Positions 1-64,000 of a stretch of DNA of 64,000 nt are shown one piece after another. The notes beneath the pieces were generated by a model, which saw nothing but the letters and a program-made list of their open reading frames with translations, did not search any database and had not been told where the DNA came from. Within the stretch, counting starts at the first letter, position 1. Each line of letters starts with the position of its first letter. The translations under genes were made by a program, and so were the position numbers. Source of the DNA: Octopus sinensis (Eukaryota); assembly GCF_006345805.1 (NCBI RefSeq), contig NC_043014.1, forward strand, positions 17,670,001 to 17,734,000. The letters are read 5' to 3'.

Positions 1-15
1 TTACAGACAACTATA

Positions 16-490
16 CAGTAATCCCTCGACTATCGCGGATGTCACATTCCAAACCCCTCCCCCGCGATAGGTGAAAATCCGCGAAGTAGAAACAATACTG
101 TACTGCATATTATTTTAAAATTATTTTTATAATTTGTATTTATTTTATTATAAATGCAAGACAACACAACACATTCGCCTCTCGAGTTTCGTTTTCTGTA
201 TAGTATGTATGTGCGATTCTTTGTTTACTCATCTACGGTACGCTGCGTATTTTCTTTTAAAATATTTTAATTAATGTGTTATACAGTGCAGTACTGTACT
301 GTATTTTTTTTTAGCAATTTTTAGGAGTGAAATTACGTATAATAGCCACAGAAGTAATTAAAATCTAAAAAAATATAAACACCCATCGGCTGCAGAAACC
401 CGCAATAAACTGAGAGGTTTGCGATATAAATTTACATATAATAGCTAGAAAAATTTGCGATGTGCTGAGAGCGCGATAAGTGAACCGTGA
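16..490 (+). mobile_element. pogo/Tigger-like non-autonomous element, right end missing
   Basis: TA followed by CAGTAATCCCTCGACTATCGCGG, a Tigger-type TIR. No matching right TIR seen. Part of the body recurs at ~3720-3830. Confidence 0.5.
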
Positions 491-733
491 GTCACTTTAA
501 AAAAAACTTCGATTCAAAAACACCGTTTACAAACTCTATGCTTGGAATGACCAATTTTAGATACTATTGGAACTTACAAGGTACAGGAATCTTATACGTA
601 TACCATTCTGCCTAAATAATGGAACTGAAGATACGATATTCCTGCAAATCTCACGTCTATTTTCATTCCCCCACTTCACTCTCTATTTCATATCTTATCT
701 AGAATAACTATTGCTTAGCTATTTTCTCACACC

Positions 734-781
734 GTCTCCGATGAAGGGATATATAAAATATTCCGGAAACAGCTGTAAGGC
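734..781 (+). ncRNA. minimal type I hammerhead ribozyme-like motif (PLE-type)
   Basis: GTCT-CCGATGA-A-GGGATAT(ATAAA)ATATTCC-G-GAAA-C-AGCT-GTA-AGGC. Stem I GTCT/AGGC, 7-bp stem II, palindromic stem III ACAGCTGT, GUA site. Core has C at U4. Confidence 0.5.
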
Positions 782-837
782 CTTCTATTTATAAATGCTC
801 TGAAATCTTTACAGCCTTGGACTTCTATCACATTCTG

Positions 838-885
<48 letters not shown>

Positions 886-1253
886 GTCTATTGTCAGCAA
901 CAGTGAGACAACGTCCCACACCCTTACTAGCTCTAATACCGTTCTCTTACAACATCATTCTAGCTCTCTCTCTGCAATTACTACTAAACAATGCAGAGAA
1001 CACAAACACAAACTTTACTTCGTATGCTTTTGGATTTATCATAACCTGCCCGTTGAGGCAAGGTATTGTAACGTAACGGTAAATAAATATTTCCTTAAAA
1101 CTTCATGCATTGTTTATCTTTCACATCCTACAACTTGCCGTTATAACAAATTTTTATCGTTATATCTGCTTACTCCGACATTTCATATTATTGTGTACCT
1201 AATCAATCTTACCCGTTATAGCTGGTAACTACACTAATTAAAACCTAACCATT

Positions 1254-1305
<52 letters not shown>

Positions 1306-1308
<3 letters not shown>

Positions 1309-1559
1309 ATGGTTGTATACTGTCAATCTAACAAGAACGTGACAGTAGGGGGTACACCACCGCTGTATAGCCCTAGGAAGCATCGAACGCCTCCTGATGG
1401 CTTTGACACATTCCCCCCCCCCCAAGTATATGTATATAAGGACACTGGGAAAAATGTGTCAAAGCCATCAGGAGGCGTTCGATGCTTCCTAGGGCTATAC
1501 AGCGGTGGTGTACCCCCTACAGTCACGTTCTTGTTAGATTGACAGTATACAACCATTCT
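1306..1559. mobile_element. foldback/MITE-like palindrome
   Basis: ~107-bp arms (1306-1412 and 1453-1559), one mismatch seen, ~40-bp spacer. Both strands give the same ORF translation. Confidence 0.7.
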
Positions 1560-1613
1560 ATCGCCACACCACCGTACAAGTCTCTACGAGAGATTTAGAA
1601 ATTCAATATTTCT

Positions 1614-1648
<35 letters not shown>

Positions 1649-1769
1649 TATTACAGATACAGGGTAAAGAATTATTAATTTAATAATTAATAAATTTTAC
1701 CAAGTAGTTTCGGTATGGAAAGAGAACCATTATCGGTAGAAGCTTTTGCAAAAAGTTTTTTTATATATA

Positions 1770-2310
1770 TCTCTTATTATAAAAGGCAGATTTTATCTGC
1801 CTCCCTTTGTAACTTATAGAAATCTACAATATAGGATTTCTTCAATTACAATTTACCTAGCATTTTTAAGAGTAGAATGCATCGGGTCATGCCAGGTCCA
1901 GTTTTTAAAATTTAAACTCCAATTAAGCAAAATTTACAGAAAACTCACATTCTGGTGTGTATGTCAAATGCTTTTCTTAATGTGGTTTACACCACACGCA
2001 CACACACAGTGTGCAACGAATAAAATGAAAGTAAATAGCGACAGAGTGATTTGAGGAAGACTAAACTGAAAGTATTTAAACCACTACTCAAAAAATAAAA
2101 AAACACAGCAAACAGAAACAAATAAATACATAACGATTTACTCCTCACACAATTTCTTCAATTAGAGTTTACCTAAGATTTTTCAAAGTACTCCATTCGG
2201 TCATGCCATAATATATTTCTTTCAATTTCACCCCCAATTAAGACAAAATTCGAGAAAACTCAATATTTTAACATTTCACTCCGAAAGCATTGATGTACAT
2301 GTGTGCGTGC

Positions 2311-2353
<43 letters not shown>

Positions 2354-3436
2354 ATGGGTTGTGCGACACAGAAAGTGTGGTGTGTAAGTGAAGTGCTTTT
2401 GTTAGTGTGTATAAAGAGACAGACAGAGTGAAAGACAGAAATAACAACTTTTTTTATTCACTTTTTGTAGTGAGTGACTGAGAGAGAAAAGAGAGAGAGA
2501 GAGGTTATGTATGTATATATGTATGTATGGCTTCAGTGACACACACACACAAAAACACATACCTACGTACACCTAAAGCACGCACACACACACACACAAG
2601 CGGAGCGCGAACTTCAAAATTTTGGTAGTATTAATTTGCGAGCGTACTTCTAAGCGCGCGTAATTGAAAGTTTTCACTATGATATCATCACGTGCGAAAA
2701 AATTCGAAGGGTTTTGAACAATTGAGATACAGATGTCACGCCTGTATTGAAACCATTGCTAAGCTGCCGTAATTGCTTAATTAAGACTTTGTTTAAATTG
2801 AAAGGGGCAAATATGTGACGAGTTGAAAAAAAATACCCCAGAAAAAAAATGTACTGCTGGTATTTATATAATTCACTACTATTTTGCTACAATGTCATGA
2901 AAAAGAAAAAATTTAGGTATGTAAATCGAATTCGCCACCCCCTTTTCCCCGTTCGCGTTTGTGTAAAAAAAATTATTATTTAAGTTTTAAAAATTATTTA
3001 CTTTGTTCAAAAAATATTAATATTAATTAATTTTCAAGAATTATTTAATTTTATTCTGTAAAATAGTAATTAATTCATTTATCTGTAAATCCGAGGTTGT
3101 TACTCAGGCACCTAGAATGGTAACCTTCAACTAACACTATCTCCTCCGAGACCCTGCGGCGCAAGTTGACCAAAATTGAGAGTATGGTAGAAGAAGGGTT
3201 GCTCTTCCTTCCGTAGAACATAAAATTCAAATCGGACCATGTTAACACCAAAAATTATTTACATCAAAAAGATGCTTTTTTCTATGAAAATCCCTATTTT
3301 TTACGATTCTTTCACTGCTGTGTCGCCACTTTTCGGTGTATTTCGACCAGAAAAATGTTCACAAAATTTTTACTTTTCAAAATTACAATTCCTGCGGGTC
3401 GAAACAAACCCGAGCAACGCCGGGCGATACTGCTAG
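1770..3436 (+). mobile_element. non-autonomous Helitron-like element
   Basis: 3' hairpin CCCG-AGCAACGC-CGGG followed by CTAG|T at 3433-3437. Putative 5' TC..TATAAAA near 1770. Internal microsatellites and an internal duplication (1850-1935 vs 2165-2270). Confidence 0.5.
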
Positions 3437-3530
3437 TAATTAAATATAATTAAAGGTTAAGCAACAAGTTGCTTCACCACATACCGATAATTTAGAAATA
3501 GCACCCAAAAGACAGCTCATTCCTTTTTAC

Positions 3531-3719
3531 TACAGATATGACTCCATAGATAACAATATTTGAACTCACATAGGCAAAAAGAAGAAAAAATAACAAAGTC
3601 AAACAATCTTCGACTAAAAACGCGTCCATAATTAATCGAAGACTGTTTGATTTCGTTATTTTTTCTTCTTTTTGCCTATGTGAGTTACAAATATTGTTAC
3701 CTGTGAAGTCATATCTGTA
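3531..3719. repeat. foldback palindrome (~83-bp arms)
   Basis: 3531-3613 is the imperfect reverse complement of 3636-3719. The spacer contains AAACGCGTC. Confidence 0.7.
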
Positions 3720-3840
3720 TCTAAAAAAATATAAATATCTATCGGCCGCAGAAACCCCCGATATACTGAGGGCTTCGCGATATAAATTTACGTATAATAG
3801 CCAGAAAAATTTGCGATGTACTGAGAATAAGTTAGATAAT

Positions 3841-4121
3841 ACTGGTTTATGGGATTACTCTGGGTTTCACGTCCATAAAGCGCTTAACTTTGCGGTGTAT
3901 CACCAGATCCCAAACCTGTTGGTTTATGAACCCTCAAGCATTTCAGGAAATTCCTGCTGGCCTATTGGAACCCACATGATTACAGAGTCACTTATGATCG
4001 ATAGTCAAAAGGAGACAACCCCCTGTTGTTAACATTGAGTAGTGAGGTCCTTTCCTCCTGCATACGCCGTAAAGCTAAGCGCTTTATGGACGTGAAACAC
4101 AGGGTAATCTCATAAACCGGT
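3841..4121. mobile_element. PLE-derived foldback with hammerhead-like arms
   Basis: ~60-bp inverted arms homologous to the hammerhead at 12818-12878. Left arm core is CTGGTGA (minus strand); right arm core is eroded. Confidence 0.55.
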
Positions 4122-4231
4122 CTTATCTATCTTTATCTATATAATATAGTGCTCTATAACTTAAAGTGTGTTCCTTTTTCGGACTTCTGTTTTACTGGCG
4201 ATGTGTGTGTGTGTGTGCGTGTGAGTGTGTA

Positions 4232-5131
4232 TGAGGTGGTATCAAAAAGTTCCCAGACTAGTTCTGTAGCGCGCCAACTGATGGCAGCACACGATTGCGT
4301 GCGCAGTGAGAGCTAGCAGTGACCTTCATGAAGCAGTGAGTCGAGTAACATGACTGTCTTCTCTTCACAAGTTGTGAAATTTCTGTTTTAGTGATCACGT
4401 GTATGCAGTAGTCTGCGATTTTATCACAGACAGGAACAAAGAGCCAACACGTGAAATTTTGCGTTAAATTTGTGAAGTCTGCTGCAGAGACAATCAGCAT
4501 GCTTCGACAAACTTACGGTGACGAGGCAATGGGCCGTACGCAATGTTTCGAGTGACACTGGCGCTTCAAAAGCGCAAGAATGTCCCTGAAAGACGATGAG
4601 CCTTCTGGAAGACCTGTCACGTGCGTTACCACCGAGAATGTGATATGCATCGAGAATTCGTCGCCCATGGCAAGACTTAGTGGAAAGTTCTACTGAGACG
4701 TTTAGAAGCGTTTGAGAGAGAACATTCGACAAATGGGACCGGATCTGTGGAGCGCAAAGAATTGGATTGTTCACGACGACAATGCACTCTGTCACCGAGC
4801 TCTCCTCACTTGTGAGTTTCTCGCCCAAAATAACAAGGTATCGCCTCCTCACCCGCTCTATTCACCAGATCTATAAATTTCTATCTCTTCCCCAAGATGA
4901 AAATGCAACTCAAAGGTCGCCGTTTTAACTCCGTTGTCGAGATCCAGAGCGAATCACAGAAGGTCTTCGACTCACTTACGGGAAGCGACTTCCCGGCCGG
5001 ATTCCAATGGAAGCAGGAACGCTGGAACCGGTGTAGTGCTGCGCAAGGTAGCTACTTCAAAGGGAAACTAAGGTAAATAAGTTATTTTTCTTTTAACATA
5101 ACTACACCTGGAACATTTTGATACCACCTTG
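4232..5131 (+). mobile_element. internally deleted mariner transposon
   Basis: TIRs GAGGTGGTATCAAAAAGTTCC / GGAACATTTTGATACCACCTTG with TA flanks. Plus-strand transposase pieces (VKFCVK..ETISMLRQTYGDEAM..SGRP; WIVHDDNA..H; PHPLYSPDL). Confidence 0.85.
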
Positions 5132-5133
5132 TA

Positions 5134-5149
5134 TGTATGTATATATATA

Positions 5150-5222
<73 letters not shown>

Positions 5223-5263
5223 CAAGGTGGTATCAAAATGTTCTAGATATAGTTATGTTAAAA

Positions 5264-5308
<45 letters not shown>

Positions 5309-5396
5309 GTACAAGGTGGTATCAAAATGTTCTAGGTGTAGTTATGTTAAAACGATATATTATATATATATTATCTATATATATATATATATAATC

Positions 5397-5430
<34 letters not shown>

Positions 5431-5507
5431 TTATATATATAATATATGTATATATATAAATATCTACACATCGATATTATATATATACTATATATATATA
5501 TATATAT

Positions 5508-5552
<45 letters not shown>

Positions 5553-5850
5553 TATATCTATATATATATATATATTATATATGTTATAATATGATATAAT
5601 ATACAAGAGATATATATATTATACATATATACTATATATATATATCTATATAGTATACATATATATTATATATATATATATACCATATTATATACATATA
5701 TATATATACTATATAATAGATATATAATATATATATATTATATATACATATATATATATAAATAGTATACATATATATATATATATATATATCTATACAT
5801 ATATATATATATATATATTACAATATATAATATAATATTATATATATATA

Positions 5851-5918
<68 letters not shown>

Positions 5919-6029
5919 GTATATATATATATATTATATATATATATATATGTATATATATATAATACACATATATATATATATATATATAACATATAAT
6001 ATATATTATACATTATATATATATATATC

Positions 6030-6064
<35 letters not shown>

Positions 6065-6232
6065 ATATATATATATATATATATATTATATCTATATATA
6101 TATATATATATATATGTAATATATATATATAATATACCTATATATATACATATATACATATCATATATATATATATATATCTATCTTATATATATAATAT
6201 CTCATATATAATAATATAATATATATATACAA

Positions 6233-6263
<31 letters not shown>

Positions 6264-6281
6264 TATATATATATACATATC

Positions 6282-6317
<36 letters not shown>

Positions 6318-6763
6318 ATATATATATACAACATATATATATATATCTATAATATATATATATATCTATATATATCTATATATATATCTATATATATACA
6401 TCTATATATATATATATACATATATATATATTATATATACATATATATATATATTATCCACATATATATACTATATATATATATACCTATATATATATAT
6501 ATATTATATATATACATGTCTATCTATATATATATATATATATCTACATATATATGATCTCTATATATCTATACATATATTATATCTCTACTATATATAT
6601 CTATATATCATATATCTATATATCATAACATATATATATATATATATATATACATATCTATATACATATATATATCAATAATATATACATATATATATAC
6701 ATATATATAACATATATATATATCTATACATATATATATATACATATATATCTATATATATAC

Positions 6764-6830
<67 letters not shown>

Positions 6831-6899
6831 GAATATATCTATATATATAGACATATATATATTATAATATATATATACATAATATATATATATATCTAC

Positions 6900-6942
<43 letters not shown>

Positions 6943-7025
6943 ATATATATATATATACATATATATATTATATATATCTATATATATATATATATACATA
7001 TTATATATATATATATATATTATAC

Positions 7026-7056
<31 letters not shown>

Positions 7057-7169
7057 ATATATATACTATCTATATATATATATATATATATATCTATATA
7101 TATATATATATATTATATATACATATATATATATATATATAACATATATAATATATACATATATATATC

Positions 7170-7203
<34 letters not shown>

Positions 7204-7454
7204 CAATATATATATATAATATATATATATCTATATCTATACATATATATATATATATATATCTATATCTATCTCCTATATATATCTATATATATATCTT
7301 ATATATCATACATATACATATATATATATATATACATATATAATATATATCTATACATATATATATATATATATATATAGAGATATATATATACCTATAT
7401 ATATAATCTATATATCTATACCTATATATCTATTATATATATATATCATATATA

Positions 7455-7488
<34 letters not shown>

Positions 7489-7780
7489 TCTATATATATA
7501 TACTCTATATATATATAGCCTATCTATATATACTATACATATATATACATATATCTTATATCTACATCTATAATATATATATATATATACCTATCTATCT
7601 ATATCTATCTATATCCTCTATATACCATATATATCTCTACTATATATATATATATACATATTATATATCTATTCTATCTATATATATATATATCTATCTA
7701 TATTCACCTATATATCTATATATATATCTATCTCTATCTCCTTATATCTATATATATATATATATATATATAATATAATG
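5134..7780. repeat. very long degenerate (TA)n tract containing two solo mariner TIR copies
   Basis: ~2.6 kb of interrupted TA. TACAAGGTGGTATCAAAATGTTCTAG..GTTAAAACG occurs at ~5221 and ~5310. Confidence 0.9.
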
Positions 7781-8253
7781 TCCCTCCCCCACCCATGTAT
7801 GTATTTATGCATGTATGTGCGATAGAAAATGAATAAGTTAATAGAATCACAATGCTAATTGTAAACTAATAGTATTCTTTTTCATTAACGCGTAACTTAT
7901 ATTCCTATTCGTTTATTGTTTTTCTTTTGCACAAAAAATGGTATTACAATTTATCTATACTATTTTGATGGTTGGACCAGCTGTTTTCTCAACAATTGTC
8001 CTCTGTGCTAACATTTATTTAAATAGTATATTACCTTTGTTACTACAGCTGTCACTCTTGCTGAACCAATCGATATTACAGTGTATCTATATGATATGAT
8101 ATGTATATATATAAATATGGATGCATTCATATATGCATAACAAAAGAATCAACAAACTGTTGTTTTGAATAAATGGATATACGAAATTTACTTACTAAAC
8201 ATTTATTTTAGTTTCACTGGAAACATATACTGTGAATAGACCAGAGAATATTC

Positions 8254-8294
<41 letters not shown>

Positions 8295-8295
<1 letters not shown>

Positions 8296-9528
8296 TGGGT
8301 CAGCCAATAAATAATACGATTTTTTAATACTCCTCGCATTTTTCCTAGATAAAATTATTTTTCAATCTAAAATATACTCTCCTTCATTTTCTACAATGCT
8401 CTTCCATCTATCGTAGACTTGCAAAATCCCTCCTCCAAAATTCACTTGTTCGTGACGAAAAATACTCCTTCAGTTTTGTTCTGACCTCGTCTACAGAATT
8501 CATATTTTTTTTCGCCCAATGATTTTGAAGACTGCAGAATAAATAATAATCAGATGGGGCAATATCCGGCGAATATGATGGATGGGGCATCGTTTCCTAT
8601 TCAAACTACTCCAGACTTTGGAATGTCACCCTCGCTGTATGTGGCCGAGCATTATCCTGATGGCAGTATACCTTTCGTCTTGAAACCAAAGATGGTAATT
8701 TTCCATTTAGGGTTGATTTAAGTCGTGCAAGCTGCTTGCTGTTGATCTCCTTTGCGTTTAAAAGTTCAAAGTGGACTAAACCTTTCATATCCCACCAAAG
8801 AGATAACAACACCTTACGTGGGTGAAGACCTACTTCAGCTTGGGGTACCGGTGTTTCTCCTTTTTCTACCCACTGTCTTCGGCACTTGACAATTTTATAG
8901 AGAACCCATTTCTCGTCGCCAGTCACTATTCAGTCTAAAAAAGGTTCATTCGTGAGATGTGGCAGCATAGAAGAGCATACATTCACTCTCTGCGCGCGAT
9001 TAGCCTAGGAAAGTTTGTGAGGAACCCATTGACCCAATTTGCTGACTTTTCCGATGATGCGCAGGTGTCAATGAATGGTTAAATGACCAAATCCAAGCAT
9101 CAGTTACGATGATATTTTGTTCCTCCAGGGTTGCAGGACGTCCTTGTCGAACACTGCAAATCTTCCAGGACGCGGCTCACTTTCTAGGCTGTAGTTTCCG
9201 GCTCAGAATTTCTGAAACCACTGTTGACACTAGCCTACGCTTACTGTCCGACGTCCATATACTGCATTAATAGTCATCGCACTTTCCGTTGCGTTGTCGC
9301 CTTTGTTGAACTCATAAAGTATGCCGAATATGACCCTTTGTCACTTCCATTATAGCTTTGAAAATATGTTAAAATCGAACTGCATTCTTCAAAACTTGCA
9401 TAAAGAATAAATACAAGGTAAAATACTAGCTGCTTTTATAGCAAGTTGATGCAGGCAGTTTATCCCGTGCCCATCCGACTTTTAGTTCATGTAATTGAAA
9501 AAAGCGCACTATTTATGGGATGACCCAA
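8295..9528 (-). mobile_element. mariner transposon, pseudogenised transposase (copy 1)
   Basis: TIRs TTGGGTCAGCCAATAAATA / TATTTATGGGATGACCCAA with TA flanks. Motifs TGDEKW, HQDNARPH, HPSYSPDIAPSDY. Stops and frameshifts. Confidence 0.92.
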
Positions 9529-9570
9529 TATAAAATAATATATTATATATATATATATATATATAATATA

Positions 9571-10808
9571 TTGGGTCAGCCAATAAATAATACGATTTTT
9601 TAATACTCCTCGCATTTTTCCTAGATAAAATTATTTTTCAATCTAAAATATACTCTCCTTCATTTTCTACAATGCTCTTCCATCTATCTGGTAGACTTGC
9701 AAAATCCCTCCTCCAAAATTCACTTGTTCGTGACGAAAAATACTCCTTCAGTTTTGTTCTGACCTCGTCTACAGAATTCATATTTTTTTCGTCCAAATGA
9801 TTTTGAAGACTGCAGAATAAATAATAATCAGATGGGGCAATATCCGGCGAATATGATGGATGGGGCATCGTTTCCTATTCAAACTACTCCAGACTTTGGA
9901 ATGTCACCCTCGCTGTATGTGGCCGAGCATTATCCTGATGGCAGTATACCTTTCGTCTTGAAACCAAAGATGGTAATTTTCCATTTAGGGTTGATTTAAG
10001 TCGTGCAAGCTGCTTGCTGTTGATCTCCTTTGCGTTTAAAAGTTCAAAGTGGACTAAACCTTTCATATCCCACCAAAGAGATAACAACACCTTACGTGGG
10101 TGAAGACCTACTTCAGCTTGGGGTACCGGTGTTTCTCCTTTTTCTACCCACTGTCTTCGGCACTTGACAATTTTATAGAGAACCCATTTCTCGTCGCCAG
10201 TCACTATTCAGTCTAAAAAAGGTTCATTCGTGAGATGTGGCAGCATAGAAGAGCATACATTCACTCTCTGCGCGCGATTAGCCTAGGAAAGTTTGTGAGG
10301 AACCCATTGACCCAATTTGCTGACTTTTCCGATGATGCGCAGGTGTCAATGAATGGTTAAATGACCAAATCCAAGCATCAGTTACGATGATATTTTGTTC
10401 CTCCAGGGTTTGCAGGACGTCCTTGTCGAACACTGCAAATCTTCCAGGACGCGGCTCACTTTCTAGGCTGTAGTTTCCGGCTCAGAATTTCTGAAACCAC
10501 TGTTGACACTAGCCTACGCTTACTGTCCGACGTCCATATACTGCATTAATAGTCATCGCACTTTCCGTTGCGTTGTCGCCTTTGTTGAACTCATAAAGTA
10601 TGCCGAATATGACCCTTTGTCACTTCCATTATAGCTTTGAAAATATGTTAAAATCGAACTGCATTCTTCAAAACTTGCATAAAGAATAAATACAAGGTAA
10701 AATTACTAGCTGCTTTTATAGCAAGTTGATGCAGGCAGTTTATCCCGTGCCCATCCGACTTTTAGTTCATGTAATTGAAAAAAGCGCACTATTTATGGGA
10801 TGACCCAA
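9571..10808 (-). mobile_element. mariner transposon, pseudogenised transposase (copy 2, tandem duplicate)
   Basis: Near-identical to copy 1, including the FLD*IVTGDEKW stop, the frameshift and the right flank. Confidence 0.92.
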
Positions 10809-11112
10809 TATAAAATAATATATTATATATATATATATATATATAATATATATATATATATATTATATATATATATAACTGCTTGTTTCTTTCAAAAGAA
10901 TCTTAAAGTTTTCCTTCACTCTTGTACGACTTAAGACCACACAAAGCTGGCCGTGACTAAATACGGGATAGAACATGTATGGTAAATCAGATTAATACAC
11001 TTCGCATACTTCCCTTGTACACACACACACATACACACATATACTCACACAGAGTTGAAAAGCTGTTTGATTTTTCTTTTCAGAGTTGAATGTTTACTAT
11101 CCCACTTCCATT

Positions 11113-11170
<58 letters not shown>

Positions 11171-11399
11171 CCTTTTTACATACACACACATATACTCACA
11201 CAGAATTGAAACGCTGTTTGACTTTTTCACCGTAGAATTTCCATCATCCCACTACCAAGTTTGCCATCATCCCTTCTTTTCTCATTCATATGTTGTCATG
11301 GAGAAAAACACAAGAGTATTATTATAGTGTCCGCGTGTGTGTGTATACACACACACACACATACACACACACACACAAAGTAAAATCTCTATTTGCAAA

Positions 11400-12230
11400 C
11401 GTAAAGTAGAAGTCTTGATTGGGACGATGTTACTACCTTTTTTAACTTCGGGAAAACAATTTCCAGCTTGCTACCGACGCCCAAGTGCATCCTTATACCT
11501 CGAACGAAGCCTTAACAGTACCTGCAGACAATGGTTTCTAGGTTATTTCTCTTCATCGGCACAGGATAACCGTTGGTTACAGACAGTAGCACTATGCCTT
11601 GCTCGAGGTATATACTTTTAATGTGACACACAGTCATTGATCTCATGAAGAGGAAAACAATTAGTTTTAAATCTCTGAGCAAGAAATAAGTATTAGCAGT
11701 ACTACAAAGTAAAATATATTTGATACCGTAAAGTGGCAGTCCTGATTAGGACGATGTTACTACATTCTTTGGCCCCTGGGAAACATCTTTTCCAGCTGGT
11801 TACCGACACAACTGCGTCCTTAGGACTGCCACTTTACGTTGGTAAATAGATTTTACTTTGTAGTACTGTTACTACTTACTTCTCGCTCAGAGAATTAAAA
11901 CTAATGGTTTTCCTCTTTACGAGATCAGTGACTGCGTGTCTCTTTAAAAGTTTGTACCTCGGACAAGGCCTAATGCTGCCATCTCTAGCCACTCTCCACT
12001 CGCTAGCCGCACAGATTTTCTTAAACTCTGGCAATACGTTTCTAGTAATCTATCCTTCTTTATGGGGCTCATCGAAATCCACGATCTTCCGAAATATTTC
12101 TTGAGGACGTTATGAAGAGTTTCATTTGCTTCAAACTTATATTTAATTCGAGTAATGGTAAGTCGCATAGATAGCTCTGTTTGTAACTCCCCCATAAACT
12201 GTCTTGGTACTTTGATTTTCAAACCTCCAG
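11400..12230 (-). mobile_element. degenerate PLE-like relic with direct and inverted terminal repeats
   Basis: Minus ORF 11944-12222 weakly resembles a GIY-YIG C-terminus (FMGELQTELSMRL; RLLETYCQSL). Inverted arms 11586-11743 and 11822-11978; direct repeat 11400-11525 vs 11728-11822. Confidence 0.35.
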
Positions 12231-12336
12231 AAGCACTTTAGGGTAAATTTCTTTTATTCTAAACTTAATCTGGATCCCTTCATTATTTGTTATAGGTTTA
12301 AACAGCTGCTAAAGTGTATACAATTTTTGATTACAA

Positions 12337-12388
<52 letters not shown>

Positions 12389-12799
12389 TACAATCACACA
12401 CACACACATACACACAGACAGACAGACACACACATACGTATAGACACAAACATATGGAATAACAACGCAACATCGATTACAAGAGCCACAAAATTGAGTT
12501 TCTATATTTTGATGTTTTTGATACAATATGTTCCACTCTAATGACTTAAAACAGAGAAGCAACTAGATATAATAACGTTGACACCTATTTGGAATTAGTT
12601 TGGCAACAGCTTTCTAGAACAGCCGATACATACTATACACACGCACACATATTTCTGTCCATCCATCCATCTGTTTCTCTGCCTCCTTTCTGTCTGTCTA
12701 AATGTGTGTGGTGTGTGTGTGTGTGTGTGTATGTGTGTGTGTGTATGTGTGTGTGTGTGTGTATGTGTGTGTGTGTATGTGTGTGTGTGTATGTATTAA

Positions 12800-13449
12800 T
12801 GGGGAAGGCTGGCTTATGAGATTACCCTGAGTTTCGCGTCCATAAAGGGTTTAGCTTTGTGGCGTATCGTCAGACCCCAAGACCTCTTCAAAAAATGGAG
12901 GGGGAAAAGCCTCGTTACAAAGGTTAATAATAGGGGATTATCCCCTATGCCATTAGCTATCGACTTCCGGCTTGCCGTCATCTTGCGGATTCCATAGCGC
13001 TAGCTGGAATTTCCTAAAATGTAAACATGGCCCGAAAATCTCCGTTCTGGAGTTAAGGATGCTCCCTGGTTCGAGCGAGTCTTTTAGGATTCTCGCGTGT
13101 TCATCTATGCATAACTAGCAGTGCTTCGTCCCGTTGGTGTGCGGGCCTGGGTTTTCGAGGATTTTCCATGAGATCGCGTATGGGATCCCATCGTCTCTTA
13201 GTTACCAGGCGTGATTGGCCAGCGACGTTATGTATCTCCTTTCCGGAACTCTGAAGTAGGACCTAACGTTGGAGAGACGCTACTTGAGAGAATTCCCAGT
13301 GCTTCCAATGTATTTCCGTGGGCGCCTGTTGTCGATGCTGCACCTGTTGCTATTGTTTTTGCTGCTGTCGCTGATATTGTTGCTAGTGCAGAAGATGATA
13401 GTGGAGTCAGTAATGCTACCGCCATTGCCGGTTATGAAGTAGGTGCTCA
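12800..13449 (-). mobile_element. Penelope-like (Neptune-type) element, GIY-YIG C-terminal part and 3' end
   Basis: Minus frame RKYIGSTGNSLK*RL..TSLANHAW*L..ISWKILE..HC*LC..ILNSRTEI..CLH. Confidence 0.8.
12818..12878 (-). ncRNA. type I hammerhead ribozyme with intact core (PLE terminal repeat)
   Basis: Minus strand reads GGGGT-CTGACGA-[long stem II]-GAAA-CTCAGG-GTA-ATCTC. It lies directly 3' of a PLE endonuclease segment. Confidence 0.65.
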
Positions 13450-14490
13450 CTAACAAGGGAAGAAGCAGAGCAAGGTTCACCCAATTTCATATAGTCGATT
13501 TTTACCCGTCTATATCAAAAGGGCTACTGACCAAGGCGCTTTCTTTCGTTAGGGGCTTCACTAGAATTAGCGACAAAGATGTAGAAATTATGTATGCCAG
13601 AAAGACAGTGCTGTTCAACAGGTTCGGTATGGGTCAAGCAATCCGACCCCGCAGGCTCCTTTGACGTAGTGATGGGAGCCTACGACAGCGCTGACGTACG
13701 CGACCCCATCGGGCTGTATATCCTAGATACCCTTAGGAAAAGTTCCCCTCTGTCCTCTTTGGCCTCTACAGAAATGACGCCCTAGCCATCTCTAGGAGAG
13801 CAAGCGGCCATCCACTAGACAGGCTTAGGAAAGACTTAATCAGCACGCTTGCCTCTATGGGATTGTAGATCACCATAAAGACCAACCTCACAACAGTGGA
13901 TTTCTTAGACGTCACTCTTGATTTGGGTTCCGGTACTTACAGGCCCTACCGCAAACCAAATGAGAGGCTAACGTATATCAACCCAGCCTCATGTCACCCA
14001 CAGAACGTGTTCAAGAGTGTTAGTAAGAGGTTTACGAGCCTTTCCTCCAACTAAGCGGCTTTTAGCCCAGCGTCCCCGTACTATAACGAGGCCCTAGCTG
14101 CTAGCAGGTTTAGGGATTTCGTCTTCTACATGCCGAAACCCAACAGCCACAGAAGGAAACGCCGCAGAAATACAATTTGGTTTGCTCCCCTTCTCCCTTA
14201 ACACAATAATGCCCGTAGGTAGACTTTTCCTTAAATTAATAGACAAGCATTTCGCTAGTCCCCATAGGCACGGGCCCATTTTCAACAGGCGCAACTTTAG
14301 GGTCTCGTTTAGTTGTGCCTCCAATATTAAAAGCATCCTGGTTAACGCTCCTAAGCTACAGGAAGAGATAGGTTGTTCATGTAGGAACTGCAACAGTTTC
14401 CCGGTAGGAGGCCGCTGTGAAACCAAAGTGGTCGTCTATCAAGTCGAAATAGTAGCGAACTCTGCCAATACCAACAACACTACCACCACC
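13450..14490 (+). mobile_element. Penelope-like element, RT/thumb and start of GIY-YIG (inverted relative to its 3' part)
   Basis: FTQFHIVDFYPSIS, FDVVMGAYDSAD, VDFLDVTLDL, YRPYRKPN, NTIWF..PFS, FNR..SFSC, CSCR..FPVGGRC..VVYQ. Stops and frameshifts present. Confidence 0.85.
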
Positions 14491-15127
14491 ATCGCCATAG
14501 TGGACAGCATAATCATTTCTTTATTCCTGAGAGAAGGAATGTATGCTTACCATGCTCGAAGATTTGTGAATAGTTGAACGACAGCAAAGCAACGTACTTG
14601 CGTGAAATTGTGTTTCAAACTGCGAAATGCTTTTACGGAAACCTTATCTAATACTGAAACAGGTTCGGTCTAGCACTGTATTCTGGGTAAGAAGGACTGA
14701 GATTGAATGTTAAGGAATGACCAAAAGAATGGTAACTAGAGGGGGCCAGTGGGGAGTGTCTAGGTGACAATGACATGAGGCCATCCAGCACCGATCCGCG
14801 ATCCTATACAGTTTTAGTAGATATGTTTTGATTGATAAAGTATGACGTTTTAGGGAGAACACTTTTTTTGCTTGTTTTCTTTAGAAGGTGATGTTGTGTC
14901 TTGTTTTGGTGAGATTTTTCTTGAGCCATATTTCTGGTGTATGTAAAAATGATGTCATTTTCTAGTCAGTGGTAATTTCTCTCCCCACTCCCTCTCTCTT
15001 TTGTTATCTCTCTTTGTTTCTTCGCTTTCTTTTCCTCTTTCGCGACTTTAGAATACTGATGACATGACACACTCACCACAAAACCCAGTAATTAAAATTG
15101 GAACAAGTAACATGTTTTGCTAATTTC

Positions 15128-15144
15128 CTCTTCTTCTTCTTCTT

Positions 15145-15175
<31 letters not shown>

Positions 15176-15196
15176 TTATTATTATTATTATTATTA

Positions 15197-15228
<32 letters not shown>

Positions 15229-15230
15229 TT

Positions 15231-15292
<62 letters not shown>

Positions 15293-15320
15293 CATTATTA
15301 TTATTGTTGTTGTTGTTGTC
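15128..15320. repeat. compound (TTC)n/(TTA)n/(TTG)n microsatellite
   Basis: Directly visible. Confidence 0.95.
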
Positions 15321-15471
15321 ATATTTCATATTTTTGCTTGGTTAAGGAAGCAAAACAATTATGAATTTTATTATCTATGTTTATGTTCGGAAAATAAAAT
15401 GTTCTTTAGATTATAAGATTATAAGAAAGGAAAATAGGTAGGCTATATCTCAAACCAAAGAACCATGCAAA

Positions 15472-15514
<43 letters not shown>

Positions 15515-15528
<14 letters not shown>

Positions 15529-15880
15529 AAACTGAGAATGTGTGTCTGTCTGTTTGTCTGTCTGTGTGTTTCTCTAAACTTGAGAACTACTCAACCAATT
15601 TCATTCAAATTTTACACATGCCTTACTTAGAGTCCGGGGAGTGTCATCGGCGAAAAAAAATGTTCAACTTCTTGCCTAGAGCGAGCCCATAGCAATATCA
15701 TATCTTCTCCACTATTTCAGTATTACATGTTAAAAGTGAAACAAAAACATTTCTCTATTTTATGTCAGATACTTTCACTTTAACAGTTATAATAACAATT
15801 GAATTATATGTAGTAAGTAATAATTAAAATCAAACTAAAGTATAATATAATCGTAACATAACAAAAGTAAAAATAGCAAT
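15515..15880 (+). mobile_element. possible 5' part of a non-autonomous Helitron-like repeat
   Basis: TATATATAAAA start followed by a (TCTG)n block, similar in organisation to the element at 1770. No 3' end assigned. Confidence 0.3.
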
Positions 15881-15904
15881 TGGTATGAAATTGCATCAAT
15901 GAAT

Positions 15905-16056
15905 TGAACTTGAATAAGTGGTTTCACATGAATGGGAATAAATCAAAAATAAAATTAGCGTGCAGAAATGGAATAGTCCAGATGGATAATAAAAATTTAA
16001 ATTAAAGAAAAGACTATTGTCTATAAAGTATACAATGTAGAGAAAAAAGGTCGCGT
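15905..16056 (+). pseudogene. 5' half of an interrupted Tx1-type ORF1 (host element)
   Basis: 16001-16056 translates as IKEKTIVYKVYNVEKKGRV, matching RRTIKYKVF (module 1) and NKTITYR (module 2). Upstream part is degenerate. Confidence 0.6.
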
Positions 16057-17729
16057 TTTTTTTTTGCGCTCTGTAAAATTCGGTTAAAAAAGAAAAAAGA
16101 ACAAAAAGTGAATTGTGGTTGCAGAATTGGAACGTCGTTTGGTGCGGTTTCGCGTCGCACTGGTTCTGTGCGTCACACGTTTTCTGTTAGGGAGGCCGTT
16201 TTCGGTCTGAGGCGACTATGAGCCGCCTCTACCAAACGGATGAGATGGAAGGGAGAAATTTCTCTGAAAATTCGTCGACATCTGAGGAGGAGTTGGCGGT
16301 GAAAAAAAATGGAAAGCACCTACGCAGGTATAACGAAGAAGTCAACAGAAAAAGAGATAGACCTGGCTAAGTTGACGGACTTCCAGGAGTTCATGAAGGA
16401 GGAGGAGAACGGAGAGGTTGAGCTGTTGCCTCTAGCAGGGCGCGGAGACTGGTTCCATCGTAGAACCATTAAATATAAAGTATTTATGAATGGAGGTAGA
16501 AAAATGGAAGTGTTTAACATGGAAGCAATTGAAGAGGCTTTCAAACAGACAGGAGAAGAAATTGTGTACATGACAAAAGGATTAGAATATGGAACCATAA
16601 CGGTACAATTTAAAAGTGAGAAAGCAGCCAGGAATATAGCAGCCAAGGTGGTGAGTACAGAAAAGTTTTACTTGTTCCTCTCGTATTTGAATATAAGGAC
16701 CACCAGAATTAGGGTGGAAGGAATACCTCCACACCTAGAGGGCGAATTAATAACGGCTGCGGTTATCAAAGGAAATGAAGATAAAGTGGACATCCTCCAC
16801 GCCATTATGAAATATGAAGGCGTGAGAGGTGCTACACTAGTAATGAACATACAGACGGAGGCGGAAGTTATAGAAAAGCTTACGGACAGTATAAAAACTG
16901 GAAATATTATTATGAGAGTGTGGGTGGAGGGTAGGGCGCCCAGGTGCTACAAGTGTGGCCTGAGGGGTCACATAAGAGCCTACTGCCCTCCCCCACCAAA
17001 GGAAAAAGAAAAGGAAATCGTCGCGGAAGCCCCAAAAGAGGAAGAAACCAAAGAGAACCAAACGGAAAAAGAAACGACAGAAGAAGAGGAGATGCAACAA
17101 GAGTGGGAAGAAGGAAGAAAAAAGAGAAAAAGAAAGAAAAAGAAAAACTGTGCGAAGCCCCAACCCACCCCAACACCACCCGCACCCTCTGAATCCCCCC
17201 CTCCCCCTGCAGACAGTGAACCCACCCGCTCCCCTCCAACAAGAAAACAAAAGAAAAATAATAATACATACAGACAAGTGTTTGAAAACGAACCCAGGCC
17301 GAACATTTATATTGTGACTGAACAGAAAGAGGTTGAAAGGGTAATGGAGGAGTATGAATGGTATGAAATGGATGGGACCAGATATGCAGTGCTGGAAAAG
17401 AAGAATATAGATGAGTTTGTGTTGAGGTGTGAAAGGGAGAATTGGGAGGTGAAAGATACAAGAATGAGCGATGAATTCGTGGAATATATGGAGGACAGTT
17501 TCGGAGTAAGAATGGATATGGATGGTCTTCGTATTGGGAATGAACATTCAGGTGACAGTGAAAACAAAAGGACAGATAAGTGATGCTGGCGGAGGGGGCC
17601 GTTAGCATCGCTTTCATATTATCATTTTTTCATTTTCATTTGCTCATAAATTTAATCATATTGTTCTATGTCCCCCATGTTTTGTTATGTCCGCCATTCT
17701 TCGTAGCCCCTGGTGGGTAATAAAGAAAT
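16057..17729 (+). mobile_element. Tx1/L1-clade ORF1-only non-autonomous retroelement (module 1)
   Basis: 5' UTR, a single ORF1, 3' UTR ending GCCCCTGGTGGGTAATAAAGAAAT. No ORF2. Confidence 0.75.
16309..17583 (+). CDS. gag-like ORF1 protein with CCHC zinc knuckle (module 1)
   Basis: 424-aa ORF with STYAGITKK, EGRAPRCYKCGLRGHIRAYC and a charged/Pro-rich linker. An upstream ATG at 16218 joins the frame if one A is removed from the A-run at ~16302-16309. Confidence 0.85.
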   Translation: MESTYAGITKKSTEKEIDLAKLTDFQEFMKEEENGEVELLPLAGRGDWFHRRTIKYKVFMNGGRKMEVFNMEAIEEAFKQTGEEIVYMTKGLEYGTITVQFKSEKAARNIAAKVVSTEKFYLFLSYLNIRTTRIRVEGIPPHLEGELITAAVIKGNEDKVDILHAIMKYEGVRGATLVMNIQTEAEVIEKLTDSIKTGNIIMRVWVEGRAPRCYKCGLRGHIRAYCPPPPKEKEKEIVAEAPKEEETKENQTEKETTEEEEMQQEWEEGRKKRKRKKKKNCAKPQPTPTPPAPSESPPPPADSEPTRSPPTRKQKKNNNTYRQVFENEPRPNIYIVTEQKEVERVMEEYEWYEMDGTRYAVLEKKNIDEFVLRCERENWEVKDTRMSDEFVEYMEDSFGVRMDMDGLRIGNEHSGDSENKRTDK

Positions 17730-17744
17730 AACATGGAGGAAATC

Positions 17745-19512
17745 TACCCACGTGTGTTGTTATCTGTGACTAGACAGTGAAATTTTGTTGTGTAAAGTGA
17801 TTAATATCGCGCGAGGCGTTTGCCTTCACGTGTGGAAACCTTCCGAAGAAGGTGAATTGACCCTCTAGTCATGGCGACTTACGCGGGGGTCACGGGAAAG
17901 AAAAATAATGATTCGTCGATAATCGTGAAGGATGTTTTCGTTGAGAAGAGTAAACTCAAAGAATATGAAAAGCTATTCAAAAGGGAGGGTGATAGCGTGA
18001 AGCTAATCCCCCCCGCGAAAGCAAAAGAGGACAAAGAAAACAAGACAATAACATATAGAACCCAAGACAAAAATACAAAGAAACTGGCAAGAGTGGAGAT
18101 AGCCGAAATCGAAAAATGTCTGGGAGACATAATGGGGAAATCGACCTACGTGAGTAGAGGCAAGAAATTTGGTACGGTGGAGGTGAGATGTGCAACGGAA
18201 GAAATTGCAGCCTCACTGGCTACCACTGTACTAAGAGCGGAAACATTTATAATGTGGCCCTCATACAAGGGAAGAAGAGGGGTCCGGGTTAAAATCCCGA
18301 ATATACCCCCAGAAGTGAAAACAGAATGGCTGGCAACAGCTATTCTAGGAGCAGCAGAAGAGGAAGTGGAGGTGGAATCCTTTAAGGAGTCCAACGCGAT
18401 AAACTGGAGAGGATATGGGGTAGAACTGTGTTTGATGGCCACAAAAGAGGACATTGAAAGGTTCCCCTACAGAATAGAAATTGAAGATGAGAAAACCCTC
18501 AGTGTAATTGTAGAGGGAAGAAAGCCAAACTGCTACTTGTGCGGGACAAGGGGGCACATTAAAAAAGAGTGCCCGTTATACGAATTCGTAGCGGAGTGCG
18601 AGCAGGAATTTGAAGAAAAGAAGAATACGGTAAATGAAAAAGAAAACATAGAAAAGGTAACAAAACAACAAGAGAAAAGAAATAATAAGTCAATGAAGGA
18701 AAAAGAAATAAAAGAAAAGAAAGAAATAGAACCAAAACAGAGTCAGGAAAAAAAAAAGGAAAAAGAAACAACAGGAAAAAAACAAGAGAGAGATCAGAAT
18801 CAAACGAAAAGAAAAGACGGCACACAAAAAGAAAAAGAAAAGGAACATAAAACACGAGAGAAAGAGAGAACAGACAAAGAACCAAAAAGACAAGAGAAGG
18901 AAGAAGAAAGAAAAGAAGGCAAAAAGAGAGAAAGAGAGAAACAAAGAGAGGAGAACAAGGAAGAAATAAGCCCGAAAAGAAAAACGAGGGAAAACGTAGG
19001 ACGGAAACAAGATTACTGCTTCTACAAGTTAGTAACCTTCCATTTCTGCCCTGAAATGAAAGAATTGACATGTAATATGGAGGGACATATATGGGTCAAC
19101 AGGATGACCGATCAGTGGCAGGAGACTGCTCTAATCCCCGAAGAAAGAGTCGCTGAGTTCCTCAGAGCTGCCGGAGAGAGTGTAACGTTTTACACGAGTG
19201 TTCGAGTGAGAGAGCGGCTGCCTGAGGGCTCAGTGATTGACTTTAGAGAATTGAAAACTATTATGAATACGTATAGAATTGTGAGAAGAGAGAGAAGAAA
19301 GAGAGAAAAAAAAATATTGTGAAATATATGTGACGAAAATGTACCTCTCGATTCCGGGGATCGAGTGGGCATTTACATCTCATTGTAAATATTCTTTCAT
19401 ATGTCATTTTTTACTTTTATTTTTTCCTTTTCTTGTCATTCGCTTTCTTATTTTAAGTTCCCCGATTGTATTGTCCCCTCTATGTTCGCCCCTTGTGGGT
19501 AATAATAAAATC
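17745..19512 (+). mobile_element. Tx1/L1-clade ORF1-only non-autonomous retroelement (module 2)
   Basis: 5' UTR, a single intact ORF1, 3' UTR ending GCCCCTTGTGGGTAATAATAAAAT. No ORF2. Confidence 0.75.
17871..19322 (+). CDS. gag-like ORF1 protein with CCHC zinc knuckle (module 2)
   Basis: Uninterrupted 483-aa ORF with MATYAGVTGKK, YVSRGKKFGTVEVR, EGRKPNCYLCGTRGHIKKEC and a long K/E-rich segment. Confidence 0.88.
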   Translation: MATYAGVTGKKNNDSSIIVKDVFVEKSKLKEYEKLFKREGDSVKLIPPAKAKEDKENKTITYRTQDKNTKKLARVEIAEIEKCLGDIMGKSTYVSRGKKFGTVEVRCATEEIAASLATTVLRAETFIMWPSYKGRRGVRVKIPNIPPEVKTEWLATAILGAAEEEVEVESFKESNAINWRGYGVELCLMATKEDIERFPYRIEIEDEKTLSVIVEGRKPNCYLCGTRGHIKKECPLYEFVAECEQEFEEKKNTVNEKENIEKVTKQQEKRNNKSMKEKEIKEKKEIEPKQSQEKKKEKETTGKKQERDQNQTKRKDGTQKEKEKEHKTREKERTDKEPKRQEKEEERKEGKKREREKQREENKEEISPKRKTRENVGRKQDYCFYKLVTFHFCPEMKELTCNMEGHIWVNRMTDQWQETALIPEERVAEFLRAAGESVTFYTSVRVRERLPEGSVIDFRELKTIMNTYRIVRRERRKREKKIL

Positions 19513-19742
19513 ACATGGAGGAAATCAATTTTTTGCGTTATTAGTAAGTTGATATATATTTTTGCTCTCGTACTATTATCTCTGTTATTATATACTGTTG
19601 GTCTACCTGTTTTTGTCTATTGTTATCTAACGGACGAAGTCAGCCTTCGCGCGAAGACTTCGCGTTGGTGTTCCCCCCTCAGTGGGGGAAAACTACAATT
19701 AATTTGGATTTACCAAAGGCTTGTTAAAGCCATTTGTTCAAG

Positions 19743-21146
19743 ATGGAGTCCCCCATCTCTTATTCACCCGTGACGAGCGAGGATGAATACCCGGCGTTGT
19801 CGCCAGGAAAAAAAGAGGCGTTGTCGCCAAGAAAAAAAGAGGCGTTGTCGCCAAGAAAAAAAGAGGCGTTGTCGCCGAAGAAAAAAGAGGCGGCGTCGCC
19901 CAAGAAAATGGAAAAACCAGTACCAGCATCAACTCCAGCAAAAAAATTCGCTGAAGTGGCTGGGAAAAAGATCAAAAAAATAAATATAGAAAATTTTAAA
20001 AAATTTGCAGACTGTGTAAAAAAAGAAGGCACAGAAGTGACTGTGGCCACAAACATACAAATACATGACGATATAGAAAAAAAAAATAATATATAAAACT
20101 TACGACACAACGAAAAAAATGATCCAAAAAATCGAAGAAAAAAAAATAGAGTTTTGTCTAAAACCTTTTATGGATAAAATAACGTATATAAACAGAGGAA
20201 AAAGATACGGCACAGTGGAGGTGCGTTTTACTACGGAGGAGATAGCGAAGAAACTATCGATGGAGCCAATCAAAGCGGAAAACATTTCTTACTACCATTG
20301 TACAAAGGAAAAAGGACGTCGAAAATTTCAATGAACAACATACCGCCAGAGGCAGATGCTGAATGTCTGGTGGCAGCAGTGATGGTAGGTCTGGAGGAAA
20401 AAATAAACATCCTCCAGGCCACAGTGGAGGAAGAGGAGTTTTGGAAAGGGCAAAAAATAGTGATAGCCATTCAGGCGGAGGTGCAAACACTGGAAGAAAT
20501 TCCAGAAACGGTAAAGATTAGTGAAGACGAGAAAATAACAGTTTTCGTGGAGGGCAGGAAGCCGAGGTGCTTCGGCTGCGGCAAGAAGGGTCATGTAAGG
20601 GCGGAATGCCAACCCCAACCCAAACCGCAGGAAGCACCTAAGCCAAAAGAAAAAGAAGATAATGTGTCACCAGAAGCAGCGTCGGACGGCCCAGAAGGGA
20701 AGACTGAAGGTGTGGAGGTGACGGTGTGACAGCAGAACCAGCGGCGGAGGAAAAAAAGAGCGAGGAAAAAAGATAAATGAGGAGGGGTGGGCAAAAATTA
20801 CCGGAAGGAAAAAAAAAAAACGGAAACCACCCCTCCCAGAGTAATTTTAAAAAAGAAAAAAGAGTCAATGAACTCGTATATGGCCGTAAAGGCAGCAAAT
20901 AGCAGACTCGGAAACGTGTTGGCAGCCATGGCCAAAGTGGAGAAAGTAGTGAAAAAAAACGACTTTGTAATTTACAGAATAGGCCGGAAGGATTACGGGC
21001 GGATAAAGTCAGAATTCTTCCATGACGTAGGCCCACTTAGATTGGATGTGACATCTCCACATATATTCGAGGGCCTACGTCAGACTCCCCCACGAGGCCC
21101 AGAAAAAGAGTTAGAAGAACAAGAGAAAACCGAACCACTGATATAA
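19743..21146 (+). pseudogene. ORF1 of module 3 (frameshifted)
   Basis: N-terminal (EALSPKK)-type repeats, KFAEVAGKK, YINRGKRYGTVEVRF, EGRKPRCFGCGKKGHVRAEC. Frameshifts at ~20090, ~20290 and ~20730. Confidence 0.8.
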
Positions 21147-21154
21147 GGTAAGTA

Positions 21155-24100
21155 ATGGATTACATTTATGTTGGTGTTTGAATGTGCGCGGCCTGGGAGC
21201 AGACTGGAAGCAAGGTCGCTTCCTGCATGATATCAGGTCCGCGTAATTTAGATGTTATTGTTGCTACAGAAACCCGGTTAGAGGGGCCAAGAGGTCTACT
21301 CCCGCTGTTTGACGGCTACGAGAGAGTTTTTTCTCTCCTGGCAGTCCTACAGGCGGGAGTGGGGTGTTGGTCCTATTAAAAAGAAACCGGGTTTCTGAGA
21401 AAAAGTTAATTTTTGCAGATCCAGAAGGTAGGCTGGTCGTCATGGATTTGACGTTCAGTAACGGTAAAGTTATCAGACTGGTTGCAATTTACGCACCCAA
21501 CCATACAGGGCAAAGTGATTATTTTCGTGAACTAGAAAACTTTCTTGGTACTTCGCATTCATTAGTGGTGCTAGGAGACTTTAACACAATTTGCAAAGCG
21601 GATGTAGATTATGTTGGCTCGTGTCCAGATAGAAAAGGCAACAGTGGCTTCATGGAACTGCTAAGCCGCTTTGAGCTAGCAGATCCTTATAGGCTGGAAT
21701 TTCCGAACGCTCCATTGTGGACATGGTCAAACAGCGACGGATCTTCCAGGTCATATTTAGATAGAATACTAATTAGAAAAGTAGACAGTAAAATAGCTAA
21801 GTGTCCACAGTTTTACCCGATCAGCTACAGTGATCATAAAATGGTCACTTGTAAGCTTGACATAGATAAGGTTAAAAATAGAGGATCCGGGTACTGGAAA
21901 CTTAATACGTCCCTTTTGGCGATTAAGGAGTACAAAGACGGATTAGGAATATAATTCAGAGGGCACTATCTGGTACCATCATTAATAACAAATGGTGGTA
22001 CGCCCTCAAACGAGCCATCAAGTTTGAGTCTATTAGATATAGCATAGGAGTAGTGGCTAGAGAGGCTAGAAGGGAAACTACTCTAGTTAAGGAATTAGAG
22101 GAAGCCATGAAAACTGGCTCTGCGGCTCAGGTGGCGTCCAAGAGACTGGTGTTAAACCAGCACCTCGAGGCCAAACACATGGGCTGCATTGTCAGGGCTA
22201 GAATCCGCCATATGGGATGTGAAGGAATCAACGCCGTGAGATGGGCCCGAGTGGTGGCAGCTCGGCATGGTAACGATGCCACGATTCGATCTTTGACGAA
22301 CCAACAAGGTGAGTTGATAAACGAACCCGAGGAGATGTGTGAGGCCTTTCAGGAGCACTTCGCTCAGCTTTTCGGTGAGTGCGGCGGACTGGATAGGAGG
22401 AGGGCCTTTACGGACCTACTCGACGGGCTGCCGCGCTTATCGGGGCGAGATGCGGAGGGCTGTGAAGGGCCAATCACGCCTGAGGAGGTGGTTGAGGCAA
22501 TGGCGGACTGCGGCGCGGGCAAGGCGCCGGGTTTGGATGGTCTACCCTATGAGTTATATAAGAGTATGCCAGACTTGTTCGGGCACCTACTGGCGGAGGT
22601 CTACGCGAACTGGCAGCAGAACGGGCTTATACCCAGATCTGTGCGCCGGGGAGTAGTGACTCTCGTCAGAAAGGACCCGAGCAAGGGGGAGTGCATTGAT
22701 AATTTCAGGCCATCACTCTACTAAACACAGAGTTGAAGATTTTGGCCAAAGTGTTATCGAAAAGATTGGCGCGTGTCGCGGATGGTCTGATCGGAGAGGC
22801 ACAGACATGTGCCGTTCCGGGCAGATCCATTCAGGATAATCTCCATCTAATGCGGTACACTATAGAGGGGTTTAATAGTGATTCTGGCAAGGGTGGGGCA
22901 CTGGTCCAATTAGACCAATCTAAAGCTTTTGATAGGGTCGACCATCGTTACCTGGTATCTGCCCTGGCACAGTTCGGGCTGAGCCTTGGCTTCCTCAGGT
23001 GGATTATCCAAATGTATGATAACATCGACTCGGTAGTTCGGGTGAACGGCTTCTTGTCGAAGCCGTTCAAAATCAAACGCTCGGTTCGTCAAGGGTGTCC
23101 GCTCTCCCCGCTTTTGTACGTGATGGCTCTCGAGCCATTACTGCGAAAACTGAGCGGCATCCCGAGACAGCCAGGTAATGGAAAATCAGTATCAGCGTAC
23201 GCGGATGACATCACCATCATCGTAACCGAAATGGACCACCTATGTAAAGTAGGCAAGGCCATAGAGGTTTACGAGACGGTGACAGGAGCAAAAGTTAATC
23301 GCGAAAAGTCAGTCGGCTTGCAACTCGGCACCTGGAGAGGCAAGTCGATGCCTCCTGACAGCGTCGTGGGACGTTGGACGGAGGGTCCGATTAAACTGCT
23401 AGGGGTCTGGTTCGGTCCAGACCTCCAAATAGAGAAGAATTGGGGCGAGGTAACGAGCAAGGTGGCTGCAGTAGCCAAGACCTGGTCTTGGCGGTGGCTA
23501 TCCCTGAAAGGGAGGGCGGAGGTGGCCAATGTGTTTATCGCATCGGTTATCACCTACCGCCTTTCCGTCGTTCCTTGCCCTGATTCGTGGTTGATCAAGT
23601 TGGAAAGACAGCTCTTCTACTTCTTGTGGAAGGGCGGGAAACCACTTGTGAAACGCTCTACTTGCTGTCAACAACCGTTAAAGGGTGGGCTAGGGATGCC
23701 TTGGCTGATGATGCGCAGACATGCGCTGAGGTTAAGACATCTGTGGCTCTACCTGGATGGTGAACGGGTGTGGTCTTCGCTAGCAAAACTGATGTTTCCC
23801 AAGTTCACTAGTTTCGGTGGATGGGAAACCTGGCTGAATCGTAGATCGAAACTTGGTACTTGGTACACGGAGTGTCGCAAGGCTCTCCTGCTATTCCGTC
23901 GCTCGGGCAACGCCTGCGGTGGGGGTTCCACCACATTCTTCTATAGAGGGTTGGTAGAGGCGGAATGTGAAGATACCTTGGGGGAAACCCTAGGTCTCGA
24001 CGATAATCAGCTGGCCAGTCTGTTCCGACGTACGTTCGAGCCGAGGACACTGGACAACTTCCAGAAGTCTCTGGCATGGCAATGCTACAGAGGAGCTCTA

Positions 24101-24549
24101 CCTGTTCGGGATAAACTCGCAAGGCACGGTGGCCAAGACAGTCCGATATGTCCAAGATGCGGGCGGGATAGGGAAACCGTCCCGCACGCTATTGTTCATT
24201 GTCCGGACGTGTCTGAGGTGTGGGTTTATGCCGAACACCTGTTGTCAGGTACACGAAGAGTACAGCTGTCGACTGAGTCGATTACAAAAATTGACCCACC
24301 GGATTTCCTCGTGAATGAAGGTAAGTTTCGTTTTCTCGTTGTAGTAGCAATTGCGAAAGAGGTGATATGGAAGACGAGAATGAAGGTTTACAGTCAGGCA
24401 AGTTCATCTCCGGCCCTGGTTTGATGAATTATTTCATCTTTCACCTGAAAAGGAAGATAGGGCTGGAAAGAATATGCCTGACTAGGAGAGTGTATGAAGA
24501 ACGATGGAAGGATGTAGCACGAAAGTTGCGAGTGAAAGATACAACATAA
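21155..24549 (+). pseudogene. ORF2 of module 3: APE endonuclease, reverse transcriptase, C-terminal CCHC (frameshifted)
   Basis: ETRL, IYAPN, LGDFN, TW, SYLDRIL, SDH; GKAPGLDG, QSKAFDRVDH, SVRQGCPLSPLLY, YADD; CPRC..ETVPHAIVHC. About five single frameshifts. Confidence 0.92.
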
Positions 24550-24794
24550 ATGTAATACCAAGCGCAACCAAAAGTATCAGTGGGGAGGCGGGGCTCGTGG
24601 GGTCCGAGCTAAACCCGCACCCACTCCACCCGTAACGTCTTCCGGTCTGTCCCATCATTCGATTTCTGTCCATTTATTGTAATTCATGAAAAATTTTTAA
24701 ATTCGATTTATTGTAAAAACCCATTCGTGTGTCTGACCCCATCATCAGATTGTATTGTCCCATCTTTGTTCGCCCCTTGTGGGTAATAATAAAA

Positions 24795-25115
24795 CAACAT
24801 GGAGGAAAGCACCTTCGAAAAGTGTCTTGGTGCGACTATGAAAGATATCTAATCAGAGGCGGTAAATTCGCCACAATAGAAGCAAGGTTCGAGTCAACGG
24901 AGCGTGCAAGGGAGTACTCGACTCGAACTTGCTAAGTGGAAATATTTTATTTTTACCTTTATATCTGGGACGTAAGACGTCCCGGAAAAAATTTTAAATG
25001 CCCCCCCCCCCCCCGAAATAGAGGTAGGCTGGATTGTAGCCACATTTCTATACAAGAGGGAGGACAAGATACAATTGATCGAAATTACAAGAGACGGGCT
25101 AACAATTCCAGTCTG
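24795..25115 (+). pseudogene. 3' continuation of the interrupted host ORF1
   Basis: NMEESTFEKCLGATMK / YLIRGGKFATIEARFESTERA / GNILFLPLYLGRKTSR / ILNAPP..EIEVGWIVATFL..EDKIQL is collinear with the three module ORF1s. Confidence 0.75.
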
Positions 25116-26101
25116 TTATATATTTTGAGTATTGTTATCACTAGCGATATCAAGATATAACTTTGTACTTTGTATTTTATGTGTAGATGTATATATATAG
25201 ATGTACATATAATATGTATACATATATATACACATATATACATGCACTAGCACTATGACCCGGCAACAACGGGTCTTTAATGCTAGTATATATATAAAAT
25301 ACAGAATGGGACAAGAACGCAAAACATCCGGACAACTAGGTGATACAAAAAGGGACAACAATACATCCACACACACACACACACACACACAGACAGACAG
25401 ACAGACACACACACACAGACAGACAGACACACACACACAGACAGACAGATAGACACACACACACATATACACACGCACTGTCATGTCTTCGTAATTAGAT
25501 ATGTTACCTTTACTGCTTAACTGTTCTGAACCAACACCTTCAAGTATCTTTTACTTGTTTCAATCTTTCGACTGCGGCCATTTTAGGGGTACCACCTTAA
25601 AGAGCATAGTCAAGCAAATTGACTCCAGTATGTATTTTTCTAAAAGCCTGGTATTGACTCAGTCGGTTTCTTTTGCCGACCCTCTAAGTTACAGAGACGT
25701 AAACAAACCAACACCAGTTGTCAAACGATGGTTGAGGCAAAACACACACACACTACACACACACACGCACACACATACAAATACTCACAAGCACACACAC
25801 ACACGGTATGTATGTATGAATGTATGCATGTATGCATGCATGCATGTATGTATGTATGTATGTATGTATGTATGTATGCATGCATGCATGCATGTGTGTG
25901 TATGCATGCATGTGTGTGTATGTATGTATGTATGTATGTATGTATGTATAAAGATAGGATTCAACGATCAAGGAGTAGGAAGTTAGTGAGCTTCAAGCAA
26001 TCCGTTGAAGATATAGAAAAACAACTTTCAGGAACAATAGTAGCTTATTGGCGCAGAAGTTTGAGAATTTTTTTCCGTATCGAGGTACGATAAGCTGAAA
26101 A

Positions 26102-26402
26102 AAATTCAGGCTACCTATGTTTCATAGCTAGTGGAAGCTCGGAAATAGTAAATTACCCAAACAACCGGTAGACCGCAAGCTACCCTTCAGGCCAGGGATA
26201 CTTTAATTATATGAAGTTTACATTGTCGTTACGAGATCCCGTGTTAACTCTCCAAGTTTACACGGGATCTTGTTACGACAAAGTAAACTTCACATAATCA
26301 AGGTACCCTTGGCCTGATGAGTATCTTGCGATCTACCCCTCGTCTGGATAATTTACCACTTCTGAGGTTTTGCTTGCTATGAAACATGTGTAGCCTGGAT
26401 TT
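26102..26402. mobile_element. ~300-bp foldback with a hammerhead-like motif in each arm
   Basis: Imperfect inverted arms across the whole element. Hammerhead-like motifs at 26109-26193 (-) and 26311-26395 (+). Confidence 0.65.
26311..26395 (+). ncRNA. type I hammerhead-like motif with long stem II insertion
   Basis: GGC-CTGATGA-GTATC..GCTAT-GAAA-C-ATGT-GTA-GCC. The left-arm copy has GTAGC/GCTAT pairing and core CTGAAGG. Confidence 0.5.
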
Positions 26403-26425
26403 TATCTCCTCCATTCCCTAAATTT

Positions 26426-26478
<53 letters not shown>

Positions 26479-26498
26479 TCACACACACACACACATAT

Positions 26499-26558
<60 letters not shown>

Positions 26559-26559
<1 letters not shown>

Positions 26560-27391
26560 TAGATGTACCCGCCCTGACCTGTTGGGTCACAACCACTCCA
26601 AGCTGAAAATGTCGATGCGCAGCAGTAAAGGAAAAAATACTATTCCGAACTTCATGCAATCAAGTTTTTTAATTATACAGTTCTTCTGCCTTTGATGTGA
26701 CGACATAAACATGACCAAGTGTTTCTTCTTTGAAAACGTTCAAATGGCCTTCAACTTTTTTTCCTCTCTTTCTTTACCATTCTTTGTTAACACTGTTCCA
26801 AATGAAATACGTGGGTATTTCAGCAGAAAGTAATGTTTTTGCAAAGTCATCATTGATGCACAATGAAAAGAATTCTGTCAATGTTCTTCTCATATATCGT
26901 TCATTGACAGCCATATAAATCCTCATTAGTTCTGAGTAATATTCTTTGTTCATCTAGCAGATGAACTTGCAGCCTCACTATTGTAGGTGCTCTTTCATGA
27001 ATTGAAAATCCTAAAATGGATGCAACTGCTTCGAATAGTCCTATATACCTTCCCATTAGATATTGACTAATTTCCTTATTATTTATTTCAACAGTAGCTT
27101 GGTCATTTCCTTTCGGCATGTACTTGATGACGTATTTAATTGACCTCACTGAAGCAACGATTTCAATGTTACAGTGGCATCTGAATGCTCTTAAATGAGT
27201 TTCTTTATAAAGTACAACCCATTTGTCGTTGTTTGTTTTTCCATTCTTATGAGATTCAACTCCTTCCATTGCAACTGATCTTCGTCTATAAAGAGATATT
27301 CTTTCTGTTTGTTTTTCTGTCTTTTAATTGCGATGATAAAGATTAATATTTTATTTCAAATATATAAAATAGTATTTTTCCCCTTTAAGAA
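26559..27391 (-). mobile_element. Helitron fragment with RepHel coding remnant and 3' CTAG end
   Basis: HCNIEIVASVRSIKYVIKY..KGNDQA..EISQYLMGRYIG..ILGFSIHERAPTIVRLQVHL. CTAG|T on the minus strand at 26559-26562. Confidence 0.8.
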
Positions 27392-27399
27392 AAAATACC

Positions 27400-27610
27400 T
27401 ATTTCTTTACAACCCACAAAGGGCTAAACACAGAGGAGACAAACAAGGACAGACAGACGGATTAAGTCGATTATATTGATCCCAGTACGTAACTGGTACT
27501 TAATTTGTCGACTCCGATAGGATGAAAGGCAAAGTCGACCTCGGCGGAATTTGAACTCTGAACGTAACGGCAGATGAAATGCTGCCAAGCATTTCGACCC
27601 GCCTGCAAAT
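27400..27610 (-). mobile_element. SINE family A (tail shared with the Tx1 modules)
   Basis: Central GCCTTTCATCCT..GGGGTCGA..AAGTACCAG block and tail AGCCCTTTGTGGGTTGTAAAGAAATA. Confidence 0.75.
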
Positions 27611-27693
27611 ACAATTATTAATCTAAAAATATAAAACACTTGTATTTATAATTGTAATTTTTGTATCACGGGTACTGATTTTTTTTTTTTTTT

Positions 27694-28066
27694 CTTAAAG
27701 GGGAAAAATACTATTTTATATATTTGAAATAAAATATTAATCTTTATCATCGCAATTAAAAGACAGAAAAACAAACAGAAAGAATATCTCTTTATAGACG
27801 AAGATCAGTTGCAATGGAAGGAGTTGAATCTCATAAGAATGGAAAAACAAACAACGACAAATGGGTTGTACTTTATAAAGAAACTCATTTAAGAGCATTC
27901 AGATGCCACTGTAACATTGAAATCGTTGCTTCAGTGAGGTCAATTAAATACGTCATCAAGTACATGCCGAAAGGAAATGACCAAGCTACTGTTGAAATAA
28001 ATAATAAGGAAATTAGTCAATATCTAATGGGAAGGTATATAGGACTATTCGAAGCAGTTGCATCCG
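27694..28066 (+). mobile_element. inverted duplicate of part of the Helitron fragment
   Basis: Essentially exact reverse complement of ~27017-27391; same 88-aa translation. Confidence 0.85.
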
Positions 28067-28450
28067 CCTTTACGTTTTGAGTTCAAATTCCCCCTAGGTC
28101 GAATTTGCCTTTAATCCTTTCGGGGTCGATAAATTAAGTACTAGTGAAACACTGGGGTCGATGTAATCGACTAGTTCCCTCCTTCAAAATTTTAGGCCTT
28201 GTGCCTTTAGTAGAAAGGATTATTATTACTATCGCAAAGGCAACGAGCTGGTAGAATCGTTAGCACGTCAGACAAAATGCTTAACGGCATTTCGTCCGTT
28301 TTTACGTTCTGAGTTCAAATTCCGCCGAGGTTGATTTAGCCTTTTATCCTTTCGAGGTCGTTGAAATAAGTCCCAGTTGAGCACTGGGGTCAATAGAGTC
28401 GAATAGCCCCATCACCCCAAATTTCAGGCCTTGTACCTATAGTAGAGAGG
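28067..28450 (+). mobile_element. two SINE family A-related copies
   Basis: GAGTTCAAATTCC..GGTCGA..GCCTTT.ATCCTTTCG.GGTCG motifs. Confidence 0.7.
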
Positions 28451-28460
28451 AATATTATTA

Positions 28461-29025
28461 TTGGGTTGTCCGGAAAGTTCGGGCCGATTTTTAAAGGAAA
28501 GAAAAGGTCAATAAATACTTGCCATTACATTTTTAATCAACCAAATATGAACCATTTTGTTGCACAATGCGTCTCCATCTTTCCTTTAACTTGAAAATAC
28601 CCTCTTCCCAGAATTGAAGTGGTTTCATAGCAAAGAATTCATCAAGGTATCTTTTTACGTCATCCAAGGAATTGAAATTTTTACCATTAAGACTATTCTG
28701 CAGAGACCTGAATAAGTGGGAATCCGAAGGAGCAATATGTGGTGAATATGGAAGGTGGGATAACACATCCCAGACAAGCTGCAGCAATTTTTGTCTGGTT
28801 CCCAAAACATCAAGTGCCGAAATTGAACTTTCTTATCTTCTATTTTAAAGGGTTACAGAATTAACACAGCTTATAGGAACATAAACCTTCTTCCACGAAA
28901 AGATAGATTAAACTGTGCTCTAAATGGAGGTGTAGTAAAATTCTATTTTATAGACTCAACCATGCTCTAAAATAAGTCGAAAGGTAAGCTACTATAAATC
29001 GGCACGAACTTTCCGGACAACCCAG
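28461..29025 (-). mobile_element. ~565-bp internally deleted mariner (copy 1)
   Basis: TIR TTGGGTTGTCCGGAAAGTTCG at both ends, TA flanks. C-terminal transposase HLPYSPHIAPSD..GIFKLKERW. Confidence 0.88.
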
Positions 29026-29439
29026 TATTATTGTTGTTGAGCTTGAGAAGAACGTGAAGAGTGTCCCTAATTTTCTACCCATCCTAATCTGGTGAATTGA
29101 GTACACTTGATACCCATCTAGAAATTAAGCACATCAGTGTCCATCAGTCTCGAAAGACCCTGGATCGTGTCAGCTGCTGATGTTGGTGCGGCGTCTGTTG
29201 TAACTCTTAAGACCCGCACAGGAGTGGCTGTAGCACAGCAGTATGAAGATAGAAAGTGGGTAGCAGAGGCTCCAGGTGAGAGAAACAATTAGCCAAATTT
29301 TTAGAACAGTGTCTGAAGTATGAGAGATATATAATTGATAACCAGCAGTGCATTAATTAGGCTGGTTTAGGGTAGTGGTGTCCTTAAGGCCAGTGTTTCT
29401 CAGTGCAGTTATTCAAAGTGTCACCCACGTACTACACAA

Positions 29440-30765
29440 AATTCAGAGCTACTATAATATGATATTTACCATCCATTTTCTACTGTAGTATGATATCTAC
29501 TATTAATTTTCTACTATAGTATATCTACCAACAGTTGGTAGTATGAAGTATGTTAAAGATCATTAAACATTTATTCTACAAAAAGAAAGGAGCAGTTTGT
29601 AGTGTAAAATTTATTAAGAATTACTAATACCTTATACAAAATAAAAATGATCAAATATTGATTTTAATGTTTATAAACTGATCTGATATCATTTAAAAAA
29701 GCAGTGAACAGGTCATCGTTTTTCCTGAGCATGTTCCAACAATGATGCAAATGTGATTGAAAATGTTGAGTAGGTGCGCCTCTTTTTTTCTTGAGTATTT
29801 CAATCTTAGCATCAAGCCACGATCGCTCAATAGCTTGTATATGAGCTCCTGATGTCGGGTCCACATAATTCACTTGTTGATTGACGGTTTTGTGCTTATA
29901 ACCGATATTCCTTAAGCAACGGTAGGCCGGTCACTCATCGGAATGGATCGCAGAGCCAAGCTTACATTTACGTTCTCTGATAGGAATCAGTGTCCCTATC
30001 TCTTCGTTTAACATAAAAGTACTGACAATCAAGCCTGTTTTCCAGACCAAAAGGCCAGGGGCCATCTATGCATGCTCCACGGTTCTTTTTTCTAAGTTCT
30101 GCATCAGAATCCTCTGAGTTCGGAGGTTGATCACCAGTGAACATTCGACCACGGTTATATTTACGACGACCAGCAGACCTAACCTCGTCAATCTGTATAG
30201 GATTTTCCTGTATGACACTCATTTGACCCCTCGTCTGGTGTGATATTATCTTGCTACTAGCTCCACGACACATATTAAACCAGTCAGTAATAGTATTGGG
30301 CGACTTTCCAGTAAAGGTTACTGTAATACTCATCGGGATTTCGTGAATAAAATAGTACACTAATTCTAAAATTTCACACACATTCAAGCTGCTATTGATC
30401 TTTCCATTCAAATTGGTACAGTGGAAAAACTGATTTCCTTTCCGAACTGAGTGATATACTTGGCACCCTTTTTTCGGATATCTCAGAATTGGCTGGAATT
30501 CTTCCGTTCTATTCCTCTTTCTTTTTTATTGCATTTATGTTCCGCATTTATGACCTACCTGGTCAATAAGATTGTGCTCTCTCAAAAAGGACACCACTTC
30601 ATCTTCACTTGAGATTATTTTGTAAAAGTTTCTGGCCAGCATGGTGTAGTGCGAACAACTAAATGGGCTACAATTAATTGTTGAAGGCCTAAGTGGGTTG
30701 TTTGTAATTGTCATTTACAGTGGGTCGCAAATAGCAAGACAGCTATACTATAGCAGCACCCTGAA
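29440..30765 (-). mobile_element. Merlin/IS1595 (ISXO2-like) transposon remnant
   Basis: IQIDE..GRRKYNRGR, GPW.FG, VNYVDPTSGAHIQAIERSW..K motifs, frameshifted. Termini only weakly suggested. Confidence 0.75.
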
Positions 30766-31961
30766 TTCTTAGAAATGTTTTGTGGATTCTTTTTACTCGT
30801 AGCACAAAATTCCCGTTTATCACTGACTATTATGGCAATAGTTGTTAGCATAAGCAAATAGTAATATTGATTTCAAATTTTGGCACAAATTCTGCCGAGG
30901 TCGATTTTGCTTTTCATCCTTTCGTGGTCGTTGAAATAAGTGCCAGTTGTGCACTGGGGTCGATATAATCGAATAGCCTCCTCACCCCAAATTTCAGGTC
31001 TTTTGGAGCAGGGAGTAAGTCGATTATGTAAGAAATATGAACGCACGTGGTCGCATTGTGTAGGGAATACGATCGCACGTGGTCATATTCCTAATGAATT
31101 ATTACAAGCCATAAATACATGCAGTAACAACAGAACATAAGTGAATCGACGACAAGTCTTGCTGTGGAGAGATAAATATTATTTATTTTACAACCGTGTC
31201 AATGTTAGGAGTTCGTAAGCGTTAACACGCGTGTGCGCATGCAACACGTGTTTGTGTCTGTGTGTTCGTGTGTGTGACAGAACAATCAGAGTGAATGCGT
31301 TTGGCATAGAAGGGTACAGAACATAGAATATATAATGGAAATCGGTTTACTGTTCGTATGGCGAAAACGTTGGAAAAGACTTGAAGTTGATACATGATGG
31401 TGGAGACGGCGAAGATAGTAGGCTTTCTGTGATTGTGTACATTAGCGTCGTAGCTAGTGGTAGCAGGAACAATCATATATCGCTTGGTTGAGTAGCGCTG
31501 TGGTCTAAAGTTAGTTCTTAGAAGAACTGGAACCAAAGACGAATGTGTCTGAGAACACTCCCTTATATACCGGTTGGGTGGCTCAAACGAGCCTCAGAAA
31601 TGGGATCTTAACCAAAGGCCGTGATTGGTTGGCTTTGGCCAGTGGCGCGAAATAAGTAGAGAGACAGACCGCGCTTAGATGCCAACCAATCAAAATAGTG
31701 GACACAACAACGTTAAACTAGCCAAAGATGTTTGTAATCTCAAACGAGATCATTCTAAATATTTCTCTCAAACGGTGAAGATAGCAATGTAGAAAACAAT
31801 ATTGCTATAGATAGCCTCTTGCCAGACGTTTTGTCGTAGACAAAACGACGATAAAATTGAAGCAAAGATGATATTCGAACGGTTGGTCAATTTAACTGGC
31901 ACTAAGTCACCTATGTGGAATGTTCGAGTGAACATAAAATGGCTGCGTGTTTGAAAACGGC

Positions 31962-31970
31962 GGGTCACCA
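31962..31970 (-). promoter_or_regulatory. primer-binding site, tRNA-Trp-like
   Basis: TGGTGACCC one base after the LTR end matches the start of the canonical tRNA-Trp PBS TGGTGACCCCGACGT. Confidence 0.6.
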
Positions 31971-32910
31971 GTGTAAGTAATATGAATGCACGTGGTCGCA
32001 TTGTGTAGGGAATACGATCGCACGTGGTCATATTCTTAACGATTTATTATAAGCCATAAATACAATGTAGTACCAAAAGAACATAGGTGAATTGACGACA
32101 AAGCCGTTCCACTGTTTGAGAGAAGATAAGATTTTATTTACAATTGATGTTAAGGTTAGAAAGTTGTGAGTGCTAGCAAGTGCATATGTGCGTGTGTGCA
32201 TGCAACATGTGTTTGTGTCTGTGTGTTCGTGTGTGTGACAGATACAATAAGGATGAAAGCGTGTGACATAGTAGGTACAGAGCATAGAGTTAATGATGGA
32301 AATTGATTTACTGTTCATGAGGTACACGAAGTGTAAGCGTTCAATATCAAGATGTTTTGTCTCGGAGCTGAGATTAGTTGAATCACTTGTGCTTATCTTT
32401 CTCTTGATATAGATAGATATACTGCAACTGTTTTTCCGTGGTGAGATTTTCACCTAACAGCATGAGTTGAATCTGTAGTTATCTTGTGTACAAGTTAAAT
32501 CTTCGTAGATAGAGACGATGTTGGCGATGACGTTATGTCTGTCGCTTGGTTTACTATAGCGTCTTCATATCATGTTTTGCTTGGTTATTTTTATCTTGAT
32601 ATAGATATTCTTTCAGATATATATACTGCAACTGTTTTTCCGTGGTGAGATTTTCACACTAACAGCATGAGTTGAATCTGTATTTATCTTGTCGTGTGCA
32701 AGTTGAATCTTCGTAGATGGAGACGATGTTGGTACAATGATGGTGACGACGGCGGCGGAGATAGAAATTGGTTTTCTGTTGCGGGTGTACATTAGCGTCG
32801 TCGTGGCTGATCGTCTGTCGCTGTGACTGGACATGTTGAGTAGCTCTGTGGTCAGAGGTTAGCCCTTATAAGGACTGGAACCAAAGACGAAAGTGTCTGA
32901 GAACACTCCC

Positions 32911-32976
32911 TTATATACAGGTTGGGTGGCTCAAACGAGCCTCAGAAATGGGATCTTAAACAAAGGCCGTGATTGG
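32911..32976 (-). promoter_or_regulatory. U3 promoter: CCAAT box and TATATAA (same at 31563-31628)
   Basis: Minus strand AACCAATCA..TATATAAGGGG in both LTRs. Confidence 0.55.
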
Positions 32977-34241
32977 TTGGCTTTGGCCAGTGGCGCGAAA
33001 TAAGTAGAGAGACAGACCGCGCTTAGATGCCAACCAATCAAAATAGTGGACACAACAACGTTAAGCTAGCCAAAGATGTTTGTAATCTCAAACGAGATCA
33101 TTCTTAATATTTCTCTCAAACGGTGAAGATAGCAATGAAGAAAACAATATTGCTACAATTACATTGACCCCAGTGCTAAACGGGTACTTATGTTATCGGC
33201 CCCGAAGGGAATGAAAGGCAAAGTCAATTTCGGCTGAATTTGAACACAGAATGTAGAGGCAGATGAAATACCGCTAACCAATTTAGTCCGGAATGATAAC
33301 AATTCTGCCAGTTTGCCATCTTTAAACAAGTTGAAATATTAGTTTTAAAATTCTGACCCAAGGACAGCAATTTCGGGGAAGGGGTTAAGTCGATTGTATC
33401 GACCCCAGTGATTAACTGGTACTTATTTCATCGACCCCAAAGGATGAAAGGCAAAGTTGACCTCGACGGAATTTTAACTCAGTACGTAAAAACATGAAAT
33501 ACCGCTAAACGTTTTTGTCTGGCGTGCCAACGAAACTACCAGCTCGTCACCTTAAAAAGTTTGTAGTGATATTAAAATTACACTTAAATCATTACACAAA
33601 ACATAACAGTTTCATTGTAAAACCTTTATGCTAGACGAAATGGAAAGGCAGATCAAAATGTGTCAAAGCTATTAAATATGGAATTATAGGAATCCGGGAG
33701 GCTGTTTATGAACTTTAAAAAAATGTCTGCTTCTGATCTTACAATGCAACATGAAGCAGAAATTGCTATTCCACGAATAGGAAAGTAGCAGTTTTCTCAT
33801 GATAATGAACGTGTAGTATGAGATCTTAGGGACAGCAAATGTTACCAGTAAAATTATGCACAGTGCTACTGTAGAAGTATCTACCGCAATGTCATTAACG
33901 AACAGTGTCATTGATAATTTCATTCATTATATTCAAATTCTGTTGCAATAGAATTAAATGTAGAGTCAGGTTTTAAAAGTAAGAGTATAGGTGCAGGCAT
34001 GGCTGTGTGGTTTAGGAGATTGCTTTGCAACCATTTGGTTCGGGTTCAGTTCTACTGCGAAACACTTTGGGCAAGTGTCTTCCATTATAGCTGCAGATGA
34101 CAAATGTCCTGTGAGAAAATTTTACAGACGGAGACTGTAGAAGCCCATCGTGTGAGAGTTTACGAAAAAAGCAAAAGACGGAGACAGGTGGTGTACAAAA
34201 CAAACAGATGTATTAGTATAACGCTCAGGAATAGAAAGAGT

Positions 34242-34277
34242 CTTTTACGTTTCGAGCCTACGCTCTTCTACAGAAAG
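34242..34277 (-). ncRNA. ultra-minimal hammerhead-like motif, variant core
   Basis: CTTT-CTGTAGA-A-GAGC(GTAG)GCTC-GAAACGTA-AAAG. Confidence 0.4.
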
Positions 34278-34348
34278 GGACACAGAAAAAACAAGGAGAG
34301 AAAAATGTGTGTTGTGGCTAACGATCTATCATGGCGACTAGTGCCGAT

Positions 34349-34439
<91 letters not shown>

Positions 34440-34453
34440 GTGTGTGTGTGTGT

Positions 34454-34728
34454 GAATGAGAAAAAATGGAGAAATTGACTTGCAGACAAAAGTTTATTTA
34501 AAGATTTTCCAATTCAATTTAATGAAATTCTAGTCCTACAACCGTTTCCATCTCCAATTAGTTCAATTAATTTAATTTAATTTAATTTAATTTAATTTAA
34601 TTTCTGTAATTGAACTAATTGGAGATGGAAACGGTTGTTGGACTAAAATTTCATTATAAGGATTTGAATATCTTTAAATAAACTGATGTCTGCATGTCAA
34701 TTTTTCCATTTTCTCCTTTTTCTCATTC
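34454..34728. repeat. foldback palindrome with (TTAAT)n centre
   Basis: ~115-bp imperfect inverted arms, each containing GAAACGGTTGT(A/T)GGAC. Confidence 0.7.
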
Positions 34729-34915
34729 ATAAGTATTTTAAATACCTATTTATATATATCAATGCAAAACTAATATATTCAGCTTTCACTGAACACTGGT
34801 ATAAATCGGAGGACTAGGATGCTAGCATCCCTTAAAGGATTATAGGTCCTTAATACAATTAAATTATGACTACCAGATAATTATCCTTCACGTGATTTTT
34901 ATTCTTATTTTATGA

Positions 34916-34986
<71 letters not shown>

Positions 34987-35166
34987 CACCCACACACACA
35001 CGAGAAGATGCTGGGAAGTTCCTGGCTTTGAGTAAAAGAAAATACAGGAGGATTGTTTAATTATGATTTTATTTGGTATATTCCCCTCTCGGATTCACAC
35101 ACTGCGATACTTTTAAAACCAAGAACTATTCAGAAGCCCTTGTATATGTACATTTGTGTGTGTGTG

Positions 35167-35214
<48 letters not shown>

Positions 35215-35749
35215 CCCCGTTTATCTCCTCACTCCTTAACAATTGGTTGTTATGTTCCTGTAAATTAGCGGTTCGGTAGAACAGACTGATAGAATGAGTA
35301 TGCGACTTAAAAAAAACGTAAGTACTGGAGGCGATTTGTATTGGCTAAAACCCTTCAAGGTGGTGCTCCAGCATGGCCGCAGTCTAATAACCGAAACAAG
35401 TAAAAGATAAAAGATACAGAACAAAAAAATGAGAAAAATAATAAATAAATAAAACACTTTGAATTGACGAGGTTCCAAGCGCAGATGATTCAGAAAGAAG
35501 ATTAATAAGTCATGTTCAGTTTAACACTCAACATAGTTATTTCTTCTTTATCAGAAAGTTTTTAAATTCCAAAGTTCCACAGATTTTTTTAAACAACAAA
35601 ATATTTACCCGATAAAAATTAAAATTAAAATTAGACTGACATTAGGATGTCAGTGTTCGGAGGACAGTTTACCAAGAAAATAGTGTTAATAATGAATGTA
35701 GTCTCTTGGCTAATTTAGATATTCTTCCCTAATCTAGGCACAAGGCATG

Positions 35750-36340
35750 ACATTTATTGGGGAGGGTGCCAATCGATTAGATCGACCCAGCACACAACTG
35801 GTACTTAATTTATCAACCCCGAAAGGATGAAAGGCAAAGTCGACCTCGGCGCAATTGAAACTCAGAACCCAAAGCCAGACGAAATACCACTAAGCATTTC
35901 GCCCGGCGTGCTAACGTTTCTTATTTCTTTACTGCCCACAAGGGGCTAAGCACAGAGGGGACAAAAAAGGACAGACAACAGGATTAAGTCGATTATATCG
36001 ACCCCAATGCATAACTGGTACTTATTTAATCGACTCCGAAACGATGAAAGGCAAAGTCAACCTCGGCAGAATTTGAACTCAGAACGTAAAGATTGACGAA
36101 ATACCTATTTCTTTACTACGCACAAGGGGCTAAACACAGAGAGGACAAACAAGGACAGACAAACGGATTAAGTCGATTATATTGACTCCAGTGCGTAACT
36201 GGTACTCAATTTATCGACCACGAAAGGATGAAAGCTAAAGTCGACCTCGGCGGAATTTGAACTCAGAACCTAAAGACAGACAAAATATCGCTACGTATTT
36301 CGCCCAGCACGCTAACGTTTCTGCCAGCTCGCCGCCTTGC
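35750..36340 (-). mobile_element. tandem cluster of three SINE family A copies
   Basis: Repeated head, central block and GCCCCTTGTGGG tail. Confidence 0.8.
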
Positions 36341-36374
36341 TAATTTAGGTATTACAAAAGTAATGTTAACACAA

Positions 36375-36730
36375 ATTCCTTTCTCTTTTATCTTTTAATT
36401 GTTTCAGTCATCTGACTGGGGCACCACCTTGAAAGGTTTTAGTCAAACAAATCGACCTCAGTACATGTTTTTTAAAGTCTTGTACTTATTCTATCGGCCA
36501 CTTTTGCTGAATCATTAAGTTACGGTTCCAAGTGGTGGTGGGACACACACACACACACACACACAATATACGACGGGCTTCTTCCATTTTCTTTCTACCA
36601 AATCTACTTACAAGGCTTTAGTCGGTCTGAGGTCATAGCAGAAGACACTTGCTCAAGGTGCCATGCAGTGGAACGGAACCCTTAACCAAGTGGTTGGGAA
36701 GCAAACTTCTTACAACATAGCCACACCTGC
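36375..36730 (-). mobile_element. SINE family B (tRNA-derived) copy
   Basis: Reverse complement of GTGGCT.TGT.GTAAG..GGTTC.GT.CCACTGCATGGCACCTTG.GCAAGTGTC. Other copies at ~33987-34150(+), 35210-35415(+), 50388-50540(-). Confidence 0.7.
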
Positions 36731-38189
36731 ACCTTTCCCTTAGATTTATCATTAGTAACAAGTTTATAGGATATCATGCCAAACATGTGGGTTGCCTGTA
36801 AGGATATTTATTAGCAAAAAATCTGCTTGTAATAATGATTTCAAATTTTATCACAAGGCCAGCAATTTCGGGGGATGGCATAAGTGGATTCCAGTGCTCA
36901 ACTGCTACTTATTCCGTTGACCCTGAAAGGATAGGCCAAGTCGATTCTGCCTGTTCGCTAATTTTTTTGCAAGTAATAATAATCCTTTTTACTATAGGCA
37001 CAAAACCTGTACTCAACTGGCCCATATTTTATCAACCCCAAATGGATGAAAGGTAAAGCCCATCTACCAATTTTTAGTGAAAATTGGCCATCAGAACATA
37101 ATGCACGTTCTAACTTACAGAGTGACATGTAGAATTATATGATTATACCATACCAGTAATCATGGGAGAGACGATTTTTAGTAAAGTTTATAAAGACATT
37201 TGCAGTTGTCAATGATGCAAGGCTTTAAATTCTTTAGCAATCTCTTGATAGAAAATTGTGTAAAAAAAAAAAGATAAAGTGAAAAAAAGTGGTGTGAAAA
37301 CATTTGCAAATCTAAAAAGTCAGAAAAAACAATTTTGTCATCCACCCACCCTCCACTCAGTGTTTGTAAAAAAAAATGTGCTGAGATCATAAATCTACTT
37401 TCAGTCTCCCCATCTCTCTCTCCACTTATATTGGTTTCAAATTTTGACATAAAGCCAGCCAGTTCGGGGGAGAGGGTAAGTCATTTACATCAACTCCGGT
37501 GATCAACTTGTTTTACCAACTTGAAAGGATGAAAGGCAAAATCGACCTCATCGGAATTTGGACTGAGAACATAAAGACGGACGAAATACCACTTAACATT
37601 TTGCCCGACGTGCCAACAATTCAGCTAGCTCATTGCATTCTCCCTACTTATGTTGATGTGAGAATCTGCAGCTTTGATGCTGCATTTGAACTTTACTCAT
37701 TATCATGTATAATTATAATAAACACTATATTCCTAAAGTAGCAGTTTATTCCCTCCTACGAAAACAAAACAAAAATAAATAAATAAAGAAAGAAACTTGT
37801 AAAGGCCCCGCAGTTCAGTTTGTCTCTTGGACATCAACAACCTCAGGGCAGGGCTTGACTGTAAGGTATTACATTTTTTGATAAACATACAATTTGAATC
37901 TCGCGGTTACACCACAAGTTTCTTTATCTGTCTGTGGGTAGAAAAAGTTGGATCGATCTGATTTATGTCTGGTCATCTTAAGCCTTCACAAAGATCTAAG
38001 AAGACCAAGCCTAGTCAGATTCAGAACCATAAATATTGTTATATGTTTACATGTTTATTCATTTATGAATCGACTAACCAAACAAAAAAAGAAATCTATG
38101 CACGACCTACATTTTTACTGAACAAAATCAAATTTATCCCATATCAAATAAAGGTGATTGAATTTAGGTCAAATATTGATTTCAAAATT

Positions 38190-39050
38190 TAGCACAAGGC
38201 CAGCAATTTCGGGGGAGGGGGTAAGTCGATTACATTTACCTCAATACTTAATAGACACTTATTTTATCGACCCCGCGAGGATGAAAGGCAAAGTTGATGT
38301 CGGTGAAATTTGAACTCAGAATGTAAAGATAAACGAAATGCCGATTATGTAAATAATGTACATAATTCCTCATCTCTTAAATAAAGAACTGTATTATCTA
38401 GGCAGAAAGCTAAAATTTTGGGGGAGGGGACCAGTCAATTAAATCTACCCCAGTACATAACTGGTACTTAATTTAACAACCCCGAAAGGCTGAAAGGCAA
38501 AATTGACTTTGGCGGAATTCGAACTCAGAATGTAAAGACAGATGAAATACCTATTTCTTTACTACCCACAAGGGGCTAAACACAGAAGGGACAAACAAGG
38601 ACAGACAAACGGATTAAGTCGATCATATTGACCCCAGTGCGTAACTGGTACTTATTTAATCGACCCCGAAAGGATGAAAGGCAAAGTCGACCTCGGCGGA
38701 ATTTGAACTCAGAACGTAGCGACAGACGAAATACTGCTGAGCATTTCGCCCGACATGCTAACGATTCTGCCAGCTTGCTGCCTTGCTGCCCTATTTAAGT
38801 TGAATATTAAAAGAAAAAATGTTCGGCATGAGATTTTCTTTTACAATATTTCGCATTTTAGGCAGCGAGCCAGCAGAAATGTTAGCATGCCGGGCAAAAT
38901 GCTTTGCTGTATTTCCTCTGTCTTTACGTTCTGAGTTCAAACCCCACTGAGGTCAACTTTGCCTTTCATCCATTTGTGTACTGGAGTCACTCTAATCGAT
39001 TGGACCCCTCCCCCAAAATTTCGGGCCTTGTGCCTAGAGTAGAAAAGAAT
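38190..39050. mobile_element. cluster of SINE family A copies, both strands
   Basis: Same diagnostic blocks; tail at 38552-38600 on the minus strand. Confidence 0.8.
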
Positions 39051-39349
39051 ATTTTGCATTTTATTTGAACATTCTGCTATATTTTGAGAAAAAAAAGAGG
39101 GTTGTTTTTGAAATTACTTTGGTGTAATAAAAGTGAAAACAGTTTAAAACATGCAATAATGTTTCAACTGAATGAATATAATTTTAAAATTAAAGTATAT
39201 TGTTATATAACATAATACTAATAGACTAGGATTACTAATAATGGTTCAAATCATGTAGAACATGTTGACAAAAATATATGGAAATATTCCCATAAATGAC
39301 ATAATCTTATAAACTAGCATTTTAGCATTTAATGAACATCTTAAATCAA

Positions 39350-39700
39350 GGCGTAGAAGTGGCTGTGTGGTAAGTAGCTTGCTTACCAACCACATGGTTC
39401 CAGGTTCAGCCCCACTTCGTGGCACCTTGGGCAAGTGTCTTCTACTATAGCCTCGGGCCGACCAATCCTTGTTAGTGGATTTGGTAATGTTTGTGTCTCT
39501 GTGTTTGTCCCCCCAACATCGCTTGACAACTGATGCTGGTGTGTTTACGTCTCCGTTACTTAGCAGTTTGGCAAAATGAGACCGATAGAATAAGTACTAG
39601 GCTTACAAAGAATAAGTCCTGGGGTCGATTTGCTCGACTAAAGGCAGTGCTCCAGCATGGCCACAGTCAAATGACTGAAACAAGTAAAAGAGTAAAGAGT
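39350..39700 (+). mobile_element. SINE family B copy
   Basis: tRNA-like head with A/B-box-like motifs; tail GACTGAAACAAGTAAAAGAG. Confidence 0.8.
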
Positions 39701-41290
39701 ATCTTAATTAATTCAGAACTTGCATATCTTGATCTTCAAAGCTGAGGATTTGTAAATCACTTCATAGAAATCAAAGTCTTTCACAATTTCCTTTTAATTA
39801 ATAATGTCACAAGATTAGAAAGCCTTGATGTCTCATGGTAGATCTCAAATAAATCTTAAATACTTTCCGCGTTGAAAAACCTTCAAAAGTATACACGCAG
39901 AAATTGCTAGAACTAAGATTAGGCTAAGTGAGAGGGCTGGAAAGGATTCTACAGAAGCTTTTACCTGATCAATCTTTACTGTCTTCTGGTACCTTCCAGC
40001 TTTGGTATTTCTATTAAAAGAGCACTTTTAGATAGTTCACCATGGAAAGTGGCTAGTTTTGGGAACTGGTGCCTTTAGCTCTTCTTCAGTGACGGATATA
40101 AGAGTCATCATTTAAACAACCTCAAACATGGTTGCAAATTCCTTGACAGGTCTTGATCAGAATGAACGTGATTGATGCATTCTTATTTTCTTGTTGAGGA
40201 GTACATTTGACCTCATTTGCCACTCCCAACCCTTACTATCTAGCTTCCTCTTGAATTTAACTTTTCTCTCTACCGCAATTCCATATTTGCCTGCTTTTAG
40301 AGGCATTTGTTCAACTGTACACTCAAGCAGGTAACTGCACTCCTTGAACAGGTAAAAATAAAAAAGCTTTAGCACCTCTAGTTATGTCACTATTTTGTCA
40401 AGACTGAAGTTCTTAATCTGTAGGTATTATAGTGTAAAAATTAACTGCCTGAAATACACCACATCAAAAATAAAGACAGCAGAGGAAAACGAAATCACAG
40501 ATAAGGGAAAAGGGTTTCTATTGCTCTTCTTGTGTTCAGATTTTCACAAAGAGCTTCAATGAGTGTGATTGAAAAGTCATCAATAGAGTTTTTTTATTAG
40601 TCTAATTGTCTATTAAATCTTTATTATGAATAATAGATTGCTAATTAAGTCAGACTTTATCAAACTTATAAGAGTGCTAATGTAGTCCATATGGACATGC
40701 CCATGCATGTATATATTTCTGTATGTATTCACATTTACACACATATAAGAATTATACGCATCCACCAAATCATTTAAAACTTATTCATTTACTGAAGTGC
40801 AGCATACCTAAGCCCTAAGGTAAAGGACATAGAAACACAGATTTTTTTTATAGACTTCAATTTATATATTTCAACCAAATGTTCTTTCTTTTGGCTGTGA
40901 TTGCAAACAGCCAACTATGTAAGACAATACTGTCAAACCTTACAATACAAAAAACAGGCCTTTGCCAGTTTGTAGTAAAAGCAGCTATTGTACAATCTTT
41001 GAACAATGTAACTGCCATAAACAAAGATGAAATAGAAGCTTCAGCATTTATCTGAGCAAGAATCACATGGACTTTTATATATAAAATAATATGTGGCTGG
41101 TAGATGCTGTGTCCACTTAAACTTGTGCTGACTGGATAGATGCTAGGAGCTGTATATGATCGCTGATACTGGAGGCTGACTGTTTCCTCAGGAATTATTT
41201 TTTTAAAGTCTGTGAGTAATCTATTTGTTAGACCATAATGTTACAGGATATAAACACAGATATCATTTTTGCAAATATCATAGGGCTACC
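39700..41290 (+). pseudogene. degenerate leucine-rich-repeat (possibly Toll-like ectodomain) coding relic
   Basis: Stop-riddled plus frames give LAYLDLQS, VTRLESLDVSW, LSALKNLQK, GTGAFSSSSVTDI, ANSLTGLDQN, LSLYRNSI, SRLKFL, EIEASAF. Confidence 0.35.
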
Positions 41291-41600
41291 CTTCGGTCAT
41301 GAATGCACTTACAGTTACCCTCTGAGACACAAGTCTGGGCAAGGTTGTTTATGGAAGACCAGTAGTTGCTCATACATACCGGCCTCCCATCTTCACGCTA
41401 CCAATGTTATTCATGGGAAAGGCAAAGGTTAATACAGCTTGGCACCAGTGACATTGTAACTCGTTTCTACAGCTGAGCAAACTGAAGCAACGTGAAATAA
41501 AGTGCCTTGCTCAAGAGCACAACACACAGTCCTGTCCTGGAATCAAACTACCTCATAATTGTGAGCCTGATGGTCTAACTACTGAGCCATATGCCTTCGT
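41290..41600 (-). mobile_element. SINE family D copy
   Basis: CTTGAGCAAG.CACTTTATTTCACGTTGCT.CAG block. Other copies at ~45115-45365(+), 51400-51695(-), 54755-54962(-). Confidence 0.7.
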
Positions 41601-41615
41601 GTGTGTGTGTGTGTG

Positions 41616-41668
<53 letters not shown>

Positions 41669-41945
41669 ATGTAAATATATGTGCATATAAATATGTTTGA
41701 GTGTATGTAGTGTGTGTGTGTCTCCTGCTCTTGACATTGTGAAATAGTTGAAAATGAGTGTCACCGACATGCAAGTAGATGTTTCTCATTTTCAACTTTC
41801 ATTAGAAACATATTTGGCCATAGAGAACAAAATACCTTGCCTGGAAACAGGTGAGGATTGGCGTAAGGAATAGCATCCGACTCTCTCAATAGAATCCATC
41901 TGTGTTGCGCAGACATAGAAAAGTGGACATCAAAAAGATGATAGT

Positions 41946-42250
41946 GGAGGCACATGGCCTCAAAGTTAGAGCAGCAGACTTAAAGTTGAGGGATCGCAGG
42001 TTTGAATCTCAAACCAGGTGATGTGTGTATTTATGAGTGAAACATGTAAACACCATGCAGCTCCAGCTGAAGGTAATGGCAAACTTCTGCTGACTCTTTC
42101 GCCACAACTTTCTCTCACTCTTTCCCCCTGCATCTAGCATCTCACTTGTGACAAATCGATATCCCATCCAGGTGGGGAATCTATATGCCAATGAAATCGG
42201 GAAACCGGCCCTTATGAACCAGGTATGGATCAAAAAGGAACAAACAACAA
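41946..42250 (+). mobile_element. SINE family C copy
   Basis: tRNA-like head GGAGGCACATGGCCTCAAAGTTAGAGCAGC..GGTTTGAATCTC and a (CAA)n tail. Other copies at ~54265-54525(-) and 57283-57545(-). Confidence 0.7.
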
Positions 42251-43894
42251 CAAAAGGATGATAATGATGATTTATATCAACTTAAATAGTTCTGATAGTC
42301 ATATAATACAGTGTTAACATCTTTAGTTTCACATTCAAGGGTTTTCAAGCTGTTACTCAATAACAGATTGATTTGACCTGTTATGTACAATAGCATGTCC
42401 ATAAGTTTTTTTAAATGTGTTTATCACTTTAAACAAATCATAAGAAATCATCATTCAATATTTAATATTGATTTAGAGAATCTTTATATTTCGTTATGCA
42501 TTCTAGTTCTAATTCACGTGACTTGGTAATGTGATATCTGGACTTAAAGTGGTGAGTTGGCAAAATAGTTACCTTACTGGGAAAAATGCTTAGCAGCATT
42601 TCTTTCGACTTAACGTTTTGAGTGCATATACTCCGGAGTCACCCTTACTTTTCATCCTTTTGAGGTTGATGAAATAAATACCAGTTGAGCACTTGTGTCA
42701 ATGTAATTGACTTACTCTTTTCCCCAAATCGCTGGCCTTGCACCAAAATTTGAAACCAATATGATATCTGGGCTTTTAATCTTGATGTTATTATTCACTA
42801 ATAATATATGTAACATTTTTACTATCTGAGTATCTACTTGATCACTGGGAATTTGGGTCTGAGGATGAATGTAAAATACACATCCCAGAATGGCATCAAA
42901 GTAGCAATCAAAGAAAAACCTTCCTCTTACACCTTCATAAAACAAAAGCAGCTAAACAAAAGCTATAAAGAAACCACTTAAGGTATTGTGATTAATATTA
43001 ACACTAAGTTGCGATCTGTTACATGAACCAACATTTATTGTTCCATCGCTGACACTAATGCCATAATATATTAGCATACGTATGAATGACAAAATTAGAG
43101 GTGTTTTATCTTAGCTATATATGTCTTGCAAACAACTTGCACATGCTACCAGTTAAAAGCTCCGTATACCGGAAGCTAGCAAGTGTATGGGGTCATCAGG
43201 AGAGAATGCGCGCCGTTTCGGGGCCTACCTCTCGACGGCATCAATGCTCACTGATATGAGGCCCCGCTTGCTAGATCAGCTGGTTATGAAGAACTCAATA
43301 TACTTCTAGCCATCACTCATCGTCTCTTTTTAGCCAAATCTAGTGGCTAGCCTTCACCACTGTAGATTGGATATCAGTCATGGTGGTATTGACTTTACAA
43401 TGAGTTAGGCCTAGCGATAACAAAAGTCGTCTCACGCTGTGTCCAATAAACCCACTACATCTGACTTCAATATATATATATATATATAAGCAATAATAAA
43501 TTTCTGAACGAGATGTAAACAGGAACTCCATGACAATGTAAGGTATACTAGCCATCTCAATATGATTAACCACTAAGGGTGGGTGTTAGTGTAGCTTGTA
43601 GCCCCAGGAGATCATCGTCTCCAGCTGGCTTTAGGCATACACTTTCCGTGCCCTTATGGTATTTGCAAAGGGAGGTCATCTTTGCAAATACCATAAGGGC
43701 ACAGAAAGTGTGCCTAAAGCCAGCTGGAGACGATGATCTCCTGGGGCTACAAGCTACAGTAACACCCACCTTTAGTGGTTAGCCATATTGAGATGGCAAG
43801 TATACCTTATATATATACATACATATATATATATATACATACATATATATATATATATATAAATATATAGGTGTAGGAGGTGTAGGAGGTGTAT

Positions 43895-44310
43895 AGGTGT
43901 AGGGGTGGCTGTGTGGTAAGTAGCTTGCTTACCAACCACATAGTCCCGGGTTCAGTCCCACTGCATGGCACCTTGGGCAAGTGTCTTCTACTATAGCCTC
44001 GGGCCGACCAAAGCCTTGTGAGTGGATTTGGTAGACGGAAACTGAAAGAAGCCCATCGTATATATGTATATATATATGTATGTATGTGTGTGTATATGTT
44101 TGTGTTTGTGTTTGTCCCCCTAGCATTGCTTGACAACCGATGCTGGTGTGTTTATGTCCCTGTTACTTAGCGGTTCGGCAAAAGAAACCGATAGAATAAG
44201 TACTGGGCTTACAAAAGAATAAGTCCCGGGGTCGAGTTGCTTGATTAAAGGCGGTGATCCAGCATGGCTGCAGTCAAATGACTGAAACAAGTAAAAGAAT
44301 AAAAGAAAAA
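43895..44310 (+). mobile_element. near full-length SINE family B copy
   Basis: tRNA-like head, central block and AAGAATAAAAG tail. Confidence 0.85.
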
Positions 44311-44342
44311 GAATATATATAAATATATATTATATATATATA

Positions 44343-44403
<61 letters not shown>

Positions 44404-44503
44404 TATATATATATTATATATATATATATTATATATATATGTATGTATATATACATATATATTGCATACAGATCTTCCTTTTCATCGTAAACCGGTGATT
44501 ACC

Positions 44504-44546
44504 GCCCGTTGACAAGAGGCAATTACCTCGAAACTGCAGTCCGTGC
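44504..44546 (+). ncRNA. decayed minimal hammerhead-like motif
   Basis: GCCCG-TTGACAA-GAGG(CAATTA)CCTC-GAAA-C-TGCA-GTC-CGTGC. The core differs from CTGACGA by two transitions. Confidence 0.4.
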
Positions 44547-44787
44547 ATATCCCTTAGGCTTACGAGAGAGGGATGACCTCCCTTTGCAAATACCATAAGG
44601 GCACAGATAGTGTGCCTAAAGCCAGCTGGAGACGATGATCTCCTGGGGCTAAAAGCTACAGTAACACCCACCCTTTGTGGTTAGCCATATTGAGATGGCT
44701 ATTATACTTTACATTGTCGAGCGGTTACTGTTTACATCTCGTTCAGAGATTTATTATTAAATAAATATATTATATATATAAATATAT

Positions 44788-44850
<63 letters not shown>

Positions 44851-44943
44851 ATATGTATATATAAAATATGTATATAAATATATATATATATATAAATAAA
44901 ATATGTATATATATATATAATATATATATATATATAAAATATG

Positions 44944-45096
<153 letters not shown>

Positions 45097-45429
45097 TCAT
45101 ATATATATACATATGTGAGGTAGTGAGTTTGATTCCCAGACTGGGCTCTGAGTTGAGTTCTTGAGCGCAAGACACTTTATTTCACGTTGCTCCAGTTACC
45201 TCAGCTGTAGAAATGAATTGCAACATCACATGTGCCAAGCTGTATCAGCCTTTACCTTTCCCTTGGATAACATCAATGGGCAACTGCTAATCTTCCATAA
45301 ACAAAATTGCTTAACTTGAGACTCAGAAGGTAACTTTCTAGGTGCAATCCCATGGTCATTCATCCCTCTGTCATACCCTCACCTCTCATCACCAGGCACA
45401 AGGCCACCTCTTCTGATGACCTTCGCCCC

Positions 45430-45765
45430 TTTTTAAAGGACCTTTGTCTTGCAAGTTACTTGATGACCTCGTCAGTGCTAGTGCCATGTAAAAAGCATCC
45501 ACTCCACACTGCAAAGTGGTTGGCGTTTGAAAGGACATCTAACTGTAAAAAACATAGCAAAACAGACCTTATCAGTGCTGGTGCTATGTAAAAAGCATTC
45601 AGTCCACTCTGTAGGGTATTAGGAAGGGTCTCCAGCTGTAAAACCCATGCCAAAACAGACAGTGAAACCTGGTACAGTCTTCTGCCTAGCCAGCTCCTAT
45701 CAAATCCTCCAACCCATACCAGTTTGGGAAATGGCTGTTAAATGATGATGATGATGATGACTATG
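45430..45765 (+). mobile_element. short retroposon family E with (TGA)n tail
   Basis: Ends CCAACCCATGC.AGCATGGAAAACGGACGTTAAATGATGATG. Other copies at ~47960-48420, 50245-50365, 57900-58206 (+) and 58612-58890, 60215-60470 (-). Confidence 0.6.
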
Positions 45766-45959
45766 ATGATATATATATATATATGTGCACACATGTATGA
45801 ATGTATGTCTATATATATGCATGCACATATGTGTATAGATCAGATGTGTAAATGGTGAAAGATCCTGCTCAGACTGAATGTGATGTGGGGATGGAACAGC
45901 TTCATAGATAGAGTCATAAAAGTTGAGACAATCTTGGGAAAACTAGACAGAAGACTGTA

Positions 45960-46350
45960 TCAAGTTGGCAACTAAGTTCCCACTGTTTTTTTAATGCCAA
46001 TATGACTGAGGAAGCCATTCAGATGCATGGCTGGGAAGTGCTGCCACACCCGCCGTACTCTCCTGATTTGGCACCAATGGATTTCCACCTCTTTCAATCT
46101 CTTTCAATTGCTATGCACGGAGTTTCGTTCAATACTGATGCAGAATTGAGAGCTTGGTTGGATCAAATTTTCGAGTCAAAATTGGGTGATTTCTACCAAC
46201 AAGGTATTGAAAATCTTGTTGAACATTGGGAAGAAGTTGTAAACAACAAGGGTAAATACATTATTGATTAATTAGTTGTTATTTTTTATTAAACCTTTTA
46301 AAAAATTTTGATTTTAAAAAAATGGCAGGAACTTAGTTGCCAACCTAATA
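45960..46350 (+). mobile_element. internally deleted mariner
   Basis: TIRs AAGTTGGCAACTAAGTTCC / GGAACTTAGTTGCCAACCT; GWEVLPHPPYSPDLAPMDFHLF. Confidence 0.85.
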
Positions 46351-46379
46351 GAAGAGGATCTAGATGCCAATTATACTTA

Positions 46380-47350
46380 ACTCAGGGAGAAACAGGAAGG
46401 AAGATTTTTATCCATATTCTACGATGTGAATACTAGAAGCATGAGGTGTTCCAGATTGCAAGGATTCTATCAGAGAGAACCAAAAAATCATTTGGTAGAT
46501 GTGTATCCAGACTCACGTCTTATGGAATGAAGGATACATGGAAATGCTAGTATAGGAGGTTGTTGAATAAGAAAAATGTAAGAGAAAGAGAGGGCCTGCC
46601 ACATCTAGCAGAAGAATCACTGATTCAAGTTGACACGAGACAATTAATGATATGAAGGTAGGGAAAACTGCTGGTCCATCAGGAATAGTTGATAAGATAT
46701 TTTAAAATATTTAACGAAGGCGGGTACTGGCATGTACTGATGAATTAATCAGTTAATAACAGAAACGTGTTATACCCAATGATTGGTGTCACAGTATCAT
46801 TACCACAAGGGCAAAGATGTATTAGAGGAAGGAAACTAAAAAGGATGCAAACTCTTGGAGAAGTAGAGATACTTGTTTCGTGGTAGATGTGGGTTGGAAG
46901 AAGTTTGGAGAGTTTTTACCTCTGCTGACAACAAAAGTTTTCTCCTTCAGCATGAAGGATAGACTGCATGGTACTTCTGTGATACTGCATGGTTGTAAAG
47001 CAGAGGCCTTGAATGTAGAAGACTTGTGAAGGCTAGAAAGTAGTGAAGCAAGCATGCTACACCGGATGTGTAATATTAGTATACATAAATATAAATATCA
47101 GAGTGCAAATGAGCTGAGAGAAAGGTCTGGGCATGAGAGGATTCAGATATTTATGTGCAAGCAAGAAAGAGAAACTTTTGCTGTCATGGATATGTGACAC
47201 ATGTGTTGAATGACTGCTGCATAAACAGCGAAGATGCTGCATCTCAAAGAGGAGATGATACAGGACAATTCTGATTGGCATTGAAGATTGTGGAGAAGAT
47301 CTGACCATCCCTGCATGCAAGGCAAAAAGACGTTAAAACGAGGCTAGTGA
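46380..47350 (+). mobile_element. degenerate RTE-clade LINE fragment
   Basis: MKVGKTAGPSG, PNDWCHS, CKLL-like RT pieces and a 3' GACGTTAAAACG tail. Confidence 0.55.
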
Positions 47351-47465
47351 TGGAGAGTATGGATCTATGTTTGTGTGTATGTACATATTCGTGTGTGTGT
47401 GTGTAAGGGGTGGTGGTGCGCACAAATGTATATAGATATGTATACATACACACACATACAAACAC

Positions 47466-47517
<52 letters not shown>

Positions 47518-48514
47518 CTAATCCTACAACTAGTGCCTGCTGCTGCATTCTTTGAATCCCATTCATCTGCTCAGCATCCTGTTTCTCTTTCACTCTTCTC
47601 CATCACATCACTCATCTTGCTATCATTTATATCCCTCAATCACTCATCTATCCACCAACCTATACTGCTTGTATAAACACATATGGTATGGGTGGGTGAG
47701 GGTTATCCTGTTATGTCATTTTTACTACTGTGCTCATCACTACTTCCTTCACTCATCACAACACCTAAGCACGAGAGACTGCAGCAGACCATTTTTATTC
47801 AATAAAACACCCTTTCTGTAATTGCCAGACATCACACACACACACACACACTCTCTCTCTCTCTTCTATTTCCCTCCTCAGTCACATTATCTTGAGCAAA
47901 CATCCACCCTTAGGGTTGTGAGTGCTCTTAGTATAAAGGGCAATCCTGCTTGTGCAGGCACCTTGGCAAAAGGCACTACCGCATCATACATTCTAGAGTG
48001 ATTAGTAAGCAAGCAAAAGGAAAGAGGTCTCTTTAGCTGTGTCTTGCTGAGGGTTTAACGGTTTAACCGTTTTAGTGCTTGTGCCATGGAAAAATGCACC
48101 CAGTGCACACTGTAAAGTGGTTGGAAAATTAATGGGAAAAGGTGCAAAGTGAGAAAGGACTATTTAGTCTGGTGTTAGTAATATGACAACCTCTTTAGCG
48201 CTGTTGTCATGAGAAAATGCAGCCAGCCCTACATGCTATAAAGTGGTTGTTGTTAAGAAGAACAACCTGCTATAGAAACCAAGCCAAACTGGAATATATA
48301 AGAATCAATCTATGAGAGTGGTTGCTTCCAGCAAGAACACCACACAGACTGTGAGGATCAATTCGAGTCATGTCAACATGAAAGTGGATGTAAAATGATG
48401 ATAATGATGATGATTAGGAGGATGACACTCATATATATAGGTCTTGCTCATATATATATATATAGGTCTTATATATATATCTTTTATCTCTCACTTGTTT
48501 CAGTCATTTGGGTG

Positions 48515-49060
48515 GACTGTTTATCAATGCCAGATCAGAAAATCGGAAGCATTCCATATCAGATTGCTCAGATGTATTCTCGATTTCATGTGGAAGGACA
48601 AGGTGCCTCACACAGAGATCTTCCTGAGGACAGGGATCTGCAGTGCCACAGCTTGCATCCTTCATCATCTTCTCTGCTGGTTGGCCATGTAATTTGGATG
48701 CCGGGTAACTGGCTCCCAAAGATGGTCCCCTTCAGTGAGATCGAGACTGGAAGTAGACCCTCTGGATGTCCAAAACTTCAATTTCATGACCATTTCAAAC
48801 TGTCTTTCATTTTATGTGGTGTCCCACTCAATTGGTTGTAGCCCCAGATTGTTAATTGGAAAGCATAGAAGTGCATGTGTGATGCTGGAGTAGAGCTGCT
48901 TGAAACTGAATGCAGGAGACTGCATGAAGAGAGGAGGAAACATCATCAACACTCTGTGGCTTTTGTTTGGGGTCACTTTCAGTGCCTTCAGTGCCACAGG
49001 ATCTGTCTGCCTGGAATTGGTATTGTCAGCCACCTCCACTCCCATGAGAAACAATACGTT
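48515..49060 (+). mobile_element. RTE/BovB-like LINE 3' coding fragment
   Basis: FHIRLLRCIL..WKDKVPHTEI, GHVIWM..LPK, GSRPSGCPKL, CLQCHRICLPGIGIVSH. Confidence 0.7.
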
Positions 49061-49605
49061 GGAGGTAGAGAAGGACGAATGTCTTGGATTGACATTGTCA
49101 TCACATGACAGGCTGTCATGAGCAAGTAAGCATGTATATGTATGTGTGTAGGTGTGTCTATGTATGTATGTATGTATGTATGTATGTATGTATGTATGTA
49201 TGTATGTATGTATCTATCTATCTATAGGAAAAATATTACTATGTGAATTGAATAGTTTTGTGTGTATGTAGTCGTGTACACACATAAGTATGCACTCACT
49301 CATGCATGCATGCATACACACATACACACACGTAAATGCATACACACACAGTCAGATAGTGACACATCAGGACATAAATGATAAAAGTAGTTGTGTCACA
49401 TCTAAAAATGAACCAGCAAAACCACATAATTTATATTTTTTTAAAAAGATATCTTCTTTTATCTGTCTTTATCATGGTTGGAATATCTGATAAAAATATC
49501 ATATTCGTCATATTTTTCCCCCTACACCTCCCAAGCAACAAACTCCCACTTCTAGAGGAATGTAAAGATGACTAGTAATATATATTTACATATACATACA
49601 TACAT

Positions 49606-49699
<94 letters not shown>

Positions 49700-50210
49700 A
49701 ATACAGTGTACATTTAAACACATAAGAGGTATCCTTCATAGGATTCCTTTCATGCTAGAAGGAACAGCTGAAATCCAAACTACTATTAGGGAAAAAACTC
49801 AAGGGGTATGAAAAATACACTGTAATTATATGGATAATACATAGTTTATTGACTAATTTTTCTACACGCTAGGCCACAGGTATTAAAAATTTCTAAAATT
49901 TTTATTACCCTCATATTATTAATTATATATATATATATACTCCTTTCACAACCTGGGACCTTGAAGACTGCTATAATGCATGAAAGTATACTAGTCCCTT
50001 AATATTTTATATTCAACATTTCATCTCTTCAATAAGACAATCAATACTTCATTTCATTTTGCTATATATATATTATTTATACTATATATTCTATATTCTA
50101 CGTTAATATTATAATGAATATAAATAAAACATAAGAAACAGACAGACCTGGAATTTCTTTGAATAATATATATCCCTCAATACACAATCATACAAACCCT
50201 TTTATATATA

Positions 50211-50250
<40 letters not shown>

Positions 50251-51477
50251 ACTGCCAGATCTGACTGGCCTGGTGCAGCCTTCGGGCTTCCCAGACCCCA
50301 GTTGAACCGTCCAACCCATGCTAGCATGGAAAACGGACGCTAAATGATGATGATGATGATGATGATATATATATGTATATATATATGACAGGCTTCTTTC
50401 AGTTTCCAAATCTACTCACAAGGCTTTGGTGGGCCCAAGGCTATAGTGGAAAACATTTGGCCAAGGTGCCACGCAGAGGGACTGAACCTAGAATCATGTG
50501 GTTGGTAAGCAAGCTACTTGCCACACAACCACTCTTGCGCCTACTCTCTCTCTCTCTCTCTCTCTGTATATATATATATATAATATATATATATACAATT
50601 AAAAACAAAGGTGTAGTAAATAAACTTATGACTAGCTGACCAGCTGCAAATTCTATCTTTCCTTTCTCCATCCTTCAAAATATTTTCTAAGCGTAAACCA
50701 CTATTCTCATCTCCTTGGCCCCAAGGTCGTATTTTGTTTGACTATATGTCTTTGTTCCCCGTCCTAAATCAGATTCTGTGTCGTTTTGCTTCATTTTGTT
50801 TGCACTTGTCTCTAATTCTGCGCAAGCAAAAATTTTTTGCGTGCACTGCCAATTGAGAAGCACTGAGTCTTATTGTTAAAGCTGTGAAACAGAACAGTAC
50901 CATTGGTCGATAACTGATGTAAAGTTATGGGCTTTTTGTTTGTCTCCCGTTCGTTTTTACATTCAGTATACGTTATGTCGTTTGTTTATACATATTTTTC
51001 ATTTATCAAATAATGGAATGCAACACACACCAAATTTATATATATATATGTATACTCACACCCACACACATACGTATACACACACATCAACATCATCATT
51101 ATTTTATCACCCAATTTTCCTTGCTTGCAAGGAGTTTAGTGAGACAGAATTTTTTACAGCCAGATGCTCTTCCTGTTGCCAACCCTCACCTGATTCCAAA
51201 TTAGATAATATTTGTTTATGGACAGACATGCCTTTTTAGAATATCCAACATGAATAACACTGCTTATGTGAAGGTGACACTCATTTCCAACCACCATACG
51301 GTATCAAGACAAGGACACACACACATACACAAATGCATGCAGGCATAGATGCATATATATGAATGTGTGTGTTATATATATATATATATATATATATATC
51401 ACAAATGATCATAGGCGCACCTAAGAGGTTTCACTCCTAGGTACCTGTCTGGGCAGAAAGTTGCCTAGAATTGTTTT

Positions 51478-54400
51478 TATAGAAGACCAGCAGTCGCCAA
51501 TGCATATCAGCCTCCCCTGACCGTGCCACCGATGTTATCCAAGGGAAAGGCAATGGCTGATACAGCTGAGTGAACTGGAGCAATGTGAAATAAAGTGTCT
51601 TGCTCAAGAACACAACATGCAGCTTGGTCCAGGAATCAAACTCACAACCTCACGATTGCAAGCTCGATGCTCTAACCACTGAGCCATGCGCCTTCACACA
51701 CACACACACACACACATATAAATGTGTATATATATGTATATTTAAATATGTATGTATGTATGTGTGAGTGTGTGTGTGTGTGTACCTGAAGCTGATGAGT
51801 CATTCTCCATAACTAGAGTGAATCATCAACTTTGAATAAGTAAATAAAAAGTATTACAGTCAATGTGTACTTTTAATTCTATCTCGTTATGCGTGTGTGT
51901 ATGTGTGTGTGTGTGTGTGTGGGTGTATAAATGCATGGCATTTATATATGTCTATAGATGTGTCCTTAATTAATAAGGAATTCATCTAAAGACAGCCCTG
52001 TATTAATACTGTGTTACGCATTCTTGGAGAAATTTATCCAATTGATGTTTGAAATATTTAACGGGAATCATTGCTACATTTCATTTTTGTATTTGGTTTG
52101 CAAGATTCTTGATGTGAATCTTGATATATTGGAAAATATTTTGTAACTTGGGAGGGTCATAATGCCAAAAATAAATACATGTACTGATTCTATTTCACTT
52201 CTTTCTTGTTATTAGTCAATTGGACTATCATTTAAGCAATCAATCGATTCTTTGATTAATCATTTGCTCAGACAATTACCTTTCATTCACAATCTCATCA
52301 ATGAAATGCTGTGGTGAAAGGACTGTCAAACCTAGCTGATTGATTGACTAACTGAATGATTAATGAAAGAAGTGATTAGTTAATTTGTTAAATCAGTGGT
52401 TCCCAAAGTGGGCGTTACTGCCCTCTCTTCCAGGGATGGGCCTGATGGAAAGATCCAGGCACGGTTTGAAGAAAAGTGTGGTGATAATAGAGTGGCCAAA
52501 GGGGCGGGGAGCGATGTATATGAAAGCAATAAAATAATGGAGTTAATTAGGTTTAGTTTTATTTCTGAAATACAGTTGTCCTGAATTTGCTGCTAAAAGT
52601 GGTGGTGGTGGGTACTAGGAATGTGGTCTGAGTGCCAAGGGGGTGGCAGCCTCAAAACTCTTGGGAACTAGTTGACAAATGAAATTAAAGAAGTGAAATA
52701 TAACTAGTGGATGTGTTTATTACTTGTATAAAGGCCCTTCCAAGATACAAAAATTCATTCTGACTACATATGTAGAAAATCGGTGTGTGTTTGTTTGTGG
52801 TGTTGTTAGCTAACTTCTCCTACATAGTTTTATTGATTTTGATGAAACTGACACATGAGTAGAACTCATATCTGGAAACCTCGTGACATACTTAGATAGT
52901 TGAAAAATCGATAATACGGTCCCTGGAAGGGACCTTTATATCTGCCTCATATAATTATTTTTTTAACACCCAAGGGAAATAACTCATAGCACCTGCATAA
53001 CATCTTTTTAAACACTCAAGGGAGTTTTCATTGTTTAGGTTTGATTACTTAGAATATTGATATTTTGTGTTTTCAATTTCTAATTTTTGCAGACAATATC
53101 ACTTTTATACTTTATTTAACATGTGAGTAGAACTCATGTCTGGAAACCTTGTGACATACTTAGATTGTCGAAAAATATCGATAATGGATCCTTCTATCTA
53201 CTGCATATTATTTATATTTTATTTAAACAACCTAAGGAAAATAACCCAGTTTTTAGTGAAGTGATCAATATTTGATTCTCACGATCAGCCAATCTAATTC
53301 TGGATTTCACTACTCACAGTTTTGAATTGCTACACATTATTATTGCACTTCTTTAATTTGAATCTTAAACATTAAAGACTTCATTCATACATTTCTATAC
53401 ATACATACTTTTTTGAATGCCCAATTACTCTGACAATTTTGCATTTTACAGTTACACTTTTTCCATGACAGTTGATAAATTTTTTATCCCACAACGTATT
53501 TGTAGTGGCTTCATGCAGGCATAGCATGGATTCGATCCTCGATTGCCAAATTTCACTTAACACTTCAACGGTGCTTTTCTCACGGTAAAACAATTCTGTG
53601 AATGACAGCAGTTATACATTACCCAGATGCCTTCACTAAGCAGAATGCTTTGCCACTTAACCCTTCTTACTTCTTCTAGGCCACCAGGGGCTGAAATGGA
53701 GATAACAGACCGCCAACAAAAGCATTTGCTCTCAACAATATGTCTATCCCTCTGGCTGCTTTTTGATAGTTATAAAAACAAGAACTCTGTAAGCTAAAGT
53801 CAGTTACTGAGAGCGACCATCAGTGCATGTGAACATTATTATTGCAGTTTCTTCAAACATTTCATTCATATATTTATATACATACAATCTCTCTCTCCTC
53901 CAGCTGACAGTTTTTTGTACTTTTTCATGATGGAAAATACACCTTTTGTGACAGTTATAACGAAATTGATTTCTTATATCAGAGAAATAAGGCGTTTCAA
54001 TACAACATTTTTACCCTGGAAATTACCGGACACACCAGCTAGTATATATCATATATATGTACACACAGAAACACATGAACAAGTACACCTACAAACAACT
54101 AACAAACAAATACACTTTTCAGACAGTCCCATTCATTCACACATACATACACACTAATCCAAGCTCCGAATGCTTCAGTTTTCAGCACTGATCCTGGTAT
54201 ATCTAGAAAAAGTGATTTGTTGGTTGTGCCTTGTAATGTCATGTTTGTTCCTTCTCAAGCCACACTTGGCTCATAAGGGCTGGTTTCCTGATTTCCTTGG
54301 ATGGGACGCCGGTTCATCACAGGTGAGCTGCTAGATGCAGGAGGAAAGAGTTGGGGAAAGTTGTGGTGAAAGTGTCAGCAGAAGTTCACCATTACATTCT

Positions 54401-54754
54401 GCCAGAGCCACATGGAGCTTAGGTATTTCGCTAGTAAACACATACATTGCCTGGTCTGAGATTCAAACCTGCGATCCCTTGACTGTGAGTCCGCTTCTCT
54501 AACCACGAGGCCATGTGCCTCCACTTGTAATGTCACAGGCCTGCTCAATCAAAATTTATCTCTAGCTACACAACAAAAATTCTATTCTAATGATTGGACC
54601 CATTCCCTAGAGCTTGGGTTACTGTGAATTTGAAATATATTCTAATTTCTGTGCCATAGATTGTAACCCTTACTGAATTAGATTTCTGCCACAAATTGTC
54701 TTTCTACTACTAACTCTCTTCCTGTTTCCTGCTGAATTGTCAGACAAAAAAAAG
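51478..54754. repeat. ~3.3-kb tandem duplication, unit A
   Basis: Collinear with 54755-57775; the breakpoint lies inside a family D SINE (TATAGAAGACC). Confidence 0.9.
52394..52672. mobile_element. hAT-like MITE (duplicated in unit B)
   Basis: CAGTGGTTCCCAAAGTGGG..CTTGGGAACTAGT termini; imperfect 8-bp flank match. Confidence 0.35.
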
Positions 54755-57700
54755 TATAGAAGACCAGCAGTCGCCAATGCATATCAGCCTCCCCTGACCG
54801 TGCCACCAATGTTATCCAAGGGAAAGGCAAAGGCTGATACAGCTGAGTGAACTGGAGCAATGTGAAATAAAGTGTCTTGCTCAAGAACACAACATGCAGC
54901 TTGGTCTAGGAATCAAACTCACGATTGCATGCTCGATGCTCTAACCACTGAGCCATGCACCTTCACACACACACACATATAAATGTGTATATATATGTAT
55001 ATTTAAATATGTATGTATATATGTATGTATGTATGTATGTGTGTGTGTGTGTGTACCTGAAGCTGATGAGTCATTCTCCATAATTAGAGCGAATCATCAA
55101 CTTTGAATAAGTAAATAAAATGTATTACAGCAATGTGTACTTTTAATCCTATCTCGTTATGCGTGTGTGTATGTCTGTGTGTTGATGTATAAATGCATGG
55201 CATTTATATATGTCTATAGATGTGTCCTTAATTAATAAGGAATTTCATAATTAATAAGGAATTCATCTAAAGACAGCCCTGTATTAATACTGTGTTACAC
55301 ATTCTTGGAGAAATTTATCCAATTGATGTTTGAAATATTTAACGGGAATCATTGCTACATTTCATTTTTGTATTTGGTTTGCAAGATTCTTGATGTGAAT
55401 CTTGATATATTGGAAAATATTTTGTAACTTGGGAGGGTCATAATGCCAAAAATAAATACATGTACTGATTCTATTTCACTTCTTTCTTGTTATTAGTCAA
55501 TTGGACTATCATTTAAGCAATCAATCGATTCTTTGATTAATCATTTGCTCAGACAATTACCTTTCATTCATGATCTCATCAATGAAATGCCATGGTGAAA
55601 GGACTGTCAAACCTAGCTGATTGATTAATGAAAGAAGTGATTAGTTAATTTGTTAAATCAGTGGTTCCCAAAGTGGGCATTACTGCCCTCTCTTCCAGAT
55701 CTAGGCACGGTTTGAAGAAAAGTGAGGTGATAACAGAGTGGCCAAAGGAGGGGGGAGCGATGTATATAAAAGCAATAAAATAATGGAGTTAATTAGGTTA
55801 AGTTTTATTTCTGAAATACAGTTGTCCTGAATTTGCTGCTAAAAGTGGTGGTGGTGGGTACTAGGAATGTGGTCTGAGTGCCAAGGGAGTGGCAGCCTCA
55901 AAACTCTTCAGAACCAGTTGACAAATGAAAATAAAGAAGTGAAATATAACTAGTGGATGTGTTTATTACTTGTATAAAAGCCCTTCCAAGATACAATTCA
56001 TTCTGACTACATATGTAGAAAATTGGTGTGTGTTTGTTTGTAGCATTGTTAGCTAACTCTTCCTACATAGTTTTATTGATTTTGATGAAACTGACACATG
56101 AGTAGAACTCATATCTGGAAACCTCGTGACATACTTAGATAGTTGAAAAATCGATAATACGGTCCCTGGAAGGGACCTTTATATCTGCCTCATATAACTA
56201 TTTTTTTAACACCCAAGGGAAATAACTCATAGCACCTGCATAGCATCTTTTTGTGTGTTCAATTTCTAATTTTTGCAGACAATATCACTTTTATACTTTA
56301 TTTGACGTGTGAGTAAAACTCATGTCTGGAAACCTTGTGACATACTTAGATTGTTGAAAAATATCGATAACAGGGCCCCTCCAACGGATCCTTCTATCTA
56401 CTGCATATTATTTATATTTTATTTAAACAACCTAAGGAAAATAACCCATACCACCTGCAGTTTTTAGTGAAGTGATCAATATTTGATTCTCACGATCAGC
56501 CGACCTAATTCTGGATTTCACTACTCACAGTTTTGAACTGCTACACATTATTATTGCACTTCCTTAATTTGAATCTTAAACATTAAAGACTTCATTCATA
56601 CATTTCTATACATACATACTTTTTTGAATGCCCAATTACTCTGATAATTCTGCATTTTACAGTTACACTTTTTCCATGACAGTTGATAAATTTTTTATCC
56701 CACAACGTATTTGTAGTGGCTTCATGCAGGCATAGCATGGATTCGATCCTCGATTGCCAAATTTCACTTAACACTTCAACGGTGCTTTTCTCACGGTAAA
56801 ACAATTCTGTGAATGACAGCAGTTATACATTACCCTTCACTAAGCAGAATGCTTTGCCACTTAACCCTTCTTACTTCTTCTAGGCCACCAGGGGCTGAAA
56901 TGGAGATAACAGACCGCCAACAAAAGCATTTGCTCTCAACAATATGTCTATCCCTCTGGCTGCTTTTTGATAGTTATAAAAACAAGAACTCTGTAAGCTA
57001 AAGTCAGTTACTGAGAGCGACCATCAGTGCGTGTGAACATTATTATTGCAGTTTCTTCAAACATTTCATTCATATATTTATATACATACAATCTCTCTCT
57101 CCTCCAGCTGACAGTTTTTTGTACTTTTTCATGATGGAAAATACACCTTTTGTGACAGTTATAACGAAATTGATTTCTTATATCAGAGAAATAAGGCGTT
57201 TCAATACAACGTTTTTACCCTGGAAATTACCGGACACACCAGCTAGTATATATCATATATACGTACACACAGAAACACAGAAACTTGGCTCATAAGGGCT
57301 GGTTTCCTGATTTCCTTGGATGGGACGCCGGTTCATCACAGGTGAGCTGCTATATGCAGGAGGAAAGAATTGGGGAAAGTTGTGGTGAAAGTGTCAGCAG
57401 AAGTTCACCATTACATTCTGCCAGAGCCACATGGAGCTTAGGTATTTCGCTCGTAAACACATACATTGCCTGGTCTGAGATTCAAACCTGCGATCCCTTG
57501 ACTGTGAGTCCGCTTCTCTAACCACGAGGCCATGTGCCTCCACTTGTAATGTCACAGGCCTGCTCAATCAAAATTTATCTCTAGCTACACAACAAAAATT
57601 CTATTCTAATGATTGGACCCATTCCCTAGAGCTTGGGTTACTGTGAATTTGAAATATATTCTAATTTCTGTGCCATAGATTGTAACCCTTACTGAATTAG

Positions 57701-57775
57701 ATTTCTGCCACAAATTGTCTTTCTACTACTAACTCTCTTCCTGTTTCCTGCTGAATTGTCAGACAAGAAAAAAAA
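54755..57775. repeat. ~3.0-kb tandem duplication, unit B
   Basis: Copy of unit A with scattered substitutions and several 20-180-bp indels. Confidence 0.9.
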
Positions 57776-58205
57776 AAAAAGAAACTTGTTTGCAGAGAAC
57801 TCATTAAATAGTTATGTAACAAGCTTGTTAAGTGTCAGGGTTGAAATTTGAAGTATAATTACTTCTGTGTAGATATGGAATTCTTTTTGTAACCCCATAT
57901 ATATATATTGGGCATCACAGAGGCAATGACCAAGAGCTTTGACATTATGTTGTGCTTGAGAAGAAGACCCATCAAGATGTGCAAAATTGCTGTTGTGGCT
58001 GATACTGGTGTCATGCAAATTGGCACCCATGCCAGTGGAATGTAAAAGCACCCCATTATGCTCTTGGAGCGATTGGCGTTTGGAAGGGCATCCACCTACA
58101 GAAAACCATACCAAATCAGATAGGAGTTTGGTGCAACCTTACAAAGTGGCAGCCCAATCAAAGTGTCCAACCCATGGCAGCATGGACAACGGACGTTAAA
58201 TGATG

Positions 58206-58265
<60 letters not shown>

Positions 58266-58294
58266 CACATATACATATATATATATACATATAC

Positions 58295-58370
<76 letters not shown>

Positions 58371-58463
58371 GGGAAGGTTTACGAAAATAAACAAAAGACG
58401 AAGGCAGGTGGAGTACAAACAAACAATGTATTAGTATGGCGCTCAGGAATAGAAATAAAACAA

Positions 58464-58503
58464 ATCTTTTACGTTTCGAACCTATGCTCTTCGACAGAAA
58501 GAT
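58464..58503 (-). ncRNA. ultra-minimal hammerhead-like motif, variant core (second copy)
   Basis: ATCTTT-CTGTCGA-A-GAGC(ATAG)GTTC-GAAACGTA-AAAGAT. Confidence 0.45.
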
Positions 58504-58542
58504 ACACAGAAAAGAAACAAGGAGAGAAACAAGGAGAGAAAA

Positions 58543-58591
<49 letters not shown>

Positions 58592-58908
58592 TATATATAT
58601 ACACACATATATGTCATCATCATCATCATTTTATGTTTGTTTTCCATGCTTGCATGGGTTGGACGGTTTGACTGAGGTTTGGAGAGCCAGCGGCTGCCCC
58701 AGGCTCCAATCTGATCTTGCAATGTTTCTACAGCTGGATGTCCTTCCTAATGCCAACCACTCCAAAAGTGTAGTGGAGGTTTTCACATACCACCGGCACA
58801 GGAGCCAGTCAGGTGGGACTGGTATCGATCATGTTTGGATAGTGCTCTGTATGTGCCACCAGCATGGGGGCCAGTCAGGGGCTACTGGCATATGTATGTA
58901 TGTACAAA

Positions 58909-59684
58909 TTATAAATCTTCAAGTGAAGATGATTCAGCTTCTAAGATGACAGGTGAAGAATCAAAGGTCTTTGAGGTTGTAGGTTGGGGCCCCAGTTGAG
59001 GTTCACTTGAAGCTGTCTGGTTGAGCTTTGAAAAATTGTCTTTTAGTTTCTGCTGTTTCAAATACTCCAGTTTTTCTTTAATGAAAACTTGGATTTTGTA
59101 CATCCACATTAGATACTGCTCTGTGATGAAAGATTTTTGCTCCATTCCCTGAATTAACTCCTCCATCAGGCTGATGAACCTGTCTGTAGACACTCTCTCC
59201 TCTTCTTTCAGTATACTGTCACCATCATCATCACTACTCTCATCTAATTTGTTCTTATCAGCAGTCATCACTACAGTAGACATACAAACACCATATTCCT
59301 CACACAAAATCCATGCTGAAGCACCTTTATTGAGTTTCTTAAGTAACTCCACTTTCTTCGCTATGCTGGACATTAAATGTTTTCATTTTGGGTTTCCACG
59401 AGCAAGCAAGCTGCCTGTGTGCTGGCCTTTTAGACATGGTAATAAATAAAAATTATAATAAATTAAGACAAATAACTACTTACCTGTGAGAGGAGAGCAT
59501 CCACAAAGCAGCAGTCATGTAAGAACTCATGTCGTGTGGCACATATGCCATAGACACTAAAAAAAACTGACTGCACGGAGAACTACTACAGCCCATGGAT
59601 TTCAAAGCTAGCCAACTTCAAAAATAGCCAGATTTCTGGTAATTCTGGATTTCTGAATTCTGGATAAGTGGTTCAGTAACTGTG
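58909..59684 (-). mobile_element. pogo/Tigger-derived element with in-frame deleted ORF (58909-59373)
   Basis: Tigger-like end CAGTTACTGAACCACTTATCCAGAA. ORF starts with a CENP-B-N/psq-type HTH (SIAKKVELLKKL..LCEEYGV..STV) joined to an acidic tail; no DDD domain. Confidence 0.65.
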
Positions 59685-60714
59685 TATGACAGGCTTCCAA
59701 AGAGTTCCCATCCACCAGTTCCTCTCACAAAGCTTTGGTCAGTCCCAAGGTTATAACAGAAGATACTCACCCAAAGAGTCACTCAGTAAGATAGAACTGA
59801 AAATCCCATGTTTACAAAATGGATTCCATATCCATACAGAAGTAATTATATTTCAAGTTCCAAGCCAATTACATAATTATTTAATGAGTTCTTGGCAAAC
59901 AAGTGTTTTTTATTTATATATATAGAATTATATGTTTGCACTGAATAGAGGTTTTGATGGGGATGTTCCACTAGTTTTCCATGTGTTGATATGCATGTAT
60001 TCAATAGCAGAGGTGTTATGAATGTATGTATATAAATATATGTATGTGAATGTTTCATTGTGACATTGTTACAATGTGAATAATTAGAGCAGTAACATGA
60101 TAAAATAAGTTGAAGGAGAAAGTAGAACTGTGTGGGTGATGTTCTAAACATTTGGTGTATTTTTCAGCTGTAATTTTGTTTACATATATATTGAAATGTA
60201 TATCTATTTCTACCTTATCATCATCCTCGTTTAACGTCCGTTTTCCATGCTGGTATGGGTTGGACGGTTTGACTGGGGACTGGCAAGCCAGGAGATCACA
60301 CCAAGCTCCAGTCTGATCTGGTAATATTTCTACAGCTGGATACCCTTCCCAATGCCAACCACTCTGAGAGTGTAGTGGCTGCTTTTTACATGCCACTGGC
60401 ACAGGAACCAGTCAGGTGGCACTGGCATTGGCCACATTCGGATGGTGCTTTTTACATGTATCCAATATCATGTAAGTCCTTACATTATGTATGATGCCTT
60501 GATATGCCATGTCATTTACTGTTGCATTTATTACAAGATGTTTTTCTCTTTTCAATTTCATGTTCACTTCTACTAACTTGAGACTACTAAACCTTGTTAT
60601 GTGTAATAAAATAGAAGTTTCAGTGTCTTGAGAGAAAAAAGCTTACAATTTTGGTTTTGGAACTAGTTGGAATTCCTAAAAGCACACTGCTTTTATGAAA
60701 AATGTGCTATTACT

Positions 60715-61281
60715 TTGGGTTGTCTGGAAAGTTTGTGCCGATTATTAAAAGAAAGAATAAGATCAATAAATACTTGCCATTACATTTTTAATCAACCAAA
60801 CATGAACCATTTTGTTGCACAATGCATCTCCATCTTTCCTTTAAATTGAAAATACCCTCTTCCCAGAATTGAGGTGGTTTCATGGCAAAGAATTCATCAA
60901 GGTATCTTTTTATGTCATCCAAGGAATTAAAGTTTCTACCATTAAGACTATTCTGCAGAGACCTGAATAAGTGGAAATCCGAAGTAGCAATATCTGGTGA
61001 ATATGGGGGGGGGGGGTAACACATCCCAGCCGAGCTGCAGTAATTTTTGTCTGGTTCTCAAAGCATCAAGTGTCGAAAATGATCTTTCTTATCTTCCATT
61101 TAAAAGGGTTACAGAATTAACACAGGTTATAGGAACATAAACCTTCTTCCATGAAAAGATAGCTTAAACTGTGCTCTAAATGGAGGTGTAGTCAAATCCT
61201 ATTTTATGGACTCAACCATGTTCTAAAATAAGTCAAACGGTAAGCTACTATAAATCGGCACGAACTTTCCGGACAACCCAA
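60715..61281 (-). mobile_element. ~565-bp internally deleted mariner (copy 2)
   Basis: Same TIRs and same deletion junction as 28461-29025. Confidence 0.88.
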
Positions 61282-62695
61282 TAATTCTTTTGCTTGTTTT
61301 GATCATTGGACTGTGATCATGCCTTGAAGAGTTTTAGTTGATCATATTGACTCAGTGATCTAAGATCTTTTAAGCAAGTAATCCCAAGACTCTTTCCCTA
61401 CCTATATTCCCAACAAATACATAAAATTGACTGGATTACAAAGGAACAGGAAGTATGTATTCAAATTCATTAATTTACAGCTGTTTCTTCCATAAGAAAC
61501 AGTGCATTTAGAGCTGAGTGCTTCTTATAACAGAAACAGTTGTAACCTAATAGAGGTGACTGCATCATTCCTGTTCTTTTGTCATTCATTGATATTACAC
61601 TCTGTACTTGCCTAATGCTATATTCTAAAGCATATGTATATTGAGTTCTAAAGTTTTAACAACTGTTTTTTCAGTCTTCTAAGGGTTAATACTCAATTTT
61701 TTTGTGGTTGTTTTCACATGGATATATACCCTTAGAAGATGGAAAAATTTGTATTCTGGCAACTTTTCTTTCAAGAGTAAATACTCAGTTTTTCTTGACT
61801 GTTTTCACAGCTATACTGCATTCAAAATTTACATTCATGCCTATAAAATATCAACACACTCAATGCTTATAAAGCTTGTTTATAAAATCTTCCCACATTC
61901 CAAAAAGCTATTAGCATTAAAATTGATGGTAATTGTTCGTCAGGAACTGCTTAGCTTAATGGTACAGAACACTCAGCTAGTATCTGAGAGGCACAGGGTT
62001 CATAGCTGCCTGCTAGCAACTTTTTTTTCCATCTTCTAAGAGTAAATACCAAATCTTTTTCAACTCTTTTCACAGTTATACTGCATTCAAAATTTACTGC
62101 CTTGTATATATATGTTCCTGTGTTTGTATGTATATATATGCATACACACACACCCACACACACATACATACATGTGTTTGTAGCATTCATACCTGAAACA
62201 GAATATATTTTCATTACTCTTTGAAAACTATTTTCCAAAATAATTAAGTTTTTATTAACCAAAAATACTCTGACACAAGGAATTTTATGTAATTTTTCAA
62301 GTACAAAATTTTTACATTCCAAATAAAAAAACTTGGCTATTATCCCAAATTATCCAAATGGTTTATAAAATTTTTCTGCCTTCTAGAAATTATTTGCATT
62401 TTTGTTTATTCAGCTGCAATCTCAAATTATTAACTGGTTTGATAACTTTAGGCATCACTTGTAAAAATCCTTAATAAATGATTTTGATTAAAATCTTTTT
62501 TCCATCATCCTTAGAAGCAATTGAAAACTGATACTTATCTAGCTGTTGGCTTTAACCATGATCTGGATAAAAACCATATTTTATTCTACTTTAGGTCTCA
62601 CATATAATCTAGTTTAGAAATCTAAAAGATCACCCAAAGATCATTTATGATAACCTAGTTTTAAAAACTTCACTGCATCACATTTAGAAACCAGT

Positions 62696-63131
62696 TCAAT
62701 TTAATTATATTCAGCTAAGGACTTAAATCAAATTCTAATTTTAAAATTTTATAGTTCACCATTAAAAAGTCATTCACAAGTAAACTTTTATTCAGCTAGA
62801 ACATCACGTTTGAATGTTTAAATTATTTTTTTGAATTCCTCACTCATAAACTTTTAGAAATTGTCTACAATAAATCTTTATTCGACTTGAGATGCAAATC
62901 GTAATCTAAACTGAATACTTTAAATATCACACTAGCATATCCTTAACAATTAACTATTATTCAACTGGAGATCTGATACATAATTTAGCTTGAATAACTT
63001 TTATTTTAAATTGAGTGTCCAAACCAAAGAACTGTTTATTCAGCTGAAGATCTTATTTATAATCTTATTTAAAAATTCTATTCATCATATTTACAAATCA
63101 TTTACAATTTACTTTTATTCAGTTGGAGACC
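62696..63131 (-). repeat. degenerate ~79-bp tandem repeat in the GST 3' region
   Basis: The TTATTC(A/G)..GA anchor recurs at 63115, 63036, 62957, 62878, 62788 and ~62707. Confidence 0.6.
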
Positions 63132-63364
63132 AAAGTCATAATCTGGGTCTCCATTGGCAAAACTTTTGATGAATGCAGCATAGTACTGGGGATTAAGTCT
63201 TGTGGCCTTCACCTCTGGCAGCAGCAACATATTCTCATTCCATTGGCATAGAAATGGGTATTCTTTGGTGATGAATTGGTCTATAGTTTGGTCTGTCACT
63301 ACTTTTGCTTTAATTTTCTCAAACCATGGCCAAAGATTGAAGTCAACCATACTGACTTGTTTTC
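63102..63364 (-). CDS. GSTO: terminal coding exon of glutathione S-transferase omega
   Basis: Acceptor TTGGTTTCTTCTCAG|G, phase 1. (G)KQVSMVDFNLWPWFEK..WNENMLLLPEVKAT..YAAFIKSF..GDPDYDFGL* matches the omega-class C-terminal pattern. Upstream exons lie beyond the window. Confidence 0.88.
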
Positions 63365-63659
63365 CTGAGAAGAAACCAACAAATATATGAATTAGTTATA
63401 TATAATGTTTCAAATTATGGTGCAAGGCCAGCAGTTTTAGGGAAGGAGTGAAGTTGATTAAATCAACATCAGTGCTCAACTGGTATTTATTTCATCAACA
63501 CTAAAAAGATGAAAGCAAAGCAATTCTCAGCAGAATTTGAACTCAAAATATAAAAAGCTGGAAGAGATGCTGCTAAACATTTTCTAAACATGCTAACAAT
63601 TCTGTCAGTTCACTACCATAATAATAATAATAATAACATGGGTGTTTCATTCAACATCC

Positions 63660-63906
63660 TTAAACAAACCTTATTCAGGGACCTTTTGAGCGGGATGGGT
63701 TACTCGACCAGAAGAAAATTCTAACTGGGCCCCACCTGCAAGGTCATGTGCTGTTTATCTTGATATGGGATCACCATGTCATGCACATATGGTTGTGATG
63801 CATGTACCTGGTGTATCCTTATCAGACGGGTAGTCATGATGGGTATACTGGGCTTCGTATATTTTACCCCAGTGTCACTTTGATGGCATACACTGCTCTT
63901 TCACTC

Positions 63907-63956
<50 letters not shown>

Positions 63957-63972
63957 TGATAATAATAATAAT
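63660..63972 (+). mobile_element. non-LTR retroposon 3' end with (TAA)n tail
   Basis: Unique sequence ending ..CACTGCTCTTTCACTC followed by (AAT)n. Confidence 0.4.
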
Positions 63973-64000
63973 AGGGCTACAGCAAATATTCTGCTCAATA

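What the first reader, a model, noticed from the sequence alone, without database searches (positions are those of the whole stretch)
15905..25115. Tx1-clade retroelement array inserted precisely into the ORF1 of a relative: apparent own-family targeting
Seen: joining 16056 to 24795 gives ...ggt cgc gtc aac atg gag gaa agc..., i.e. TIVY-KVYNVEKKGRVNMEESTF-EKCLG. That is 18 residues between TIxY and EKCLG, exactly as in module 2 (TITY-RTQDKNTKKLARVEIAEI-EKCLG). A fourth ORF1 is therefore split with no codon lost by an 8.74-kb insert of three head-to-tail modules. Each module is followed by the same target-side sequence: AACATGGAGGAAATC (17730), ACATGGAGGAAATC (19513), CAACATGGAGGAAAGC (24795); only the last continues into the host ORF. 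Established: Tx1-clade APE elements are often sequence-specific (Xenopus Tx1L inserts into a DNA transposon; others use snRNA/tRNA genes or microsatellites). Inference: this family targets a conserved site in ORF1 of related LINEs and builds arrays. This could be serial insertion with ~14-bp duplications or mobilisation of a pre-formed composite. I know of no described case of this, but cannot search. Caveat: there is no target copy at the leftmost junction.
Basis: partly seen in the sequence, partly recalled or inferred. Interest (0 to 1): 0.9.

Follow-up and report, generated by a model that had tools for sequence, protein, structure and literature searches.

The report
Stacked octopus LINEs at one hotspot
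Three different octopus retroelements were inserted one after another at the same nick in a small dispersed host repeat; this is a clear new example of a known behaviour of target-preferring LINEs, not a new rule of LINEs attacking their relatives' genes.

Summary
The sequence facts hold. Window 16050-24794 carries three head-to-tail non-LTR elements that share a ~45-nt 3' tail. M1 and M2 encode only ORF1. M3 is a decayed endonuclease plus reverse-transcriptase LINE of the L1/Tx1 group. Each is followed by (A)ACATGGAGGAAA, and the flanks do contain a decayed ORF1 relic.

Six related loci from the Octopus vulgaris assembly change the reading:
- The "host" is not a LINE copy. It is a ~1-kb dispersed repeat (H) found on several chromosomes, and it carries a ~360-bp ORF1 relic.
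- ACATGGAGGAAA is a target-site duplication. It is also present at the left edge where M1 is absent.
- The same element families form stacks around other duplicated sequences: CAATTCCAGTCT(GTTATA) in a deleted H variant, and CAGAAACGT... inside a SINE. Solitary copies lie elsewhere.
- M2 copies do not cluster by locus, their junctions are locus-specific, and duplication lengths are nested. This indicates serial, independent insertions at one nick, newest on the left.

Serial insertion with duplications is therefore supported. Own-family ORF1 targeting is not. Close precedents exist: Tx1L in Tx1D, SINEU-3/Tx1 stacks in Mariner-N4_AMi, and R1 arrays. Moderate interest; a new member of a known kind.

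The parts
15515..16049 (+). Left arm of host repeat H. It starts just after a (TA)n run and ends ...GTAGAGAAAAAAG. Positions 15998-16049 are the first part of the ORF1 relic (TIVYKVYNVEKK).
   Evidence: 92-95% identical to the left arms in L003, L006, L007, L009 and L010, with unrelated outer flanks. ORF1 profile hit across the junction.
16050..17729 (+). M1: ORF1-only non-autonomous retroelement. 5' UTR starts at GTCGCGT + T-run. ORF1 is intact at 16309-17583 (424 aa). The 3' UTR ends ...GCCCCTGGTGGGTAATAAAGAAAT. It is the newest unit, seen only at this locus, with no left duplication.
   Evidence: The 5' end is homologous to the M1-like elements in L005 and L008. Absent from L003 and L010.
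17730..17742 (+). Target-site duplication copy 1 (AACATGGAGGAAA).
   Evidence: The same sequence is present at the left edge of the stack in L003 and L010.
17743..19512 (+). M2: ORF1-only non-autonomous retroelement. ORF1 is intact at 17871-19322 (483 aa, CCHC zinc knuckle). The tail ends ...GGGTAATAATAAAATC.
   Evidence: 98-100% identical proteins are annotated in O. vulgaris. Eight copies in L003, at least 8 in L004 and one in L010.
19513..19524 (+). Target-site duplication copy 2 (ACATGGAGGAAA).
19525..24794 (+). M3: decayed autonomous LINE, the oldest unit. The 5' end is TCAATTTTTTGCG. The ORF1 relic is ~19753-21146. The ORF2 relic is 21155-24549, with the endonuclease in 21364-21954 and RT plus zf-RVT in 22733-24424, broken into at least 5 frames. 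The tail ends ...GGGTAATAATAAAA(C).
   Evidence: Pfam Exo_endo_phos, RVT_1 and zf-RVT. The nearest solved structures are human L1 ORF2p. ORF2 is 99.0-99.5% identical between this copy and those of L003, L004 and L010.
24795..24807 (+). Target-site copy 3 (AACATGGAGGAAA), the original host copy. It continues into the host sequence GCACCTTCGAAAAGTG...
   Evidence: The same junction is seen in L004 and L010.
24795..25286 (+). Right arm of host repeat H. The ORF1 relic runs to ~25125 with frameshifts. The second insertion site used in other loci (CAATTCCAGTCTGTTATA) is at 25104-25121. The arm ends with the hairpin GACCCGgcaacaaCGGGTC (25257-25275) followed by CTAG (25283-25286), next to a TA-rich flank.
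35700..38810 (-). SINE copies that share the LINE 3' tail (GCCCCTTGTGGGTAGTAAAGAAAT). Their tails are at 38576-38551, 36130-36105 and 35946-35921, and another is at 27424-27399. They form head-to-tail runs of their own and are the presumed small partners of the same LINE machinery.

Best explanation
The block is a stack of three retroelements of one 3'-tail family. M3 is an endonuclease/RT LINE of the L1/Tx1 group. M2 and M1 are ORF1-only elements that must borrow its machinery.

Each element integrated by target-primed reverse transcription at the same bottom-strand nick of a ~1-kb dispersed host repeat, H. Each event duplicated the 12-18 nt to the right of the nick. This regenerates an intact target (host left flank plus duplication) at the left end of the stack, so the next element lands there. 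The stack therefore grows leftward, with M3 oldest, then M2, then M1, and every unit is followed by a copy of ACATGGAGGAAA.

The nick lies inside a ~360-bp ORF1 relic carried by H. The preferred target is this site of H, not ORF1 genes of relatives in general.

Shown: the anatomy, the duplications on both edges, independent insertions at several loci, and different duplicated sequences at other sites.

Inferred: leftward growth, and that the endonuclease (or another feature of the ribonucleoprotein) is what prefers the site.
For: 1. Same architecture at six other places. These lie on five chromosome records (OX597814, 816, 820 twice, 821, 833) of the O. vulgaris assembly GCA_951406725.2, with unrelated outer flanks: H-left, then ORF1-only units, then one M3-like LINE, then H-right.

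2. The duplication is present at the left edge where M1 is absent. L003 reads ...GAGAAAAAAGATTTG AACACGTGTCGGAAATC|M2. L010 reads ...GAAGATTTG AACACATGGCTCCAAGCT|M2|CACATGGCTCCAAGCT|M3.

3. The junction sequence is locus-specific while element bodies are not.
- Left-hand M2 copies of L003 and L004 differ by only 0.6-0.9%, yet they sit between different junction variants.
- Within L003, left and right copies differ by 4-5%, and the right ones group with the window's M2.
- Near-identical L004 units have different 5' ends.

4. Nested duplication lengths point to re-use of the same nick in the left copy.
- Deleted H variant: 12 nt before M2', 18 nt before M3.
- SINE site: 15 nt before the M1 relative, 19 nt before the M2 relative.
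- SINE dimer: 23 nt and 33 nt.
- In L010 the M2 duplication includes filler created at the M3 5' junction.

5. H arms are 92-97% identical in a star-like pattern, whereas M3 ORF2 is 99.0-99.7% identical among the X-type loci. M3 5' thirds fall into at least 5 types across loci. Several M3-like LINEs therefore entered pre-existing H copies independently.

6. All units, the SINE and an Argonauta relative share the ~45-nt tail.

7. Precedents for the same behaviour.
Against: - The sample is small and biased. Loci were found through annotated M2-like ORF1 proteins, so stacks are over-represented. No empty H copy and no genome-wide census could be obtained.
- Some adjacent L003 units differ by only 0.2-0.5% and share identical junctions, so part of that array may have grown by unequal crossing-over.
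- Singleton substitutions are very few, and M3 is mosaic between loci. Gene conversion between loci therefore cannot be excluded as a contributor.
- No common motif is evident among the different nick sites, so what is recognised is unknown.
- Every stack seen has exactly one autonomous element, always rightmost. A simple hotspot model does not predict this.
Confidence: 0.72

Rival explanations
1. One reading: the family specifically recognises a conserved site in the ORF1 gene of related LINEs (own-family targeting) and so builds arrays inside relatives.
For: - Both insertion sites used in H (at window 24795 and 25104) lie in sequence derived from a LINE ORF1.
- M1's own ORF1 has a similar string (TTTAACATGGAAGCAA) at the homologous position.
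Against: - The host is a ~1-kb dispersed repeat with non-LINE ends and only ~120 decayed ORF1 codons.
- Related stacks occur in a SINE head. A solitary M1-like copy sits in unrelated DNA.
- The ACATGGAGGAAA string is absent from the deleted-H stacks.
- That string varies by 3 or more bases between successive insertions in L003 and L004.
- None of the ~30 genuine ORF1 copies in the fetched loci is interrupted at the homologous site.
Confidence: 0.08
2. A pre-formed composite (H plus array) was copied around the genome as one unit, by H's own transposition or by segmental duplication. Array length then changed only through unequal crossing-over, with no repeated targeting.
For: - The whole H-M2-M3-H architecture recurs at several loci.
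- The M2-M3 junction is identical in the window, L003 and L004.
- Three adjacent L003 units are 0.2-0.5% apart with identical junctions.
Against: - H arms are 3-10% diverged, while M3 ORF2 is 1% or less diverged among the same loci.
- M3 5' thirds are of different types in different loci, and L010 has a different M3 5' junction.
- M2 copies cluster across loci, not within them.
- L004 units with 0.1% body divergence have different 5' ends and junction variants.
- M1 is present at one locus only.
Confidence: 0.1
3. Resident-directed stacking. New copies of this LINE/SINE system are drawn to the regenerated target just upstream of any resident family member, whatever the target sequence. The draw could come from RNA-DNA pairing, local chromatin or transcription. 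The H hotspot would then be a consequence of a first, chance M3 insertion rather than of endonuclease specificity.
For: - Same-nick re-use with nested duplications is seen at four unrelated sequences: the two H sites, the SINE head and the L010 SINE dimer.
- No shared motif is evident at the nick sites.
- Every stack has exactly one autonomous element, at the far right, with only ORF1-only elements added later.
- The duplicated sequence can change by several bases without stopping further insertions.
Against: - At least five different M3-type LINEs each entered an H copy first. That already requires a preference for H itself.
- There is no known mechanism.
- The sample is small and selected for arrays.
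- With about 12% of the genome made of SINEs, some double hits are expected from a moderately specific endonuclease.
Confidence: 0.2
4. Assembly artefact, or a single integration event in which the reverse transcriptase jumped between three RNAs.
For: Template jumping by LINE reverse transcriptases is established (my own knowledge). Repeats are also prone to mis-assembly.
Against: - The same junctions occur in an independent chromosome-level assembly at six further loci.
- Template jumping cannot place copies of target DNA between units or produce nested duplication lengths.
- Units differ in age and type.
Confidence: 0.03

Closest known systems
SINEU-3 and Tx1 LINE copies stacked at one site of the DNA transposon Mariner-N4_AMi in crocodilians (Kojima 2015, PMC4494074)
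   Same: - A LINE/SINE system prefers one site in an abundant, older, non-autonomous DNA element.
- Tandem insertions sandwich the target-site duplication and are interpreted as sequential insertions.
- Copies of different families (SINEU, Tx1) are stacked at the same host.
- The 'hitch-hiking on the host' alternative was raised and rejected using independent 5' truncations.
   Different: - Here the stacked units are a full LINE plus 1.7-kb ORF1-only elements rather than snRNA-headed SINEs.
- Stacks reach at least 8 units.
- The host site lies in an ORF1 relic.
- The preference is not shown to be as strict as the 90% reported there, because no census was possible.
Xenopus Tx1L inserted in Tx1D (composite Tx1 elements)
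   Same: A LINE of the L1/Tx1 group sits at a defined site inside a dispersed DNA-transposon-like repeat, forming composite elements.
   Different: - The Tx1L endonuclease is biochemically shown to nick its target. Nothing is shown here.
- Tx1D is piggyBac-like, whereas H has Helitron-like ends (unproven).
- I know of no multi-unit hetero-family stacks described for Tx1L (my own knowledge).
Double insertion giving tandem transposable elements, e.g. the Drosophila R1 array with 33-nt rDNA duplications between units (McGurk and Barbash 2018, PMC5932611)
   Same: - Head-to-tail units are separated by a copy of the target-site duplication.
- They arise from repeated insertion at one site.
- They can later expand by unequal exchange.
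   Different: - The R1 target is a functional rRNA gene and the units belong to one family.
- Here three families are involved, with an ordered age gradient and locus-specific drift of the duplicated sequence.
HAL1 ('half-L1') ORF1-only derivatives of mammalian L1
   Same: M1 and M2 keep an intact ORF1, lack ORF2, and share the 3' end of an autonomous LINE. They are presumably mobilised in trans. The HAL1 comparison rests on my own knowledge.
   Different: - A different clade and a different ORF1 type (CCHC knuckle).
- M1 and M2 ORF1s are only ~28% identical to each other, so at least two such lineages coexist.

Membership tests
APE-type non-LTR retrotransposon, L1/Tx1 group (M3) | N-terminal apurinic-like endonuclease, central reverse transcriptase and C-terminal zinc-binding region in ORF2 | tested here: met
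   Pfam Exo_endo_phos 1.5e-8, RVT_1 1.7e-27, zf-RVT 4.6e-9. The best solved-structure matches are human L1 ORF2p, at 1e-25 for the RT and 4e-19 for the endonuclease-to-RT region.
APE-type non-LTR retrotransposon, L1/Tx1 group (M3) | ORF1 protein with a CCHC zinc knuckle upstream of ORF2 | tested here: met
   zf-CCHC in M2 ORF1. The M1, M2 and M3 ORF1 regions are homologous at 27-44% identity.
Tx1 clade proper | RT-domain phylogeny placing the element with Tx1/Keno/Kibi rather than L1 | not testable with these tools
   No named reference LINE sequences were available. O. vulgaris is reported to hold 13 recently active L1-Tx1 families, which makes the label plausible but is not a test.
Target-specific LINE (Tx1L/Tx1D type) | Insertions at one defined nucleotide position of a repeated host sequence, at independent loci | tested here: met
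   Seven H loci carry stacks at the same nick, 5-8 nt after GAGAAAAAAG. M3 subtypes, junctions and unit numbers differ between loci.
Target-specific LINE (Tx1L/Tx1D type) | The great majority of family copies reside at the target | tested here: inconclusive
   Tail-bearing relatives also lie in a SINE head (L005), unrelated DNA (L008, L005:1254) and a microsatellite (L006:28181). The sample is ~268 kb and biased, and no census was possible.
Target-specific LINE (Tx1L/Tx1D type) | The element's endonuclease nicks the target sequence specifically | not testable with these tools
   This needs a biochemical assay.
Double-insertion / stacked tandem transposable elements | A copy of the target-site duplication between units and at both outer edges | tested here: met
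   Met in L003, L010, L006, L007, L009 and L005 and in the L010 SINE dimer. In the window the left outer copy was lost at the M1 insertion.
Double-insertion / stacked tandem transposable elements | Units are independent insertion events (different families, different 5' ends) | tested here: met
   Three families are stacked in the window. L004 units have distinct 5' ends. The M2 tree does not cluster by locus.
ORF1-only non-autonomous LINE derivative (HAL1-like) for M1 and M2 | Intact ORF1, no ORF2, and a 3' end shared with an autonomous LINE | tested here: met
   ORF1 is 424 aa in M1 and 483 aa in M2, followed by only 146 and 190 nt of 3' UTR. A ~45-nt tail is shared with M3.
Helitron (for host repeat H) | 5' TC, 3' CTRR, a subterminal GC-rich hairpin, and insertion between A and T without duplication | tested here: inconclusive
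   A|TCTTTATATATA... appears at the left end in L003, L006, L007 and L010. GACCCGgcaacaaCGGGTC + 7 nt + CTAG|T appears at the right end in 5 loci. The flanks are (TA)n, so the A/T rule carries little information. No empty site or autonomous partner was examined.

The most novel reading that the evidence does not exclude
This LINE/SINE system may have a built-in stacking rule. Once any member has inserted, later members (chiefly ORF1-only parasites and SINEs) would be directed to the regenerated nick immediately 5' of the resident copy, irrespective of target sequence. An autonomous LINE would thus 'seed' a site that its parasites then pile onto.

This would explain three observations:
- exactly one autonomous element at the right end of every stack;
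- tolerance to changes in the duplicated sequence;
- same-nick re-use at four unrelated targets.
Probability: 0.18. Interest if true: 0.7.

Novelty: new member of a known kind. Interest (0 to 1): 0.4.

Why it matters
- It documents, in a cephalopod, a LINE group with a strong preference for one site in a dispersed host repeat.
- It identifies two lineages of ORF1-only parasites and a very abundant SINE that share the LINE's tail.
- The stacks act as a layered record. Successive duplications and unit subtypes preserve the order of insertion and the state of the target at each step. This could be used to date waves of LINE activity in octopus genomes, where LINEs and SINEs make up about a quarter of the DNA.
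- It warns annotators. These ORF1 copies are annotated as cellular 'uncharacterized proteins', and some gene models span 10-21 kb of stack.
- It removes a more exciting but unsupported claim of own-family gene targeting.

Tried and rejected
- Exact look-ups of the M1 and M2 ORF1 proteins found nothing.
- The M1 homologue search returned only four distant hits, so M1's copy number and age remain unknown.
- A search for terminal inverted repeats around H found only microsatellite matches.
- No further or empty H copies were found in ~268 kb of fetched sequence.
- ARAGORN found no tRNA-like gene in the SINE region.
- The shared tail does not fold better than shuffles, with z between 0 and -1.7.

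Models considered and rejected:
- ACATGGAGGAAATC as the 5' terminus of M2 and M3. The M1 and M3 5' ends share TTTTTTGCG without it, and the string changes with the locus.
- 3' read-through carrying the flank with the RNA. Near-identical M2 bodies carry different junction variants at different loci.
- Insertion next to the previous element's tail, with growth to the right. The nested duplication lengths and unit order contradict this.
- Multi-RNA template jumping in one event. It cannot copy target DNA between units.
Full report
**What is in the window**

Reading 15500-25600 confirms three head-to-tail units. Each ends in the conserved tail GCCCCT(T/G)GTGGGTAATAA followed by a short A-rich end. 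A search for the tail allowing 3 mismatches finds seven matches against 0.01 expected. Three are on the plus strand (M1, M2, M3). Four are on the minus strand and belong to SINE copies.

ACATGGAGGAAA occurs exactly three times in 64 kb, each time immediately after one of the three plus-strand tails.
- M1 (16050-17729) has only an intact ORF1 of 424 aa.
- M2 (17743-19512) has only an intact ORF1 of 483 aa, with a CCHC zinc knuckle.
- M3 (19525-24794) has a decayed ORF1 and an ORF2 with Exo_endo_phos, RVT_1 and zf-RVT domains, split into at least five frames.

The three ORF1s are homologous but distant, at 27-44% identity. Among solved structures, M3's ORF2 is closest to human L1 ORF2p. M3 is therefore an APE-type LINE of the L1/Tx1 group. 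Tx1-clade membership itself could not be tested.

**The flanks**

A profile built from seven ORF1 proteins of these families hits the joined flanks in four collinear pieces. These cover profile positions 47-165, lie in three different frames, and total 36.9 bits; the best of 300 shuffles scored 1.9. The flanks therefore do hold a genuine but decayed ~360-bp ORF1 relic, and the insertion point lies inside the first block.

**Species and related loci**

M2's ORF1 is 98-100% identical to proteins annotated in Octopus vulgaris. M3's RT is ~60% identical to proteins from Argonauta hians and other sources. I fetched eight O. vulgaris loci around such proteins. Six of them carry the same architecture as the window, with unrelated outer flanks:
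- L003: H-left, eight M2 units, then M3.
- L004: at least eight M2 units, M3, then H-right.
- L010: H-left, one M2, M3, H-right.
- L006, L007 and L009: H-left, one to three ORF1-only units (M2', ~70% identical to M2, and in L009 also an M2), an M3-like LINE, then (seen in L006 and L007; L009 ends inside M3) only the last ~190 bp of H-right.

The 'host' is thus a ~1.0-kb dispersed repeat, which I call H. It is bounded on both sides by TA-rich sequence or (TA)n runs. Its left end reads A|TCTTTATATATATAAAACTGAG. Its right end carries a GC hairpin, 7 nt and then CTAG|T. These ends look Helitron-like, but that is unproven.

**ACATGGAGGAAA is a target-site duplication**

Where M1 is absent, the left edge of the stack carries the sequence:
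- L003 reads ...GAGAAAAAAGATTTG AACACGTGTCGGAAATC|M2.
- L010 reads ...GAAGATTTG AACACATGGCTCCAAGCT|M2|CACATGGCTCCAAGCT|M3.

In the window, GTCGCGT (16050-16056) sits where these loci have (AAG)ATTTG. It matches the 5' end of an M1 relative in L005 (GGTCGTGG followed by the same T-run and ACGCTCTGTAAAATTCGG). The M1 insertion removed 5-8 host bases and made no duplication, which explains the 'missing' left copy.

**The same elements use other sites**

In L006, L007 and L009, H has an internal deletion that removes the ACATGGAGGAAA site and most of the relic. The stack sits 8 nt after the same GAGAAAAAAG, and every unit is followed by CAATTCCAGTCT(GTTATA). That sequence equals window 25104-25121 and is again present at both edges.

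In L005, an M1 relative and an M2 relative (~72% identical to M1 and M2) are stacked inside a SINE. CAGAAACGT(C/T)A(G/C)CAC... appears on the left edge, between the units, and continuing into the rest of the SINE.

Other relatives lie elsewhere:
- L008 holds a solitary M1-like copy in unrelated DNA.
- A short M1-like 3' fragment is followed by an A/T run (L005:1254).
- A diverged LINE tail is followed by an ATCT microsatellite (L006:28181).

The junction repeat is therefore whatever lies to the right of the local nick. It is not a fixed recognition string.

**Serial, independent insertions, newest on the left**

A tree of 16 M2 units does not group them by locus.
- The three left units of L003 are 0.6-0.9% from the left units of L004 but 4-5% from the right units of their own array.
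- Those right units group with the window's M2, at 2.0-2.6%.
- The junctions are nevertheless locus-specific: CACGTGTCGGAAATC throughout L003, and CACA(T/G)CGAGGAAATT-type variants in L004.
- L004 units that differ by 0.1% in the body have different 5' ends.

Duplication lengths are nested:
- 12 nt before M2' and 18 nt before M3 in the deleted-H stacks.
- 15 nt and 19 nt at the SINE site.
- In L010, M2's duplication includes filler bases created at the M3 5' junction.

This pattern is what is expected if each new element uses the same bottom-strand nick in the left copy of the previous duplication, with a variable top-strand cut. It excludes addition on the right. M1 has an intact ORF, is leftmost, and is absent from the other X-type loci, which fits the same order.

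**Was H targeted repeatedly, or copied with its cargo?**

H arms are 92-97% identical between loci in a star-like pattern. M3 ORF2 is 99.0-99.7% identical among the window, L003, L004 and L010. The 5' third of M3 comes in two types:
- Window and L010 share one type; L003 and L004 share another. The two types are 78-88% identical in the ORF1 part.
- The three deleted-H loci each carry a further type, 70-88% identical.
- L010 also has its own M3 5' junction.

Several different M3-type LINEs therefore entered pre-existing H copies. That is real site preference.

Some caveats remain. Singleton substitutions are few and the mosaic pattern leaves room for gene conversion. Three neighbouring L003 units are nearly identical, with identical junctions, so unequal crossing-over may have contributed there.

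**What remains unexplained**

- I could find no shared motif among the nick sites.
- The duplicated sequence changes by several bases between successive layers, far more than the element bodies do, without stopping further insertions.
- Every stack has exactly one autonomous element, always at the right end.
- Same-nick re-use also occurs at unrelated sequence. One example is a SINE dimer in L010 that sandwiches a 23/33-nt duplication.

These points leave open a less ordinary reading, in which resident copies themselves attract new insertions. I give that about 0.18 to 0.2.

**Comparison with what is known**

The closest precedent is Kojima 2015 (PMC4494074). In crocodilians, SINEU-3 and Tx1 LINE copies are inserted at one site of the DNA transposon Mariner-N4_AMi. 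[quoted passage not shown]

Xenopus Tx1L in Tx1D is the classical composite. The Drosophila R1 array with 33-nt rDNA duplications between units, and the general 'double insertion' route to tandem transposable elements, are described by McGurk and Barbash 2018 (PMC5932611).

A 2026 repeat annotation of O. vulgaris lists L1-Tx1 and Helitron families as recently active and SINEs as 11.6% of the genome (PMC13282606). My term search of that paper found no mention of these stacks.

**Verdict**

The reconstruction 'no codon lost' is not correct. The finding is a well-resolved new example of a known kind. Added points of interest are the hetero-family stacks of up to eight or more units, the two ORF1-only parasite lineages, the tail-sharing SINE, and a layered record of insertion order. 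Interest 0.4.

Noticed in passing
window 38810-38551(-), 36340-35700(-), 27600-27399(-): An abundant SINE shares the LINE's 3' tail (GCCCCTTGTGGGTAGTAAAGAAAT). It forms head-to-tail runs in which the downstream copy starts at recurrent internal points: GGTATTTCGTC (three times) and AGAAACGTTAGC. These could be nick hotspots inside the SINE, in-register joining, or a dimeric subfamily. ARAGORN sees no tRNA in the region.
   Followed up: partly
L010 960-400 (minus strand): A full-length SINE and a 5'-truncated SINE sit in tandem. TATTGTGTACTCTCTTTTCCTAA (23 nt) lies to the left of the first. The longer ATATATTGTGTACTCTCTTTTCCTAACCTTGCAAT follows both tails. This is the same nested-duplication signature as in the LINE stacks, at an unrelated target.
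   Followed up: partly
L004 405-12855; L003 4260-18520: The 13-15-nt duplicated sequence between M2 units changes by substitutions and small indels from layer to layer. Examples are ACATGGAGG, ACATCGAGG, ACATGCGG and ACAGCGAG. The 1.7-kb element bodies differ by 2% or less. This suggests error-prone synthesis or repair at the 5' junction.
   Followed up: no
window 15515-15535 and 25257-25289; L003 3700-3730; L006 8770-8790 and 16500-16530; L007 6660-6680 and 16390-16415; L010 8620-8640 and 16760-16795: Host repeat H has Helitron-like ends (A|TC... at the left; GC hairpin + 7 nt + CTAG|T at the right). At most loci it is embedded in (TA)n microsatellite on both sides.
   Followed up: partly
window 19525-21150 versus L003 18520-20120 and L004 12870-14470: M3 copies that are at least 99% identical in ORF2 are only 78-88% identical in the ORF1 region. 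Two types exist: window and L010 versus L003 and L004. This looks like modular exchange of the 5' UTR/ORF1 part between LINE lineages.
   Followed up: partly
L006 10001-20335; L007 10001-31523; L003 4667-16485: ORF1 copies in the stacks are annotated as cellular genes ('uncharacterized protein LOC118764671' and others). Some gene models (P0128, P0129) span 10-21 kb of stack, apparently splicing pieces of different units together.
   Followed up: no
protein P0006: A 466-aa protein that a source labels as a zinc-binding domain-containing protein from a Herbaspirillum metagenome-assembled genome is 53% identical to M3's ORF2 C-terminal part. It is probably animal LINE contamination in a bacterial bin.
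   Followed up: no
window 5100-7800: A ~2.7-kb block has extremely low G+C (11.5% in 6001-8000) and strong negative GC skew. It gives many TA-rich low-complexity matches to the TA-rich part of H's right arm.
   Followed up: no
L007 6680-6853 and 6864-7329: The left arm of H is partly duplicated in tandem at this locus.
   Followed up: no
L001 10020-10290 and 10425-10650: In Argonauta hians, two successive 3' UTR-like segments each end in ...GG(C/T)TAA(G/T)AAAGAAAT. The first follows the RT gene. This may be a similar tail-to-tail stacking in another octopod.
   Followed up: no
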